A stretch of DNA of 64,000 bases, taken from the NCBI GenBank assembly GCA_029953675.1, contig JAMWBK010000009.1, forward strand, positions 372,001-436,000, written 5' to 3'. Both the position numbers and the translations under genes were made by a program. Under the pieces are notes generated by a model. The model was not told the DNA's origin and did no database searches. It saw only the letters and a list, made by a program, of their open reading frames with translations. This DNA is from Rhodosorus marinus CCMP1338 (taxonomy: Eukaryota > Plantae > Rhodophyta). Shown here piece by piece: positions 1 through 64,000 of this stretch; the first letter of the stretch is position 1; each line of letters begins with the position of its first letter.

Positions 1-1
1 A

Positions 2-743
2 AAGACGCTGGTGAACTACGTTAACGAGATCCCCAAGGGAACCTCCGCGAAAATGGAGATTGCCACCGAGGAGGCCAACAATCCGATCAAGCAGGACGTG
101 AAAAAAGGCGCACTCAGGTACGACCGGCCAAGTTACCTTTTCGGATCAATCGATCTTGCGTTTACATACTTCCCATATGCCCGATGTAGGTTCTACAAGT
201 ACAGTGACTCGCTGATCAACTACGGTGCTCTTCCCCAGACATGGGAAGATCCGAACGAAAAGAACGAAGACACGGGATGCAACGGGGATAACGACCCAGT
301 GGACGTTATTGAAATTAGTGCCGACGCGAAGCCAATGGGTAGGAAAATCACTACCGCTCAACGGAGACCGCACGATTTGCAGTTGCTAAAGGTCGTCGAT
401 TCATGCAGGTGCTGTTTACGCTGTGAAGCCGTTTGGAATCTTGGCGCTTCTGGACGAAGGCGAAACTGACTGGAAGGTCCTGGCAATTGATGCGGCCGAT
501 CCGAATGCTGAGAAGATCAACTCGGTGGAGGACGCGAATGAGATCTACCCAGGACTTGTGGACAAGGTAACCGATTGGTTCCGCATGTACAAGACCGCTG
601 AGGGCAAGGGTGAGAACGAGTACGCCTTCGGAGGCAAAGCGAAAGACACTGCCTTCACCATGAGGATCATCGCCGAAACGCATGACAGCTACAACAAGCT
701 CAAGGCCGGTGCTATCCCCAACGAAGACTTATCACTCAACTAA
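2..743 (+). CDS. PPA: Soluble inorganic pyrophosphatase, family I eukaryotic type (5' end lies outside the window)
   Basis: Motifs EIPKGTSAKMEI, INYGALPQTWEDP, GDNDPVDVIE and LLDEGETDWKVLAID. GT-AG introns 118-189 (72 nt) and 339-408 (70 nt) join these into one frame. Stop TAA at 741-743. Confidence 0.96.
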
Positions 744-1034
744 ACGAGCACCACCACTGAGACAAACAGCAAAGGCCCACAACTTCTAGAAACCTCAGAC
801 CTATAGACCTACAGCTCATGACGGGAGGGGCACATACTAGGGACTGGATGGCGAGCACATCACCGCATGTGCAGAATCGGCATAGAAGTTGGTCCCAGCG
901 TTGCGTCAAAGTCTCGTATTGGAAAAAGCAACCGAAAACTCTCCCGACCTCGACCTTCAGAAAACTGAAAAGTCCGACTCGGAATCTAGATCCCAAAATC
1001 AAGCCGTGGTCTCCCCAACTCCTCTTCAAAGCTT

Positions 1035-1146
1035 GTACCATCCACCAATACTCAATCTACCGGAGAAACCATTCGGTTTCTTTGGTACCATCCACCAATA
1101 CTCAATCTACCAAAGAAACCGAATGGTTTCTCCGGTAGATTGAGTA
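1035..1146. repeat. Compound repeat: 39-bp perfect inverted repeat plus 27-bp direct repeat
   Basis: 1049-1087 is the exact reverse complement of 1108-1146. GTACCATCCACCAATACTCAATCTACC occurs at both 1035-1061 and 1085-1111. Confidence 0.95.
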
Positions 1147-1621
1147 GTTTTCAATGTCACCAAAGCAAAACACCCCGGACAGAATCGACAATCGATGGGG
1201 ACGAAGAACTCGATCCCATAGGAAACATATCAAAAATATGAACAAGACAGCGATCGTCTAATGTGCCAAACCGTTCCCTAAAACAGAAACGGAGACAAAA
1301 TATTGATGGCGATGAAGTCAGCCTTATCAAGCTGTGAACAAGGCGACCATCCATTCGGCGCCAAATTGAAACGGAGGTCACTCAGAAAAAGAGACAGCGA
1401 TCCCCTTTTTAATGGGAGGAAGGTCACACAACCTGATCGGTAGTTTGCACAAAGAAAAAGGCTCAAGGATATCCACTCATCGGAACAACGGAGGAAACTG
1501 ATTCCACGATGGGGGAAATATGATACGCCCACTAGTTGGAGAGAGATAAGGACCTGAGGCTGAGGGTGTTGGAATTCTGTTGACTTTTTCAGGGTTGAGC
1601 TTCGGGCGCCCCTGAAGAGAG

Positions 1622-2893
1622 ATGTATCATTCACCGTTAGCTCGACATGTCTTTCGACGAGGGGATTTGATAGGATGTATTGGTGACGGAAGAAGAAACC
1701 TTCATCGCACTGGCGTCGCGTTGAGGACTTTCCGAGGGGTGAGTTTTCGGTTTCTGTCTTTCCCCTGTGTTGAAAGAAGGTTACTCCAGTTCTTAACTAC
1801 TCCGACACGGACTCTGTGGATACGCCTAGGGAGATGGAACGAATTCATCCAGTCGTTCCAGGAAGCCCCTACCGATGAATCTTGGGATCATTGTAGTACC
1901 CCAACAATCGAACTACATTGTCGAAAGGTTCGGGAAATTTTATCGTCTGCTTAATCCTGGAATCGAGTTCCTTATTCCGCTCGTAGACCAGGTCGCATAC
2001 ACTCACTCGCTGAAGGAGGAGGCGCTTAGCATCCCAAACCAGACCGCAGTCACTCGGGACAACGTAACCATTACAATCGACGGCGTCCTGTACGTGAAAG
2101 TTGAGGATGCTTATAATGCGTCCTATGGAGTAGAAGATCCTCATCAGGCGATGTCTCTCCTAGCCCAAACAACGATGAGATCGGAGCTCGGAAAGCTTAC
2201 ACTGGATAAGACTTTCAAAGAGAGAGAGACCCTGAACGAGCTCATAGTGAATAGAATCAACAAAGCGGCGAAACCGTGGGGTATCAGGTGCATTCGTTAC
2301 GAGATCCGTGACATCCACCCTCCTGAGGGAGTGAGAAGAGCGATGGAGCTACAAGCTGAAGCTGAGCGAAGAAAACGTGCTCAGATTCTTGACTCTGAAG
2401 CAGAGATGCAGAGCGATATAAACGTCGCAGAGGGACACAAAAAGGCTATGATTCTAACCTCGGAAGCAGACAAAGTTGAGAAGGTATAGTCCTTGATGAC
2501 CAGACAGAATGCTAGCAAGAAGGCAGCCACTCAGCTTCACCATGTATCAACTCTTGTCAGGTTAACCAGGGACGTGGAGAAGCAAACGCAATCCTTGCTA
2601 GGATGAAGGCGATCAGTGAGAGCCTGGATCTGATTTCCAAGGCTGTGAATGAGAACGAAAAGGGCAGACAAGCAGTCAAGCTACGCATCCTCGAGCAGTA
2701 CATCCATTCATTCCATGAGATTGTCGGCAAGACAAACTCTATAGTCGTCCCAGGAGGAAAGGGTGGATCGGATATTTCATCGTTTTTAGCTCAGGCGATA
2801 ACTCTCGCTACGAAGCTGACCGAACCAGTTCCTGATGAAGAGGAAGGAGGTGAAGCTACTGAGAGAGGACGGGAGTACAATTCAAATTCATAG
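1622..2893 (+). CDS. STOML2: Stomatin-like protein 2 (SPFH/band 7 domain plus C-terminal extension), probably mitochondrial
   Basis: Motifs IVVPQQSNYIVERFGK, QTAVTRDNVTITIDGVLY, QTTMRSELGK, RYEIRDI and QAEAERRKRA. Arg-rich presequence-like exon 1. Inferred introns 1739-1829 and about 2484-2560. Confidence 0.93.
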
Positions 2894-3128
2894 CCCAAGA
2901 AGTAGAGCCTTTGTTATAACTTGGTAATAGGTCAAGACCATTCTGCTTATGAGGACGATCCTTCCCGGGGCTTCGTGGTCAACTGTTGCTTGAACAGCAT
3001 GTTCAGATGTAGACGTTTCGAGGAAATGAGCGGCACGCTTGACATAGACCCCAGCTTGCTGCTCAAAATTGAGGTTTTTGTTTTGTTTGGTTCCTATAGT
3101 ACAAGCCTTCGTTTGAGGAGGCCCGAAG

Positions 3129-5486
3129 CTACCATGTCTTCTTGTCACAGCGAGTGGCTAACCCGCTGCGATCGATCGGGGCTGTTGCCAGACGTAGCCT
3201 ATTCACGAGAGACAATAAGCTGGATCAGAAAATCAGAAAAGGACTCCCATCCTCGTACAACTGAGTAAACCCAAAAACAAAAACCGAACCGCTTACCACT
3301 CCAGAGGTTCTCCAACAAGCAATGGGGACACTTTCTCCTGAATGAGGGCGTGATAGTTGTCCAGCCAGTCGCACTCGGCTGCACTCATGACGCATACGTC
3401 GACCAACTTCTTATCAATGGGGACGAAGGTGAGCTGTTCGAACTCAAGGAATGAGCCCTCCCCTACTTTGCTTTCCCTAACCGCGATAACGCTTTCTATC
3501 CTGATGCCGAATGCTCCCGCTTCGTAGTAGCCCGGCTCATTCGAAAGGACCATTCCTTTCTCCAAAGGAACCGGATTTGCACGACTGCTTATCCCCATCG
3601 GGCCCTCGTGAACGCACAAGGAAGCCCCCACTCCATGACCTGTCCCATGCTTGTAATCCAATCCATGGTTCCAGAGGTGACGCCTGGCAAACGCATCGAT
3701 AGCATGACCCGTTGTCCCAGGAGGGAATATGCTCGAGTCTATAGCAATGTGTCCCTATCAAAGCAGGTATGAACGATGTACTTTTCGTCAAAAACTCACA
3801 GTAGGACACCAGCATCGGAATCTCTCCCTTAAAAAGCAGATGTGTATGGCAAGGTCGCACCTGTAAGACCCTCGTGAAGCATTCCTTCTGCCAGCTTGTA
3901 GGCTCTCCGAAGTGAACTGTCCTAGTGATATCGGTCGTCCCCTCATGGAACTGGCAACCCGCGTCGCAGAGGAAGCTATTGTCCAGAGTTACAGGTGACG
4001 TGCTCTCCGGAACAGGTCGGTAGTGAATGACAGCACCGTTCTCACCAGCGGCCGCGATTGTCTCAAAGCTCGGACCGATGTAACCTTCCAGCTCGCTCCT
4101 AATGGCCTCCAATTGTTGCGATACTTCAACCTCGGTTGGTTTCTCGCCTTGAGCAAGAGTCGCTTCAAGCCAGCAAAGAAACTTGGCCCAGTTCACTCCA
4201 TCTGAAGGGTCAAGAAATGCAGAGGAAGATTTGACCAGGTTAGGGTCTAATCGTCGCACCAAGCTTCTTCGCGACTGCCGCTCGTGTTGAAGCAAACGGG
4301 CTCTGAGAAGCCTGCGTTCGTACCCTTCAAATAAGCTGTTTTCATTGCTGCCATTTCCACGTCTGTCTTTTTTGCCTTCATTAACGCGATTGGCGTTTCT
4401 TCCTTAAGCGGAGCGTTTCTATCCACTGAAGCGGCCTCAAAGGCAGCCACAGAAGTCGATCCAGGATCCAACCAGAACTTACTGCCCTGGCTTACCCTGC
4501 TGCTGATGTGCGGAAAAGTGTCTTCGTACGCGCAGATCGATACTTTGGAGGACGTCATTAGTTCGGAAACCTCCGCCGTGATTCTTGATTGGTCGCAGTA
4601 CAGAGTAGCACTGGCATCGTCGCGAATGATCAAGTAGGAAACGAAGAGTGGAGTATTGGGAACGTCGGAGCCCCTCAGGTTGAGAATCCACGCTATGTCG
4701 TCAAGCTTGGAAACAAGGAGATCTGTAGCTTGCTTTGCTACCATCGACTCTGCAATTTTCGAAAGCTTATCTGCTACGGTCAAGCCAGCGTACTTCATTG
4801 GATGTATTCTGAAAGGGTCCGAGCTTAGTGGAGGTCTCCCAGAAGTCCACGTCTTGTCCACCTAGCATGAAAGCGCGACAATTTCTGTTCAACAAGGAGC
4901 TCTATACCATCCACGTCCTGCTGAAGGATATTTTTCTTGTTTTTTTCGTACAAGGTTGTCGCTGAGGAATACCAGCTCAACGTTCTTTGACTGAATTGCA
5001 GTTTTAATCCGCTGAGAGTCTGTGATTGCAAACAGCGTCGGATCGACGCCAATCTTGTCCCCTTCCTTGAGATTGTTTGGTAGCCACTCATGAATGTGAG
5101 GTACACCAGGCGTCAGCGCTGTTTTGAGTTGCAAAAGAGACACAACCAAGCAAAAGTGAGTTAGGCAAGAAGGTTCGCGCTAGGACGAAGCCTGGTGACC
5201 AATGAAGGCAACTCATGCACTTGTTTTTAGGCTAACCTTTCATCAGCTTCCACTGATCCGACAGTTCCTTATCCGCCTGCAGGAAGTACCTCGCATCAGT
5301 CCAAAGTAGTGCTTCCTCTTTAGTCACCACAGCAGTTCCAGCAGATCCCGTGAACCCAGTCACGAACTCCCTCCTGGCATAGTGCTCCGGAGGCATCTCA
5401 CAGAAATGCGGATCATTCGTCGGAATCACAACAGCGTCCACTTGGGCCTCAGCCATCGCGGACCTCAAATCTTCCAGCACACCCAT
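3129..5486 (-). CDS. XPNPEP1: Xaa-Pro aminopeptidase P (M24B; creatinase-N domains plus peptidase domain)
   Basis: Motifs DAVVIPTNDPH, TGFTGSAG, LWTDARYFLQA, DDIAWILNLRGSD, DAGCQFHEGTTDITRT, HGTGHGVG, VHEGP and NEPGYY...GIRIE. The last exon, inferred from a phase-2 intron, reads WLRLATAPI... and stops at 3129. Confidence 0.95.
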
Positions 5487-6139
5487 CCTTCAAACTTATC
5501 AATGCAAAAGCTGTAAAAGTATCTTACAAGCTCTCTAACTCTCCAAACCCGCTGCCTTGGTCCACCTTCCACAAACCTCACCCTATACAATACCACAACT
5601 TCTATTCTGTAACGATTAAAAGCGTCGAATTTATTTCTCAAAAAGATGAAAATCGACAAATCTGGGAGTGTTAGATCATCGCCAGCTCTTGGAATTCCAT
5701 AGGAGAGAATGGATGATCTGATCTCTGCGTTGCATTCTGCAGGATGTTATGATGAGTTTGGATTGCTGTAGAGATGGTCGAAGCAAGTTAGTTAATTTTT
5801 AGCGCCGGGTCTGTAGAATGCCACAAGGTGCATCTCACGACCATGGTGAGATCAAGAACTGCTTGATTAGCCCGGTTTGTTTTGGGGTTGAAGGAGCGAA
5901 AAGTCGTTTGTTCGTCGCTGAGACTGGCCTATCGTAACGCGAGGGCTTCTGTTTCTCAGCATCTGAACTCCCAGAGAGAGGTTCCCGATGTGTAGTCGTT
6001 GACCGATTCATCGCGTTTTTGCCAATAAATTTTTAATGCGATAATCGATACAATTGTTCGAAGACTAGATTGACTAGCATTGTTCTTTGTCTATGTTCAT
6101 GGCGGGTTGTGAACCGTTATCGTTCCTGGCAATCGGGTC

Positions 6140-7285
6140 TTAGACCACGAGCTCGAGGAACTGAAGATTCGAGTGCAGCCAGTTGATCAGCGCAAGGTTG
6201 ACGCATCCGTGCCAGAGTTGATGCGAGTGTCCGAAGTGATCCAGCTTTCCCGGGATAAACCTTTCCGGAATCCGCGATACATAGAGAATGAAACCTAAGA
6301 GATAGAGCCCGTACATCGTCGCAATCTTCTGTACCGCGAAGAAAATAACCTCCCTTGGGAAGTCAGACTTGCAGATAAAATGAATAACCGGAATTAGACC
6401 CCATGCTGCGTCGAAAACAAACATGGCGTCCTTGGCGATGGCCCAATCGCGCCTGGCGAAAACTTCGACCAGAATTATCCCCTTGATCGTCACAACTACT
6501 GTCAAGGTCAAATAAAAAATTCTCCAGAACGGCATTGACTTGAAGAAAGCATTCAGAGCCGGCATATAAGATGCGCAGATCAACAAGATAATTCCCTTAA
6601 AGTCGGTTCGACCTGTGCAGGCCAAGAGTAAGAGCATGTTAGTTCTCGCACTAGAATCTCCCATTCAAGCGAGCAGAAAACCAAAAAAATACTTCACTAC
6701 TTCTCACTTCTGCAATTCAGCGCTCAGAGAGTGTGCTTACCCAAAATAAGGAAGGATTTATGACCATGACATCCGAAGAGATGATAGCATGATGACGACG
6801 CGAGGCAGTTCGCTCCTGCCATCAAGTACGCGAAGATCAACACTTTGTCGAACACGGCCGCCTCCTTTGCCAACACAAACAGAACGTAGGGTGTGTAGAG
6901 CAGCAGCAAAACGAACGGCAAGAAATGACTCCAAAAGTTCACTGGGGATTGGGAAGCGCATGGACATGTCTGAGTTAAACGTCCAAGGCTGCTGTAATTG
7001 TCGAACACAGTGAACCCTTGTGAAACGAACCTGTTTCATTATGAATCTTAAACGCGGACTTAACACAACCACCGAACGAAGTGCCAATTTCCCTGTACCC
7101 TAAGTGGACAAAAACGGACCATACAGGAATCACCAGTCAGCTCAAAACACAGCATCAACGCTGGCCCCATTCAGGTTGTAAGCTTTCCAAAACCTACCTC
7201 TAACAATAAAAGGAATCCTAGCCCATTTCGGAACAGCCTCGTGACCAACAAGCTTCCGGTTTGAGTCTACATCCGTGAAAGTCAT
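6140..7285 (-). CDS. PAQR / adiponectin-receptor (hemolysin III) family 7-TM protein
   Basis: The spliced model reads PKWARIPFIVRGYR...KIHNETVNFWSH, SSCYHLFGCH and PERFIPGKLDHFGHSHQLWH. The three conserved His clusters are present. Three introns. Confidence 0.92.
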
Positions 7286-7857
7286 GATTGCAATTCTTCA
7301 CCTCACCTAAAACCCAACCGCAAAAAATAAGGCCCACGACCCAAATACTCGCTACTAAACCAGCAAGCAAGGCCTACTATCCCACTGAACAACACAACAA
7401 GCAGCCAAAGACAACCACTGTCATCTTCGAACATCCCCCAGGCTACTCAATACCACATTTCACCATGTCTCATAGCACTCCCCCCAAACCACCATTCCAG
7501 GAGATCTTCACGTCTCTCGCACAACAGAAATGATCCGCACTACGGTTGGGGAAGCCTATATCTGTAATAATATTACCCCAAAAAACTTATTTTGGACAAG
7601 GAACTATTCCAAAAGTCCTAGTTTTCTCTAATCCGAACTCTATTCTAACCGTAGATTCCCAAAACTTCCTTTTTTGGTTGAGGAAGTAGTACAGTGTAAT
7701 ATTGGACCCATGCTGGATTTGGCCTTAATATTTCTTCTTCTAAACATCATTGCATTTATCAACTGACGTGGGAAGCTCACAGGCTTGGCTCCCGGAAAAG
7801 CTGTTCATTTATTAACAAAATTATATAAAGCAGGCCAACGGGTGCTCAATGTTACCA

Positions 7858-7901
7858 TTCACATGGCGACGTTACCAACGTTACCAACGTCGCCATGTGA
7901 A
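7858..7901. repeat. Perfect 16-bp hairpin whose loop is a duplicated GTTACCAAC unit
   Basis: TTCACATGGCGACGTT (7858-7873) pairs with AACGTCGCCATGTGAA (7886-7901). The loop is 12 nt. Confidence 0.9.
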
Positions 7902-8372
7902 ACCACTTCAAGAGAAATTCCTCTTTTTATGAAATAATTACGTGGCCCTTGATCTGGCGAAAGCTTTTGGCCAATGATACCCGACTGGATGCGGACTATA
8001 TTTATCTGGAAACAAATCTCTCCGCCCGAAATGCTTGAAAAGTTTCAAAAAATTGTAATCATCGGCTAGTGGTAGGGTTGTTGGGAGAAGTGTAAGTCAG
8101 GGTTGGGGACGGAGAGATTCTCAGACTGAGAGAAAGCTTAGTCTCGAGAGGGAAAGCTCATCCGTGCGTGGTGTACTCGACAAAAGTGTCGATCTTCACG
8201 TCTTTGATTGCAGAACCGAACTGTCTCGCATCATCATCATGCTGTGCCTCCCTTCCGATGTCATGGTATAATTTTTTACCCCACGTTTTGGGAGCGCAGA
8301 CTTTTGCGAGTGTTGACTGCTAAGCAGGGAATAGTGAAGTTGGAGGATTATGCGTTGGATAGAAGACGATTA

Positions 8373-8610
8373 GAACAACCAGCTCTAGGAAAATTTTACC
8401 TAATCCACTGTCCAGGACGCTTTGAATCCCTACCGTCGTTTCGAACAACTTGCAACCATAGGCATGTCCTTACATTGCCCACCTGGGGTGGTGAGAGCAA
8501 TGCTGGTATTGAGAGGCACTCATTGTTTAAGGATTCTGTCCGGCAGAGGACCATAGGAACAACCAGCTAGAGGAAACAGGTACCTAATCCACTGTCCAGG
8601 ACGTAGTGAA
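8373..8610 (+). repeat. Two imperfect 54-bp direct repeats, 184 bp apart
   Basis: 8373-8426 and 8557-8610 share GAACAACCAGCT and TACCTAATCCACTGTCCAGGACG. They translate as EQPALGKFYLIHCPGRFE and EQPARGNRYLIHCPGRSE. Confidence 0.85.
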
Positions 8611-8723
8611 GGCCAAGTGTTGTTTCGCATATTTAGCGGGAAGTGAGTGACATGTTGATGTGGCGTACTGCAACAGTTAGTTTATTGTTTTGCGCGAGAG
8701 TGAGGTTTGTACAGAGTCAGAGC

Positions 8724-10201
8724 TCAAGTAAGCAAGGGCAAAAGCAAGCGATTTGCTTCATAGGTTGGACTATCGAGTTTCAACGTGGTGTCCGGAGTTT
8801 TGCTCAGCTGATTCCGCGCGATGTAGACGTTGAACTCGCGTACCTCTCGATCTTCTGAACGAAGGTCAGCGAGAAGTTTATCCTTGAGGTCCTGGTCCCT
8901 CTCGTGGGCGTCGCAGTACAGGGCCAGAAAAAGCTGCAAGTCCATGGCATCTGCTCTATCGGTTTGCTGCCAAAGGCCAAAACAGAAGAAGATGCTCAGT
9001 TTCGGTGGACACCGGAGTGCTCATCATATGATTCATTAGCTGAGGTTTGAACAGTGGCGATCTTGCCCACCTGAGAAATTTGCTCGACCAGGTTTGAAAG
9101 CAACGACTTAACCTCGTTCTCGTCCGATTCAGTAAACAGTTCAACTAGCTGCGTCATGACACCAGAGTCTGTCGGAGGCGGTTCGACAGAAACGGGGACT
9201 TTCTCGCCTTTCTCCTGCCGAATCTTGGATGCACTGAACCATAGAAAGAGTTCCGGAGTCACTCCAGTGGTGATTGAGACTGGGCCGAGAAGGTCTATGG
9301 CATCCTTGTATCTGCCACAACAGTAGTAGCAAACCGCTTTACGTTTTGCACGCACGGGGGTGTCAGTCGTCACAAGCGGTTTGGGGTAGAGCTTCAAGAT
9401 AGCTTCACACCATTATTATACAATGACGAAAGGCCATAGCGAACGAACCTTGCTGTATAGGTCTCGAAGGACCGTACCACAACGGAAGGAACTGCGAGTA
9501 TTCCCTATTGAACTTGTGCCCGAAGTGTAGCAAGTTTCCTACCATCTCCGTGGATTGCAAGAGGCCCACGTCCCAGATTAGTGCTGCTTCTTCCACTCTG
9601 CCTAAACGGAACAAGTTCGCGGCCCTGGACAGGTTGCACGAGTTCAGGCAGTTGGCGAGCAAAGCTGCCACCCAAAGGCTTTCTTAGCTAGCCCGCTTAC
9701 CGTCTATAATACGGCTCATATCCTTTGTTAAACCCGCACCTCTGTGATTTTTGAAAGAATTGCTCGGCAGAGTCTACATAGTCCGCACGAGCACATATAG
9801 TACCGCGCAGAAACGCCGCCCACGGATCCTTTGTTCCGAGAGAGGCCTGAGTTTCCCAGTCCTGAATCATGTCCAGCTCTGCTTCCATCTGATCGCGCGC
9901 TAACTGAATAGTCGGAGCACCCTGTGAACCAAAGAGGGAAGGACAAGCCAGTTCATATCAACACGTAAGCAACTAACACATCCCAGAGGATAGCAACCAT
10001 CCAGAGTGCCTGAGGGTCCGACCAAAAAAACCGAACGCTTACTCTAGACCCAAGAAAAAAGTCCATATGACGCTGCGAAAACCAGAAATTACGTACCGCA
10101 ATCGCAGTATTCGCCATAGACACTCGACATCGGCTCCTCACCGCAGCCTTTCGATCACCTCGAACGAGCGCTAGTCCTCCCACAAACGCTTGTAATCCCA
10201 T
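8724..10201 (-). CDS. Hypothetical TPR-like helical-repeat protein, probably plastid-targeted
   Basis: MGLQAFVGGLAL...RCRVSMA resembles a transit peptide. Helical-repeat-like segments include AAFLRGTICARADYVDSAEQFFQKS, RAANLFRLGRVEEAALIW and YYCCGRYKDAIDLL. The ORF pieces join through GT-AG introns. Confidence 0.65.
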
Positions 10202-10307
10202 CTTGTTCTTCCAATACTCCAGTGCGAACAAGAAAAAACAAATCAAGATATCAACTCGGTTTGTCAACACGTTCCGTTCTCAAGACCTACACCAATACAA
10301 ACTCTAA

Positions 10308-10830
10308 ATGAAGCCTTCAAACATCGTTCCCAATACCCAAAACCCATTCAGATATTATCTCCGCCCCCACGCCGTCCCAACTACTTGTTCTGTCCCAAAA
10401 CGGCGTCCCACGGTTGTCGTACTGGAGGGTTGTGGAGATGGTCTTTCCTCTGAGACTGAAATAGCCTGGGAGGTCAAGGCTACCGATTGTTGGATGTACC
10501 TGAACTCGAACGCAATCAGAAGCTTGCTCATGCAGCAAAATATAGAAACTGGTTCTTGCTTGTAAGTTGGTTTTTGGGCTTCCCCTGTTTATCTGACAGG
10601 GCCGTTCTCAGCGACACACTGCGTTGGCCCTCTTATCAAGTTTGAGCAACGCTTGACACATCTTCGTTTTCGTCACCATAGTGCCTGGAACTGGAGAGGA
10701 GATTTTTGTTTGTTTTTGCAGAGGTTAGCCAGACAGCCCCCACCTTATCAACGAGACAGAAGAGAGGATGCGAGTTGTTGATTTGTGTCCCAGCTATGCG
10801 TTAAGGAATGGGGTCAGGGTGGCAGACTAA
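10308..10830 (+). CDS. Possible small spliced hypothetical gene
   Basis: An 85-aa ORF starts at ATG 10308, with a GTAAGT donor near 10560 and a later open stretch (HLINETEERMRVVDLCPSYALRNGVRVAD). No family recognised and the splice path is not resolved. Confidence 0.25.
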
Positions 10831-11104
10831 GAGTTCACGATGGTCTGAAGGCAAGTTAATTCAGATAACAAAGCTACGCAAGTTGACAGGCCTTGCAGAT
10901 GGCTATCTAAATTTCCGAGGCGTTCCTAGCCCAAGGGCTTTTGAGTCATTTTGAGGGCGAGGCGCACTAGATGGAGAAAGTGAAGTTCAGTGATGAGTCA
11001 GAGCCCTTGGCATTGTGTTTTGAACTGGAACGTCTTCGCTCGTCATTTTTTTTTCTTATTATATGCGTATTTAGTTGTTCGAAGTTAGTCTAGACTTGGC
11101 CACT

Positions 11105-12175
11105 CTAGGCGACGATCTCAAGCTTTAGGTTCTCGTAGCCCAAACGCGCCTTGTGCTCTTCTGTGAGCTTTTCCAGGCCCTTGATGTATTCTTCTTGAAG
11201 CTGATCGATATATTCTGGAGACGGAGAATCCGATCGAGTGGTCTGTATAGGACTTCCGACAACTGTGGTTATCGGCACCATTTTTGGCAATAGCGGGAGG
11301 GCCATCACAGGACCGTAGAACAGCGGTACACTGAAGGTGAAGGCTGACATGAAGAAATCTTGAACCCTTCGCAGAGGGCTCCCTGGGGGATTGGACAAAG
11401 TATTGTACACCTCATTCTCGCCGAAGGTCATGGTGGGCACTAACGAAGCACCCGCTTTGACTGCACAAATGAAAAACTGCTTGCGCTTTCTGAGGACCAA
11501 ACGCATCCTCCCGCTCTTTGTTTCCAGCGCTTCCTCCGCTCCTCCAACTGGGAGAAAACAGGTTTGCTGTGTTGAGGAACGGAACTCTCCCCTAGATTTT
11601 GTGTAGTTGGGTTGAAAGCCCTTACCGATAACACATACGGATCGCCCCCTGCTCAAACTACTGTGAATGCTCCCCCTGCTCGCTACGGTAACATCGTGGA
11701 GATACATCCATTCTCTCCAGAACGGGATGAACCACATGAGCTTCAACGTTACGACTTGGATTCTAATTCCAGGAAACAATTTGGACACATTCGACCCATC
11801 CGTACATAGATTAGCAATCCCAGCGGGGATTACTCCATGAGGATGATAGCCAAACAAGTAGACCTTGTCGCTCGGTAAGTCCACCGTCTTCTCAATCGAA
11901 ATAGATCCAAACCTCAGTGCTTCTTTCCACCATGAACCTCCACGAATCTTCTGTATCAAGCCGATCCTCGATAAAAAGTCGGATCCACCTTGGTACGGTA
12001 CCGGATCCAGGAAGCAAACAGTCCAATACGCCACGAGCACCACCCTCGCAGCAGGAAAGAACACCACCAGCAAGAGCGTCAACAAGATCGCTAAAGGTTC
12101 AGAAAATAGTGGGAAAAGCAGGAGAAACTTGAGATTCAATAGCAACCGAAGGAAGGCTCGAAGTGAGCTCGACAT
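11105..12175 (-). CDS. DGAT2: Diacylglycerol acyltransferase type 2 (DGAT2/MOGAT family)
   Basis: Motifs YLFGYHPHGV, VGGAEEAL, GASLVPTMTFGENE and ITTVVGSPI, with an N-terminal hydrophobic hairpin. One 78-nt intron, 11548-11625. Confidence 0.92.
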   Translation of the reverse strand: MSSSLRAFLRLLLNLKFLLLFPLFSEPLAILLTLLLVVFFPAARVVLVAYWTVCFLDPVPYQGGSDFLSRIGLIQKIRGGSWWKEALRFGSISIEKTVDLPSDKVYLFGYHPHGVIPAGIANLCTDGSNVSKLFPGIRIQVVTLKLMWFIPFWREWMYLHDVTVASRGSIHSSLSRGRSVCVIGKGFQPNYTKSRGEFRSSTQQTCFLPVGGAEEALETKSGRMRLVLRKRKQFFICAVKAGASLVPTMTFGENEVYNTLSNPPGSPLRRVQDFFMSAFTFSVPLFYGPVMALPLLPKMVPITTVVGSPIQTTRSDSPSPEYIDQLQEEYIKGLEKLTEEHKARLGYENLKLEIVA

Positions 12176-12728
12176 TCTTGCCCGCCGCTCCCGTTTACGA
12201 CCTTTTTCCTCTTGAAACTCCTCACCAGGACTCTACCTGAGCTCCGCCAGGACCCGATAGGATCGGATCAGTTTCACCAGCTTTACTCGAGGACTCCGTG
12301 CCTACAGACGGACGGCATGGCCTACGAGGACAAACAAGCGCCAACTGTTTCCCAGAAAGCATCAGTGACTAGTGAAAGATCTCTTCGCCATTTTGTTCGT
12401 TGAGTACAGCGACCTGGTCTTGAGGTCCAGCGGCTTCAGAAACGGTCCAAGGCCATTTATTTCGCAGAAGATCTGGGACTAACTCCACTGCAAGGTGTTC
12501 ATGAACAAGAAGCTCGAAAGCAGGATATCACCAGGCTGATCCCGGTCAAGCGAATGGGTCTACGGCGACCATCACGGCTGCTAGATTCCGTTTGAGTCTC
12601 AACCTCTACGAGGACGTGAACGTTGTCTATGCGCCGTCACTACTTTGCATCAGCAGTATACACTAAAAGGGGCTGAGTGCTCTCACGGTTATCTGCTGGA
12701 TCAACCAGCACCTTCATCGTATTCTTGA

Positions 12729-13827
12729 TCATGCTGCAGCACTTCCTATAATATGTGGCGAGATTAGCTCGGAACCTGGAGAAGTGAGCATGAATTGTTC
12801 ACATGAGATGTTCTCAAAGACCGTCTCGATCGACCTGCGGCGAGTTCATACAAGCTGCCCTGAGCGCGAGTTCGAGAGTTTGGACTCGTTCCGGTTGACA
12901 ACTCACTCTTGCGTATCTCGGTTGAGATGACAGTTGTCGGCGAAGAGCCTCTGAAGAGGGTTGAGAACATTCTGGGCAAGTCGGAGTGAGGTCCTTCGCG
13001 GTGCTCCAACGTGCTCAATGAACAGCAGCTTGCCTCCCGCCTTGAGGTTCCTCTTGGCTTCCTTGAGCACGAGAAAAGGGTCATCGACGCTGCACAACAG
13101 GAGCGTGCAGACCACGACATCGAAGTGTGCGTCCTTGGTTTGGAACGAAACCAAGGCACTTCCATAGTGAGGATCTGTTCCGGGAGGATCAAAGCGGCTA
13201 GGGATGGCGAGCTTTGTTACCTCGAATCCAGATGACTCAGCTGATCTTGTCAGGATTTCAAGCTCGATCTCTTTCGGCTTGCGAGATTCCGCATATGGAT
13301 GCATGGCTTTGTTAGGTTCTAATCCATATACAGAAACGCCACTGGGAAAAAACCTGCGAAATGTGTTTCTTCCGGGTTCAGCTGTCATGGGAGGCGGCTG
13401 GTGCTGAAGTGACAAGCTTCGTTTGGGGGTGAAGCTTTCCGTACTTGAGATTCGGTCCAGTTCCAAGACCCAGTTCCAAGATTCGATCGCCTTGGGAAAC
13501 GTGACCTGAGAAAAGACCTGCTTTCCTCTCCGCTATTTCGTTTTCATAGCTGATCATCCCGTACTCCATTGACTCCGCAAACCAAGAATTTGAAAAGGGT
13601 TTCCTGCCAGGAAACCCAATGCCACTGCCATCTTGCGCTGCAAGGGCAGTATCACGGAGCACATTCCTACAACATTCGCAGGCCAGTCCAAGAGTCAAGC
13701 TCTTCAAGGCACGTCTCCTCGACAATGAAGCGGAAATCCTCAATCGAGGAACGCTCCGGCACCCACAAGGCTTTGACAGCATCAGGGCGCCAGGGTATGA
13801 GTCAACGAATCCCGTTTGAGCTTTCAT
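12729..13827 (-). CDS. SAM-dependent methyltransferase type 11 (METTL7-like) with a transit-peptide-like N-terminus
   Basis: Motifs ILELGLGTGPNLK|FFP, GLEPN, FDVVVCTLLLCSV, LKAGGKLLFIEHV and CHLNRDT. The C-terminus LISPHIIGSA follows an inferred intron. Confidence 0.9.
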
Positions 13828-14436
13828 CGTCGTTGATGAACCTTGTATCACAGCAGTACAAGTTTTTGACTTCACTGAAATTACTTCTAAATAGCATCGG
13901 CCCAGCTCATCAATCAATAGCTCAATTGGAAAACGCCTCCAATCACCCTCACCGAACAAATGCTCTGTGTCCTCAGATTAATCTATTTATTTATAAAATA
14001 CATTATATATTAGACCAAGCTTGGAGGAGAAACGATTGAAAAGCAGTGGAGCAAAAGGGCAACAATAACCAAGCCAAAGAAGCTTTTCAAATGGGTATGT
14101 GCAACTGTCAAATCTCCCACGCGCTGTTCGCTTCTGCGAGACTGAGACCCGCGTTACGGGTAGCTCGCAGCATCATCCCCCAGCCATCTTGAACGGTTGT
14201 GGGTTGAGTGATCCATCATGACTTGAAGGAACCCTTCCTAGTCTCTCGCAGAAGGGTTCCATCAAGCATTGACACAAGCATAGCCAATTACCTTAGTTAA
14301 ACGGACTCTCCGTCAGTTCGCAATTCTGGTTGGGTTGTTCGCCCGCTGCGGCTGACTTTCCAAGGTCTGTAAGAACATTCTTCTGGGGCTCAGCTGCGAT
14401 CCCAAGCGATACCCGCTCCTTCGTTCGTACTCGTGG

Positions 14437-17102
14437 CTAACCAGATCTTCGAGGTCTAGACGAGCTTTTGCCCATGTCTTCCAGGCTTGAAGTTGGCGTT
14501 CTTGAAATCCTTTCCCGTCGCAATCTCACCATCGAAGGGAAGAGAATACTGAGCGGGGTGGCAGTTAACAAATTGGTGGACTTACGCACTAGCGCCGCAT
14601 CTTTAGAGTCCTGCAGGAGTGCTGCGGCCAGTGCAGCGAGAACCGCTTGGTGGTCCGTTCCCTTTGGTAGGTAGTCCAAAAGACCACCGACGTAAACCAC
14701 CAAGTTCCGTTTCGAGGATGGCATGGCATTCAACACTGTCGCGGCAGCATTTTGGCTCCCCATTTTTGCCTCTTCCTCAGAAAACGACTCTGCATCTCCG
14801 CGGCTTAGCGCAGGTTCTGGTAATTCCCTCAAGAAGGCGAGCAAGCACAACGCTGCAGCGACGTGGTCCCGAGGATGAACTTCTTCCCCCTTATCAATTT
14901 GGTCTCTGACACCGGAGAACTCCCCCCGGGTGTCCGAGTACAGTGGAAAGGGTTGTGCCGAACCCACTAATGAATTCCCAAGGAGCCAGACTTCCTTCGG
15001 TAATACTTGCGGTACGGAGGATGGGACCGGCTTGTATCGTAGAGGGCCCCAATACCACAGCAGATTCTCTAGAGAAATTCCGAAGCAACTCTTCTGGTAC
15101 GTTCCCCTAACCCGAATCGGTCCGCTCTTCGCCCCTTCGACCATCAACAAGAAGTCCGCGAATAGAGGCTCGCCTTGTAGCGTCAGTTTTTCAGCAGCGC
15201 CGTCCCTTTTCGTCACCATACCAGTTACTACCATCTGTAAGCACAAGAACAAGGCACGTTTGCAAGGTAAGTTGTGTTTTGTCCTTTCATTGTCGAGGAC
15301 AAGCCAGCTCCTTAAAACTCACATCGATGGGCTGCGCCGGTATGATCGTAGTCGGTGGAATCCTGCCGTTGATATATACAGTACACCAACTGGGGATTGC
15401 TTTCGGGTCGATGCTCACGACCGTCGCATTCCGTGCTGTGTGTGTCCCGACGAGATTCGCCTGTACACGTTTGCCATAGGTAAGCTGAGGAAAGGTACGG
15501 CTAGGTTCAGTAACACCCCTCCCTTTGGGCAACATATGATTGAAAAGTGCCCTTACCATTGGGAGCACTAAAGTTTGAGAAGTGAAGCTAATCGTGTTAT
15601 ACTCAGTGGAGTGCTCATTGCTGAGCAGAGACAAGTCGTCGAACGCCCTCTGCCCGTGAACCCAATCTCCGAGATCATCACGGAGTGACCTACGACGGGC
15701 TACGCTGCGGAGGGGATTCGTTTGGTCATCCAACTGTTGATAGAAAGGACACGTAGACAAAAACGGAAACAACCATACAACGGTCTCAATACACTTGCCC
15801 TTATTGTGCCCGACGAACTATGGCAGATGAAGCGCAGAGTTTTGAGGGCAGTAGGTACACTCACCATTCCACGGTCTCCCATTTCCGTTGGAATATCAAA
15901 GAGGGCTGAGACAGGTCGATGATCAGAAGAAAATACTTCATGTCTTCTGTACGCCAGTAACTTCACTCCAAGTCGGGACCGCCATAGGATACGATCTGTC
16001 CACGACGGGGTTCGCTTTATTCCTCCTTCCTCGTCCACTCGGTAACTGTTAGTGTCCGAGTTGTACTTGTATGTCGGAGCAAAATTTAGGCTTCCTTCCT
16101 CGAAGCCCGGTGCGACTCGGCTTGCATTCATTTCAGTTTTGAGTTGATCGTAACGGGCCAAGGTTGACCAGTCCTCTTGCTCGATCAGCTGCATGACCTA
16201 TCGTCAATGAATACAATCGACTCTTAAACGTTGAACTGTATCCGTACACGCACGCCCGCAAAGAGCGACAACTAACCTCACGAACAGGTAGGTTTATCCT
16301 GTAGTTCATGTCTCCAAGCCAAAAGACGACGTCATGGTCCAGGATATGTATGTCTCGGACGGGGTTGCCCAGGTCCTCAACGAACGTCGGCTCTACGAAC
16401 GTTGCTCGTTTCAGAATATCTTGGAAGTTCTGGTTTCGTTTAGATATGTTCTCCTCATGAGCAGCCAGGTGCGATGACACACAGCTAATGGAGATTCCTT
16501 TCACAGCGAACCTGTGCGCAATTGCCAAACAGTGTACCGAGCTTGAGAAGACGCTAGAAAACCCAGAGCTGAAGCATACAGCATTGAAGATGGCGGTGGA
16601 CTAGGAACACGAGAGAGGCGCCAAGAGTTTGCCTTCTCACCTCGCCGCTACTCCACCCTTGTTACCAACAACATTCAGAAATCCAGTTCCTGCGTCTGCT
16701 TCTAGGAGGTCATCGACCTGAACGTCCCGGTGAGCACAAATCAACAGTGCAATGCCAACCAGCTGTCGGAAGCATACCATATAGTAATCCTGTAAGCGTC
16801 AAGAGCTTGGACTGTAAGAAAAAAAGTTGTGCTTTTTCTAGATCTGCTCGATGCGCAGTTCAACAAGTCGAGAGGCGCACTGGTTTTAGAAGCTTTCGAA
16901 TAGCCTCATTCCACGCCTTGCCCTTGGCAGGATCAGTGACAACAGCCGTCATTGCTGTTAACGCCTGAGCCTCCTGGATTCCAATAATGAAAATATCTGG
17001 AGGTTGTGCTTCCATTCCATCCGGAAACAGCCATGGCTCCAGGCGAACAGAAGGCTTTTTCCCGTTCACGTTCCATGTTCCGCAAAACACTCGCAGGACC
17101 AT
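14437..17102 (-). CDS. OCRL: OCRL/INPP5B-like inositol polyphosphate 5-phosphatase (5-phosphatase, ASH and RhoGAP-like domains)
   Basis: Motifs VFCGTWNVNG, IIGIQE, SSHLAAH, VFWLGDMNYRI, FAPTYKY, TPSWTDRILW and SDHRPV. These are followed by an ASH-like region (FPQLTYG...PSWC) and a RhoGAP-like region (SCFGISLE, LLAFLRELPEP). Confidence 0.9.
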
Positions 17103-20100
17103 TCTCCCAGTCCACAAGCTGAAGCACTAATAGAGGGAGCAGCTAACCGCCGGTCAGTTTTGCATCCTGGCTAAGCCAGGTCGGATCTACGGGATTAAAG
17201 AGTATGAATCTCCACCTTACCTCAAAAACTCAACAGAGGATATTCAAAATTCTAAGCATGATCCAAAGCGTCGACCGGGGGGTAACCAAATATTCAAACC
17301 AAAACAACTAATCTCACAGAAGAAGAAAACGAAACCAAGCGTAGAAACCCTTAAAATCACGTCGCCCTGATTTTAAGGTTTTTACCATCTTCTTCAACAG
17401 AACATAAAATCGTAGAGGCTCATACTTCAACCCACCTCCCCCCCGCCCCTTCCACCATAGCTCTCATTAGATAAATACATAGTGAGCTCCGCCCGCGAGA
17501 GCTGTTGACGATGTAGAAGGATCGGATGGGGTGAATCTCAAAATCCAGAATCCTCAAAAGTCGTTTCCGAAATAGGCACTAACTGAACTACTTGTGGAGC
17601 TCATTTGGCCTTCGTTTGATGAATTTTTGGATTGAGGTTAGCCGTTGCCATTCGACTTTTGACTTATGTCTAGCTATGGGAAAGGATCATAGTCTGAATC
17701 TCAGCAGAGAGAGTTAGTTAAAATGTGAAATGACACAGAATGAACAGTGTGCTGTTCATTTGTCAGAGCATTTGACGATGTTCGGACTGCGTGCGAGCGT
17801 TCCGTAGTACTTTTTTGCGTTGCTTGCTCCCGAAACCTGGTCCGCTAGGCTTGTGCGGTGACAGCACCTCTGAGCAGATGGGAGTGCTATATCTCGGTCT
17901 ATGTGGAGTTCATGAACTCGTTTAAGAGAATGCGTCTTATGCTTGCTTACGTATAATGATAAACTGAAAGCTGCTTTCTTTCTGTTGCACCTTTCGGGTT
18001 GTTTGTTATCGAAGCCGGGTCCATTGGGCTTTTGCAGTAGCAACCCAGGAGATCAGGGGGATACGGATACAAATCTACAGCCTTTAACAGCTTTCAGGAA
18101 GGCATATGCTTCAATGATGATCGGGCTGCTTCCTGTCTTCTAGTGCTCTACTCTACGTTCTGTGGTTGAGCAGCATGTACCACTGGACCTCCGATCTCGC
18201 AGAACGTTAAGAGAGGATCTACGCGAGTCAATCTGCACATCTCGAAATCTTTTATGGAGAAGCCTGTACAAGGGCGGCGTTTCAATCCGCAGACGTTGTA
18301 ATGAACGTTCGGAATGCTGGTTGCTTTCTATACCTGCGTAGCTCGCAGTCATCAATCTCGAACCGGATCAGTGTAGCGATGTCGGCAGTTTTTCGTGGCG
18401 CCCAAACCGTGTTCCTTGCGTGAGCTCGCGTTTTCATTTGTTACAGCCAAGAAGTATCCTCTCTGTCAATAATCCCATACTATGCGAAGTAAGTCTTGAA
18501 AACCTACATAACCGAGAAGAGTACGTCTATTGATTGAAGTCCTATCAGTCCGGATACTATTGATCCTCTGAACTTTTTTTGATATCGTCCATGATGCTGC
18601 TCTTAATACGTGATCTGTAGTCATTGTTCCGCCTCTCCAGTTTCCGCGTATGTATTGGTGCACTATTCTGCATGAGAATACCATAATACTTTATTTTGTA
18701 AATAATAATGGCGAAGTATGGCCGAAGATCAGACGACGTTAGGATGTGTACTTCACGGGCCAAGCGAAATTGTGAGCCACGCGATTGCCCTGTCCTGTCG
18801 ATTCTCAGCGCAACCTCATCATTGGTCGGGGGGTTGGGGCCAGCAGGTGCTCGAGCTTATGCGATGAAGATAGCAGGTAACATTCCAGCTTACTTCTTCT
18901 TGAGACATATCGAAGGCGGAATCCGTTTTATCATCGATACCGGTCCCTTGCCCGCTGCGATTCATCGAGCCGAAAGGAAAGTCAGCAAACTCAAACGGGC
19001 CATCGATAGACGCACTTAACTGTTCAGTTTTCATTCCGTAAGCTACTTACCGATCGGGTTTCGCAGATTCAGCTGCCGATTCCTGTAAATATGCACACCA
19101 GATTCGAAAACCTTTCGCAGGAGCTGCCGCTGAAAAGAATTTCGGGCCTCCATGAAACTCTCACCACTCTTCAATCTACCATTTTGGCACAAATAAGACG
19201 TGCGAAGCATAAGAAAAAATTGCTCCCAAGCAACCCTAGGGAACCGTTCCGCAAACACAGATTAACCGCACAATCCACTTACATTTGATTCCGCAAATAT
19301 CGCTCTCCAAGAAGACTAAGCCTGTAAGACCTCTTGATACCCAAAGTAGATATCAAGATAACCAGCACTGTTTCCGTAAAGACCTGCAAGAAACACGCTC
19401 CGGTTCAGAATCTCGCTCCCAACTCATCCAGTCAAATGAAAAAGGCAGAGTCTATGTACGCACCATTTTTAACTCAACAGAAATAGCTTCACATATGCAG
19501 CCAGCACATCTGCCATCACGATTTTCCCCCACAGCCCCTCTTGCAAAGAGCAGGAGTTCTTATACCAACCAAGGATTCCCAGCGCCATCATCCTCACCTA
19601 CACCCGAACGAAAATTCCGAAACCAGAAAAACTAGTGTCACCCAAAAGGCAATCCATTATAAAGACTGAATAACAATAAATACACAAAATACAAAATATT
19701 ATCAATCCAAAAGCAATTTTTCGACTGAATGTGCTGTGACGCTAAAATAGTATTTGCATTGAGCTCCAGCTTACTTAACCACCTCCACACACCGGGGCTA
19801 TCTGCGGATATAAGCATAACGTATTATATAATATAATATTCATATAAAAGAAATTTATTTATCGTTATTAACGTGTTATATAGTATATAAGATACAGTGC
19901 ATTTTCTGCAGCCCAAGGGGCAGTTTTCAAGTTGATAGGTTCAGGTTTTCAAATTTTCACATACTTGTAGATTATATAATAAAATTTCGAAATCTTGTTG
20001 GATGAATTGTTTGGATTTTTTTCGAACAAAGATTCTGGAATACGTTACGACGCTGAATTGATTTATCTAAAAATTGGTTAGCTGTTCGGAGGTTGATATT

Positions 20101-21337
20101 TTTCCAATAAATGGAGTTTAGATGTTGAATTGGGGTATTGAGATACTAAAAGTAATATAATTGGTGACTTGGTTTTTATAGGACAGGTGTATATTTTCCA
20201 TTACAGGACACTGATTTTTTGGATGATTTGGATGCGTTTGATTGGTGGTGACAGTCTTTCCTTCAGAATCATTTGGATTTCTCTTTACAAAGTCGGTTTC
20301 TTTTGGAGTAGGGAGGAAACGGGACTGAGTATGATGACAACGGCTTTTTCGCAATCGAATCAGTTCGGAGGAATATTAGTTGATGATGGAGTCGATCGAG
20401 CGTGTTTTTGAAAGATAAAGTGAGTCACATCCGGCCGTTTCTGCCCTTCTGCATCCCGATCCAACAACCCGAGTTTCGGTTGACATTCGTTGAGATTCCC
20501 CAGGTGGTCATGGATGGTGATTGAAATCATGCCTGAGAATACCATTGATTTTCTTTTGGTTGAAATCAACGCTACTATCACCATTCGACTTCATCCGCCT
20601 CCAACTATGTCGACAAGGCATATGGCTTTTTATGTAGAATCATTGTGTATCCCCTGAATTTCTGCTGGAGAACAAGCCTTGTGGCCTGGTAGAGAAGCCA
20701 AACGTCTTCCCAAGCGTATGTGCTTGCAAGTATTCCTCCAAGGTGCTTTACCAACTGGTGAAGTAAATCCTGCCTACGTTTATCGAGTTCAGCACACCTT
20801 CACGTCTTCCATCCGCATACTTCAATGCCGGACTAGATTCCTATACTCCTATTTTCTATGGCTATTATGTTGGCAACCCAGCAGCCTATTCCTCAGGACG
20901 CGTTTCAACACGTCACCATGGTCGTAACATTTTCACGTAACCACGTGGTTCAAACAACGAAGATCTAATCATTAGAGCCTTACTTGGAAATGAATCCAAG
21001 AAACCAAACGACACAAGAGACGAGAAGCTAACAATAAGGGAGCGGAAGGCAGCGCTTCTTCCCAAACCCTAGGAACGGTTCGGATCCGCTTAACGTTGCC
21101 GAGAAACGTCGTTTCTAAACTCATATTGGCATCATTGAGCAGGGTTGAGAAGAAAAACCTACTCGTTGATCAACGACAATCGTTTATGGTGTGTGTGTGT
21201 GGAACCATCTTGAAAACAAGGACGCGGATGAGCTTTAATAGTTTACAAACGGAGGGAGCGCTCTGATTGGATTCCTCGGTACTTCACTGCTGCTTTGGTT
21301 AAGTTCAGGGGAGGCTGGCTGTTTTGGTGGCGTGGAT

Positions 21338-21820
21338 ATGATGAGTGCCCCGGCATGGGATTTACCGTACTACGCGTTTCTGTTAGCGTACAAGATCTTA
21401 CGACCTCCGAGGTTGAAGCTGGGCTTTAACGTTAAGTCTCCTGGTGCGAATGTGCTTTTGCCGGCTTCCTTCTTGGGTTACTTTATCATGCTTTCTGGCG
21501 TTGTTTATGACATCCTACTAAGGCCGCCGATGATTGGTTACACGCAGGATAAGCTCACGGGTAGTGTGCACCCCTTATTTGTACTCCCAGACAGGCTCAG
21601 TGGACAGTTTGCCCTCGAAGGGTTTGTCATGGGCTTCACGTTCTTAATGGGTGGAGCTGGATTGATCTACTTGATGTCCTCTGTCAAGCACAAAGCCAAA
21701 TACTCCAATTCGATATACTCCGTTATTGGGGCGATATCGGCGTCATTCTTCGCCCTAAAAATGTGCGAGAGCTTTCTTGAGCACAAATTAGGGAGCTACC
21801 TCAACGGATACCGCGCTTGA
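21338..21820 (+). CDS. OSTC: Oligosaccharyltransferase subunit OSTC/DC2
   Basis: Intronless 3-TM protein with LRPPRLK, YFIMLSGVVYDI...PPMIG and RLSGQFALEG. Confidence 0.9.
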   Translation: MMSAPAWDLPYYAFLLAYKILRPPRLKLGFNVKSPGANVLLPASFLGYFIMLSGVVYDILLRPPMIGYTQDKLTGSVHPLFVLPDRLSGQFALEGFVMGFTFLMGGAGLIYLMSSVKHKAKYSNSIYSVIGAISASFFALKMCESFLEHKLGSYLNGYRA

Positions 21821-22211
21821 AACCCCTCCACCTGGGACATTGGGGGATCCAGAGGATGGAGGGTTTTCCTGTTCCCAGGATTACGCTAAGGTATTAATAA
21901 ACGTATTGATGACTATCAAATAACGACTACTCGGAGCTTTCATACCGCTTCGAAGCGCTCATCCCATTTCGACGTTTGTAGAAAACCAAAGAGATCCGTC
22001 CTCGTTAAGCGACGAACAGTCCACTGAGCGCGAAAACGTTGGCTGGAACGAATTAATAATCTGCACTGGAGAGCTGAATATATCTGTCAATGATGTGACT
22101 GTCTCGTCAATCCTTCTTTGCTTGTGAAAGCATCACATTCTCACCCTGCGGCGTGTCCGAGAGCCGAACGCCTTCAGATCGCGATCTGGAGCTTAGGGCT
22201 TCGAAGGATGA

Positions 22212-23602
22212 ATGGGATCAATGAGGAGCTCTTGTGGATTCTCTAGGGGAGGCAGGAGAGGTGTCGGAAAATTGGATACGCGATTGATTTGTTATGCGAA
22301 AGGGATGAATTCCCTTGGATTTATCCACGTAGGCTACCATGCGAAAATCTCGGGGCGGATGCTCTGCAAGGCGCAAATGCAGGACAAGTCAACGTCGGAC
22401 AAACCTCTGAAAATGATGCCGAAACCTGTCATCAGCTTCCCGGGTAGGATGGGAAAGATTGTAAAGGGCTACACGCTGCGCGTGATGCAATGGAACATAG
22501 ACTTTAACTCGGACAACGTTTTCTCGAGAACTTCACACCTCATCGAAATCATTGGAAAAGAAAAGTACGACCAGATTATCTGGCAGAAACCTGGTTTCAG
22601 TGGCCTCTCTGAGCTCGTACCTTTGTCTCTCGATTTAGGCCTGATGTGATATTCATGCAGGAGGTATCCGCGGTAGAAACAGGTCCTCGTGGAAGTTCGT
22701 TTCATCTGTTGAAGAGCAGACTCGTTGATACTGGCATTTACGCGTTATTCGCGGATGATTTAATCGTCGAACGACATCCGTTCTACTTTGCAATGACGCT
22801 GATAAGGAAGAGAATTCTCACGAAGGTTGACCCGGAATACATAAGGTTTCAAAGAACCAAGATGGCACGGCATCTTATTGTCTTGAGAGCCGGACTGTTG
22901 ACAGAGGTGATAAACGATGCGAAAGTCCCACTTACGTTTATTTTCTGACGAGGGTTATCTGAGCATCGTTCGTTTTTGTCTTGGTCCGTTTACCAGTCCG
23001 GCGAACACGAAGTATGCCTTTTAAACTCTCACTTCGAATCTCTGCCAAGCGGAACAGCGGATCGAATAGATCAGTTTCAAGAAGTCCTGAAGATAATGCG
23101 AAATGAGCCTCGGCCATCCGTTTTCGGAGGAGACACAAACCTTCGAGCTAGGGAGATAAGACTTGGAGATGTGAGATTGCCGGAGGAAGAAGACGTGGTT
23201 GTTCCTGAGGGCGAGTTTGACGTAAAAGTAAGCGATGCTTGGGCCCAAGCCGGTGCTGAAAGTGCTACAAAGTAAGTACCCTAGCCTAAGAGCAAAGTTT
23301 TGGGTGGGGTCTGGGATCGGACAGTTTCTGGAGGACTCAGAAAGCTTTCCCTGCGGATGCTCGTTTGTCCCCGAAGGTTCTCGTGGGATGCTAGAGTTAA
23401 TGACAACAAAGAGTGGCTTGGGGAGACGAGACCGTATGCTAGGTTTGACAGGCTTTTCTCCTCTCCAGGACGAACGCCGGATCTGTATCGCCCACGAGCC
23501 ATGTCGTATCGGTTCGTTGGGAAGAAGAGGGGACAGACCGACCAGTTTCCTTCTGATCATTTCGGACTCGTTGCAGATTACAACATGACGCTGCCTTCTT
23601 AG
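22212..23602 (+). CDS. TDP2: Tyrosyl-DNA phosphodiesterase 2-like EEP-family enzyme with an organelle-transit-like N-terminus
   Basis: The full catalytic set is present after splicing: QWNID, PDVIFMQEV, NSHFES, FGGDTNLR, SWD..VNDN, RFDRLF and FPSDHFGL. At least three introns. Confidence 0.92.
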
Positions 23603-24043
23603 ACAAGCCAGTTATGGCCATGTAAAGAAAAGCACAATCAACCTTACGCGAGAGGAAATTCCGGAGGCATGAACAATTTTGCAGTGGAGAAAAGAGGTAC
23701 GGCTATTTCCTCCTCGAGACAGATGCCAGACGTGTTTCTGGTGCAGCTTTTGCTTAGTCCTTCTAAGCTTCAGTGCGATCGTTTAGCCCTCCACTTATCT
23801 AGAAGTTATCGAGTTCGAAATGATAGAGAACAGAAGAATTTGGCGTTGCCGCTGGAAAAGTTCGACTCTGAAGTCGAGCAGTAAACCTCGCGAGTTCTAT
23901 GGGAAAGAAAAGACTCAAGTTAAGCAGAGATCAAGTGTCGAGTCCAGCGGGTAAGTAAGTAGTGCTCTCAACGAGCCGTTGAGGACAGGAAAATCCGGCC
24001 CAGGAAAGTAGTCCTTGATACCTTAGCGTCGCTGAGATGGTCT

Positions 24044-24133
24044 CCGACCAGTTTGGTTCTGATCATTTTGGACTCGTCGCAGACTACAACACGACGCTAC
24101 CTTCTTAGGTTAGGGCCATGTAAAGAAAAGCAC
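24044..24133 (+). pseudogene. Orphan duplicate of the last ~21 codons and proximal 3' UTR of the TDP2 gene
   Basis: Aligns to 23538-23635. It reads DQFGSDHFGLVADYNTTLPS* against DQFPSDHFGLVADYNMTLPS* in the gene. The UTR motif GGCCATGTAAAGAAAAGCAC is shared. Confidence 0.85.
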
Positions 24134-25189
24134 TCCTCATATAAGCTAAGCTCTGGGAATCTGGACCTTCTTCAAGTCTATCTTTTTCGAGCAAAGCATC
24201 GGAAGAACGACCCCTTCCAAAACATCGACATCGTCTCACCAAAGGATTCTCAAGTTCACAACTAAATACATTCTCGGATCGGGGCCGGCCTGACCTCAGT
24301 GCTGTTCTTTGCACAAAGTTAAAGAAACTTTGTGCACTCTAAATCAAAACATAGCAAAGAAGAACTACTAGCACGATCTTAATACGCGCATTGGTGATCA
24401 CTCTTCATCCTTCTCCGGGACCACATCCTTCACGTCCCATTTCACAAAGCGTCCCACTCAACAGCGGGATTGCAAATGCCACTCAGTTACCCGTCATGAA
24501 AGCAAACTCCATCAACAAGTAGCCGCTTGAACGGTCACGAAGAAACACCCCTCAAAATTCCCAATTTTCATAAATCCAATAATGACTGACATCGACGGTC
24601 CGCCATTCGGGAGCTTAGGCGTCTAAAATCCATTCAATTCAATTAAACACGTCTAAATCGCTTCGAATGGTCGCGGCCAGCAAAAGGGAAACGATCGGTT
24701 AAATTAATTTCATATTTTCAGTTCTAGAATAAGCTCTTGAACATATTTTTCGTAAGATCAATCTTTATTGATAGAAAAATTTGTATTTCAGAGATATCAT
24801 ATGTGAATATATTTAGTTTTAGAAAATAATCAGTCATTATATAGTGGTCTTATGGAAATAATTTATTAATCCCTTGTTTTCTAAAGACAAAAAGGACAAT
24901 TGGGAACGACGAAGAAAAGCCCTATTTGGTACGGTTGAGAAGAATGAGTTTTACCCCTAAGAATTGTCTTGGGGGAGGAATAGAGTTGGCTGTTCGATGT
25001 TACGGTCTGGTTGTTTGGGAGATGCTACAAGAAGCGACTTTGTATGCTTAATTGGTGCTGAGAGGCTGGGATCTAGATTTCTTTATTCTTGAATTTCTTG
25101 CCCGGTCCGTTTTTTGTTCGGTCGGGTGACCCTGGCGAGTTTCGAGGGTTTTGGAAGGGTTTTCTTGGTGTGTGGAGAAGAAGGGGGCC

Positions 25190-25288
25190 GGGGGGGGGGG
25201 GGGGGTGGTGGGGCCAAGGTGGGAGGGGTTGGTGGACCGAGCTCGGGAGCAAGGTGGGAGGGGTTGGTGGACCGAGCTCGGGAGCAAG
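25190..25288 (+). repeat. G16 run followed by two exact 35-bp G-rich tandem units
   Basis: G run at 25190-25205. CAAGGTGGGAGGGGTTGGTGGACCGAGCTCGGGAG occurs at 25215-25249 and 25250-25284. Confidence 0.9.
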
Positions 25289-25417
25289 AGAAGCGATCGT
25301 GTTGCAAGTGCGCCGGGCTCTTCAGCCAAGCAGCTTCTTTTTTGTCTCTAGATCGTGTTCCTGACTTATGAGAGGATAAGGATCAGGTTGTATTTTCTCT
25401 GAGTGGGCGTTAAAACG

Positions 25418-27122
25418 ATGCTCGCCGCCCTACGAACGCAGCGGCTAGGCGCTGCAAGCATGCGTAGCTGGCAAATTAATGAGCGGATAGGAGGCTGTCG
25501 CGGGAAAAAGCGACAACCTATGCAGAAGGATGGTAAACCTTCCCCTGTACGGCACACGAAACTGGGCACAACGAGGCTTTCGGCTAAGGCGGTTTCACTG
25601 ATTGAGCCGAACCCCCCAAAGAAACCGGTAGAGGTCATCGGAGAACTCCCTAAGTTCAAGAAGAATCAGCACACTAAGATCAAGTGGAGAGAGACTCCAG
25701 GCTTCGGGATGGAGTCAAAAATGCCTGAGGGTGAGAGGAAAGTAATGCGTGTTCGTAGGCTTGATATAGCCGCACTTGTCAGGGCCGCACAATGCCGCGT
25801 GATGAACTGGCAAGCGGATTACCCTTTTCGAAAGCAGGGAGTTAGGGCCGAAGGGATTTCAAGGGAAATCCTGAGAGTGCAGTATGCCCATTGCGTATCC
25901 AGATTCGATCGTCGATTTTGCAAGCGATTGCTTCACATTATGGTGCTCGATGCTAACCCCAGGCTTACTCTGTCATCATAGGCCAGACGTTGTTTTCTTG
26001 AACAACGTCTCCACAGCAAGAGATTCTAGCTCACGCCGGGACATGATGAGTGTCTTCCTTGAAAAACTCGTTGACAATGGAATCTACGAGCTCGTGTACA
26101 ACGAGCAGAGTGCCAAGGAACATCCATACGGATATCCTATCAAACTGTTCAGAAGGGACACAATGAATATCAAGAACAGTACTATTGTTGATGTCGATCC
26201 CGAAGAGGCGGTATACCATGTCGCGACTGAAACTGAGCTGAAGACTTCTGTAAGTACGGGAAATTTTAGTTTTACCTCCCTGTGTCTTGTCTTAAGCTCT
26301 TTGAAAAATCGTTTGAGCAGGGTGGTGAGGTAAATATCGGCTTCGTGACGACAAGATGGGAAGACCACATGTACGGGGGCAAACCCTTCCATCGTCACAC
26401 TGAAACTGTGTTCGAGTTGCTCGAGTCTATCTCAATGCCTTGCATTCTTGGGACGCAGAAGTTTCCTGGACGGGTATGCTACCGCATAGGTTTGGAACGT
26501 TCACGCGCTTGGCGCTTTGCGCATTCTGTCAACTTAATATATTCATGTCTTCTCCGCTTGACAGAGTTTTTCGCTTGTGCGAAATATTGCTGATGAGCAA
26601 CGGGGAGAGAATCGGAAACTATCGGATGTCTACGTTAAGGCCGGCATGCCTTTGGAATTACAGTACGTTGTGCTAGAAACGAAAAGGAAATGCTAAGCCC
26701 ATGATTGGCGCCGGTGCGATTTGAACCACGCTAAGGATTTTCTTTTAATTGTTAACATCTGCTTTAGGTATGACTATGACTCGACTGTGAACTCAAACAT
26801 CTACAGCAAGGTAAACAAAGACGGCATCGCGATGTTCAAGGCAAAAAGGAAGCGGATATCTCGGGTGTATATAGGGCCCGGGTCAAAGCCCGAAATCATG
26901 CGACCTTTGGTGAAGAACTATTTCCTAGTGGGAAAGGAGAAGGTGGAGGAGGAAGATGTGTACCCGAGCAAATACTTCGGCGTCGTCGTCGACCTGTTGG
27001 TTCCGGTAGAGGGAATGGCCACGACGTTGCAGCAGAATGAGGAGAAACCTGCTAAGAGTTCAGAATATGTCTGCGCTGTGAGGTTTCCTATTCAGAAGAA
27101 AGGCGTAGAGAATGAGTCCTAG
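25418..27122 (+). CDS. TDP2 paralog lacking the catalytic residues (EEP-fold pseudoenzyme) with a basic presequence-like N-terminus
   Basis: Colinear with the neighbouring TDP2: RVMNWQAD/RVMQWNID, PDVVFLNNVS/PDVIFMQEVS, KLVDNGIYEL/RLVDTGIYAL, LSDVYVKAG/VSDAWAQAG and YPSKYFGV/FPSDHFGL. Three intron positions and phases are shared. Confidence 0.85.
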
Positions 27123-27735
27123 TGACTACTTCAAGGACACCTGAAAAGAGAATTCTTCGCGAGACCCGCAACGGCGACGTTTGCCCGCGGTAATCTACTC
27201 GAGTGTGGATTCAACACCGTTTTTTGTAGAAATACCGCCTTCGTAGGTGGTTTGGAAAATATGCGTAAAGTTTCAATATCAGGCAGGACCAGTAATTCAT
27301 ATACTGTGCGCAAAATTGAAGAAGAGATCGCGCACAAGCCAAGCCCACCGACGCGTCGCATCAATCAACGCCTGCTGACACTGTGCGAAAAAGCAATCAA
27401 TTTCTCAGCGGAATCTTTTTATATTTAAAATTTATTCAGGTATTCAGCCAAAAAGAGTACCTTTTCACTCTTTATGAAGGTATATTGATAGCTTCAGTCA
27501 ATATTTGAACGGATAGGCTGCTGTTCAACAAAATGGTCTTTGTGCAAGTGATGGGACTATATACATATATATGTTTGGGGGTCAGGTTCAGGTGCGGGGT
27601 GAAGCTTAGGGCTCTCGTACCCATGTTCCTCTCTTCTTGACTTTCTTTGAGGATTCCTGCGTTTCGCCTGGCTGTTTTTTTTGGGGCATCTGGTGGCGTC
27701 TTCCCGGTTTGCTTTCAATATTTGTTTCCTTCGCA

Positions 27736-28616
27736 ATGGCGAGCGTGATATGGATGTCGGTTTTTTGTCTCCTCTGCGCCGAGGTGGTATTATGTCTGTT
27801 TTCTATGGTAGGATTGGGTATAGCCAATGTTCCTTTTAGAATTCTTGAGATCTAGTATGCGCCGGTCATCTTGCTGAACCATAGAATTTCTTTCGCTATT
27901 TGACAGCTGCCGCTTCCACATACTGTTTGGAGGTCAATCTCCAAAGTACTTCGCACGTCCGCTGTTGACAGCGCTCTCACCTTCATCGTACGATTCTTGG
28001 TCGTTGGGCTCGCTATCGGTGTTTTTGACAGCGTCCAGGTGAGGTTGAAAGAAGACTCGGGTTGGATTGACGCAAGAGGCTATCTAGACAGCTTCCCTGA
28101 CTTGATGCTTGTGTTTTGCCGAATAGTCTATTCAGGGACTTCAGGAACAGATCTCGGTGACAGACCCGAACGACTTGTACAGCGCTATGTCGTTGAGCTC
28201 TAGGAAGCAAAGAATCTTTCGCGCGGAGAGGGTAAGAGTTACAGAAACCCCCTTATCGTAGCTGCCCAAAAGCATTCATTGGCAAGATTCATGGTCTGGT
28301 CTTCCATGGAGGGAACAGTTATGCTCACTTAGTTCTTTCTCGGCATCGTTTGTGTTTTCTCCTCCAGAACCTGTATCTCGCAGGCTTCTGCTTTGCTCTG
28401 ATATTCATTATTCGGAGACTCTTTCAGCTGGCCGCAAAGAATGCGGACCTCGTCGATGAGATTAAGATTGCATCTCAGGGAACACGGCCGACCACTGCCA
28501 ATCAACAACCTTCTTCCGTTCCAGCTACCTCAGGGACGGAATCTGCTCCGGTAAGAGGCAATCAGGAAACGAACTCTGCTTCAAGCCGAGCAGATGTGTT
28601 TGGCTTGCGCCTTTAA
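27736..28616 (+). CDS. BAP31: B-cell receptor-associated protein 29/31 family ER membrane protein
   Basis: MASVIWMSVFCLLCAEVVLCLFSM|LPLP, three TM segments, and NLYLAGFCFALIFIIRRL followed by a short coiled coil. Confidence 0.85.
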
Positions 28617-28846
28617 ATCCTTTGACAATATATGGAACTCATCAAGCTCTGATAAGCAGTTTTCCTAAAATTTGATTATCTAACTATGATCTATCGCCCT
28701 CGTCTTCTGCCCTGATCAAAGCAGACTAACACGACAGACCAAGAGTTAACCGAAGTAACACCAATTGAGAACGAAACAGAAGCATCTTCTGGTCACGAAG
28801 ACGGAGTTCCGAGGCAGAGAAGGGGTTTCACTCAAGGGTCTGATAG

Positions 28847-31466
28847 CTAGACTACCGACGTGCAACTCACTGACGACCGCAACATGGTTTGGTCAGCGGA
28901 CTTTAACAAGTCGAGTTTTTGAGAAGTCCGCAGTAGCGCAGTACAGCATAGTATGCTGTTGAAAACCCACATAGAATGGGGTACGTTGTAAAATTCCGAT
29001 CTATAAAACTCTCGAGCGCAGGGAAAACGCGTTCTGATGTAATGCTCAACCGAGAAAGCGTTCATAGTTGCCGACGCTCTTTCCCTGCGAAAAAAAACGA
29101 TTGTTTAGGGGACCACCTTTCTGGTAGGGGAAGGTCGCGGAGTCGCGGTCAAAGCTCGGCTTTCGAGATTTGCGAAGCGAGCAGCCTACCTGTGCGCATA
29201 GGTTAATTACTAAAAGGCGGTTTGTATCGACAATCTTCACATCACGTCCATGCGACCTGTAGATCTCAAGGGCGGACCTGTAGTACTCCTCCGCTTCCAA
29301 TCTTCTCCCTGCTTTATCGCAGACGATCCCGAGCATTTTGAGCACATCTGAGAATGTTTCTTCCCTCCACTTCTCGCCTTCGGGTAGCAGATTCTTTGCG
29401 CTGGACTTCATATGCCATACGCTCATGGCCTGACGAAGATTGGATTCCGCCTCGTCGTACTGGTCCATCTTCACCAACATGTTAGCAATTTCCAAGAGGA
29501 ACTCGATTGTAAACGGGGTAACCCTACGCGCGCCAAATTATGAACAGTAATGGCAAAATCATTAGCCTTCAACAAGCATGTTCCTTCTCAACTGATGAAG
29601 GCGAGGGACCTAGATTACCAAGCTCCATATCTTCTTCGCGCAAACGTCGCCCGCCTGAGGAGCTCGACGGCCTGCTCCAAGCTATTCTCGCTTTTGAGTT
29701 TGATCGCCTCTTTGTACCAATCCTTCATAAGACTGTTGACAATTTCAATGTTTGAGTCGTGCCGACAGCGGATGATGTCCTCGTCAAACGCGCACGAAAG
29801 TAGTTTGTCCTCCTCCTGCGCCGGAATAGGCTGAGCAGCCTCGGCTAGATCCTTAGTGGCATTCTTCCTCGTCACCATGTTCTTTCCATCCTGACTCCAG
29901 TAGTTCTTTTCGTCATTGCTCTGTTCAAAACATGCAGGACATGAAGTAAGAAATATTACAGTTATCGAACAAGAGGAGAACGAAAACCTCACCATCTGCC
30001 ACTTCAAGTTTCTCAGTAGATTGTCTCTTGCCAGTCGCACATTGATACCCTCATGTCCTTCTCGTCGGTATACTCTTAGGGCCTTCTTATAGTACAATTC
30101 TGCGGTACTCTTCTCTCCAATCCTGTCCATCAGTACTCCGTAATGGAGCAGAATATCAGCAAGTCTGTACGACTTTCCCGCTTCGTATCCTTCTCTCTCA
30201 TATATCGAGATCTAACGCGGAAACCGAAAGAGGTGTTAGAAGCGCCTTAGTTTTTGACAGCTTCGGAGGTGGACTACGTACTGCTGTCCTCAGGTGAATT
30301 TCCGCCAAAGTATTCTGCTCCATCTTCATAAGCGTACGACCCAACTCCGAGTAAATCTCAGGATCCCCTGGACTGAGGTCCAAGGCCTTTCCGTAGGCTC
30401 CCACCGCATCGAAATAGTTGGCCTAGTGGGTAAAGACAGGGAGCAGCGCTCGGTTTCAATTAAGATGCTCATCTATGGACAAGCCAGCGAGGAAGAACCA
30501 GGAGTAACAGGTGTCCCAGACTAACGGGGATGTGTAAGCCGCCTTTCCAGCCCGTGGCTAGCCCCTGAGTGCTTGAAAAGCGCTTTGCGTTTCCGTCTTC
30601 GGATGAAAACTACTCACCTCTTTGAAGAATCTTCTACCGCGAATGATCAAGTCCATGATCTCGTGTTTCTTCTCCCGCACATGTGATCGAGATGCCAGCG
30701 CACGAAAGTTGATGTCGAGGCTGGTTGGTAGCATACTCGAGACCTTATCGAACCATCTGGATTTCTCGTTCGTCGAAGTAAACAACATATCTGGGTTCGA
30801 TACCTGGAGAATTTGGAACACGAGGTGCACGATCTGAGTCGTTCGGTGGGTAGACCGAAGCAGGGGCATTTCGTGGACCTACCATGACGTCGACGTAGTT
30901 TGACCTATGACCGTTGCCAGGATCGATCAACAAATACGCTGGATCTTTTCGTACTTTCCATTTACCGTTGACAAGAAATCGGTAGTAGTGCCTGAGCGGA
31001 ATCAAAGATATCAGTCACGATCGGATTGCTTCCATCGCTTGGTGAGGGCGGTATGGTTGTGTGTGAGCTGATGCTGTGCCCACCTCCCAGGCTCCACTTG
31101 AAACACGATGCCAAGCCGACCAGAAACAGTTGGAACCAGTGGATGCGTCATGTAGCCGTCAAACGAAGCTGAGACCTTGACGTGTTTTGTGTTCGATTTC
31201 CAGACGAACGATATCAGATTTTCGTCATCGATAACTCCTGTCCTAGCGCAGAAAGGTCCCAGATCGACAATGTTGTTAAGCTGAGGCAAGACATCTGCAA
31301 AAGCAGAGAGGTCCTGGCGAACATGTTTTAGCAAAGAATTTCCCCTAGCGACTCCTCTCTGTTGATTATAGTCGAAGTTCTCACTGCTCTGCAAAAACAA
31401 AGACTCCCGGAACTCCGGCTGAACTTCAATCTCCTGAAGCAATTTCTTTATTACTTCACCATCCAT
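28847..31466 (-). CDS. CBM48 (AMPK-beta-type glycogen/starch-binding module) fused to multiple TPR repeats
   Basis: CBM48: ISFVWKSNTKHVKVSASFDGY...EPGR|HYYRFLVNGKW...NYVDV. TPRs: AVGAYGKALDLSPGDPEIYSELGRTL, AELYYKKALRVYRR, ANMLVKMDQYDEAESNLRQAM and LEAEEYYRSALEIY. The 3' end is uncertain. Confidence 0.82.
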
Positions 31467-32912
31467 CGGCACCCGTTTATTTTTACAATAGCAGAACACT
31501 TCAAACTCCCTTCAACAATGGCGTACCCATCTGACCGAGTTAAGAACAGGAAAACCCGCCAGCGCCCCCTACTCTCACTACCACGCCCATTCGCTTTTCA
31601 ACCAAATGCCAGATCCAAATGCCATCACGCCAATCCCCAAAAACACAGCAATAATCTCCTCATCCAATTACAGCTTTCCTTATACCACTTCTTTTGCCTC
31701 AGAAAGATATTTAGGTCTGGTCCTCCTTCTCTCCTTAACTCCTCACTCTCGTCAAACATCAGCTCATCCAAACCGCACCCACTCACCCACACACCCACTC
31801 ACCTCGACAATAGCCCCAACCCTGTCCCTATCCCATTAAGCAATCTGGAACCCTCCAACGGACAATAAACATAGAATAATAATAGAAAATACTCTTACCA
31901 ATCATTTTCAACACTAGCACTAGGTTGCCGTTACATAAAATTGTTCATATAGTAATAAAATAATTCAGTTAAATTCGTTATTGAAGATTTTTTATCGATC
32001 TAATTTATGCGTTTTTCCTAGCTTAGGTAGACAATCTACTAAAGTAATATTGAAAAGAATATTTTAGGGAAGAAAATGATTTAAATAAGTTCATCCTTAT
32101 TTTGTCAACGTGAATTCAGGGTCGATTCCCAGATTTGTATTATTTATTAATGAAGGTATAGTCTCGTAAAATTAAGGAAGACGAAAATAATATGTGTGTA
32201 TTATAGTAATTTATTTCCTTATTTGCTTGATATTGGATTTAAATTATTATTAGACGATTACATATATATCGAATAAAAGAATAATAATAAGGATAGTTTA
32301 TGTTTGTTTTCAATTGATGAGATCGAATTTTGATATCTTGATTTTTGTTTTTGTAAATTACAAAATGTTCATTTCGAGATGGCAATCTGACACTTGATGG
32401 CCTGTGAGTGAAGATGTCAGTTGAGGGGGTTGTGAGACGATGAAGGTAGGAGGGTGGTGGTTCTGTTGGTTGGGCGCCTTCGTAGTCAGTCCGTTTGGAG
32501 AATATAACTGGAATGTAACTATCCTTCGCCGATGCTTTAGTAATGGCACCCACTGAACCTTTTTTTTGCTAGTGTGATGGGGAAGGCAGGGACGGTGAAT
32601 TGGTCGTTGGCCCTGATGGGTTGATGTTCACCATGCAACTACCTCAGGTCGGACCCTTCGAGCCCCTCGTCGGTGAGATTCTGCTGAATTCTAGTAGACT
32701 ACGAATGTACAATTAGCTGTAAAACCCTTCGTAATCTCGTTAAGGGGTCAGCTACTTGTTCCGAGTAGTGAGTCTATTTTTAGTATCGGAAATTTCAGCA
32801 TCTGTAAACTTTACTGGGCACCTGCCTACCAACCTGCAATCAACTCCTTTTCTTCTCCAAGAAGAAAAACGAAAAAGCTTCATAGAAGTAGAGTTTCAGA
32901 CGGAACTATGGA

Positions 32913-33376
32913 TTAACTCGCCACCAGCTCATACATCTCCGCTGAAACCATCACCTGATACCCTCCATCGGGACATGAACCAAAGGCCCGCACCACGGCT
33001 TCCCGTCGTCCAGACCCATCCATGTACTTTTGCCGCTCGGTAGCCGTCCGCTTCTTCACACCATCAGGGAGCTGCTATGAACGCTCCACAGAGGTACAAG
33101 AACACTATGTTCAAGAACGCCTCACCCACAAGCGCGATCTCTAACAGTCCACCTCGGCTCCTCTGTCCACTCCCATAGCCGCTGCAGTCTCCTGGTGTTT
33201 CGATCGCGCGAGTCTGTTCCCGACCATACTAGATTCTCTTTCTAGAATTTTGCAACTCCGTCAGCTTCAAACTACACTTGACCATCCTCACCAGACCCTC
33301 CAAAGCGTTCCCTCTACGTACCCACCCCCTCCCCGTCCTGAAACGTCCTTACCCTCGTTATGGACAGTCTGTCCAT
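32913..33376 (-). CDS. Possible small three-exon hypothetical gene (about 100 aa) not shown in the ORF track
   Basis: Model: MDRLSITRVRTFQDGEGV|ERESSMVGNRL...RGAE|QLPDGVKKRT...YELVAS*. Intron 1 has a GTACGT donor, a CTGAC branch site and a TAG acceptor. The intron 2 donor (GTGGAC) is weak. Confidence 0.3.
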
Positions 33377-33854
33377 TTTCAAGACAAGCTGTCCTAAAAT
33401 CCAAAAAAGAATTGCCATCGACAGACTGTCCAACTGTTTTTCTTCTGTTTTATGGTTTTTTGGCTTTGAGCTGGGAAGTAATTTTTGTTGTAGAGTTGAT
33501 GTTCATATGGAGATGGAATGCAGCAGTTAGAAGGAATGGAAGGAGGAGGGAGGAGGTAGGAGGGGAAGAGAAGGGCGGAGCTTTCAGATAGGGAAAAATT
33601 TACGGTTGATGGTTGGATAGACATGAACTCTCTTTTCTTTGTCAATTTTTGTGTGATCTTGGGGGTTCTGTGGTTTTTGTATTGAGGATCTTGTTTGCGG
33701 GACTTTAGCTGGTTCTGTTGTTGTTTGGGGGCGGGGTGGGCGACGGCGATTGAGCCTTCTTGCGTGAGGTTTGAGGTTTTGGAGGGGTGTTTGGTGTGCC
33801 TGGTGTGCTTTTTGTTTTTGTTTCTTTTGTTGGTCTGGTTTTTTTTTATCGACG

Positions 33855-35357
33855 ATGAAACGTGAAGTTGTAATAATTGATGCAGACGATGAGGCAGAGA
33901 TTCGCAGGAGGAGAAGAAGCAGTCGGAAACGGCCGAGGGCTACAACAGAGATTGCGTAAGGTTTTAGTTCTTCACTCAACGATTTTTCCTCGTTTTTCTT
34001 GGTATCTCAATTTCTTACTGAGTCTGCTTACTTGGTTTCTCCTCTTCGCGGCTGAAATGCCTGTCGTTACAGGAGCCGACTGTTAAGTACAGAGAATAGT
34101 TCTGTGCAAGTAGAGACTGGATCATCTGTGTCGAACAAGTTAGCACGCCTGGAGGTGCAGAGGACAGCAGAGGTTCCCAGCATTGATGATCTGAGTGATG
34201 ATCTTCTTGTTCAGATCTTTCAGCATCTTGGAGGGCTTCTTGAGCTCATGCGAGTGTTGCCCGTGTGCAAGAGATGGCTTAGAGTTGGAGGAGACCCACG
34301 GTTATGGAGCACGCTGTCTTTCTACAATTATGAGCATGTCTCTGACGCAGCGCTGAGGTCTATTTTGGCGAATGGTCAAGCTTTGCGACGGCTGAAATCT
34401 CTTTCCCTAGCGAAGTGTCACCGCATTTCGGAGGAGACTGTGAGGCTGATTCCAAAAAGCCCCTGCGTAAATTCACTGGAGTCGATAGATCTGTCTTGGT
34501 GCTCCGGTGCTAGCTCTCGCTCGGTTCCCATATTCTCCCGATGCCCTGGGCTAAAGGAGGTCAAGTTGTCCTATTGCTGGTATGACGAGCGCGACATGTT
34601 TTTCCTCGGCTTCGGAAAATGTTTACAAAGCAAGCGTCTTTCTTGCCGTTTTGTGCAAACTTTAGGAAAGTTCACGGTCGAGCCCTGAAATGCCTCGCTC
34701 TACGGTGTCCACGGTTGGAGGTCCTTGACATTAACTGCTGTACCAATGTTAGAGACTCGCATATAATTGCGTTCGCTGAACACTGCAGGAATCTACGATA
34801 CCTCAACATTGCAAACGCTAGAAGTGTTAGCGACCGAGCGATTTGCCGCCTCGCGGAGCACTGCAAAAATCTGGAGGTCCTTGACCTCTCCTGGTGTTCG
34901 AAGATAACTGACGTGTCCTTAAACGCCATAGCCGCAAATTTGCCGAAACTGCGTGAGCTGAGGTACGACCGCGTGGAACGCACAGTACGGTTAGACCGAT
35001 TTTACGTATATGCTGACGAACTCACCCCTATGCTTTATGAATACTGATAGATTGAACGAAACGCAAGTAAGCAACCTTGGATTGTGCCAAGTGGTTAAGT
35101 CATGCAAGCAGCTGGAGGAGCTGCACTTAGCACGGTGTCCCATCGGCGTTTTCGCTGCTGCGAGCATTGCCCTCCACTGTCGAACGAACTTGAAGATCCT
35201 CAACCTTGCCTGTTGTGAGGCGATCCCGGATAGGGCGGTCGTGGCAATCCTCTCCTGCTGTATCTCTCTGAGAAGTCTCGACGTTTCCACCCTCCCATGT
35301 AGGAGGATAGGAAACATCGTTGAGAGCTTCTCTGGCCAGACTATTGTATATTATTGA
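33855..35357 (+). CDS. F-box / leucine-rich-repeat protein (FBXL family; AMN1-type Cys-containing LRRs)
   Basis: F-box IDDLSDDLLVQIFQHL...PVCKRW. Repeated LxxLxLxxCxxI(T/S)D units, e.g. LEVLDLSWCSKITDVSL. Basic NLS-like RRRRRSSRKRPR. Confidence 0.92.
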
Positions 35358-35677
35358 GAAAATCCTTAGGATATATTAGTCGGGAAATGGTTGTCGTATT
35401 ACTAATATTGCCTGTCTTTATGGACCCCTCTCGGTATGTAAAAACCAAAACAACTTGTTACGATCTCGTCTGCAGCTTTTCCTGTTTTCATTGCCTGCTA
35501 CAACTGACCTCCATCCAAGTGGAATGAAAGCATGTCAGAAGAAGCCGTCATGGGCGACTAAGTCTATCTCCAGGCCTCGCTGTGAAGAGAGTCCGAGGCA
35601 GCCTCCAAGATCAACCCCGAGAAAACTTTCCTAGATCGAGTTTCCAGCGGAACTCTTGTGCGTTAGCGTTGATGAGT

Positions 35678-36766
35678 TCATCTGTATCCTCCATCAAGTT
35701 TCTCCCACCCAAGCCTCGCACGAATGTCCTCCACTCTCTTCGCGTTCTTCCCAAAATCTCCAATCGGCTGTTGAAAGGGGTAAACGAAGATTATTTCCCT
35801 AGAGCAGGATCGATATGAAATCACACCCTGTTCCAAGAAGACGAAATGCGGCCCACAAGAAAAAATCTGAATGCTTAGTAGAGAAGCCAAAGACGAAGCC
35901 TAGCACATCAGTGGAACAAACTGAGCGCGAACAAGACATAGCATCGGCAAGCAGATGGATCAGACGACGCTGACTAGGCAGTCGTTCCATTTTGGACAGT
36001 AAGCTGTAGTTCCTTAAGAGACGCCGTTAAAGTCATCAACTCAATGACGGCAGACTCGTATTTGGACTTGTGGTAGCTGTGCAGCCGCATAGAAGTCACC
36101 TTCCAGCGAAAGAAACAGAAGCAGAACTATGTAGTGCAACCCAGCAACGGTGACGTGGAGAAAAGGACCAACCTCGTTATCATTGAGTAGGAATTCTAGG
36201 TCGTCGATTCCTCTGGGAAATCCCGGAAACTCCGCGAGAATGTAGTTATTAGTTGTAGTTATGATCGTCGCATCCGGTAGCTCTTCAAGAACCTCAATCA
36301 ACGAGTTCCACGCGGCTTTGGGGTCACCGGTCAGTGGTAAATAAGACCACTGGAAGAAGAAACAGAAAAAAGCAGACAAGCTGACAATTAGCGCAGGGTA
36401 AGACAGCTGATCCGCTTTCGATCGGCGAAAGACTCTTACCGGTGCACCGAATTTGCTCGCATTTCTGATGGAGCTGGTGCTAATACAGTTCTGTTCAGCT
36501 TTACACTCCTCAAGTCGACCATTTTTGATCCCCTATTGAAATGAACAACGAAGAACCCAGAGTGTCTTAGCCTCCAGATTGTCTTCGACCACAAGACTTC
36601 AAGTCGAAAGTATCGGATATCGTACAACAGCACTCGCAGGAGAGCACAACAGCGAAAACCCTGTCGCTGCCGCCGCAATCGCAACAGGAACTCGTTTATG
36701 TACAGAAACACCCGCAGCAGAGCCAGCGCAAGAACAGCTCAAGGATGCGAAGCAGATATCAGACAT
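35678..36766 (-). CDS. DUF1499 family protein, probably plastid/thylakoid-targeted
   Basis: The spliced model reads GIKNGRLEECKAEQNCISTSS...GAP|WSYLPLTGDPKAAW...NYILAEF...IDDLEFLLNDNE|GVISYRSCSR...GDFGKNAKRVEDIR. The N-terminus is bipartite-like and ends in PASA. Confidence 0.85.
35960..36038 (-). ncRNA. Candidate intronic box C/D snoRNA
   Basis: Box C TGATGA (36038-36033) and box D CTGA (35963-35960) span 79 nt in total. They lie on the sense strand of an unusually long 345-nt intron. The terminal stem and C'/D' boxes are not convincing. Confidence 0.35.
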
Positions 36767-37224
36767 GCTTGTGTAAGGATACTCAAGAAGGTACCCGCTC
36801 TCCCCAACAAGAGGCAATGAAACGAATCTACGAATCTTTGTAACCAAGGCAAACCACCGAAAATTCGAAGAGGGTAAGAAAAGTTTGATCACAAATATGA
36901 TCGGATCCTTCGAACATCTTCATCCAATCCACTGCCGCGCCTGCTCAAAAACCGACGGGGTGGTCTGGAAGTCGGGTGGAATAATGAAACCGGATCTTGC
37001 TACTTCCGCGCCATCGTATGGGCATCGGGAATGCTTTCGTCTAGGCACCCGGAACATCAGCTACGACATCAAAGGGATTCCATTTTGTTTCCCAACAGCC
37101 GAGGTTGGAGTCCAGCGCTTCAGGATTCGTATTCCCTTGAGGAGCTGCCCTTGCTTTTTGCTTTTTTGCTTCCTGTCAAAGCGACGGAGGGTCCTTTCTT
37201 AGTCATCGCGAGGGTCTGGTCTCC

Positions 37225-39823
37225 CTAGCCCTTGAACCAGCAGCTTGTCTGCAGGATTGCCACATCAGGCCTCACTGGCGTAACCTGTGTATGATCTGGT
37301 CGTCACGTACTCGACGCGTACTACTTAGCAATGGGAACCAGCTCGATCATGAACGCCTTTCTTTATTGGAACAACAAGCTCACTATTGTTGCCTAGCACA
37401 TGCTTCACAACAAAACCACCAAGCAAGGTCGATTTCAGAACGAAGACAGGCAAGGAATACCTTAGCGGTTGTTTTACTTTCACTTCTAGGTGGGATTGCG
37501 CATGCTACGCTTGACTTCACACATGGTCGTGCTTGTCCTCAGCTAACGCTCTTAACTTATCGAATTGTTCTCGTGCAGGTGAGCTCAGTTTGCTCGTAGT
37601 AGTGACCTCATAGGTTGGACGAAATAGGCCAGTGGCTCATTTGACGAGCCACGAAGGTTGACGAACAGCAGCTGGCGTTTCTGCTGCGACCTCGGAAGGA
37701 TATTCTCTCCAGTTCTAGCCTGAAGATCGTTGACAAACGTAGGCTCGACCGCTGCAATTCCGACAGCAGCGAGTTTTTCCGGATTCCGCAGAACCGCTTG
37801 CTTTGGCAGTCAAATTAAAGCTGAGATCGATTTTCAGCCGCGCGGCGTGCGCACATCCCCATCGAACACCTCGTGGAGCGGGGACGGTCATACGACCTAA
37901 CGAGAGGCTTTCATTTCCGTTGTCACCAGTTTTGTGTCCCGGGCCCTTTAGAGCAACAATAGCAAACTTCACAGAGCGCGAGAAATAGTTTCGCTTGCGC
38001 GATACCATCGCTACTATCGATTCCTCTAGTCCGGTTGAAGCAGTGGACGTTCGCCTTCAGAAGCGTTCTTCTTGAGGGCCTCCAGATTCGTATCGAAGTC
38101 TCGGTCAGTCCTGGACGAGACAACTGTGACCTTCAGGTCCGTCCAGGCTTCTGCCTGAAGACTACATTGATAACAAATGAACACCGATCCGAGTCTTCTT
38201 GTTCTTATCTGTCAAAGCAGAAGATGTTAAAGTCAGGCAGAGTTCCTGTAACGTACGTGCTTGGCTGCGTGGATGTCATACCTTGTCAAACGATGCGTCC
38301 GATATGCCTGTGCAAGGCCGATGGCTCCACTTATTGCATAGCTCACATTGTAGGCATTCCCCTGTGAAAACATCGATTCCGCACGTGCAGTTGACGATTA
38401 CCCGCTTCGCGGAGGACTTCTTTGCTTTGAGTTTGCTCTGGAAAAATAAAAACGGAAAAGGGTTAGTTCCTGTAGGGCGGATTGATGAAAACTTCCAGAG
38501 AGACTTACTGGTGAGTCTTTCCTCTTCCATCGCTCTTTGGAGTTCAGCTCTTGAGCAGCTTTCGATCGCTTCCCAAACTTTGTCACTTTCGCAATGTTTT
38601 CAGCTCGTTCGTAGTAACTTAGTCTATAGGACTGAGTGTGGTTGGAATGAAGCCGTCGTTGGAGAAGCTTTTGCCTGGAGGGAGCAAGTCGGAGCTTCCA
38701 ACAGTGAGTTCCCGGCTCATCTGAAACTGCGGAAACCAGCTTTACGCCCAGCTTACTTGGATGAAAGGGGCTTTGCAAGGCCGTAGCCGAACCACCTAAT
38801 ACCCTTCTTTCGCAAGTATACTTGAAAGTTGTGATCGTTTTGGAGCTCCTCCCTGAACCGGGCTGGGTTGCACAGCATCATATGCTTTTGTCTCTCCACG
38901 CCTTTCCATAGACCCTTTTCAGGATATAGTCCACAACATGGGCATAGAATCCATTCTATGCGTTGAAATACCATAAGAGAACAGCGCGACTAACTGAGCA
39001 CAGGTTCACATATCTCGAGCTACGTCGTAACTTATCGCAAGGACTTACCGGCCTCAAATTTAGAGAAACCTTTTGAAACATATTACAGAAAAAACAATTC
39101 ATCGTCGATCAGATGCAGCTCATCTGCTTCAATCCACCGGTCGTTCAGCTTCAAGACGAAGAACCCCATCTCACAGAATGTATGAATGAAACAACAAACT
39201 TACCCAAAAGCATCTCCGTGGGTTCCTCCTTGACGTTCCTGTTATCAGCTCCAAGCTCTCTCTTGCCGCTACTGTCCATGGTCATAACAGATTCGTCTAT
39301 TTGCGCGGAAGACGAGTCTCTGCTCTTACCAAAACCCCAACTTGACCTGAAAGCGTCCTCTACAGCAACTTTATTCTCCAAACGCTGTGCAGAAGGCGTT
39401 TCTAAACGGCACGTAATTGCGATGAAATGTACATGCAATTAGTATGCAAATACACGTTATTAACGTTTCTTGACATCCTAAATTTATGAGAATATCTATT
39501 TTTGCACAACATACACGTCAATCACCGTGTGGAGCAAAACGGGGGTTGTCCTCGACGATTGGGTGGGTAGCCTGCAATGGTTGAGAGGGCAGAGTCTTGT
39601 CCAGATGATTTAAGCTGGCACCTTGGCTGGACCAGGGCTGGACTGTTGAATGTTTAACAACCCGTAGCTTTGCGTTGGGATAGTCTCTGATAAATGCAGG
39701 CGTCTTGTCTTGGGTTTTTCCTGATCGGCTACATGTACACCGCCTTGGAGGTGCTGGGGCCCGGTATTTCAATTTCTTTTTCATCCAATATCCTATGCCA
39801 TCCTCGGCACCATCCCTCGCCAT
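37225..39823 (-). CDS. PHD-finger protein with an additional C2HC-like zinc cluster (exon structure and ends uncertain)
   Basis: C4HC3 PHD: NCTCG...CLQCELCNKWSHRPCTGI...FDK|...FICYQC, completed across an intron. Upstream segment LCPCCG...RQKHMMLC. Confidence 0.6.
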
Positions 39824-40590
39824 ACGCGTTGCTAAAACATGATAGATCATTATATCCATCCGCCGTACAAATCCCGAAGACCTCGAAGACAAGCTGAACA
39901 AACCAACATCGCGTGTGTTAACCCGATGGCGGCCAATGATCTATGACGCATCCGATTGGAGGGTGACCACATCCGTACGGGGCTCCTGGTGCAAGCCTTT
40001 GTTCTAACAGGAAGAAACTGATGACAAGCGGAACAAACCTATGGAGCCAACTGAAGCGTGGGTCCATACGCGCCTCCTTGCGCAAAACTTTCTACGAATC
40101 CGAAAATCTCGATGACGAGCGGAACAACCCCCATGTGACGCAAGAAGAAAGACAAAGAGCGGGTGATTAAACTGATCCGCCTCACGATTCAATAGTTATC
40201 CATGACCCAATCATGTATGCTCTTTCAGTCTGACTCTCTGGCTCCGTAACACCGCGTTGGTCCTGGAGGCGCGCTCTCTTTCCGTCCTGTCCTAGCTTAC
40301 TTCATTCGGTTCCCATTGGTCGTCCTCGTGTGTCTAAATAGGTAGTCATAAACCGTCCGATAGCCGGATAGCCGTGTTGCAGTAGAATATTGAATTAATG
40401 TAGACAATTAGACCGCGTGTGATTGAAATTACTCTAAAACACCTATCCGATCGCTGTTCCGAAAACGGTCTGTTGAAGGGTTAGATATTCAATCAACGTG
40501 AGTCGGACAATCAATCATCTCTATGGTCCAGATATTGAATCATAATTACTTCTGAGCTCGACAGACTGTCATCATCAATCCCAACTAAAG

Positions 40591-40649
40591 GTTGTTTAGA
40601 ACGCTCAGAAGCATCCATGCCAAGATGCCTTCTGAGCGTTCTGAAAAAC
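40591..40649. repeat. Near-perfect ~25-bp stem-loop in intergenic DNA
   Basis: AGAACGCTCAGAAGCATC (40598-40615) pairs with GATGCCTTCTGAGCGTTCT (40624-40642) with a 1-nt bulge and an 8-nt loop. GTTGTTT/GAAAAAC extends the stem. Confidence 0.85.
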
Positions 40650-41759
40650 GTCATGGGACGTAAGGTTCAGTAAGACTGCATCGACGGAAAAAGCGGTGAT
40701 TTGATGCGACTTCTGTTTCAAACCCAGGGTATAAGAAAGTCAACCTAAGCATCTAGGAGCTTAAATGGAATCTTTTCGGCAACTTCGTCTGATCGAGCCT
40801 TCCCCGTTCCAAAACAAAACCTCGGGAGAAAGAGGGTTCGACACAAACCAATCCCGGTTTAGTGGAACACCTTCCTGCTATTCGTCCTATGCGATTTCGA
40901 TGGTGAAGATCATATACCGATACGCAATAAACACAATCTACATAGGCCTCGCAGTTTCCCCCAAGAACGTCACTTCCCCGTACGAATAAAGAAAAATAAT
41001 TAAAACAGAAAATGACAGTCTGTCATCGTCATAAATACTCCCCTATGCAATGTCACAGCCAGAATTCCACTAGAGTGTTCAGAAGATTGAAATCCAATCA
41101 ATAATATTTATTGATTGAATAAATTGGACGATAGGCAATGGTTATAGGACTGTTATCAGACAAATCGAATAATTTCTTTCTAATTAAGTTCTATGATGTT
41201 TTTATCGGACGCAGGCCCGTACCAAGATCCGCTTAAATATTAATTAATTCAGGTCTATTGAACTTATATTGGACCCGTCTGTATTTATCAGACTTTTCTC
41301 ATCGGACATATAGTGGCAACTTTACCCTAATCGTCCAATAAGTCATCCACCAAATATCTCCTCTGGCTTCCCCTTCCTTGAAACTCCCAAAATTCAATAA
41401 ATACAAATCCCAAAAGTGTAGCCCCCCTAGCAGGAAATATGTAAAATCCTAAAAAAAAGTTCATTTAATAAGAATTAGTTTGAAAACGTGACCAAGAAAT
41501 TACCCCTGGAGATTTTTATATTGGAACTTCAGGTTTGATGATTTAAAGATCTTGTGGAGTTCTGTTTTCAAGGGAAGACGGAGGACTTCCTGAGATGGGA
41601 AAGTTTGGGACTATTTAAATGGGACGGTTCGTTTTGGGGATGGGAAGGGCGGTGAAGTAGATGGGCAGCAGAGGTGGTATGAGAGGTCGAGAGAAAGACG
41701 ATTGTTGGAAGGTTTTTAGGAGTGAATCGGATGATTGAAGTGATAGTTTGTGGAGAAGG

Positions 41760-42777
41760 ATGAAGAGGAATCGAGGAAAGGTTAAATTTAGGGATTCGCT
41801 GGTGGCGGTGTTGATGAGCTTATTCAGCGGGGACCGGAACAACGTCACGGCGATTATTGTGCCTACAAGGATGGCCATACAGCCTTCGAACATGAATGAA
41901 GGGATGAAGAGCCTGGTTTCAACTCCCCCGAGAGTTTTCCTGCAGTCCGACCCGGAGATGTTGCACTTTCGAGTCCAGGAGGCGCTGAACGAGGCGAATT
42001 CGCATATCTTGCTGCAGAGAAAGAAGGTTGCTCAGGAAAGGGCCATGAGGGTTGAGGCTGAGAAAGAGGTTACTCGACAGCAGGTTCATATGAGGTCCTT
42101 GCATGCACAGATTCAGGATCAGACCTCGAGAATTACGAGCTTGATGGAGGATTTGGTTCACAAAAGTGATAGGACGAGGCTGGAACTGGACACGGAGTCA
42201 GACTTCGTTCTAGCCCTTGACCTGTGTAAGAAGCTTGCAGAGACTGCCTCTCAGAAAGCTCTCCAAGTTATCGAAACGATCATACCCGTGATGGAGGACA
42301 TCAAGATTGCTGAGCAGAGAGTAGACGACTCGTCATTCAGCTTTGATGAATTTTTGAACGACAGCGATATATATGAGCCCAAAAACGAGGGTCCAAAAGA
42401 AACGAGGTTGCGTTCAAGGTGAGCATCTGGTCCAATCCAGTGAATTATTTCATCGGACTCTGTGTTTCAATGCACAGGCGCAAGGCGGGATTTTCTCTGA
42501 ATGTGTATACCCCAATGTCAAACATCCGAATACGACCAGGTATCCGCCTAGACAGCAAAACGCAATGCCCTCACCCGATTTCCTTCTTTTCGGAGACGGA
42601 GAGCTCGAAGAATCTGGAAGCGACAAACTCATCCCTGTGATAGCTAATGAACAAGTTACTGGAGATACTGAATATGGACATGGGAGCGGAGAGAATGAGA
42701 GTTGGCTGTTGGGTGTGCATGAGCTGTTCAATCATCCCAACGGACAAAACCCAAATCTCCAGGTAGGACTTCTTTAG
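41760..42777 (+). CDS. Hypothetical coiled-coil protein (start and 3' end uncertain)
   Basis: A 224-aa ORF with a heptad-like stretch (KVAQERAMRVEAEKEVTRQQ...LHAQIQDQ), a GTGAGC donor near 42419 and a further open exon. Confidence 0.6.
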
Positions 42778-43222
42778 ACCTTTGGATTTGGTGCACAGGG
42801 CATGGCCTCATTTGGTTGTGAAATTGTGTTGAGCTGACGAGCAATTTGCATGCGGATGCGATTAGGAAACTGTGAACATGAAGCGGAGGAGCCTCGGTGA
42901 TCATGCGGTAGCGAACGGAATCGAACGGGATCGTTTTGAACATTTGGAAACACGGAGTTTAAGTTCGGAACTCGCGGCGCGAGGCGAAGTGGCTTGGATG
43001 GAAGCTCTGCAGAACGGGACACTGCAGTCCTGACAGGGTTTCCCTTTCAGCGCCTAACTGTATTGTGGATTCTATTCAATCTAACATATTTATTTAAAGT
43101 TTTATAGCCTCAAAAGGCTCTTCATGGACCGGACCTTCTTATATATAAGTGTGAGCTGCAGGCTTTTGTGAACACAAACACAAAGCCTTTTTCAAAATGA
43201 ATTCACATCAATGCGGTTTAGA

Positions 43223-46200
43223 TTATACCGCCCACCGTAGGTTGAACGTGGTCGAGGACTTCGAAATTGCGGCCACGATGTCCAGGGCCATGGACAAGAT
43301 GCCCAAGTTCATTGTGGACCATTCCCTTCCCAGCAGAATTGGAAGCACACTAGATAGCACCATGATCTGGAATGTGAAGCCTTGTCGGAATGCACCGTTG
43401 GTGTAGATGTGCTCGGAGATGAAGTAGACGATGTTTATCCACGGAATGATTCTGTGTGAGGAAAGAATTCTGGTACGTCAGTAGCTCTCCCGGCTTGAGG
43501 ATGGCGTTGCATTGGGGGCCTTACAAGAGCGCAAGTTCAACTACTGCGCCGCCAATTGAGACCACTGAGACTCCAATGTACAAGCCGATGACGATTTCAG
43601 AAGTCATGGGTCTTATGGTGAGCGTGCTCCATGCCAAGGATAAACCCTGTGAGAGCCAAAGGAAAATTTCGCTTTCTTTAGCACTTGGCTCGAAATGAAT
43701 GCTTGAATACGGAAGGGGGAGCTCGTACCAGCAACGGCAAAAGGAAGTGAATTTTCTCCGCTCTATGAGGGAAACTGAGGAGGAACTGTGGCGGAGTGTT
43801 CAGGAGAAGTATTGGGGCATATACAACCGGGGACACGGAGCTTGCTCCTGACGACCGGCTTAGGTTCGAGAGAGCTGCCAAAACGTAAGAAGCAAAGGGG
43901 AGAAACTGCAGATCCTTTGAACGATGAGCTGGTTCTGCTTCACAAAAGCGACGCAATAGGGCATGAGCATGAAGAATTCTTTGCCGGATGAAAAACATTG
44001 TCACCTACCGTGTAGACAGGTCCGCATGTAAAGCGCCATTGCCATAACGGCGTAGCAAGCGGCAAAACAAGCGAGGGAGTCACTCATCCAGTTTCCTTCA
44101 AACGCCGCTTGCCCGCTCCAAAGGACCGCTGGCACAAAGCTCGACAGCGATGGATACAAGAACAGTAAAGAAACCACAGCAATGCCAACTAGGGCTAGGC
44201 TAGTCCTTTGGATTCGTTCCCTCCCAGTTTGCTGTATAAGCTGCTCGTACGTTGGCATCGTGCATGAGAGGAAAGTATACCAGGCCTGTAACGAAACCAG
44301 GTCAGCCATCCCGCGCACGTTAAAGGAGGTCAGGAATTCACTCACAGCGTAGGTGTGCAACCATACAGCCAGTCCAATCACTGGAGACGTCATCTTCATA
44401 CGAACGTACACAACTTCAGCAGTACATAGACTAGCTCCCAGGACCTGGATGGGAGGCGAAGGACAATGCGAGTGGTCAGTTTACGACGAAAACAAGTTCC
44501 AATTCGTTAGTACGGAGGAGTTGTTGAACGGCCAGACTCTACCGAAGAAGCGAAGAGAAAGCCACCTCTGCCGTGAGCCTTCCGAAATCGCAGCATATGG
44601 TAAGCCGGAATTATTAGACCCGACATGGCCCCTGGGCTGCTGAGGGTTATTCTCAGAAGCAATCCTCCGAGGGCAAGAACCACCAGAAACGGATGAATCA
44701 AAAAGGTCAACACAAAAAGCGACGTAGCCACAAGCTGTTCGAAGACGTTCAAGCCGGCAATCGCTGGAGGAGCCCAAGCCGACGAGGAAACGATGCTGCG
44801 AACCGTCAACATCACAACAAGCACGCGGAGGAAGTACCAGCCCGATGGAGCCTGCGTACGCTTGAGCTCTGATACTCTGAAATCCGAGGAGAGATAAAGT
44901 GGCCAAGGAATGCACAGGCACAGTGCAATAACGTACAGTTGGAAACCCCCCCGCCAATCGCTCTGCAAACAGTTGTGGAATCGGACAGGACTAGAAGTGA
45001 GCTTCTCATTAAAAAGCGCTGCGTGGTTACTTTTCGGAAAACTTACGGTCATGAGCAGTGGTAAGCGGCTGGCATAAAAGCGCGCGGAGAGTAGATACCA
45101 CCTCAAATCCACCTCAGTGGGTGTGAGTGAGCCTCGAGCAGCAACGAGCGACAACAGTCCAACTATCGTGCTGTTGAGGACTCTATCACTTCCGATCGAA
45201 CCACTCCTGATGAGCTCGGACTCAACCAGTAGCAACGCTAGGCTTAAAACAGTCGACATCTAGGCAGATGGAGCGATGGCGATAAGTTAAACGCGCTCAG
45301 TGCTCAACCCTGGGCTAGCAAGAGAACAAGGACGGATAAACTCACCCAACCGACTACCGGTGAGATCGACCGGGGAGTTACGCCAAGGTATATTCCGGAT
45401 GAAACTGCTCCTCCGGAACAGAGAAGAAACCCCAGAAGTTGCCAAACTGGCCGTTTTTCTGCTTGCACGGAGCGCTGAGTTTAGACGAGCATCACTGCTT
45501 CCTCTCGACAGACTTTGTGAAATCCAACAGTTACCATTGACGTCAGAGAAGATTTCTATAGTTCCGAGCAGCAGCTGCGCGGAGAGAAGCAGAACCAAAG
45601 AGCGAACTCGAACATGATCCCGACGCCAAGCAAGCAAAGGGTAAGGAATCATCAGGATCGTCACGTAGACCGGTATCAAGCTGAGTTGAGCAGTTGATCG
45701 AAGAACAGCAAAGATCCAAAGTGAATACTCAATAGCGGAGTCGCTTCTGACATTCTTGAAAATGGTAATCGCACGACCTCCTCCAACTTGGTAGCCAGCT
45801 GCAGGCAGTAGCAGAACGAAGGCGGTATCCGCAAGCTGTGACGATCGAAGGGAGAAACAGCTTAAGCGCTGAATCTTTTTCTTCTTAGATATGCCTGCAG
45901 GCTTACCGTTGAAAGCTCATGAAGCCCATTCCGCGCACAGCCGACGAACGCGATGGCCGGAAGCGCGCCGGTCACAACCGAGATCATCAGCCTAGTTGCG
46001 GGTGGCAGCTCTAGGACGGTGACGAGGTTTTCAAATTTAGCGAAAGCGTTGGTCTCTTCAATTCACAGATGTACCTATACGTTTGCTTCGTACCATTAGT
46101 ATCAGACGTTATACAGGCGACCATGTATAGCGCAGCAGCTGCAACTGCCAACCAAACCCCTCGGCCAGATCCGAAGAGCTGAGTTGCAGATCTGCCAAGC

Positions 46201-46969
46201 AGCGAGAGCACGGTCGGACATACTAGCAGATCGGCGATGCTTTGCTTTCGAGCATCGGAAACCGCGAAAAGCTCAACTGTCGCGCAGTAGCCCAGCGATA
46301 TGCATTCTACGATGATCGGCCATCTCCAACCTGTTGGGCGAGTTATAAACAACAATTTAGTGGACAAGCAGAGTACGACAGGGTACTTGTCTTGGCCTCT
46401 TTACCTGACGCGGATTCGTAAGAAATGTATGGACCTTGGCGGTGGGCTTTCCAGAGGACTCCAACAGTGATGCTAGAGACACAGGTGACGAAACCAGCGA
46501 GAGCAATCCAAGGTGCAAGGAATCCGAAGCGCTGGGTTAGCTCTTTGCGAGAGCGTATCAGAACACTGAGAAGAAGTAGTCCGCCGGCAATGATTGCTAT
46601 TGCGCCATCGCATTGAAGCAACACGGCGACAACGCCAATCCAACAAAGGGAGCGGGTCTTTGGCAGTCTCCAAACCATCTCCACTGTTTCTGTCCCTTCA
46701 TTCAGCAAAGATCTAAATCGGATCCGATTGATAATCGTCCAGCTCCTCCCTTCATCCCGGATAAGCAACTAGGAAACCAGGTGCTCGCGCTCTCCGAGAC
46801 GTTTCTACTGGGCTTTCTTCACACCCAGCAAGCTACTTGGCTGCTTTTATATGGCGACATGGTCGCATCACTCCTCACTAACCATCTCATCGACCATGCA
46901 CAGAGCGGCTCCTCTAGGTCGGAAAACGGTCTTACCCGCTCGCACCTCTTCTGTTTCTGGAGATGGCAT
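43223..46969 (-). CDS. Large multi-pass membrane protein resembling plant NO EXINE FORMATION 1 (NEF1)
   Basis: Many hydrophobic exons join in frame. Colinear resemblance to Arabidopsis NEF1 as recalled: RFGFLAPWIAL, QLFGSGRGVW, RTSLALV...LYP, YAPILLLN, ELALLII and NLGILS. Confidence 0.62.
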
Positions 46970-47454
46970 CACGGACACGTTTGCTTTCAGAAGAGAAAAA
47001 AAGTCTGAGAACGAGCAGTCTATGGTGTTTGGTGGTAAACCTGAACCTACCAAAGCGAACCCAGTTCCTCGGAGGTTCCGATCCCTACACCTGGGGTTGG
47101 CCTTCACCTCTGACCCTGTTTTCAACAAGTTCCGGCTGGCAGTGTTTCGGCAGAAACAACCTCTCGATGCTTAAAAAAGTCATTGGTTTTCAGATTCGTT
47201 TCCTCTTCTAAAAGAAATGAAATGATACCTCCCTCCTTGTCCTGAAGACGCGGCAAAGCAGCAAAACCCTGTCTGGTGAGGACAGCCCTGCTTCAGGGGC
47301 TGATGAAAGCTGGGGAACAATGAAGGCGGGAGGATGGTCTGAACGGGAGCAAGACCTTCGCGCGCGCCGCTCAGTTTTTTGGAAAGGGGTTTTAAGGGGT
47401 TCTGAAGGTCCTAGTTGGTTTTAGTATTTAGCTTAAGTGTTACAAGTCAGAGAT

Positions 47455-47784
47455 ATGGCTTTTGTGGGAAGTTTTGGAGGAATTCGTGGTGTTAGGAATG
47501 TTGAAGGCTCCCGCGTATGTAGATTTAGTCAGGCCGCTCATCTAGGTCGGGTTTCTTTGAAAATGGAAAAGGACAGTTCTGAGAAGGACGAGGCGGTGAT
47601 TCCGAAGCTAGACGAGGACGAGGGGTTGACTGATGCGGAGGAAACGACGGTGCCGCTTCCACTGCTGGATACGGACGAAATGGACGAGTTCAGGCTGATG
47701 TGGAAGCTCAAGAAGGAGATGAACGAGGGTGACTTTCAGAGAATCTTCAAGAGCAACGATCCGCGAATTGGGGAAATCTTCTAG
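47455..47784 (+). CDS. Small acidic plastid-targeted hypothetical protein (109 aa)
   Basis: MAFVGSF... transit peptide typical of red algae, a D/E-rich middle and a compact C-terminus (RLMWKLKKEMNEGDFQRIFKSNDPRIGEIF). Intronless. Confidence 0.75.
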   Translation: MAFVGSFGGIRGVRNVEGSRVCRFSQAAHLGRVSLKMEKDSSEKDEAVIPKLDEDEGLTDAEETTVPLPLLDTDEMDEFRLMWKLKKEMNEGDFQRIFKSNDPRIGEIF

Positions 47785-48316
47785 CAGTAGGTTATCGGCA
47801 GGGACGCTCACTAAATAAAAAACCCCGGCGCTTGGACTAGAACAACTCGTCAAAATAAGAGGCCTCATCAGATTGTCTAACAGGACCCAGTCATCCTCGC
47901 GCCCATTTGAGCCTTACTGACGCTAGTTCTTGAGTTTGTCTCGCTCTGGCAACCACTGCCGTCTCTGACCCTGGAAGGTACAACGGGAAAACCCGAGAAC
48001 TAGGCAAAACCCACAAGCTCGGCAATGATCCACTCACTAAGTGAGTGGAAGGTTGGGACAAGATTTCTTGCATCTCAGTGCATTCTGTCTGTCTAGCAAG
48101 GGACGACAAAAGCGCGTTCCAGTACACTCTCTATACAGTTCTATACATCTACTTCTGTAGACAAACCCCACCGAAGCTAGGTCATCAAGCTATACCAGCC
48201 CCCTCCCAAAAAAGGTCCAAAACCCCCGCGCGTCATTTAACATCAAATTCACAGACATTGAGATTCCGCCTCTCCAAATTTCATGTTTATTTTATAAATA
48301 AGTTAATATAATTAGA

Positions 48317-48667
48317 CCAATCGTCATCACAAAATATATTCTGGACAAATCAATTGGTGAACACGGAAACCGAATTATAACTTTTTTGTTATTATTATCC
48401 GACTATTTTCGAGCAGAAACTCTGCCATCAAAAATACTTCATAAAATATAAATACTGCATCACCAATCGTCGCAACAGAACGTTTCTATTGGTTAAAATA
48501 AAAGAAATCTTGGTTTAAATGAAAAAATTGAATGAGCGAGACGTAATAGGCTAATAAATTATTAAATTACAATGTTGTTGAACCAATTATCACCGTCTAA
48601 ATATTCATGAGATTATTATTGGTTATATTTTCTATTAAAAAATCAAGGTCGGTTCTCACTGACCAAT
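48317..48667. promoter_or_regulatory. Cluster of seven CCAAT boxes in an AT-rich spacer upstream of the mannosidase gene
   Basis: CCAAT at 48317, 48463, 48583 and 48663. ATTGG at 48353, 48488 and 48618. Confidence 0.45.
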
Positions 48668-49388
48668 TATATAGATTATAGTTTATTATTAATGAAAGAA
48701 AAACAATGTGGTACGATTTTTTTGGGATGGCGTATTTGAAGCAGTTCTTGGTGGGCTAGCGCTCACCCTCTGGGGAGGTTTAGGGCAGAGCTTACTTTAG
48801 AATACGCCCGCAAAAGTATCCGAGTAGACTATTGAAGTTAGAGAATTTTTAGCAGCTACCCGATCTTAATCCATTCTGGTTGGTAAGCAGCTTACCATTC
48901 GCATAAACAGCCATCAACACGATTGTGACGGATCCGCGACGGTCGGGTGTGTGAAGAGCATACGTGATATCTTCCCGAGAAGACTCTTGAACATACTCTT
49001 CCCGCCTTCAGTCTGGAAGTACCCTCAACAGCAAACTGGTATCACTTGTCCGTGCTCAGAGGTTCCTAGCCATCAACCAGAGGATCCTTAGGTGATGGAA
49101 CTGGCAACGGGGTTAATGGTGACGGAACGGAACGTCCCTCAGCCGTGTTGCTTTCTGATGGTAACTGGGTGACGAACTGACTCAGAGTTTTTGGTTCAAA
49201 AGCTTTCTATTTTTCTGTCCGATGCTAACGTTTATTTATGACCAGCAAGCATTGATCGCGTTTGAGTTTCATCGCCGGGACGGGGTTTTCTTGGTATCGG
49301 GTTGTGAGGACCTTGCTGGTGGATGGATTGAAGGACCACCTATTGATTGATCTCTTTCGGTCTGTGTTCTCTTTCTTGGTGTGAGTGG

Positions 49389-51414
<2,026 letters not shown>

Positions 51415-51653
51415 GCTATGGAAGGCCCTCTACATTCGTATTCACACCATCACTACCGCAACTCAAATGTTGCTCCCAGCCTCAGCTTATGTTGCCTGTA
51501 ATGGCTTGACAGATTTTGACCCTTTTTACACATAGAAGAACCCGCTCTGCTTAAATGCAGAGAGAACCACGACTATCACAGAGAAGAATGCTGAGATTCG
51601 AACAGACACAGCTCATCCAACGAAGAACATGTCATCCAGACGTGCATGATTCC

Positions 51654-53377
51654 TCACAACCCGCCCGTGACCGGCATCAATAGCACGGTTTCGTGATCAA
51701 AGTACCCTGGGATCCCAGGAATCTTTTCCGCCCCTGGATTTGGGGACACGAGGGACCCAAAGGGGGACAAGATCATCCTGGAAATGAACTCTCGAAACTG
51801 AAGCGCAACTCGACCGCCTTCGAAAACACTGTAATTTCGAGGGAACGGTGTAAGGCTGAAAACGACATACCAGAGCAGCATGTAGGATGCCAAGGTCGTC
51901 CAAATGGGAACCCGCTCCAGCTCGTTTCGCGGTGGGCTATCCTCAGGCCACTTCGCGATTACTCTGAGAATCAGAAAAGTTAACATGCTGGGGTAGATCC
52001 CGCAAGCGAGAGCGAGAACACACACGGATGCCTATGCCATTGCAAAAGAGCGCTTAGAAGGCGTGCCCTAGAGTGTATGTCGTTTCTCGCAGCTCCAACC
52101 TGAGAGATTAGCTTCGCGTATTTCCTGGAGAGAGAGGACCTCAAAAGTCGCGAGCCGTCGAATGGAGTAAACGGTAGAAGATGGATAGCGGCCATTCTAA
52201 TAAGAAACGAAGCAATAACTGCCAGTGGATGTAATCCAATGATCTTCTCGTCGTGGCTCCTCGGAAGGTTCTTACCCAACCGCATCGCCATTGCAGACAT
52301 GAGCCAGGAGTTTGTGACCATAGTAGATTGTACCTGTTGAATTTAGCTCCTCTTCAGGCTACTGTCTTGGAGCTGAATATGTGTGCGATCCCATACCCTC
52401 CATAGCGGTCCGCTCATGCTCGTGAGCTGAACGCCGAGCTGGAACATCATGCACCCTGCAACGGCTATCAACGGCGCCCCAGCGAGACCGATTAGAAACC
52501 TCGAGTATAGACTACCGCCAGGAACAGATATCTGCAGTGGAAATAGCACCCGAGCATTAAGCGCTCAAAGCACAAACCGACGTTTACCATTGTCCAGCTG
52601 GATTGTGCGCTCGATTCGTACCTGCGAAAAGTGCACCGGGAGAGAAAATGGTCTACCAATCGGCATGATGAACGCCTGTCCAAGTTTCAACCCAAGTTTT
52701 GCAGCTATTAGCCTCTGAAAGACTATGGAAGCGCTGAGCACTAAGAAAATGGACAGTACGACCACTGCTCCTGGGAGAAATCGCAGGTCACTCGCGTGGG
52801 GCTCCAGGATAGCCAGGGAGGACGCAACAAAATACAAACTGAAAGCTCCGAGAAGAATGGTCGTTGGGACCCTCTGAGTCTCGCGGTTCTCAGCCCGCGA
52901 GCGAACGACAACTATGGAAAGTGAATTGGCTTCACTTGAGTCGCTTTCTGCCATACATACAACATAGCGGTCCTTGAACTTGGACGAGAAGATCCGTTCT
53001 ATTACTGCCAAAGCCTCGCTCGGCTCGGACCTGTAGTTTCCGTTGAACACAGCAGAATCTTTCTCTACATAGTAGTCCAACGGCATGAACGCGCTTGGTG
53101 GGAAAAACCTTATCATGTCCCGCACTTCCTCCGCAGTTATCTCACCCTGAAGCCCCTCGTCGCGCTCGTCCTTTCGATGATGCTTTCCTGCATCCACTTT
53201 GTCTTTATCACTCTCACTTGTGGAGCTCGTGCTTGCACATTTCTCCTCATCCTCAGCTAGCTTTCGAGGTCCAACCCCTGAACAAGTTCGTCGGGCGCGA
53301 CTTGAACGACATAAATCTTTAGGAAACCCTCTGTTTCCTCTCGTGTGGAGCGTGAATACCCCACAAAAACCCAGCAT
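51654..53377 (-). CDS. EGY-type peptidase M50 (S2P) homolog lacking HExxH, plastid-targeted
   Basis: EGY-like N-domain (VFNGNYRSEPSEAL...FKDRY), plus AAKLGLKLG, LAGAP, LHPLAVI and LLPFTPFDG. The HExxH position reads SIVFQ. Confidence 0.75.
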
Positions 53378-55814
53378 CTAAAGTTCACGAATGCGACACA
53401 AAACCAGAAGCCCCTGCTCGACTCGGGATTGAACTCGTTACTTCTTCAATCAAAACCTCTTCCATACATCATGCGCTTTGCATAAGCTCTTCATACCTCC
53501 CGCAGTGCGCAACTGCAGAGCGTTTTGCACCAGCCCGAATATGAAGCCATACAGAAACAGACAACAAAGCGAAGCGCCAAGCCAAAACCGAAACGAAACC
53601 AAAATGCTGTTCCGAAAGATTGCAAAGCCTCTATAAAGCTATCTGTTCCTGTAGAAAACCTTCCAAAACGTACCCGCGCTCTCTCTCCCTTCCCCCCCTC
53701 TCAACTCCTCTTCCCCAAACACTTTCTGTACTGCTCAAGATCCCAAAAACCAAAACAAGATGTCACCCGTCAAACTCCTGGACAGGAAACTCAATATCAG
53801 GAAGCGTTTCCTATGATAGAGAAAACTTTCTAGTAAAATATTAGAATTTACTCACTAAGCAAATCTCAATCCATTACGTACAATTTTCTTCAAAAACACA
53901 AACTTCGCTCTTCAAAATTTCAAGAACTTTTGAGAGGAAAGCGGTAGGGGGGGACCCACCGATCAAGACAGAAAACTCCATCAAGACGGAAAACTCGGTC
54001 AACACAGAAAACTCCCTCCTTGGCCTTTTCCTCATCGACCTATTTCTATTTCTACGAAAATACAAGGATTTGTTCTAAGCCGGATCTTAAGGTGTTCCTA
54101 ATTTCCTTCAAAAGTAGAGTTTTTTAACTTCTACTTGAAAATTCGCTTTAGGAGAGTTTTCGCCAAATTTTGCACTTTTCTCTTTAACTGTCATATACGA
54201 ATTCAGTCTTTATTAAAATATTATTTCTTTTATACGATTAATATTCAATCCAAATATAGAGGATTAGTATTTTTGCTGATGACAGTTAAATATGTCTTAT
54301 CTCCTGACGAAATCGTCCTCGAGTGCAAGCGGGCTTCAAGGGTCTCTGCTTTGGGATTGCTTGAAACGAGCTATTCAAGCAGTAAAGGGATTATTGTTTG
54401 TATGCTTCTGCGCCTGAATATGTGGGAGTGTGGCGTACCTCCTGGGTACAGCTTCCTCGATAGGGCGTCGGATCAACGGACCCCCCTTCCCGCTCCGCTA
54501 CAGTCTGCAAGCTGCCCCCTCAAACTCTGTGTGCAGGCGGAAATTAGTCGATTTTGCTAGGACGAGTCCTTCTTTAATTAATTTTTTTTTAGTACACGAC
54601 GAACAACGCTGATGCCCCAGACTTCGGGTAGAGCGGCTTTTTACGTTCTCCATTACTGCACTTTGACCCCGGGGTGGTGCATGATCTCACGTACAATTTC
54701 ATAAAGACGAAAAATCCAAGGCCTTGCTTGCACAGTCCGCTCAGGCTCATACCCTCTGATTGGAGCTTCATTGACTGGTCCAAGGTAGAGCCGCTCTTCG
54801 TAAGTTCAATCAATAAGAACCGATCCCAGTCACTTCTGTGACGATTGTTTCTATTACTAATCATTGGCGATACACAATTGAGCTGTCTTAGGTTGTCCTA
54901 CTGCGAGCATCGAGCTCAGCATTTGACCGTATTGACTTCTCACGAAATACAAATTAGTCTATGTGTGTTCGCAGTTGCATATTGGGTATGCCTCCCTGAC
55001 AGGAGCAAGGACGCACACGCTTAAACAGCGGCGTCATTTCCGGGCTGCGATGAATGTGACATCGGACACTTCATGCGACCCAGCTATAGGAGCGTCCTGG
55101 GTGAATTTTGGTGCCTTCGTTCAGGTCAAGCTTAGTGATCCAGAGAGGAAACTAGTAAAACACAGGAGGGTTAGCAAACAATTTCGCACTGTTCGCCGAA
55201 TTGGGAACTATTGCTGGGACACAGCCCCCAAAATGCAATGAAAGAGAATTTAAAATATGTCCAGAAGCTGCCAAGAGCATCAAGACTCTTCTTTTTGCAG
55301 ATCCGTCCACAGACTTGCGATATAGCTCACCAGAGGCTTTCACAGGAACAATAGCCGTTCTGACCGGGTATCCTAAAAAATCACTATTCTCCCATTTTGA
55401 GAACATTTAGGGTCCACATTCAGCCTTAACTTATCGCAAATTCATTGTGAAAGGTCTGGAATAGAATTATCACTCAAATATGTCGTAAACTTGGGAGTAC
55501 TTCTATTACCCTTGCCCATTGGACAAATGCTTACACCAGGAACGTCTCAACCAATAGAAAAGAAAATATATGGATTCTGCTCTGAAGCACTAGGATCGTT
55601 CGGGACTGGAGGCTGATTAGGGTTTCCTTTTAAAGGGGTGAAAGACCTTTGTATTGGTAAATAGGTTAAGGCGGGATTGGTGGTGTGAGGAAAGATAGCC
55701 TTGATTATGAGAAAGAATGTGGAAATTGTATGGATAGAGTAGTTGCAGCTGAGTGGAGCTCTGTTCGCACTGAATTGCGTTGATCGGAGTGTTTTTTAGA
55801 TCAGGACCGTTGTC

Positions 55815-56936
55815 ATGTTTTTGTCACGGACCTTGTGAGTAGCTGAGGAACCGCAGACGATATCAGATGATTAAGTCGGGTTGGAATCTTCAGAGCAGTT
55901 CCAGATGATCTCGAAGGTTATTTTCAGCAAGGTGAGCAGCTTCCTGCAATGTCTAACAGGCTGACCCCGTTTGTTGAACCATAGCCAACCTTCCACCTGT
56001 GTTCTGCAACAAGCTATGTGAGATATGTTTTCTTCTCGCATCGTCGGTTAACATCATATCTGCAACTACGCCAGACTCAGAACGAGCGGCGTGGCTAGCG
56101 AGTTTGATCCTAACCTATTTTTACGCTCACGGAGGTCTGCTTTTGTGGAGAATTCTCGGTGCAAAACCTGCTTCAGAAGCACTCTATGATGTACCACTGG
56201 CAGCGCTAGTCTGGTATGTGGTCTTCAGGGCAGCAGGGTTCAGAAAAATTCTCAAGTTAGGAGCTGTCCAAAGTAAGACCACCTCATACAATGACTCCAT
56301 CCAAGAGCAGCGAATTTCTCATTGTTCACGAAACACCCGTCAGTGATATTGCTCGGTTTAGGCTCCTGGTATCTCGTGAATGCAATGACTTCAGAAGTGG
56401 ATGCAGTACTGCGCGACTACCCCAAAGGATTCATCGCAGCTTTTCTGGGAGGCGGACTGGTTGGCGTCGGGGGAACTCTCTTCGACAACTTGGAGGAGTC
56501 CATGTCGGGAAAAAGGAGGCTCTCAGCTTTAGGTCGCCCCCCAGCAAGTTTCAAGAGAGGGTTTCTCATGTCTTTTTTGTATACCCTCGCTGTGTTCTAC
56601 GATCTCGAGGTCAGTGCTAAGTGAAACTGCTCAAAAGACAAATTCCTCGGCTTATACTTATCCTTTGCTTGTCAGCAGAGCTTTGTGCGAAGCAAGGTGT
56701 CCATAGGATTCGTTTTGAAGACGTGGTTTTGTGTACACCGTGCAATTGAAGCTTACTTGGGTCGTGACTTGAGCTTATTCTACTACAGCGGCGTTTTTCT
56801 GAAGGCTATTATTGGAATGGATGTGAGGCAGCACCGGCGCAGCTTCGCTCCAAGAAGCACGTTTAAGTTTAGTACTGGAGCGGAGTTCGCATATTGGAAC
56901 AGGAACAGGCAAGCTGAGTTGCGGAAAGCAAGATGA
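55815..56936 (+). CDS. TRIC / TMEM38 trimeric intracellular cation channel homolog
   Basis: AWLASLILTYFYAHGG, LAALVWYVVF and GGGLVGVGGTLFDNLEESMSG match the two TRIC repeats. The 5' exons (MFLSRT|LAVPDDLEGYFQQ|ANLPP) join through two short introns. Confidence 0.75.
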
Positions 56937-57233
56937 CGGCGTTCTGAAGGCCATAGAGTTTCTCGACTTGCCTCGCCCTCTTCGAAGACGTTGATTGCGA
57001 ACTGCCACCGTTCACTTCCGAAAAGAATTCCATACAAAATTGAGAACGGCTCTCGGAGCACCCGGTTCTCAATCGTTCACTCACTCTAGCGAGCTAAGCT
57101 TGCTCCGTTTTGTACCTGGACGGGGTTTACTAGATACAAACTGCTTTTACTTAGATTGAGTATTTACAAAATTTTTGTCCTTGCCAGTTGCATTCGTCTT
57201 CAGTCTACCCGTTCCTACACACAAGTCACCATG

Positions 57234-57560
57234 TCATTTGCTTCTGCTGGTTGTAGTGTGGTAATGGTTAACCTCCAGCTGGTGACCGCCTTCTGCAAAT
57301 TGCAATTTTCGTAGTTCATCATGACTCACAGCGGTAGAGATTCCTCTCTGCCTTGAATTCAAGTTCCTCTCATACCCCTCCGCTCCTCTAGCAGGGAAGT
57401 GCTTATGCTCGGATACCTTTTGCCGCTCAAGGTCCAAACTACTCGCCCGCCGAAGTCCACTTTCCTCCTCCAACTCCTCTTCATGGTGCGCTTTCGACTT
57501 TTGCAACAATTCATCACGCACCTCATCGTGATGCTTTGAACTCGTAGTCACCGACAACAT
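57234..57560 (-). CDS. Orphan small protein, MLSVT family copy A
   Basis: MLSVTTSSK...RDELL...HEEE...LDLERQK...HFPARG. Homologous to the ORFs at 60900-61262 and 62875-63111. Confidence 0.55.
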   Translation of the reverse strand: MLSVTTSSKHHDEVRDELLQKSKAHHEEELEEESGLRRASSLDLERQKVSEHKHFPARGAEGYERNLNSRQRGISTAVSHDELRKLQFAEGGHQLEVNHYHTTTSRSK

Positions 57561-57764
57561 CCTCCCTCCTCGATCAAAAATAAAAACAGTGCTTCCTCAA
57601 CACAAAAAAAAAAACCTCAAGATGCCTGCCTCCCAATAGCACCAACCCACCAGCTCCCAACCCCCACCCAAAATAAATTAATACACTTCACACCAAACGA
57701 AACTTATAAAAATCCTTCCAACCCCATCTCCATTCCCTCCCTCCCTCACCTCTCTAGATCATTC

Positions 57765-58106
57765 TCACTCCTTATCCAACCTATCCAAATTTTCCAATCC
57801 TCCATTCCCATCTTCATTACCTTCCAAGCTTCTCCTTAAACATAGGCACCGCTCAACACCCACCCCAAAACTATACAAAATCAGAAACCACCAAGTCACG
57901 TAAGTCTTACACCCGCCCCCTTCCTTTTCCCCAATTATCAAATGCCTCGAGCGCCATTGTGGCAAACGAGATTGTCTCTCAACATCTACACGGACGTGGG
58001 ACCGTCCTTTTTTCGCCATAACCCGGACCGTCTTGACAGCCTCCTCGCGGAGCTGTCTCTGACTCTCTGGCGTTCGAACGCTGCTCTGTTGTTGGACGCG
58101 CGTCAT
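57765..58106 (-). CDS. Orphan small ORF (MTRVQQQ...), possibly a diverged member of the MLSVT family
   Basis: LREEAVK and VDVERQ echo AREEKLR and LDLERQ in the family. Its 5' end lies inside the 197-bp repeat unit. Confidence 0.3.
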   Translation of the reverse strand: MTRVQQQSSVRTPESQRQLREEAVKTVRVMAKKGRSHVRVDVERQSRLPQWRSRHLIIGEKEGGGCKTYVTWWFLILYSFGVGVERCLCLRRSLEGNEDGNGGLENLDRLDKE

Positions 58107-58622
58107 GAGCGTCTCCGTTTCCGCTCCTTACAGCTCTCCTCAGGTTAGGCAGTGAATAAATTGGTCTTGTTGACATGGGACCCATGATATAGAATTAACG
58201 AAGAAAATTCGAGGGCACTGGCATGAATCTTGACAGCCTCAATACGGAGCTGTCGCTGACTCTCTGGCGTTCGAACTCGACTCTGTTGTTGGACGCGCGT
58301 CATGAGCGTCTCCGTTTCCGCTCCTCACAGCTCTCCTCAGCTTATGCTGTGAATAAATTGTTCTTGTTGACATGGGACCCATGATATAAAAGCAACGAAG
58401 AAAATTCGAGGGCACTGGAATAAGTCTTGACAGCCTCCTCACGGACTGTCTCTGACTCTCTGGCGTTCGAACTCTGCTCTGTTGTTGGACGCGCGTCATT
58501 AGGGTTTCCGTTTCCGCTCCTCACGGCTCTCCTCAGATAGGCCGTGAATATAGAATCCATGAAGAAAATTCTATGGGGACTGGAATGAATCTTGACAGCC
58601 TCCTCACGGAGCTACCTCTGAC
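58031..58622. repeat. Tandem array of a 197-bp unit: two full copies, one with a ~32-bp deletion, and a ~30-bp partial copy
   Basis: TCTTGACAGCC starts at 58031, 58228, 58425 and 58590 (periods 197, 197, 165). The copies are similar but diverged. Confidence 0.95.
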
Positions 58623-60565
58623 CCACCCAAGGATGGCGTTTCCTTTCCACAGAGTGCGGTTCAAGAAATCCCGAGCCTCACTTACTTGCGTTGCCCGCTG
58701 ATCCAGGTGTACAGTCGCTTCAGGAACTCACTCGCTTGTTTTCACATCTGCCCAAATGTTTCCAGACAGAAGGGAATGAAGATGTCGTCGTTGTGTTCTC
58801 CGATACTGTCACGGTATTTGGACTCTTTAAACTTTCCCGCTTTGTGTGCCGCATACCCGGTCTCCCAAGACGAGTTGTGTAGGTGTGTTCTTTGCAACGG
58901 CGAGGTCACCGTCACATCGATCACGTAGAGATTGCCTGTTCGTGGGGGTCGAGCTAGGATGTCAGGCCGGAGCCGACTGCCTTGGTAGTGTCCAGTTGGT
59001 TCTACTGTCAGTTCTAGTCGCCATTGTCTCAGCAGTGTCGCCAGTGCATCCCTGACCATGTTGTGCCGAAGTGTCCAGCTCCCGGTAGAGCTAGTGCAGT
59101 GGTGGAGGCGTTGAATGCCTGCAACGTCGTGTGGTTGTGAACAGATCGTCCATGTACTAATTGTTCGTACACCCGGCAGCGGCAATCCCAACAGTTGTCG
59201 CAGGCTCAGGTTCAGTTCCCCGCTACTCAGGCCGCGTCCGTGTTTCGTTGGCAAGTCTCGCAGCCAGGTACCTCCACCAGATCCCTTGCAGGAGCGTATC
59301 CGCGCACGTATCGTCTCACTGATCTCCGCGTTCTCCACCAATTCCTCGGATGCCCGTCGTGACTCCAGTTGGACAGGAGTTTTTGGATTGTACCGATCAA
59401 AGGCCTGTCGGGTGGTGTGTGCGGGATCTCTTGTTCTTGGCTCTCCAACGATTGCCAGTCCGTAAGGCGAGTATGGGGGCCGGTGTTCCTCGTCCCAGGC
59501 TGCGTTTTGAATGCAAGCTCGCTTCAAGTAATTGATCTCGAAGTTGATCCGTCGAGTGTAGCCGGAGTCGAATGCCATGGTGTTCGGTGAGGTTCTTCGA
59601 CGTGCCGGCATCGAGTAGCGCTCCTAGGTAGCTAGATCCAGTCCAATTGTGTTTCAGAGTCTGTCGCCAACTACTGAAGAAGGCGAGGGGTTGTATTCGT
59701 GTTCTCATGGCTAGGCCTGCGCCGCCCCATCGGTAAGGGAGCTGGATCTGCGCTTCGACCACGTCTTGTACAGGTCCCGTGAAGCGCTGGCCTTCGAGGA
59801 GCGAGCCACGGAGTTTGTCAAGTTCCAGAAGCGAGATGCGATCGGCTTCGCGGGCAAGAGTGGCTCCATTTTGTAGGGCGAGCGTGCGTAGAGCAAAGTC
59901 TAGACGCGATCCTGCGCAGTATCGGAATAGGCGCAGCTTAGTTTGTAGCTCAGTGGTCGGTGGCCGAATGACCTCTTGGACGAGATTTTTATGTTCTCGT
60001 TGTAGCTTCCTGGTCGCGTCCTGGACGTAGGTCCGTGTGCCAACAGGGATGGAATCCAACTTTTTTGGAATCCAACTTTTTTCCAATTTAGCTTCCTGGT
60101 CGCGTCCTGGTCCGTGTGCCAATAGGGATGGAATCCAACTTTTTTGGAATCCAACTTTTTTCCATCCCTATTGGCACACGGACCTACGTCCAGGACGCGA
60201 CCAGGAAGCTACAACGAGAACATGAAAATCTCGTCCAAGAGGTCATTAGGCTACCGACCACTGAGCTACAAACTAAGCTGCGCCTATTCCGATACTGCGC
60301 AGGATCGCGTCTAGACTTTGCTCTACGCACGCTCGCCCTACAAAATGGAGCCACTCTTGCCCGCGAAGCCGATCGCATCTCGCTTCTGGAACTTGACAAA
60401 CTCCGTGGCTCGCTCCTCGAAGGCCAGCGCTTCACGGGACCTGTACAAGACGTGGTCGAAGCGCAGATCCAGCTCCCTTACCGATGGGGCGGCGCAGGCC
60501 TAGCCATGAGAACACGAATACAACCCCTCGCCTTCTTCAGTAGTTGGCGACAGACTCTGAAACAC
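58623..60565 (-). mobile_element. 5'-truncated, decayed non-LTR retrotransposon with a restriction-like endonuclease (CRE-like clade)
   Basis: RT-end motif xIPVG, thumb/linker FRYCAGSRLDFALRT and QLPYRWGGAGL, zinc-knuckle region C..H..HHC..RHNMVRDAL, and RLE motifs RPDIL...IDVTV...KESKY...PFCLETFG and KGNA. It carries an in-frame TGA and frameshifts. The RT core is absent. Confidence 0.85.
59649..60565. repeat. 405-bp inverted repeat (about 99% identical) with a 107-bp internally duplicated spacer
   Basis: Arms 59649-60053 and 60161-60565, with about four substitutions seen. The spacer holds GGAATCCAACTTTTTT repeats and a re-copy of the end of the left arm. Confidence 0.95.
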
Positions 60566-60899
60566 CAGACTAACGAATGATGGGACTGAAATCCAAAATA
60601 GAGATGAACCAAGAAGCGGTTTTGCAATGCTTAACCCCTGTCGCATCCCGAGGAGCTACCACTTTGAGAAGCCTGCACTTTTTCGAACAGGTTTGCAAGT
60701 GAGCAGCAGGATTTTTGGGCATGTGGGAGCAAGCTTGGAGGCAAGCTTGTGGGCATCAGAATCTGGACGAGCCGGTTGCAATCGCCGATATGGCTTGCCC
60801 CCGGCGCAATGTTGACATTACTCGGACCCACCATACAGAATGCGTTGGTTCTCTCTTCTTTTACTCCTATGTACAAATGCTCTGAAACATACTAGAGGC

Positions 60900-61262
60900 T
60901 TATGATGGGCCCTCCCAGGGCTCGTCCTCCGCTTCTCTGCGAGGTACTTCTGGGTGAAACTTCATCCGAAATCTTAGCGATCGATTCTTCACCTCTCTAC
61001 GGATTGAGTCATCCATTGGCAGCCTCGACGTCCCTAAGGACTTCGAGCGCCTCAATTCCAAGCATGTGTCTTGAGGCACGTCGCCCCTTGACGGGAACCG
61101 TGTACTTCCGTGACCTTTCTGTCTCTGCAGTTCTAAAGTAAACTCGCTCAACTCAGGCGGTTCCCCGTCGCGGATTTCTTCGTGTCTTGAATCAAGCTGT
61201 TGCCTGAGCTTCTCCTCTCGCGCCGCTGCACGTGGCTTTGGGCTCGTAGTTACGGACAGCAT
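60900..61262 (-). CDS. Orphan small protein, MLSVT family copy C
   Basis: MLSVTTSPK...REEKL...HEEI...LELQRQK...RFPSRG. The DNA around the ATG resembles that of copies A and D. Confidence 0.55.
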   Translation of the reverse strand: MLSVTTSPKPRAAAREEKLRQQLDSRHEEIRDGEPPELSEFTLELQRQKGHGSTRFPSRGDVPQDTCLELRRSKSLGTSRLPMDDSIRREVKNRSLRFRMKFHPEVPRREAEDEPWEGPS

Positions 61263-62659
61263 ACCGGTAATTCTCAACTCTCCTCCACCAAGCTACAACC
61301 TGGACCCTTTGCCTTCCATTCGGCAAGGGCCCTGGAGACGCTCACGTTTGTCTCACATGATATCCAGTCCTTCACAATGGCTGCTAATCAGTATGAGATT
61401 CGATCAAAACCGAAAGCCATTCTGCCGCGCAACGAGTGGTTCTTGATTTGATGCAGCGTATCTATTCGCTGCCCTTTTTGGTCGGACAATCCAGACAAAT
61501 ATCTTTTGGATTGTCTCCGGTACCTTTCATAATCATACGAGCTTGGGGACGAACACTAGACATCTAGGTTGCCGCGAGGTCTCTCAATCTTTGAGCATGC
61601 TGAGGGACAAGCAAGGCTTTGTTTTTTTGAAGCTCCTAAACACGGGCGATGCAGAGGCTCTCGAAGCCATAACCATGTTGGGCATAGAGCCCACAGGTCG
61701 AATCCAGTCTGTGATGGTTCCCATCAACCTCAATTTGACAGTCTGTCCATGCAGTTCCAATGAAGCCCCGTCCTTCCTACAATCAAAGGTCCGGTAAGAT
61801 GGGTAAGTGTTCGTCACGATCCGGGGTGGTGTCCCGGAGGTGGTATCCTGCAGGATACCACCTCCAGGATTTGCCATTGAATCCAAGTTTAGCAGAAAAT
61901 ATCTCGTTCTAGAGCAGATTTTTATATTCAAGACCGTAGTTCTCAAAATAAAGAAATATCGTCAAAAACTATTCTCAAAAAAATGTTTGCAAGCATAAGA
62001 AAAGGCATCAACAAATTAATTGCTGAATAATAAGAGCATATCCCTTAATTAAGAAATATTTGGGATATAATTAAAGCTAAAGTGTTTCCGTATTTATTTT
62101 CTATTATTTGCTTTTCATGTTAAATTGAAACCCTCAAAAAAAAAGAAAAATGGACTACTATATTTTTGTAAGTATGATATAAATATTTGGGCAGAAGACC
62201 AAACTGCATCCAGCAGACTAAGCAGAAGACACGAATTCAACAAATTGATAACGGGTTCTTCTCCTGTCGTTCGTACGCACACGTTCCGTTGCACTGGAAT
62301 TTGTAGACTTCCTGTGTGTGTGATTCATGATGCATCCAATTCCTGATTACTATCATTGCAAGGTTGCGGCCTTAAACGCGTGACGTCTTCTCCACTCAAG
62401 TGAAGAGGAAACTTTGAGCTGTGTTCGAGTCACTCGTGGTGACTGCCTCCTTAGGTTCCCTCCGAAAACGGTTCCTTAAAGTACGCGTGTCTCCAAGAGC
62501 AAACGTTCTACGTTTCTGGAGTTAGGTCGACTGCGTTGACCGATTTCCCTTATGCATCATATGTTCGAAGTGAGTTCGTCCTTTCGCCACTGTTTATTAC
62601 AACTCATTCATTTCCTTGGCTGCATTTTCATAATTTCCAGTAAACGCAATACGCTAAAT

Positions 62660-62773
62660 AATTTGCTTATATACATATTCTTGGACAAGTTCAGAGCTGC
62701 TTCAACATTTACAGGTAATTTGCTTGTATACACATTCTTCGACGGACCCAGAGCTGCTTCAACATTTACAGGT
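62660..62773. repeat. Two tandem 57-bp (19-codon) units
   Basis: Units 62660-62716 and 62717-62773. The minus strand reads KLPVNVEAALGPSKNVYTS / KLPVNVEAALNLSKNMYIS in one open frame (ORF 62608-62802). Confidence 0.9.
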
Positions 62774-62874
62774 AGCTTTAAGCTCCATCGAACGTGCAGC
62801 ATGCCTTATTCTAATATAGTCATATGGTGAAACCATGTCCGTCACCTTCTGTTCAGTTCCCGTTCGCTTGCCGA

Positions 62875-63111
62875 TCACAAAAGCCTCACAGTCTTCTTTT
62901 GCCTCGACCTCAGCTCAGCGGGAGTGGCATACTTCTTCCCACTCTTTCTCCTTATGAGACGAACATCAGACTCCTTTCCAGCACCTCTCACCGGGAAATA
63001 CTCCCTCTCTTGTTTCATTGGCAAGTTTCTCGTACTCATCTGCCCGAATCCAGTCGTACAACGACACTCCAGGGACTTCTCCCTCTTTCCACTAGCAGTA
63101 ACTGACAACAT
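62875..63111 (-). CDS. Orphan small protein, MLSVT family copy D
   Basis: MLSVTASGK...YFPVRGAG...TPAELR. Shorter and more diverged than copies A and C. Confidence 0.45.
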   Translation of the reverse strand: MLSVTASGKREKSLECRCTTGFGQMSTRNLPMKQEREYFPVRGAGKESDVRLIRRKSGKKYATPAELRSRQKKTVRLL

Positions 63112-64000
63112 CGTTCTCAACACCCTCAGCAGGTTCCTTTCAACTCTTTCTCTTTCCTTGCTACTCTGCACTCATCAAGCTTGTCCCGCACTTACCCCTA
63201 CAGGCCCCAAGCTTCGAGACATGGTCTTATAGAGCGTGGACTCGGACCGGCCTGATCCCTGACAGTGTAGACAGAACCACGAAAAAAGAAGAACGAAACG
63301 ATAAACCCTAACCTACTAATCCGAACTTGCAAAAAACAATGAATTACCATTTCGCATGGTCGATTTAGAGTAAAATTCCCATACTTCTCTCTAAATAAAA
63401 TTTCCTTCCCACCCTGTTAACAAGTAAATGAGAGAAACCATGAAACCTGAGTTTTTCAACTGCTTTTGGAAGCTCAAGAGGCCATTCTGTATTTAGTAAG
63501 TCCGGGCCACCCCTCCGAAGTTGTTGCAAAATACTAAACAAGCAGCCCTGCTTCCTTCAAAAAAAAAATCCCATCTATTTTCTTTTTCAATACATTAGAG
63601 TTCTAGCTTCTTGGAATGCGGAAGAAATTAGAACATTCTAGGGTTTCATGGGCAGAAAAAGAAAATCCTCGACAGCTGAAAAAAAAAAATGAAACGACCC
63701 GCTCCGTAGCGATTCATGAATAACTATTCTTTTTAAAAGCAATTCCTACCTCGACCAATCTTCTTCGACCATGGCGAAATGAGGGAGTGTTTATCCGAAT
63801 TCAATATTCAATCAAGTTTTTTGTGATTGAATGAATGCTGGAACGTACACGGGTTGCTTGGTCAGCGGGCACTTAGGGAATAGGATCTATTCTTGACTTA
63901 TCTGGATAGTATTTTGTCAAAAGATAGAATAGGTATACATAATTTAATCGGAAAGATGATTAATGTTCCTAAATGAACACCTATATGCGTGTTTTAGATT

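Follow-up and report, generated by a model that had tools for sequence, protein, structure and literature searches.

A tandem TDP2 paralog in the red alga Rhodosorus marinus, with all six EEP catalytic motifs replaced, is a maintained putative pseudoenzyme

The nuclear genome of Rhodosorus marinus CCMP1338 carries, 1.8 kb downstream of an active-type TDP2 gene, a second gene of the same ancestry that probably encodes a retained and expressed pseudoenzyme with a TDP2-type EEP fold, which, judging from its sequence, would bind rather than cut. TDP2 (TTRAP/EAPII) is a Mg2+-dependent 5'-tyrosyl phosphodiesterase of the EEP superfamily and the main remover of topoisomerase II 5'-tyrosyl adducts. 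Both genes are on the + strand of the window, i.e. the whole 64,000-nucleotide stretch of contig JAMWBK010000009.1 (GCA_029953675.1) analysed here, where a preliminary description of this DNA had located them, and their introns are GT-AG throughout. The upstream gene (g1; KAJ8902152.1, NDN08_006560) extends over 22305..23602 and encodes 342 aa (exons 22305-22564, 22639-22906, 22997-23271 and 23377-23602); the downstream gene (g2) extends over 25418..27122 and encodes 445 aa in five exons (25418-25881, 25982-26249, 26321-26473, 26565-26662 and 26768-27122), and the gene call of GCA_029953675.1 at this locus is the same 445-aa gene. The start of g1 had originally been set at 22212, but that position is not conserved and the frame leading from it is broken in the transcript of strain MMETSP0011; consequently, the start of the NCBI model at 22305 (MNSLGF) is the likely one.

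By its sequence g1 is a genuine TDP2, with a predicted 5'-tyrosyl-DNA phosphodiesterase activity. All 13 of its PDB matches are TDP2 structures (best E 1.9e-22), PF03372 is its only Pfam domain (E 1.3e-8) and comparison with the NCBI protein shows 100% identity throughout the 342 residues common to both. Moreover, every TDP2-invariant residue is kept (N64, E95, Y136, R164, H188, S191, D222, N224, W271, D292, D328 and H329, equivalent in the same order to human N120, E152, Y178, R206, H226, S229, D262, N264, W297, D316, D350 and H351), and its dN/dS against strain MMETSP0011 is 0.08-0.10. A Pfam search found no UBA domain in either g1 or g2. For g1 this is compatible with TDP2 membership, since many invertebrate TDP2 matches are also without PF14555/PF22566, the UBA being a vertebrate rather than a universal feature. 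As a side observation, a relic duplicate of the end of g1 lies in its 3'-UTR or the intergenic region (24044..24133, + strand). It comprises the last 21 codons, the stop codon and the first 25 nt of the 3' UTR, it is 89-96% identical to the original and it is also recovered by tblastn; the g1 transcript of MMETSP0011 has no collinear counterpart of it.

Single-sequence Pfam and PDB searches with g2 gave nothing useful, and no Pfam domain was detected. Its homology to TDP2 is nevertheless evident from direct comparison with g1 (BLASTP, 25% identity over 303 aa, E 2e-23; phmmer, 3.7e-14) and from alignment with a TDP2 profile by hhalign (probability 99.1%, E 1.4e-18, 261 columns). The gene structures tell the same story. 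Three introns are common to g1 and g2 at the same aligned codon and in the same phase (before PDV, before S/G-G-E and before FSWD/YDYD), exactly as first described; what had been overlooked is a fourth g2 intron of phase 0 (26474..26564, + strand), directly 3' of the degenerate GDTN region, which has no counterpart in g1 and is spliced out in transcript L002. The phases are 2/0/2 in g1 and 2/0/(0)/2 in g2. Exon 2 measures 268 nt in both genes, and both carry the red-algal-type insertions LVDxGxY and HP(F/Y), plus a PG...RP motif. The coincidence of intron positions and phases argues for a local tandem duplication at the DNA level, in agreement with the original proposal; on sequence grounds, g2 would have arisen long ago by tandem duplication of the TDP2 gene of the Stylonematophyceae. 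In a neighbour-joining tree bootstrap support is 100% for the g2 clade as well as for the g1 clade, whereas the placement of the g2 branch relative to g1 is weak (just 17% for g1+g2 monophyly). It is therefore the common introns, the tandem position and the common insertions, and not the tree, that indicate a duplication inside the algal lineage.

The g2 family, as defined here, consists of only four sequences from two genera. The ortholog from Bangiopsis sp. CCMP1999 (P0113) is 34% identical to g2 (E 1.3e-48), intact and represented by a spliced transcript; it and the Bangiopsis TDP2 come from one and the same JGI sample, and Bangiopsis, like Rhodosorus, retains both paralogs. A word-indexed search with a single sequence, a full HMMER scan of 1.84 billion representatives and a search with a g2-family profile revealed no relatives outside the Stylonematophyceae; family members from Rhodosorus and Bangiopsis were all that these wide searches returned. 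A metagenome scan with g2-family peptide patterns gave no match either. The sole sequence to match the degenerate pattern FGVxx[DE]LLVPVE (L008) was rejected as a chance occurrence within an unrelated ORF of 616 aa. Neither TDP2 nor topoisomerases are mentioned in the genome paper on R. marinus and, in line with the preliminary description, the literature searched yielded no TDP2 pseudoenzyme.

When the active-site positions of g2 are mapped one by one onto human TDP2 numbering, all six of the EEP catalytic motifs (Asn, Glu, His, DxN, Asp and Asp-His) prove to be replaced. The changes WN>WQ, QE>NN, SH>TR, FDR>ISR and SDH>SKY, already noted in the preliminary description, are borne out by the alignment; they involve, on the + strand, Q132 (25811-25813), N163 (26004-26006), R256 (26354-26356), S359 (26859-26861) and K396-Y397 (26970-26975), to which D259 (26363-26365) must be added. 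The remaining one, GDTN>GTQK, is correct in that GDTN is lost, but the exact pairing of residues in this region (G288-S298, about 26450-26573, + strand) is ambiguous between aligners: D262 and N264 fall on Q290/K291 with BLASTP and hhalign and on R295/S298 with MAFFT, with no Asp or Asn either way. For this reason the R/K found at D262 in the MAFFT alignment was not read as a "conserved charge reversal", BLASTP and hhalign placing D262 on Q290; the change of D350 to K/R is robust. The catalytic motifs are lost in four of the four family members (N120>Q/T, E152>N/D, H226>R/Q, S229>D/K, D316>S/L, D350>K/R and H351>Y/H/L), the Bangiopsis protein having lost them by substitutions different from those of g2, and all this at positions that are invariant in 36-37 of 37 TDP2 sequences. 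In the catalytic-motif windows, only 3-5 of 15 positions match in the g2 family, as against 11-14 of 14-15 in TDP2. For human TDP2, substitutions of D262, E152, S229 or H351 abolish activity and D350N markedly reduces it (PMC5778467). With the metal-binding and water-activating residues of the six motifs gone, g2 is predicted to be unable to hydrolyse phosphodiesters; a clear homolog of an active enzyme in which the essential catalytic residues are missing is a pseudoenzyme.

The fold itself appears to have survived. AlphaFold and Foldseek predict a TDP2-like EEP fold for residues 113-410 (25754..27014, introns included, + strand), with core pLDDT values mostly of 80-98, and the first 45 Foldseek ranks are all TDP2 (TM on target 0.75-0.85 for catalytic-domain chains). 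This high-confidence model leans to the TDP2 fold because the input alignment was TDP2-rich; a model built from g2-family sequences alone is of low confidence (pLDDT 48), but TDP2 is still top-ranked. Of the two checks suggested at the outset, profile comparison supports the homology to TDP2 (99.1%) and structure prediction puts TDP2 first; no better match of g2 to a non-TDP2 EEP family was found.

What might such a protein do? The DNA cleft of TDP2 consists of a beta-2-helix-beta grasp (W297, L305, I307, F315), a cap and a floor (PMC5778467). Neither the cap residues (H226, S229, R231) nor those of the floor (D262, N264, R266>V) are conserved in g2, whose cleft might therefore no longer hold DNA in the manner of TDP2. 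The grasp seems to be kept, with Y/F at W297, a hydrophobic Ile at L305, and D298 and N-x-N conserved, and it has gained in both genera a Lys/Arg-rich insertion of roughly 7-9 residues. Together with the conversion of the metal ligand Asp350 to Lys or Arg, again in both genera, and the very basic disordered N-terminal tail added in Rhodosorus, these features point to binding; the putative ligand, occupying what was once the substrate cleft, would most likely be the end of a nucleic acid or an end linked to protein.

Alternatively, g2 might act mainly through protein contacts, whether it partners, regulates or acts as a decoy for the neighbouring TDP2 or the protein ligands of TDP2 (SUMO, ubiquitin-like marks or a topoisomerase II adduct), a reading that we consider unlikely, though less so than the others discussed below. 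In g2, conservation has left the active-site motifs and is now strongest in residues 113-127, 308-322, 353-382 and 398-412, as would be expected if a new surface for interactions had evolved. In Rhodosorus, moreover, g2 has stayed in tandem with TDP2 since before the Bangiopsis split, both genera have kept both paralogs, and SUMO2 is bound by the TDP2 catalytic domain (PDB 5tvq). However, TDP2 is monomeric in the structural literature reviewed, with no heterodimer known, g1 and g2 give separate transcripts, and the basic grasp insertion and basic D350 substitution fit a polyanion ligand better than protein contacts. The proposal that g2 is a neofunctionalised enzyme, with new catalytic residues and a different reaction, seems quite improbable. 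It could appeal to the purifying selection described below, to family-invariant polar residues (e.g. K200, H202, R308, R312-K313, E370 and R373) and to the Bangiopsis ortholog, which has an acidic D114 at E152 and may carry an Asp at N264. Nevertheless, the residues that now occupy the former catalytic positions are not the same in Rhodosorus and Bangiopsis (Q/T, N/D, R/Q, D/K, S/L and Y/H/L), suggesting that constraint on the pocket has been relaxed rather than re-purposed; the family pocket contains no conserved His, Asp or Glu constellation, and g2 matches no other Pfam family or solved enzyme.

The evidence that g2 is maintained comes from transcripts and from selection. Fully spliced transcripts encoding 445 aa exist in two other R. 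marinus strains (P0001, P0008/L002) and reproduce all four introns. Intact 445-aa ORFs are present in three R. marinus lineages separated by a dS of 0.28-0.43, with introns and UTRs 71-80% identical between strains, and the frame of the Bangiopsis ortholog is undisabled. The dN/dS of g2, at 0.15-0.25 (Fisher p<1e-22), is far from 1, compared with 0.08-0.10 for TDP2. The opinion first offered, that this is a maintained pseudoenzyme and not a decaying copy, is thus upheld by the spliced transcripts, a dN/dS of about 0.2 and the intact orthologs. While the missing Pfam domain, an identity to g1 of just 25% and the intron-retention isoforms that occur in transcriptome assemblies could suggest a decaying pseudogene or a gene-prediction artefact, this idea is hardly tenable, being contradicted by intact ORFs in three diverged strains and another genus, by the splicing of four introns and by the dN/dS.

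In comparison with TDP2 itself, g2 is homologous across the whole catalytic domain and its nearest solved folds are all TDP2; it differs in its six replaced EEP motifs, its unconserved cap and floor, its basic grasp insertion, its long basic N-terminus and its Rhodosorus C-terminal tail. Zebrafish tdp2a and tdp2b are both reportedly treated as active enzymes, unlike the dead g2. They represent a lineage-specific TDP2 duplication (PMC11369425). A precedent is EEPD1, whose EEP domain has lost catalysis in evolution and clamps DNA in a protective role (Shen et al., NAR 2026, PMC12988330), the same kind of functional shift as that proposed for g2. However, EEPD1 has lost only the Asn of DXN and kept its other motifs, whereas g2 has lost all of them, and EEPD1 is an essentially metazoan protein with N-terminal (HhH)2 domains and a Trp-handshake dimer. 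With its origin in the TDP2 branch, no HhH by Pfam, a predicted disordered N-terminus and a distribution confined to the Stylonematophyceae, g2 would be an analogue of EEPD1 in kind and not a member of its family, and would bring to two, EEPD1 included, the examples of an EEP nuclease fold become non-cutting. A dead paralog kept since before two Stylonematophyceae genera diverged implies a selectable, non-catalytic use of the TDP2 fold, and g2 makes it possible to study, as in a natural experiment, which tasks the TDP2 scaffold can perform once its chemistry is gone, for instance recognising ends, sensing adducts or regulating the active enzyme. Its importance is moderate, considering the narrow lineage, the four known sequences and a function that is inferred.

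Finally, both ends of g2 extend beyond the EEP core. The N-terminal extension (residues 1-112; 25418..25753, + strand) is predicted to be disordered (pLDDT <50 nearly throughout) and is strongly basic (pI 11.4; 28 K+R vs 9 D+E), with a dN/dS of 0.14-0.34; the Bangiopsis ortholog has a far shorter extension and does not have the basic tail in common. The first 21 residues of g2 are acid-free and presequence-like, and the N-termini examined are acid-free for 21-32 residues. A helical hydrophobic-moment test of amphipathicity on these N-termini was not significant compared with shuffles and lends targeting no support. Human TDP2S, a mitochondrial short isoform, carries a cleavable mitochondrial targeting sequence ahead of its TDP2 catalytic domain, where the UBA/NLS region would otherwise be (PMC6628236); g1 and g2 resemble it in being without a UBA and in their acid-free presequence-like starts, but in the alga the two proteins come from separate genes, of which one is dead, and the targeting is putative. 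The presequence-like N-termini in both genera hint at a possible organellar location of g2. Since Stylonematophyceae have minicircular mitochondrial genomes (Lee et al. 2023, PMC10250338), one might even imagine the pair as an organelle-targeted module specific to this class and tied to the minicircles, although we regard this as a long shot. The active TDP2 would then clear 5'-protein adducts (a trapped type II topoisomerase or the tyrosine linkage of a replication initiator) from minicircle DNA, and the dead paralog, as a 5'-end reader, would recognise, protect or pass on protein-linked or phosphorylated 5' termini. The C-terminal tail (residues about 411-445; 27015..27119, + strand) is absent in Bangiopsis and has a low pLDDT past residue 424; in Rhodosorus, to which it is specific, it is strongly constrained (dN/dS 0.08-0.11).

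The upstream gene of the tandem pair (g1) is a TDP2, and its downstream neighbor (g2) is a paralog of it. Both are nuclear genes of Rhodosorus marinus CCMP1338, a red alga (contig JAMWBK010000009.1, GCA_029953675.1), whose assembly was released together with the first report of minicircular mitochondrial genomes from the Stylonematophyceae (PMC10250338), a paper that mentions neither TDP2 nor topoisomerases. Three-frame translations with canonical GT-AG introns gave the two gene models, both on the forward strand. The exons of g1 are 22305-22564 (or from 22212), 22639-22906, 22997-23271 and 23377-23602, and its product and KAJ8902152.1 (NDN08_006560) show 100% identity over their 342 common residues. 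The preliminary description had begun this gene at 22212, but the upstream in-frame extension (22212-22304) is not conserved as coding sequence; because that frame is interrupted in the orthologous transcript of MMETSP0011 by a stop codon 7 codons ahead of the MNSL methionine, the start is most likely 22305, the first usable methionine (MNSL(G/S)F) in MMETSP0011 and the NCBI start. The product matches Pfam PF03372, all 13 of its PDB sequence matches are TDP2 (best E 1.9e-22), and its named database matches outside the red-algal orthologs are overwhelmingly TDP2. On human catalytic-domain numbering, derived from the alignment of g1 with the PDB TDP2 sequences and then checked, it holds every residue that is invariant among 37 TDP2 sequences. 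It has no UBA domain, and neither does the active TDP2 of Bangiopsis.

The exons of g2 (25418-25881, 25982-26249, 26321-26473, 26565-26662 and 26768-27122) encode 445 residues, and the public annotation has a 445-residue gene without a Pfam match at exactly this position. BLASTP aligns g1 and g2 over 303 residues (25% identity, E 2e-23), and phmmer with g2 recovers g1 at 3.7e-14 against 1.84 billion representatives. A g2-family profile matches one built from 36 TDP2 sequences with a probability of 99.1% (E 1.4e-18, 261 columns); among solved structures it finds only TDP2, and that weakly (E 0.015). The AlphaFold2 model of g2 has a core (residues 113-410) mostly at pLDDT 80-98; residues 424-445 and nearly the whole of 1-112 are below 50. 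With this model Foldseek returns TDP2 chains at every rank from 1 to 45, those of the catalytic domain with a TM on target of 0.75-0.85, and CNOT6L and bacterial EEP proteins come only after them. Since this confident core had been built on a TDP2-rich alignment, we predicted the structure again from g2-family sequences alone; this second model was poor (pLDDT 48), yet TDP2 was still ranked first.

The gene structures bear out the local duplication, and the three common introns, proposed in the preliminary description. Introns 1-3 of g1 (phases 2, 0 and 2) occupy the same codons in the alignment as introns 1, 2 and 4 of g2 (again phases 2, 0 and 2), and both genes have a second exon of exactly 268 nt. 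The two follow one another on the same strand with 1.8 kb between them. This is a tandem duplication at the DNA level. A retrocopy is ruled out by the retention in g2 of the g1 intron positions and phases. The additional phase 0 intron of g2 (26474-26564) follows immediately on the degenerate GDTN region. It has no counterpart in g1 and was thus either gained by g2 or lost from g1 after the duplication. The genes are transcribed separately: the MMETSP0011 g1 transcript aligns with the window as far as about 24438, and in the other cultures the g2 transcripts have at least 372-377 nt of 5' UTR, which would begin near 25040.

Site-by-site mapping on human TDP2 numbering, with residue roles from PMC5778467 and motif logic from PMC12988330, showed the list of catalytic replacements in the preliminary description to be correct. 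In Rhodosorus g2, N120 is replaced by Q, E152 by N, Y178 by G, R206 by A, H226 by R, S229 by D, R266 by V, W297 by Y or F, D316 by S and D350 by K, and H351 is Y or H. The corresponding residues of Bangiopsis g2 are T, D, G, R, Q, K, V, Y, L, R and L. The GDTN motif can be aligned in two ways, with D262/N264 falling either on Q290/K291 (BLASTP, hhalign) or on R295/S298 (MAFFT), and neither alignment leaves an Asp or Asn at these positions. In human TDP2, substitutions at D262, E152, S229 or H351 abolish activity and D350N markedly lowers it (PMC5778467).

The loss of these residues has not been accompanied by decay of the gene. Fully spliced transcripts encoding 445-residue orthologs, 90% identical in alignment, are present in MMETSP0011 and MMETSP0315, the transcriptomes of two other cultures labelled R. 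marinus. Pairwise comparisons give dS of 0.28-0.43 and, by four methods, dN/dS of 0.15-0.25, far from the value near 1 expected of a decaying copy; differences by codon position are roughly 1:1:3-4, and nonsynonymous change is depleted (Fisher p <1e-22). By region, dN/dS is about 0.16 in the EEP-like domain, 0.14-0.34 in the N-terminal extension and 0.08-0.11 in the C-terminal tail. Since the TDP2 value is 0.08-0.10, g2 evolves about twice as fast, yet is clearly constrained. Some isoforms in both strains (P0002, P0003, P0004 and P0006 among the proteins; L001 and L003 among the transcripts) retain intron 1, 2 or 4, each creating a premature stop; this could be either incomplete splicing or regulated intron retention. 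Introns and UTRs are just 71-80% identical between the cultures, and this, with dS of 0.24-0.43 in g1 and g2, suggests that CCMP1338, MMETSP0011 and MMETSP0315, all named Rhodosorus marinus, are cryptic species rather than strains.

An intact ortholog also exists outside the genus. The HMMER scan found P0113 (E 1.3e-48), a complete MMETSP ORF of 363 residues that aligns with residues 103-411 of g2 at 34% identity. It is catalytically dead where g2 is, but the substituted residues differ. Its attribution to Bangiopsis rests on a shared sample: P0117, the JGI counterpart of P0113, was obtained from sample 3300016877, in which the TDP2 of Bangiopsis sp. CCMP1999 (P0012/P0111), 63% identical to g1, is also present. 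In a neighbor-joining tree, bootstrap support is 100% both for a clade of the four g2 sequences and for one of the two algal TDP2 sequences; the duplication is therefore older than the Rhodosorus-Bangiopsis split. The tree does not settle the attachment point of g2 (17% for g1+g2); nevertheless, the common introns, the tandem position and the insertions common to g1 and g2 and absent from animal TDP2 (LVDxGxY, HP(F/Y) and PG...RP) argue that g2 derives from algal TDP2. Together with the spliced transcripts and dN/dS, the Bangiopsis ortholog supports the view of g2 as a maintained, TDP2-derived EEP pseudoenzyme originating by local duplication. Profile searches and metagenome scans gave no further members of the family. 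The preliminary description knew of no described TDP2 pseudoenzyme. With the exception of a study of EEPD1, full-text literature searches turned up neither such a pseudoenzyme nor a paper that connects TDP2 with red algae.

As for what g2 does, it is probably a non-catalytic binder. The DNA "grasp" of TDP2 is partly kept: position W297 is still aromatic and L305 still hydrophobic, and D298 and N-x-N survive. In both genera a Lys/Arg-rich stretch is inserted into the grasp (SKVNKDGIAMFKAKRKR in Rhodosorus, HSTKRYNLKYSKRAR in Bangiopsis) and the metal ligand D350 has become basic; Rhodosorus g2 alone has an added disordered tail (pI 11.4). The cleft has not kept its cap and floor residues, which counts against such binding. 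A precedent is EEPD1, whose EEP domain is kept for holding rather than cutting DNA (PMC12988330). A role as partner or decoy towards TDP2 is a reasonable rival; we advance this, nucleic-acid binding and an organellar role as hypotheses. New chemistry at the former catalytic pocket is argued against by the variation between genera of the residues there. In the catalytic-motif windows Rhodosorus and Bangiopsis g2 match at 5/15, 5/15 and 3/15 positions, and the TDP2 sequences of the two genera at 14/15, 12/14 and 11/14. The best-conserved segments of g2 are 113-127 (RVRRxDI...AAxxR), 308-322 (RKLSDxxVKxG), 353-382 (KRxR...GPG...RPLV) and 398-412 (FGV...LLVPVE).

With respect to localization, TDP2 with a mitochondrial presequence exists in mammals as TDP2S (PMC6628236). 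The N-termini of g1 and g2 are presequence-like in composition, their first 21-32 residues in both genera lacking Asp and Glu and being rich in Arg, Ser, Thr, Ala and Leu; a simple test of amphipathicity was not significant. In the active TDP2 sequences of Rhodosorus (P0010; 22305-22450) and Bangiopsis (P0012), the first 26-30 residues are acid-free with Phe at position 5-6. These starts (MNSLGF... and MPVAF...) resemble red-algal organelle-targeting peptides, and thus the active enzyme may itself be organellar.

Three minor features of the window deserve mention. At 24044-24133, 506 nt downstream of the original, the last 21 codons, stop and 3' UTR start of g1 recur as a relic of about 90 nt (89-96% identical); since the MMETSP0011 g1 transcript has no collinear counterpart, this micro-duplication appears to be recent and specific to the strain. 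Within the region matching the g2 5' UTR, at 25185-25279, a 35-nt G-rich unit occurs twice in tandem behind a long run of G, a candidate for G-quadruplex formation or regulation; by eye, the MMETSP0315 transcript apparently has one copy of the unit only. Finally, the opposite strand carries, 5 kb upstream, a 707-residue gene matching Pfam PF22669 (Exo_endo_phos2) at about 14313-17102 (coordinates converted from the nucleotide sequence L005), which belongs to another EEP-superfamily branch, unrelated to that of g1 and g2.

Follow-up and report, generated by a model that had tools for sequence, protein, structure and literature searches.

In plants, amylose content as well as the number and shape of starch granules are controlled by non-catalytic organisers, namely the PTST family, MRC and MFP1. 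Red algae, unlike plants, build and store their starch in the cytosol. The enzymes of red-algal starch metabolism have been catalogued, but the literature yielded no counterpart of these non-catalytic organisers for floridean starch. PTST is a plastidial protein in which an N-terminal coiled coil docks partners and a C-terminal CBM48 reaches starch, the docking module bringing GBSS; the Trp residues that correspond to W100 and W133 of rat AMPK beta-1 are required, and mutation of these two residues abolishes starch binding (PMC4339375). In Chlamydomonas, SAGA1, SAGA2 and EPOS1 (LCI9) are non-catalytic scaffolds that position or shape starch, combining an N-terminal starch-binding CBM with partner-binding motifs (PMC13655443). 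Within the red algae, the cellulose synthases (CESA) of Griffithsia monilis and Porphyra yezoensis carry an N-terminal CBM48 of the AMPK-beta type, whose glycan binding is doubtful (PMC2955755). Here we describe a gene of Rhodosorus marinus that joins a CBM48 to two blocks of TPRs and compare it with these systems.

The gene lies in a 64-kb window, that is, the whole stretch of R. marinus DNA that was analysed. Coordinates of the gene model are given in Table 1. All seven introns are of the GT-AG type and measure 69-195 nt, and the frame through the locus is open only if all seven are removed. A tblastn search of the window with the model returned this single locus and no paralogue. A preceding sequence-only reading had assigned positions 28847-31466 to the gene; it is indeed present there, but its stop codon ends at 29046, so that 28847-29045 is non-coding. 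Pfam detected no catalytic family in the 570-aa protein, nor any family besides the CBM48 and TPR matches, in line with that reading.

Table 1. Features of the CBM48-TPR gene of R. marinus (positions within the window; aa, residues of the predicted protein)
Feature	Position	Strand	Content
Whole coding region	29046..31466	minus	8 exons, 570 aa
Start and stop codons	ATG 31466-31464; TGA 29048-29046	minus	Ends of the gene model
Exon 1	31084..31466	minus	aa 1-127 and two bases of codon 128; acidic N-terminal region and first half of CBM48, including Y105
Exon 2	30883..30991	minus	Second half of CBM48 (HYYRFLVNGKW...), with R132 and W139
Exon 3	30618..30803	minus	Final CBM48 residue, disordered linker (aa 166-205), first helix of TPR1
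Exon 4	30282..30422	minus	Helix B of TPR1, and TPR2
Exon 5	29993..30211	minus	Remainder of TPR2, TPR3, capping helix of block 1
Exon 6	29619..29920	minus	Disordered spacer (aa ~346-403) and TPR4; ends in conserved ARRRYGAW motif
Exon 7	29190..29523	minus	TPR5, TPR6, capping helix
Exon 8	29046..29084	minus	Final 12 residues GKSVGNYERFLG and stop codon
CBM48 domain (aa 84-165), genomic span	30801..31217	minus	Split by introns 1 and 2
TPR block 1 (aa ~206-345), genomic span	29996..30680	minus	3 TPRs and cap helix
TPR block 2 (aa ~404-560), genomic span	29079..29749	minus	3 TPRs and cap helix

The two domain types are encoded in different exons, and a neighbouring CBM48 gene and TPR gene might, a priori, have been joined by mistake. 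However, two independent proteins derived from R. marinus transcriptomes (P0001 and P0002) are 92% and 90% identical to the model over 100% of its length, share its C-terminus encoded by exon 8 and are colinear with it across all seven exon junctions. Because these full-length proteins are colinear over all junctions, CBM48 and TPRs belong to one expressed gene with a single transcript. The sequence-only reading had proposed such a fusion, to be rejected if transcripts revealed separate genes; this ground for rejection fails, as the full-length transcriptome proteins span both parts. Moreover, the same fusion is found in Florideophyceae, and splicing out of all seven introns is needed for an open frame at the locus. 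The two-gene reading was ruled out by the transcript-derived proteins, leaving an annotation artefact with virtually no probability.

The Pfam family AMPK1_CBM (PF16561) matches aa 86-164 with E=4.9e-10 and a score of 39.9 bits (cut-off, 26.8 bits), and the profile of the protein family described below matches the CBM of rat AMPK beta-1 that was crystallised with cyclodextrin (1Z0N) with E=7e-15, as well as yeast Sip2, LSF1 and SEX4. Judged by these profiles, the module belongs to the AMPK-beta type of CBM48, as previously read from the sequence. AF2, supplied with a 9-sequence alignment, predicts a ~10-strand beta-sandwich over aa 65-163 (pLDDT 78-84); this alignment replaced an input of three near-identical sequences, which gave the CBM48 a pLDDT <30. 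A Foldseek search with the whole model returned TPR matches only and hence does not bear on the CBM48 fold.

In a phmmer alignment with the rat AMPK beta-1 CBM (1Z0M/1Z0N; rat residue numbering verified by S108), W100 corresponds to Y105 (FDGY), K126 to R132 and W133 to W139 (NGKW), which agrees with the earlier observation that one stacking Trp is kept and the other is Tyr. The remaining two of the five contact positions differ, L146 and N150 being replaced by N154 and S158. Across nine family members R132, W139 and G155 are invariant, and relatives of the Rhodosorus protein display the pattern W, R, W, usually F, then S/A at the five glucan-contact positions: the L146 position is Asn in Rhodosorus and Phe in most relatives, while Ser or Ala occupies the N150 position family-wide. 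The three best-known of these positions thus appear, by alignment, to be kept as an aromatic residue, a basic residue and an invariant Trp.

The differences at L146 and N150, together with the replacement of the first stacking Trp by Tyr in Rhodosorus and by Phe in one relative, would nevertheless be compatible with a CBM48 that no longer binds carbohydrate and acts as a protein-protein or structural module in a general TPR scaffold with no connection to starch. Both Trp residues are also lost in the CBM48s of red-algal CESA, and the CBM of AMPK makes contacts with protein too. Yet Tyr and Phe remain stacking aromatics, both Trp residues are kept in most family members, and neither the second Trp nor the basic residue nor the Gly varies between long-diverged classes; we therefore regard a module without glycan binding as rather unlikely.

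TPR_12 scores above its curated cut-off (E=5.6e-16; Pfam) and matches aa 249-322, and TPR_1/TPR_2 match aa 506-537, with further matches to TPR_8 and TPR_10. Both domain assignments, CBM48 and TPR, are well beyond chance. According to the AF2 secondary structure there are six TPRs, arranged as two blocks of three with a disordered spacer of ~55 aa between them; the long TPR array of the sequence-only reading does follow the CBM48, but it is split in two. The linker at aa 167-208 has a pLDDT <50. The model as a whole comprises two confident TPR modules and a confident beta-sandwich, with disordered spacers between them and no predicted contact between CBM48 and TPRs (pTM 0.35), and its low pTM is best read as a predicted beads-on-a-string layout.

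LGN/Pins and consensus TPR proteins head the Foldseek matches to the TPR fold, with KLC1 at about rank 39 and Hop/Sti1 at ranks 38 and 40, the latter a generic likeness; identity is 13-15% for the LGN and KLC matches. The predicted fold thus matches that of peptide-binding scaffolds such as LGN, OGT, KLC and Hop. The description of the repeats as kinesin-light-chain-like holds insofar as they belong to the TPR_12 class, but specific likeness is weak, KLC2 being matched over TPR block 2 with E=0.004. Because the KLC resemblance is generic, motors are not favoured as partners. Identity as a kinesin light chain was rejected on account of the CBM48 N-terminus, the division of the TPRs into two blocks, the KLC2 E-value and the higher rank of LGN.

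Colinear CBM48-TPR proteins are present among uncharacterised database entries of Gracilaria domingensis (KAI0567308.1) and Agarophyton chilense (CAN8065013.1); one UniRef/MMETSP entry, one MMETSP-only entry, one EukProt entry and two Logan read-assembly proteins are colinear as well. The layout of the family, which the Rhodosorus protein fits (alignment A2), consists of an N-terminal strand motif, the CBM48, a variable linker, TPR block 1, a low-complexity spacer and TPR block 2, the latter opening with an R-x-R-x-G-x-W motif. Local phmmer comparison of the TPR part recovered two colinear blocks in P0098, P0112, P0118, P0074 and P0052 and one in the shorter P0008. The family is conserved within and between red-algal classes and, in the sequences at hand, has so far been seen only in red algae. 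The taxon survey is a shallow one, comprising the matches reachable from a single phmmer search that started from the N-terminus of the Rhodosorus protein. Word-index searches with the full protein and with aa 1-220 returned Rhodosorus sequences only; a search of the same kind with the family alignment was dominated by TPR-only proteins, did not return the input members and is uninformative on taxon range.

A survey across Rhodophyta had been advocated by the sequence-only reading; the same architecture is found in Gracilaria and Agarophyton. No published description of the family was found in the literature on CBM48 and TPR, red algae, floridean starch and PTST, nor was anything found on this protein in the literature on the Rhodosorus genome and starch-granule proteomes. 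The earlier impression of an undescribed architecture therefore stands as far as papers are concerned, but the architecture is not unique, uncharacterised entries being available from other red algae. Other CBM48 matches are joined to GH13 amylases and pullulanases. The top phmmer matches, with tandem CBM48s (3-8 repeats), were rejected as orthologues; those that were checked either have GH13 amylase or pullulanase domains or are non-catalytic tandem-CBM proteins, and their high rank reflects the summing of scores over the repeats. Bacterial MAGs are the origin of the few tandem-CBM48 matches whose source is named.

In a comparison with a further strain of Rhodosorus (L001), identity is 89.0% in exon 1, 81.3% in intron 1 and 93.3% in exon 2, and dN/dS of exon 1 is 0.22, indicating purifying selection on this exon. 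Among three Rhodosorus sequences, identity amounts to 96-98% in TPR block 1 and 96% in block 2, to 87-90% in the CBM48 and to 72-88% in the N-terminus, linker and spacer. The stronger conservation of the TPR blocks relative to the CBM48 and linkers fits constrained binding surfaces.

The TPRs being the most conserved part is also what one might expect of a sensor of glucan status, in which the CBM48 would bind soluble malto-oligosaccharides or glycogen-like chains and its occupancy would, as in AMPK beta, alter the action of the TPRs on a signalling client. Such a client could be a kinase, a phosphatase or a ubiquitin ligase, the status of the carbon store being reported to regulation. The nearest type of CBM48 is that of the AMPK/SNF1 beta subunits, and regulation within the molecule would be allowed by the flexible spacers. 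Those protein kinases of C. merolae that were examined are devoid of CBM48, and it was proposed that sugar sensing in red algae may sit on individual proteins (PMC2955755). On the other hand, AMPKBI and kinase-related domains are absent (Pfam) and AF2 (pTM 0.35) predicts no CBM48-TPR contact. Sensing and tethering are not separable by sequence; we consider a sensor unlikely.

Eight acidic and four basic residues are found among the first 40 of the Rhodosorus protein, whose N-terminus is predicted to be helical (AF2); this bears out the earlier statement that no obvious transit peptide is present. Because this N-terminus is acidic, import into an organelle is argued against. In Gracilaria, Agarophyton and most other relatives, the region preceding the CBM48 is basic, with many Ser/Thr/Ala and few acidic residues, a composition that resembles a plastid transit peptide. 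The family might accordingly be imported into the plastid, for instance to assemble a complex there via its TPRs, and not act at cytosolic starch. This is difficult to reconcile with the acidic and predicted helical Rhodosorus N-terminus and with the motifs RHSIAPRV and RFSVR, which are conserved between classes in the N-terminal region of the relatives and would be unusual for a transit peptide; the segment equivalent to RFSVR is predicted as a beta-strand beside the CBM48 strands (AF2). Moreover, alpha-glucan is not known from red-algal plastids. Plastid import is, in our view, highly improbable.

On balance, the protein is probably a cytosolic, non-catalytic adaptor that resembles PTST in its action, with the CBM48 binding alpha-glucan and the TPRs gathering partners there. 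We infer both glucan binding and the cytosolic location. The N-terminal CBM48 would bind alpha-1,4/1,6-glucan, present either on the granule surface of floridean starch or as soluble chains. The two three-repeat TPR modules, carried on flexible spacers, would grip short peptide motifs of partners in their concave grooves, and one or more partner proteins, whose existence and identity we likewise infer, would thereby be concentrated at the glucan. The TPR-based scaffold on cytosolic starch put forward by the sequence-only reading is partly supported, in that a single transcript encodes a non-catalytic protein with suitable residues kept at the three best-known contact positions and with a family in red algae; the kinesin-light-chain likeness that accompanied it is generic. 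A CBM48 alone is no proof of a role in starch in red algae, because cellulose synthases also carry one of the AMPK-beta type, so that the module is employed in this phylum beyond starch metabolism as well.

A more specific form of the adaptor would hold nascent or mature floridean starch by its CBM48 while its TPRs dock outer plastid envelope proteins or granule-initiating enzymes, thereby setting the sites of granules as an organiser specific to red algae. In R. marinus it would build the starch cap that encloses the protruding pyrenoid on its cytoplasmic side, a structure for which no molecular component is known in red algae (PMC13655443). We rate this organiser as a quite unlikely, speculative extension. 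The conserved combination of a glucan module with two peptide-docking modules nonetheless provides a concrete candidate for the missing organising layer of floridean starch. If starch binding proves true, the interactors of the TPRs would reveal the steps that are subject to spatial organisation where starch is cytosolic, and might show how starch is placed beside the plastid.

With LGN/Pins and kinesin light chain, the Rhodosorus protein has in common the TPR_12 pattern and a superhelical peptide-binding fold, but it lacks both the heptad region of KLC and the GoLoco motif of LGN. SAGA1, SAGA2 and EPOS1 are unrelated to it in sequence; they are stromal, carry a CBM20, bind Rubisco motifs and have no TPRs. 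The closest solved CBM48s by sequence are those of the AMPK/SNF1/SnRK1 beta subunits (rat beta-1 and yeast Sip2), which are scaffolds as well, linking other proteins to glycogen. In these, the C-terminal AMPKBI domain (PF04739) binds the alpha and gamma subunits, whereas the Rhodosorus protein has TPRs in its place; AMPKBI is absent from it even at E<=1 (Pfam) and present in the true beta subunits P0091 and P0092, which the same search had recovered. Identity as an AMPK beta subunit was rejected on this ground.

As in the cytosol-facing red-algal CESA, an N-terminal AMPK-beta-type CBM48 has been recruited within the same phylum, making this the second case, after CESA, of red algae redeploying this module. 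In the CESA CBM48, however, Val and Glu occupy the positions of the two stacking Trp residues, where Rhodosorus has Tyr and Trp, and the module is part of a membrane enzyme, while the Rhodosorus protein has no enzyme part. PTST1/2/3 (rice FLO6) are, like the Rhodosorus protein, non-catalytic and join a CBM48 of the AMPK-beta type to a module that docks proteins. In contrast to PTST, the Rhodosorus CBM48 is N-terminal and docking would be achieved by two TPR blocks; the N-terminus does not resemble a transit peptide, and beyond the CBM48 no sequence relationship between the two was seen. With its reversed domain order and a different docking module, the Rhodosorus protein is not a relative of PTST and constitutes at most its analogue rather than a member of the PTST family.

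In a bacterial-style ORF listing, the coding sequence of the CBM48-TPR gene is scattered over six minus-strand pieces. Reading the reverse strand and joining the ORF pieces at GT-AG sites yielded an eight-exon gene with a clean reading frame of 1713 nt (570 codons plus stop) and introns of 69-195 nt. The upper boundary proposed in the sequence-only reading, 31466, is exactly the start ATG, while the lower one, 28847, falls about 200 nt beyond the stop codon (29048-29046). Introns 5 (29993-29921; 72 nt) and 7 (29189-29085; 105 nt) are both divisible by 3 and contain no in-frame stop; their retention would keep the frame open, inserting 24 or 35 residues. Both are spliced out in the transcriptome proteins.

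Coordinates of the CBM48-TPR exons and of neighbouring features in the window
Feature	Position	Strand	Basis
CBM48-TPR exon 1	31466-31084	-	GT-AG gene model
CBM48-TPR exon 2	30991-30883	-	GT-AG gene model
CBM48-TPR exon 3	30803-30618	-	GT-AG gene model
CBM48-TPR exon 4	30422-30282	-	GT-AG gene model
CBM48-TPR exon 5	30211-29993	-	GT-AG gene model
CBM48-TPR exon 6	29920-29619	-	GT-AG gene model
CBM48-TPR exon 7	29523-29190	-	GT-AG gene model
CBM48-TPR exon 8	29084-29046	-	GT-AG gene model
Candidate FBXL-type gene	34104-35357	+	PF12937 (E=2e-8); LRR_4, LRR_6
OST3/OST6-family ORF	21332-21820	+	PF04756 (E=5e-7)

The upstream neighbour, divergently transcribed and about 2.6 kb away, consists of three ORFs in shifting frames which together look like one spliced F-box and leucine-rich-repeat gene. 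Elsewhere in the window, an ORF matching the C-terminal half of the OST3/OST6 oligosaccharyltransferase subunit family probably represents a single exon of a longer, spliced gene.

A search of a large protein collection returned two full-length Rhodosorus marinus transcriptome proteins, P0001 (MMETSP0011; 568 aa, 92% identity to the model) and P0002 (567 aa, 90%). Both have the model's first and last residues and are colinear with it across all seven exon junctions; CBM48 and TPRs are therefore parts of one gene rather than two, and these transcript-derived proteins exclude a gene-fusion artefact. Within Rhodosorus, identity is highest in the TPR blocks (96-98%); it is 87-90% for the CBM48 and 72-88% for N-terminus, linker and spacer.

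A Logan read-assembly contig from another Rhodosorus strain (L001; SRR32518361) carries, at positions 1-1068, the gene's 5' end; its exon-1 protein is identical to that of MMETSP0011. Identity between window and contig is 89.0% in exon 1, 93.3% in exon 2, 81.3% in intron 1 and 84.4% in the 5' flank, that is, 7-11% of exon and 19% of intron positions differ, with a dS of 0.35 and a dN/dS of 0.22 in exon 1. Given this divergence, the window clearly derives from a different strain or species than the transcriptome strains that were sequenced.

Pfam places AMPK1_CBM (PF16561) at aa 86-164 (E=4.9e-10, over the curated cut-off) and TPR models, among them TPR_12 (E=5.6e-16), at aa ~220-322 and ~455-545. 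Neither a catalytic family, in line with the sequence-only reading, nor an AMPKBI domain was found by Pfam in the 570-aa protein. In an AlphaFold2 model based on nine aligned family sequences, aa 65-163 are predicted to form a beta-sandwich with about 10 strands (pLDDT 78-84), aa 167-208 (linker) and 350-402 (spacer) to be disordered, and both aa ~213-345 and ~404-557 to fold into three TPRs plus a cap helix. The low pTM (0.35) indicates that the modules have no fixed mutual arrangement. What had been described as a long TPR array thus does contain TPRs, predicted as two three-repeat modules split by a disordered spacer. The supposed likeness to kinesin light chains is one of TPR class (TPR_12) and provides no argument for motors: consensus TPRs are the best sequence match, with kinesin light chain 2 weak (E=0.004), and LGN/Pins, consensus TPRs and OGT lead the fold ranking, with KLC1 at about rank 39. 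A kinesin light chain was rejected on these grounds.

Sugar contacts were assigned by alignment to the rat AMPK beta-1 CBM (1Z0M/1Z0N), with numbering anchored at the construct start, residue 68; the known S108 falls in place under this numbering. Rat W100, K126, W133, L146, G147 and N150 correspond to Y105, R132, W139, N154, G155 and S158, respectively, so that the stacking pair given in the sequence-only reading, a Trp in NGKW and a Tyr in FDGY, was correct (W139 and Y105). Tyr is still able to stack on a sugar ring. In the family alignment, R132, W139 and G155 are among the invariant CBM48 residues, and the Tyr is a Rhodosorus peculiarity, since most members have Trp there. With the family profile, the AMPK beta-1 CBM comes first (E=7e-15), ahead of yeast Sip2, LSF1 and SEX4. 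An AMPK beta subunit is ruled out because AMPKBI is absent, and a role in sensing glucan status, as AMPK beta does, seems unlikely. Both stacking Trp are conserved in other CBM48s compared (PMC2955755), and mutating their equivalents in PTST abolishes starch binding (PMC4339375). Loss of sugar binding has a parallel in the doubtful CBM48 of red-algal cellulose synthases (PMC2955755); for the present module, which keeps invariant contact residues, we regard it as improbable.

With aa 1-220 as query, a full phmmer scan matched 122 out of 1.84 billion representative proteins, and relatives were picked from these by local search with the TPR half. Six also carry TPRs after an N-terminal CBM48, as confirmed by Pfam, in two colinear blocks in five and in one block in the shorter P0008. 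They include two proteins from Florideophyceae, KAI0567308.1 of Gracilaria domingensis and CAN8065013.1 of Agarophyton chilense; the others are one UniRef/MMETSP transcriptome entry, one MMETSP-only entry and two Logan read-assembly proteins. P0054, a truncated EukProt entry, also aligns with the family. As Rhodosorus belongs to the Stylonematophyceae (Rhodophyta), this shallow survey places the architecture in two named red-algal classes. The common order is a short conserved strand motif (RFSVR; FCART in Rhodosorus), CBM48, a variable linker, TPR block 1, a low-complexity spacer whose length differs widely, and TPR block 2, with a conserved R-x-R-x-G-x-W motif at its start.

Many of the stronger matches contain several CBM48 repeats and owe their high rank to the summed scores of these repeats. 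Ten (P0004, P0006, P0007, P0010-P0013, P0023, P0028 and P0031) have 3-8 tandem AMPK-beta-type repeats. Some of those checked combine the repeats with GH13 amylase or pullulanase domains, others (~330-700 aa) are non-catalytic; a source name is given for a few, all of them bacterial MAG entries, including one from Elusimicrobiota. None of the tandem-CBM48-only proteins has itself been characterised.

The one hint of plastid import comes from the basic, Ser/Thr/Ala-rich N-termini of Gracilaria, Agarophyton and most unassigned relatives. Against it, those N-termini contain conserved motifs, and in Rhodosorus the N-terminus is acidic, with 8 acidic and 4 basic among the first 40 residues, which bears out the proposed lack of an obvious transit peptide; import is very unlikely. 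The motifs, R-H-S-I/L-A-P-R-V and R-F-S-V-R, are common to several unassigned relatives and the protein from Agarophyton (within the N-terminal ~50 alignment columns preceding the CBM48; P0112, P0074, P0052, P0054, P0098) and resemble basophilic-kinase R-x-S sites in a region otherwise transit-peptide-like in composition. The Rhodosorus N-terminus is instead longer, acidic and predicted to be helical.

Red algae keep their starch in the cytosol. Together with the acidic N-terminus and an adaptor architecture, in which a predicted glucan-binding module at one end is joined, without an enzymatic part, to two putative peptide-binding TPR modules on flexible tethers, this makes a glucan-binding adaptor the best reading. 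It is moderately likely that the ligand of the CBM48 is floridean starch or soluble alpha-glucan, where partners bound by the TPRs would be concentrated; the case is one of domain logic and conservation.

Full-text literature on CBM48 plus TPR, red algae, floridean starch and PTST yielded no description of this protein or architecture, and named database entries bear no functional name (a domain-derived name or 'unnamed protein product'). Like PTST, the protein combines a CBM48 with a docking module and is non-catalytic; in contrast, its domain order is reversed, docking would rely on TPRs where PTST uses a coiled coil, and a location outside the plastid is predicted, which rules out membership of the PTST family. 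There is a conceptual likeness to SAGA1/2 and EPOS1, the CBM20 scaffolds by which Chlamydomonas positions and shapes its pyrenoid starch (PMC13655443). In Rhodosorus marinus, starch in the cytoplasm forms a cap around the protruding pyrenoid, a structure for which no molecular constituent is known in red algae (PMC13655443); on this basis a more speculative role in organising cap starch may be considered. Judged by its predicted domains, the protein is a variant within a known kind, the non-catalytic CBM scaffolds.
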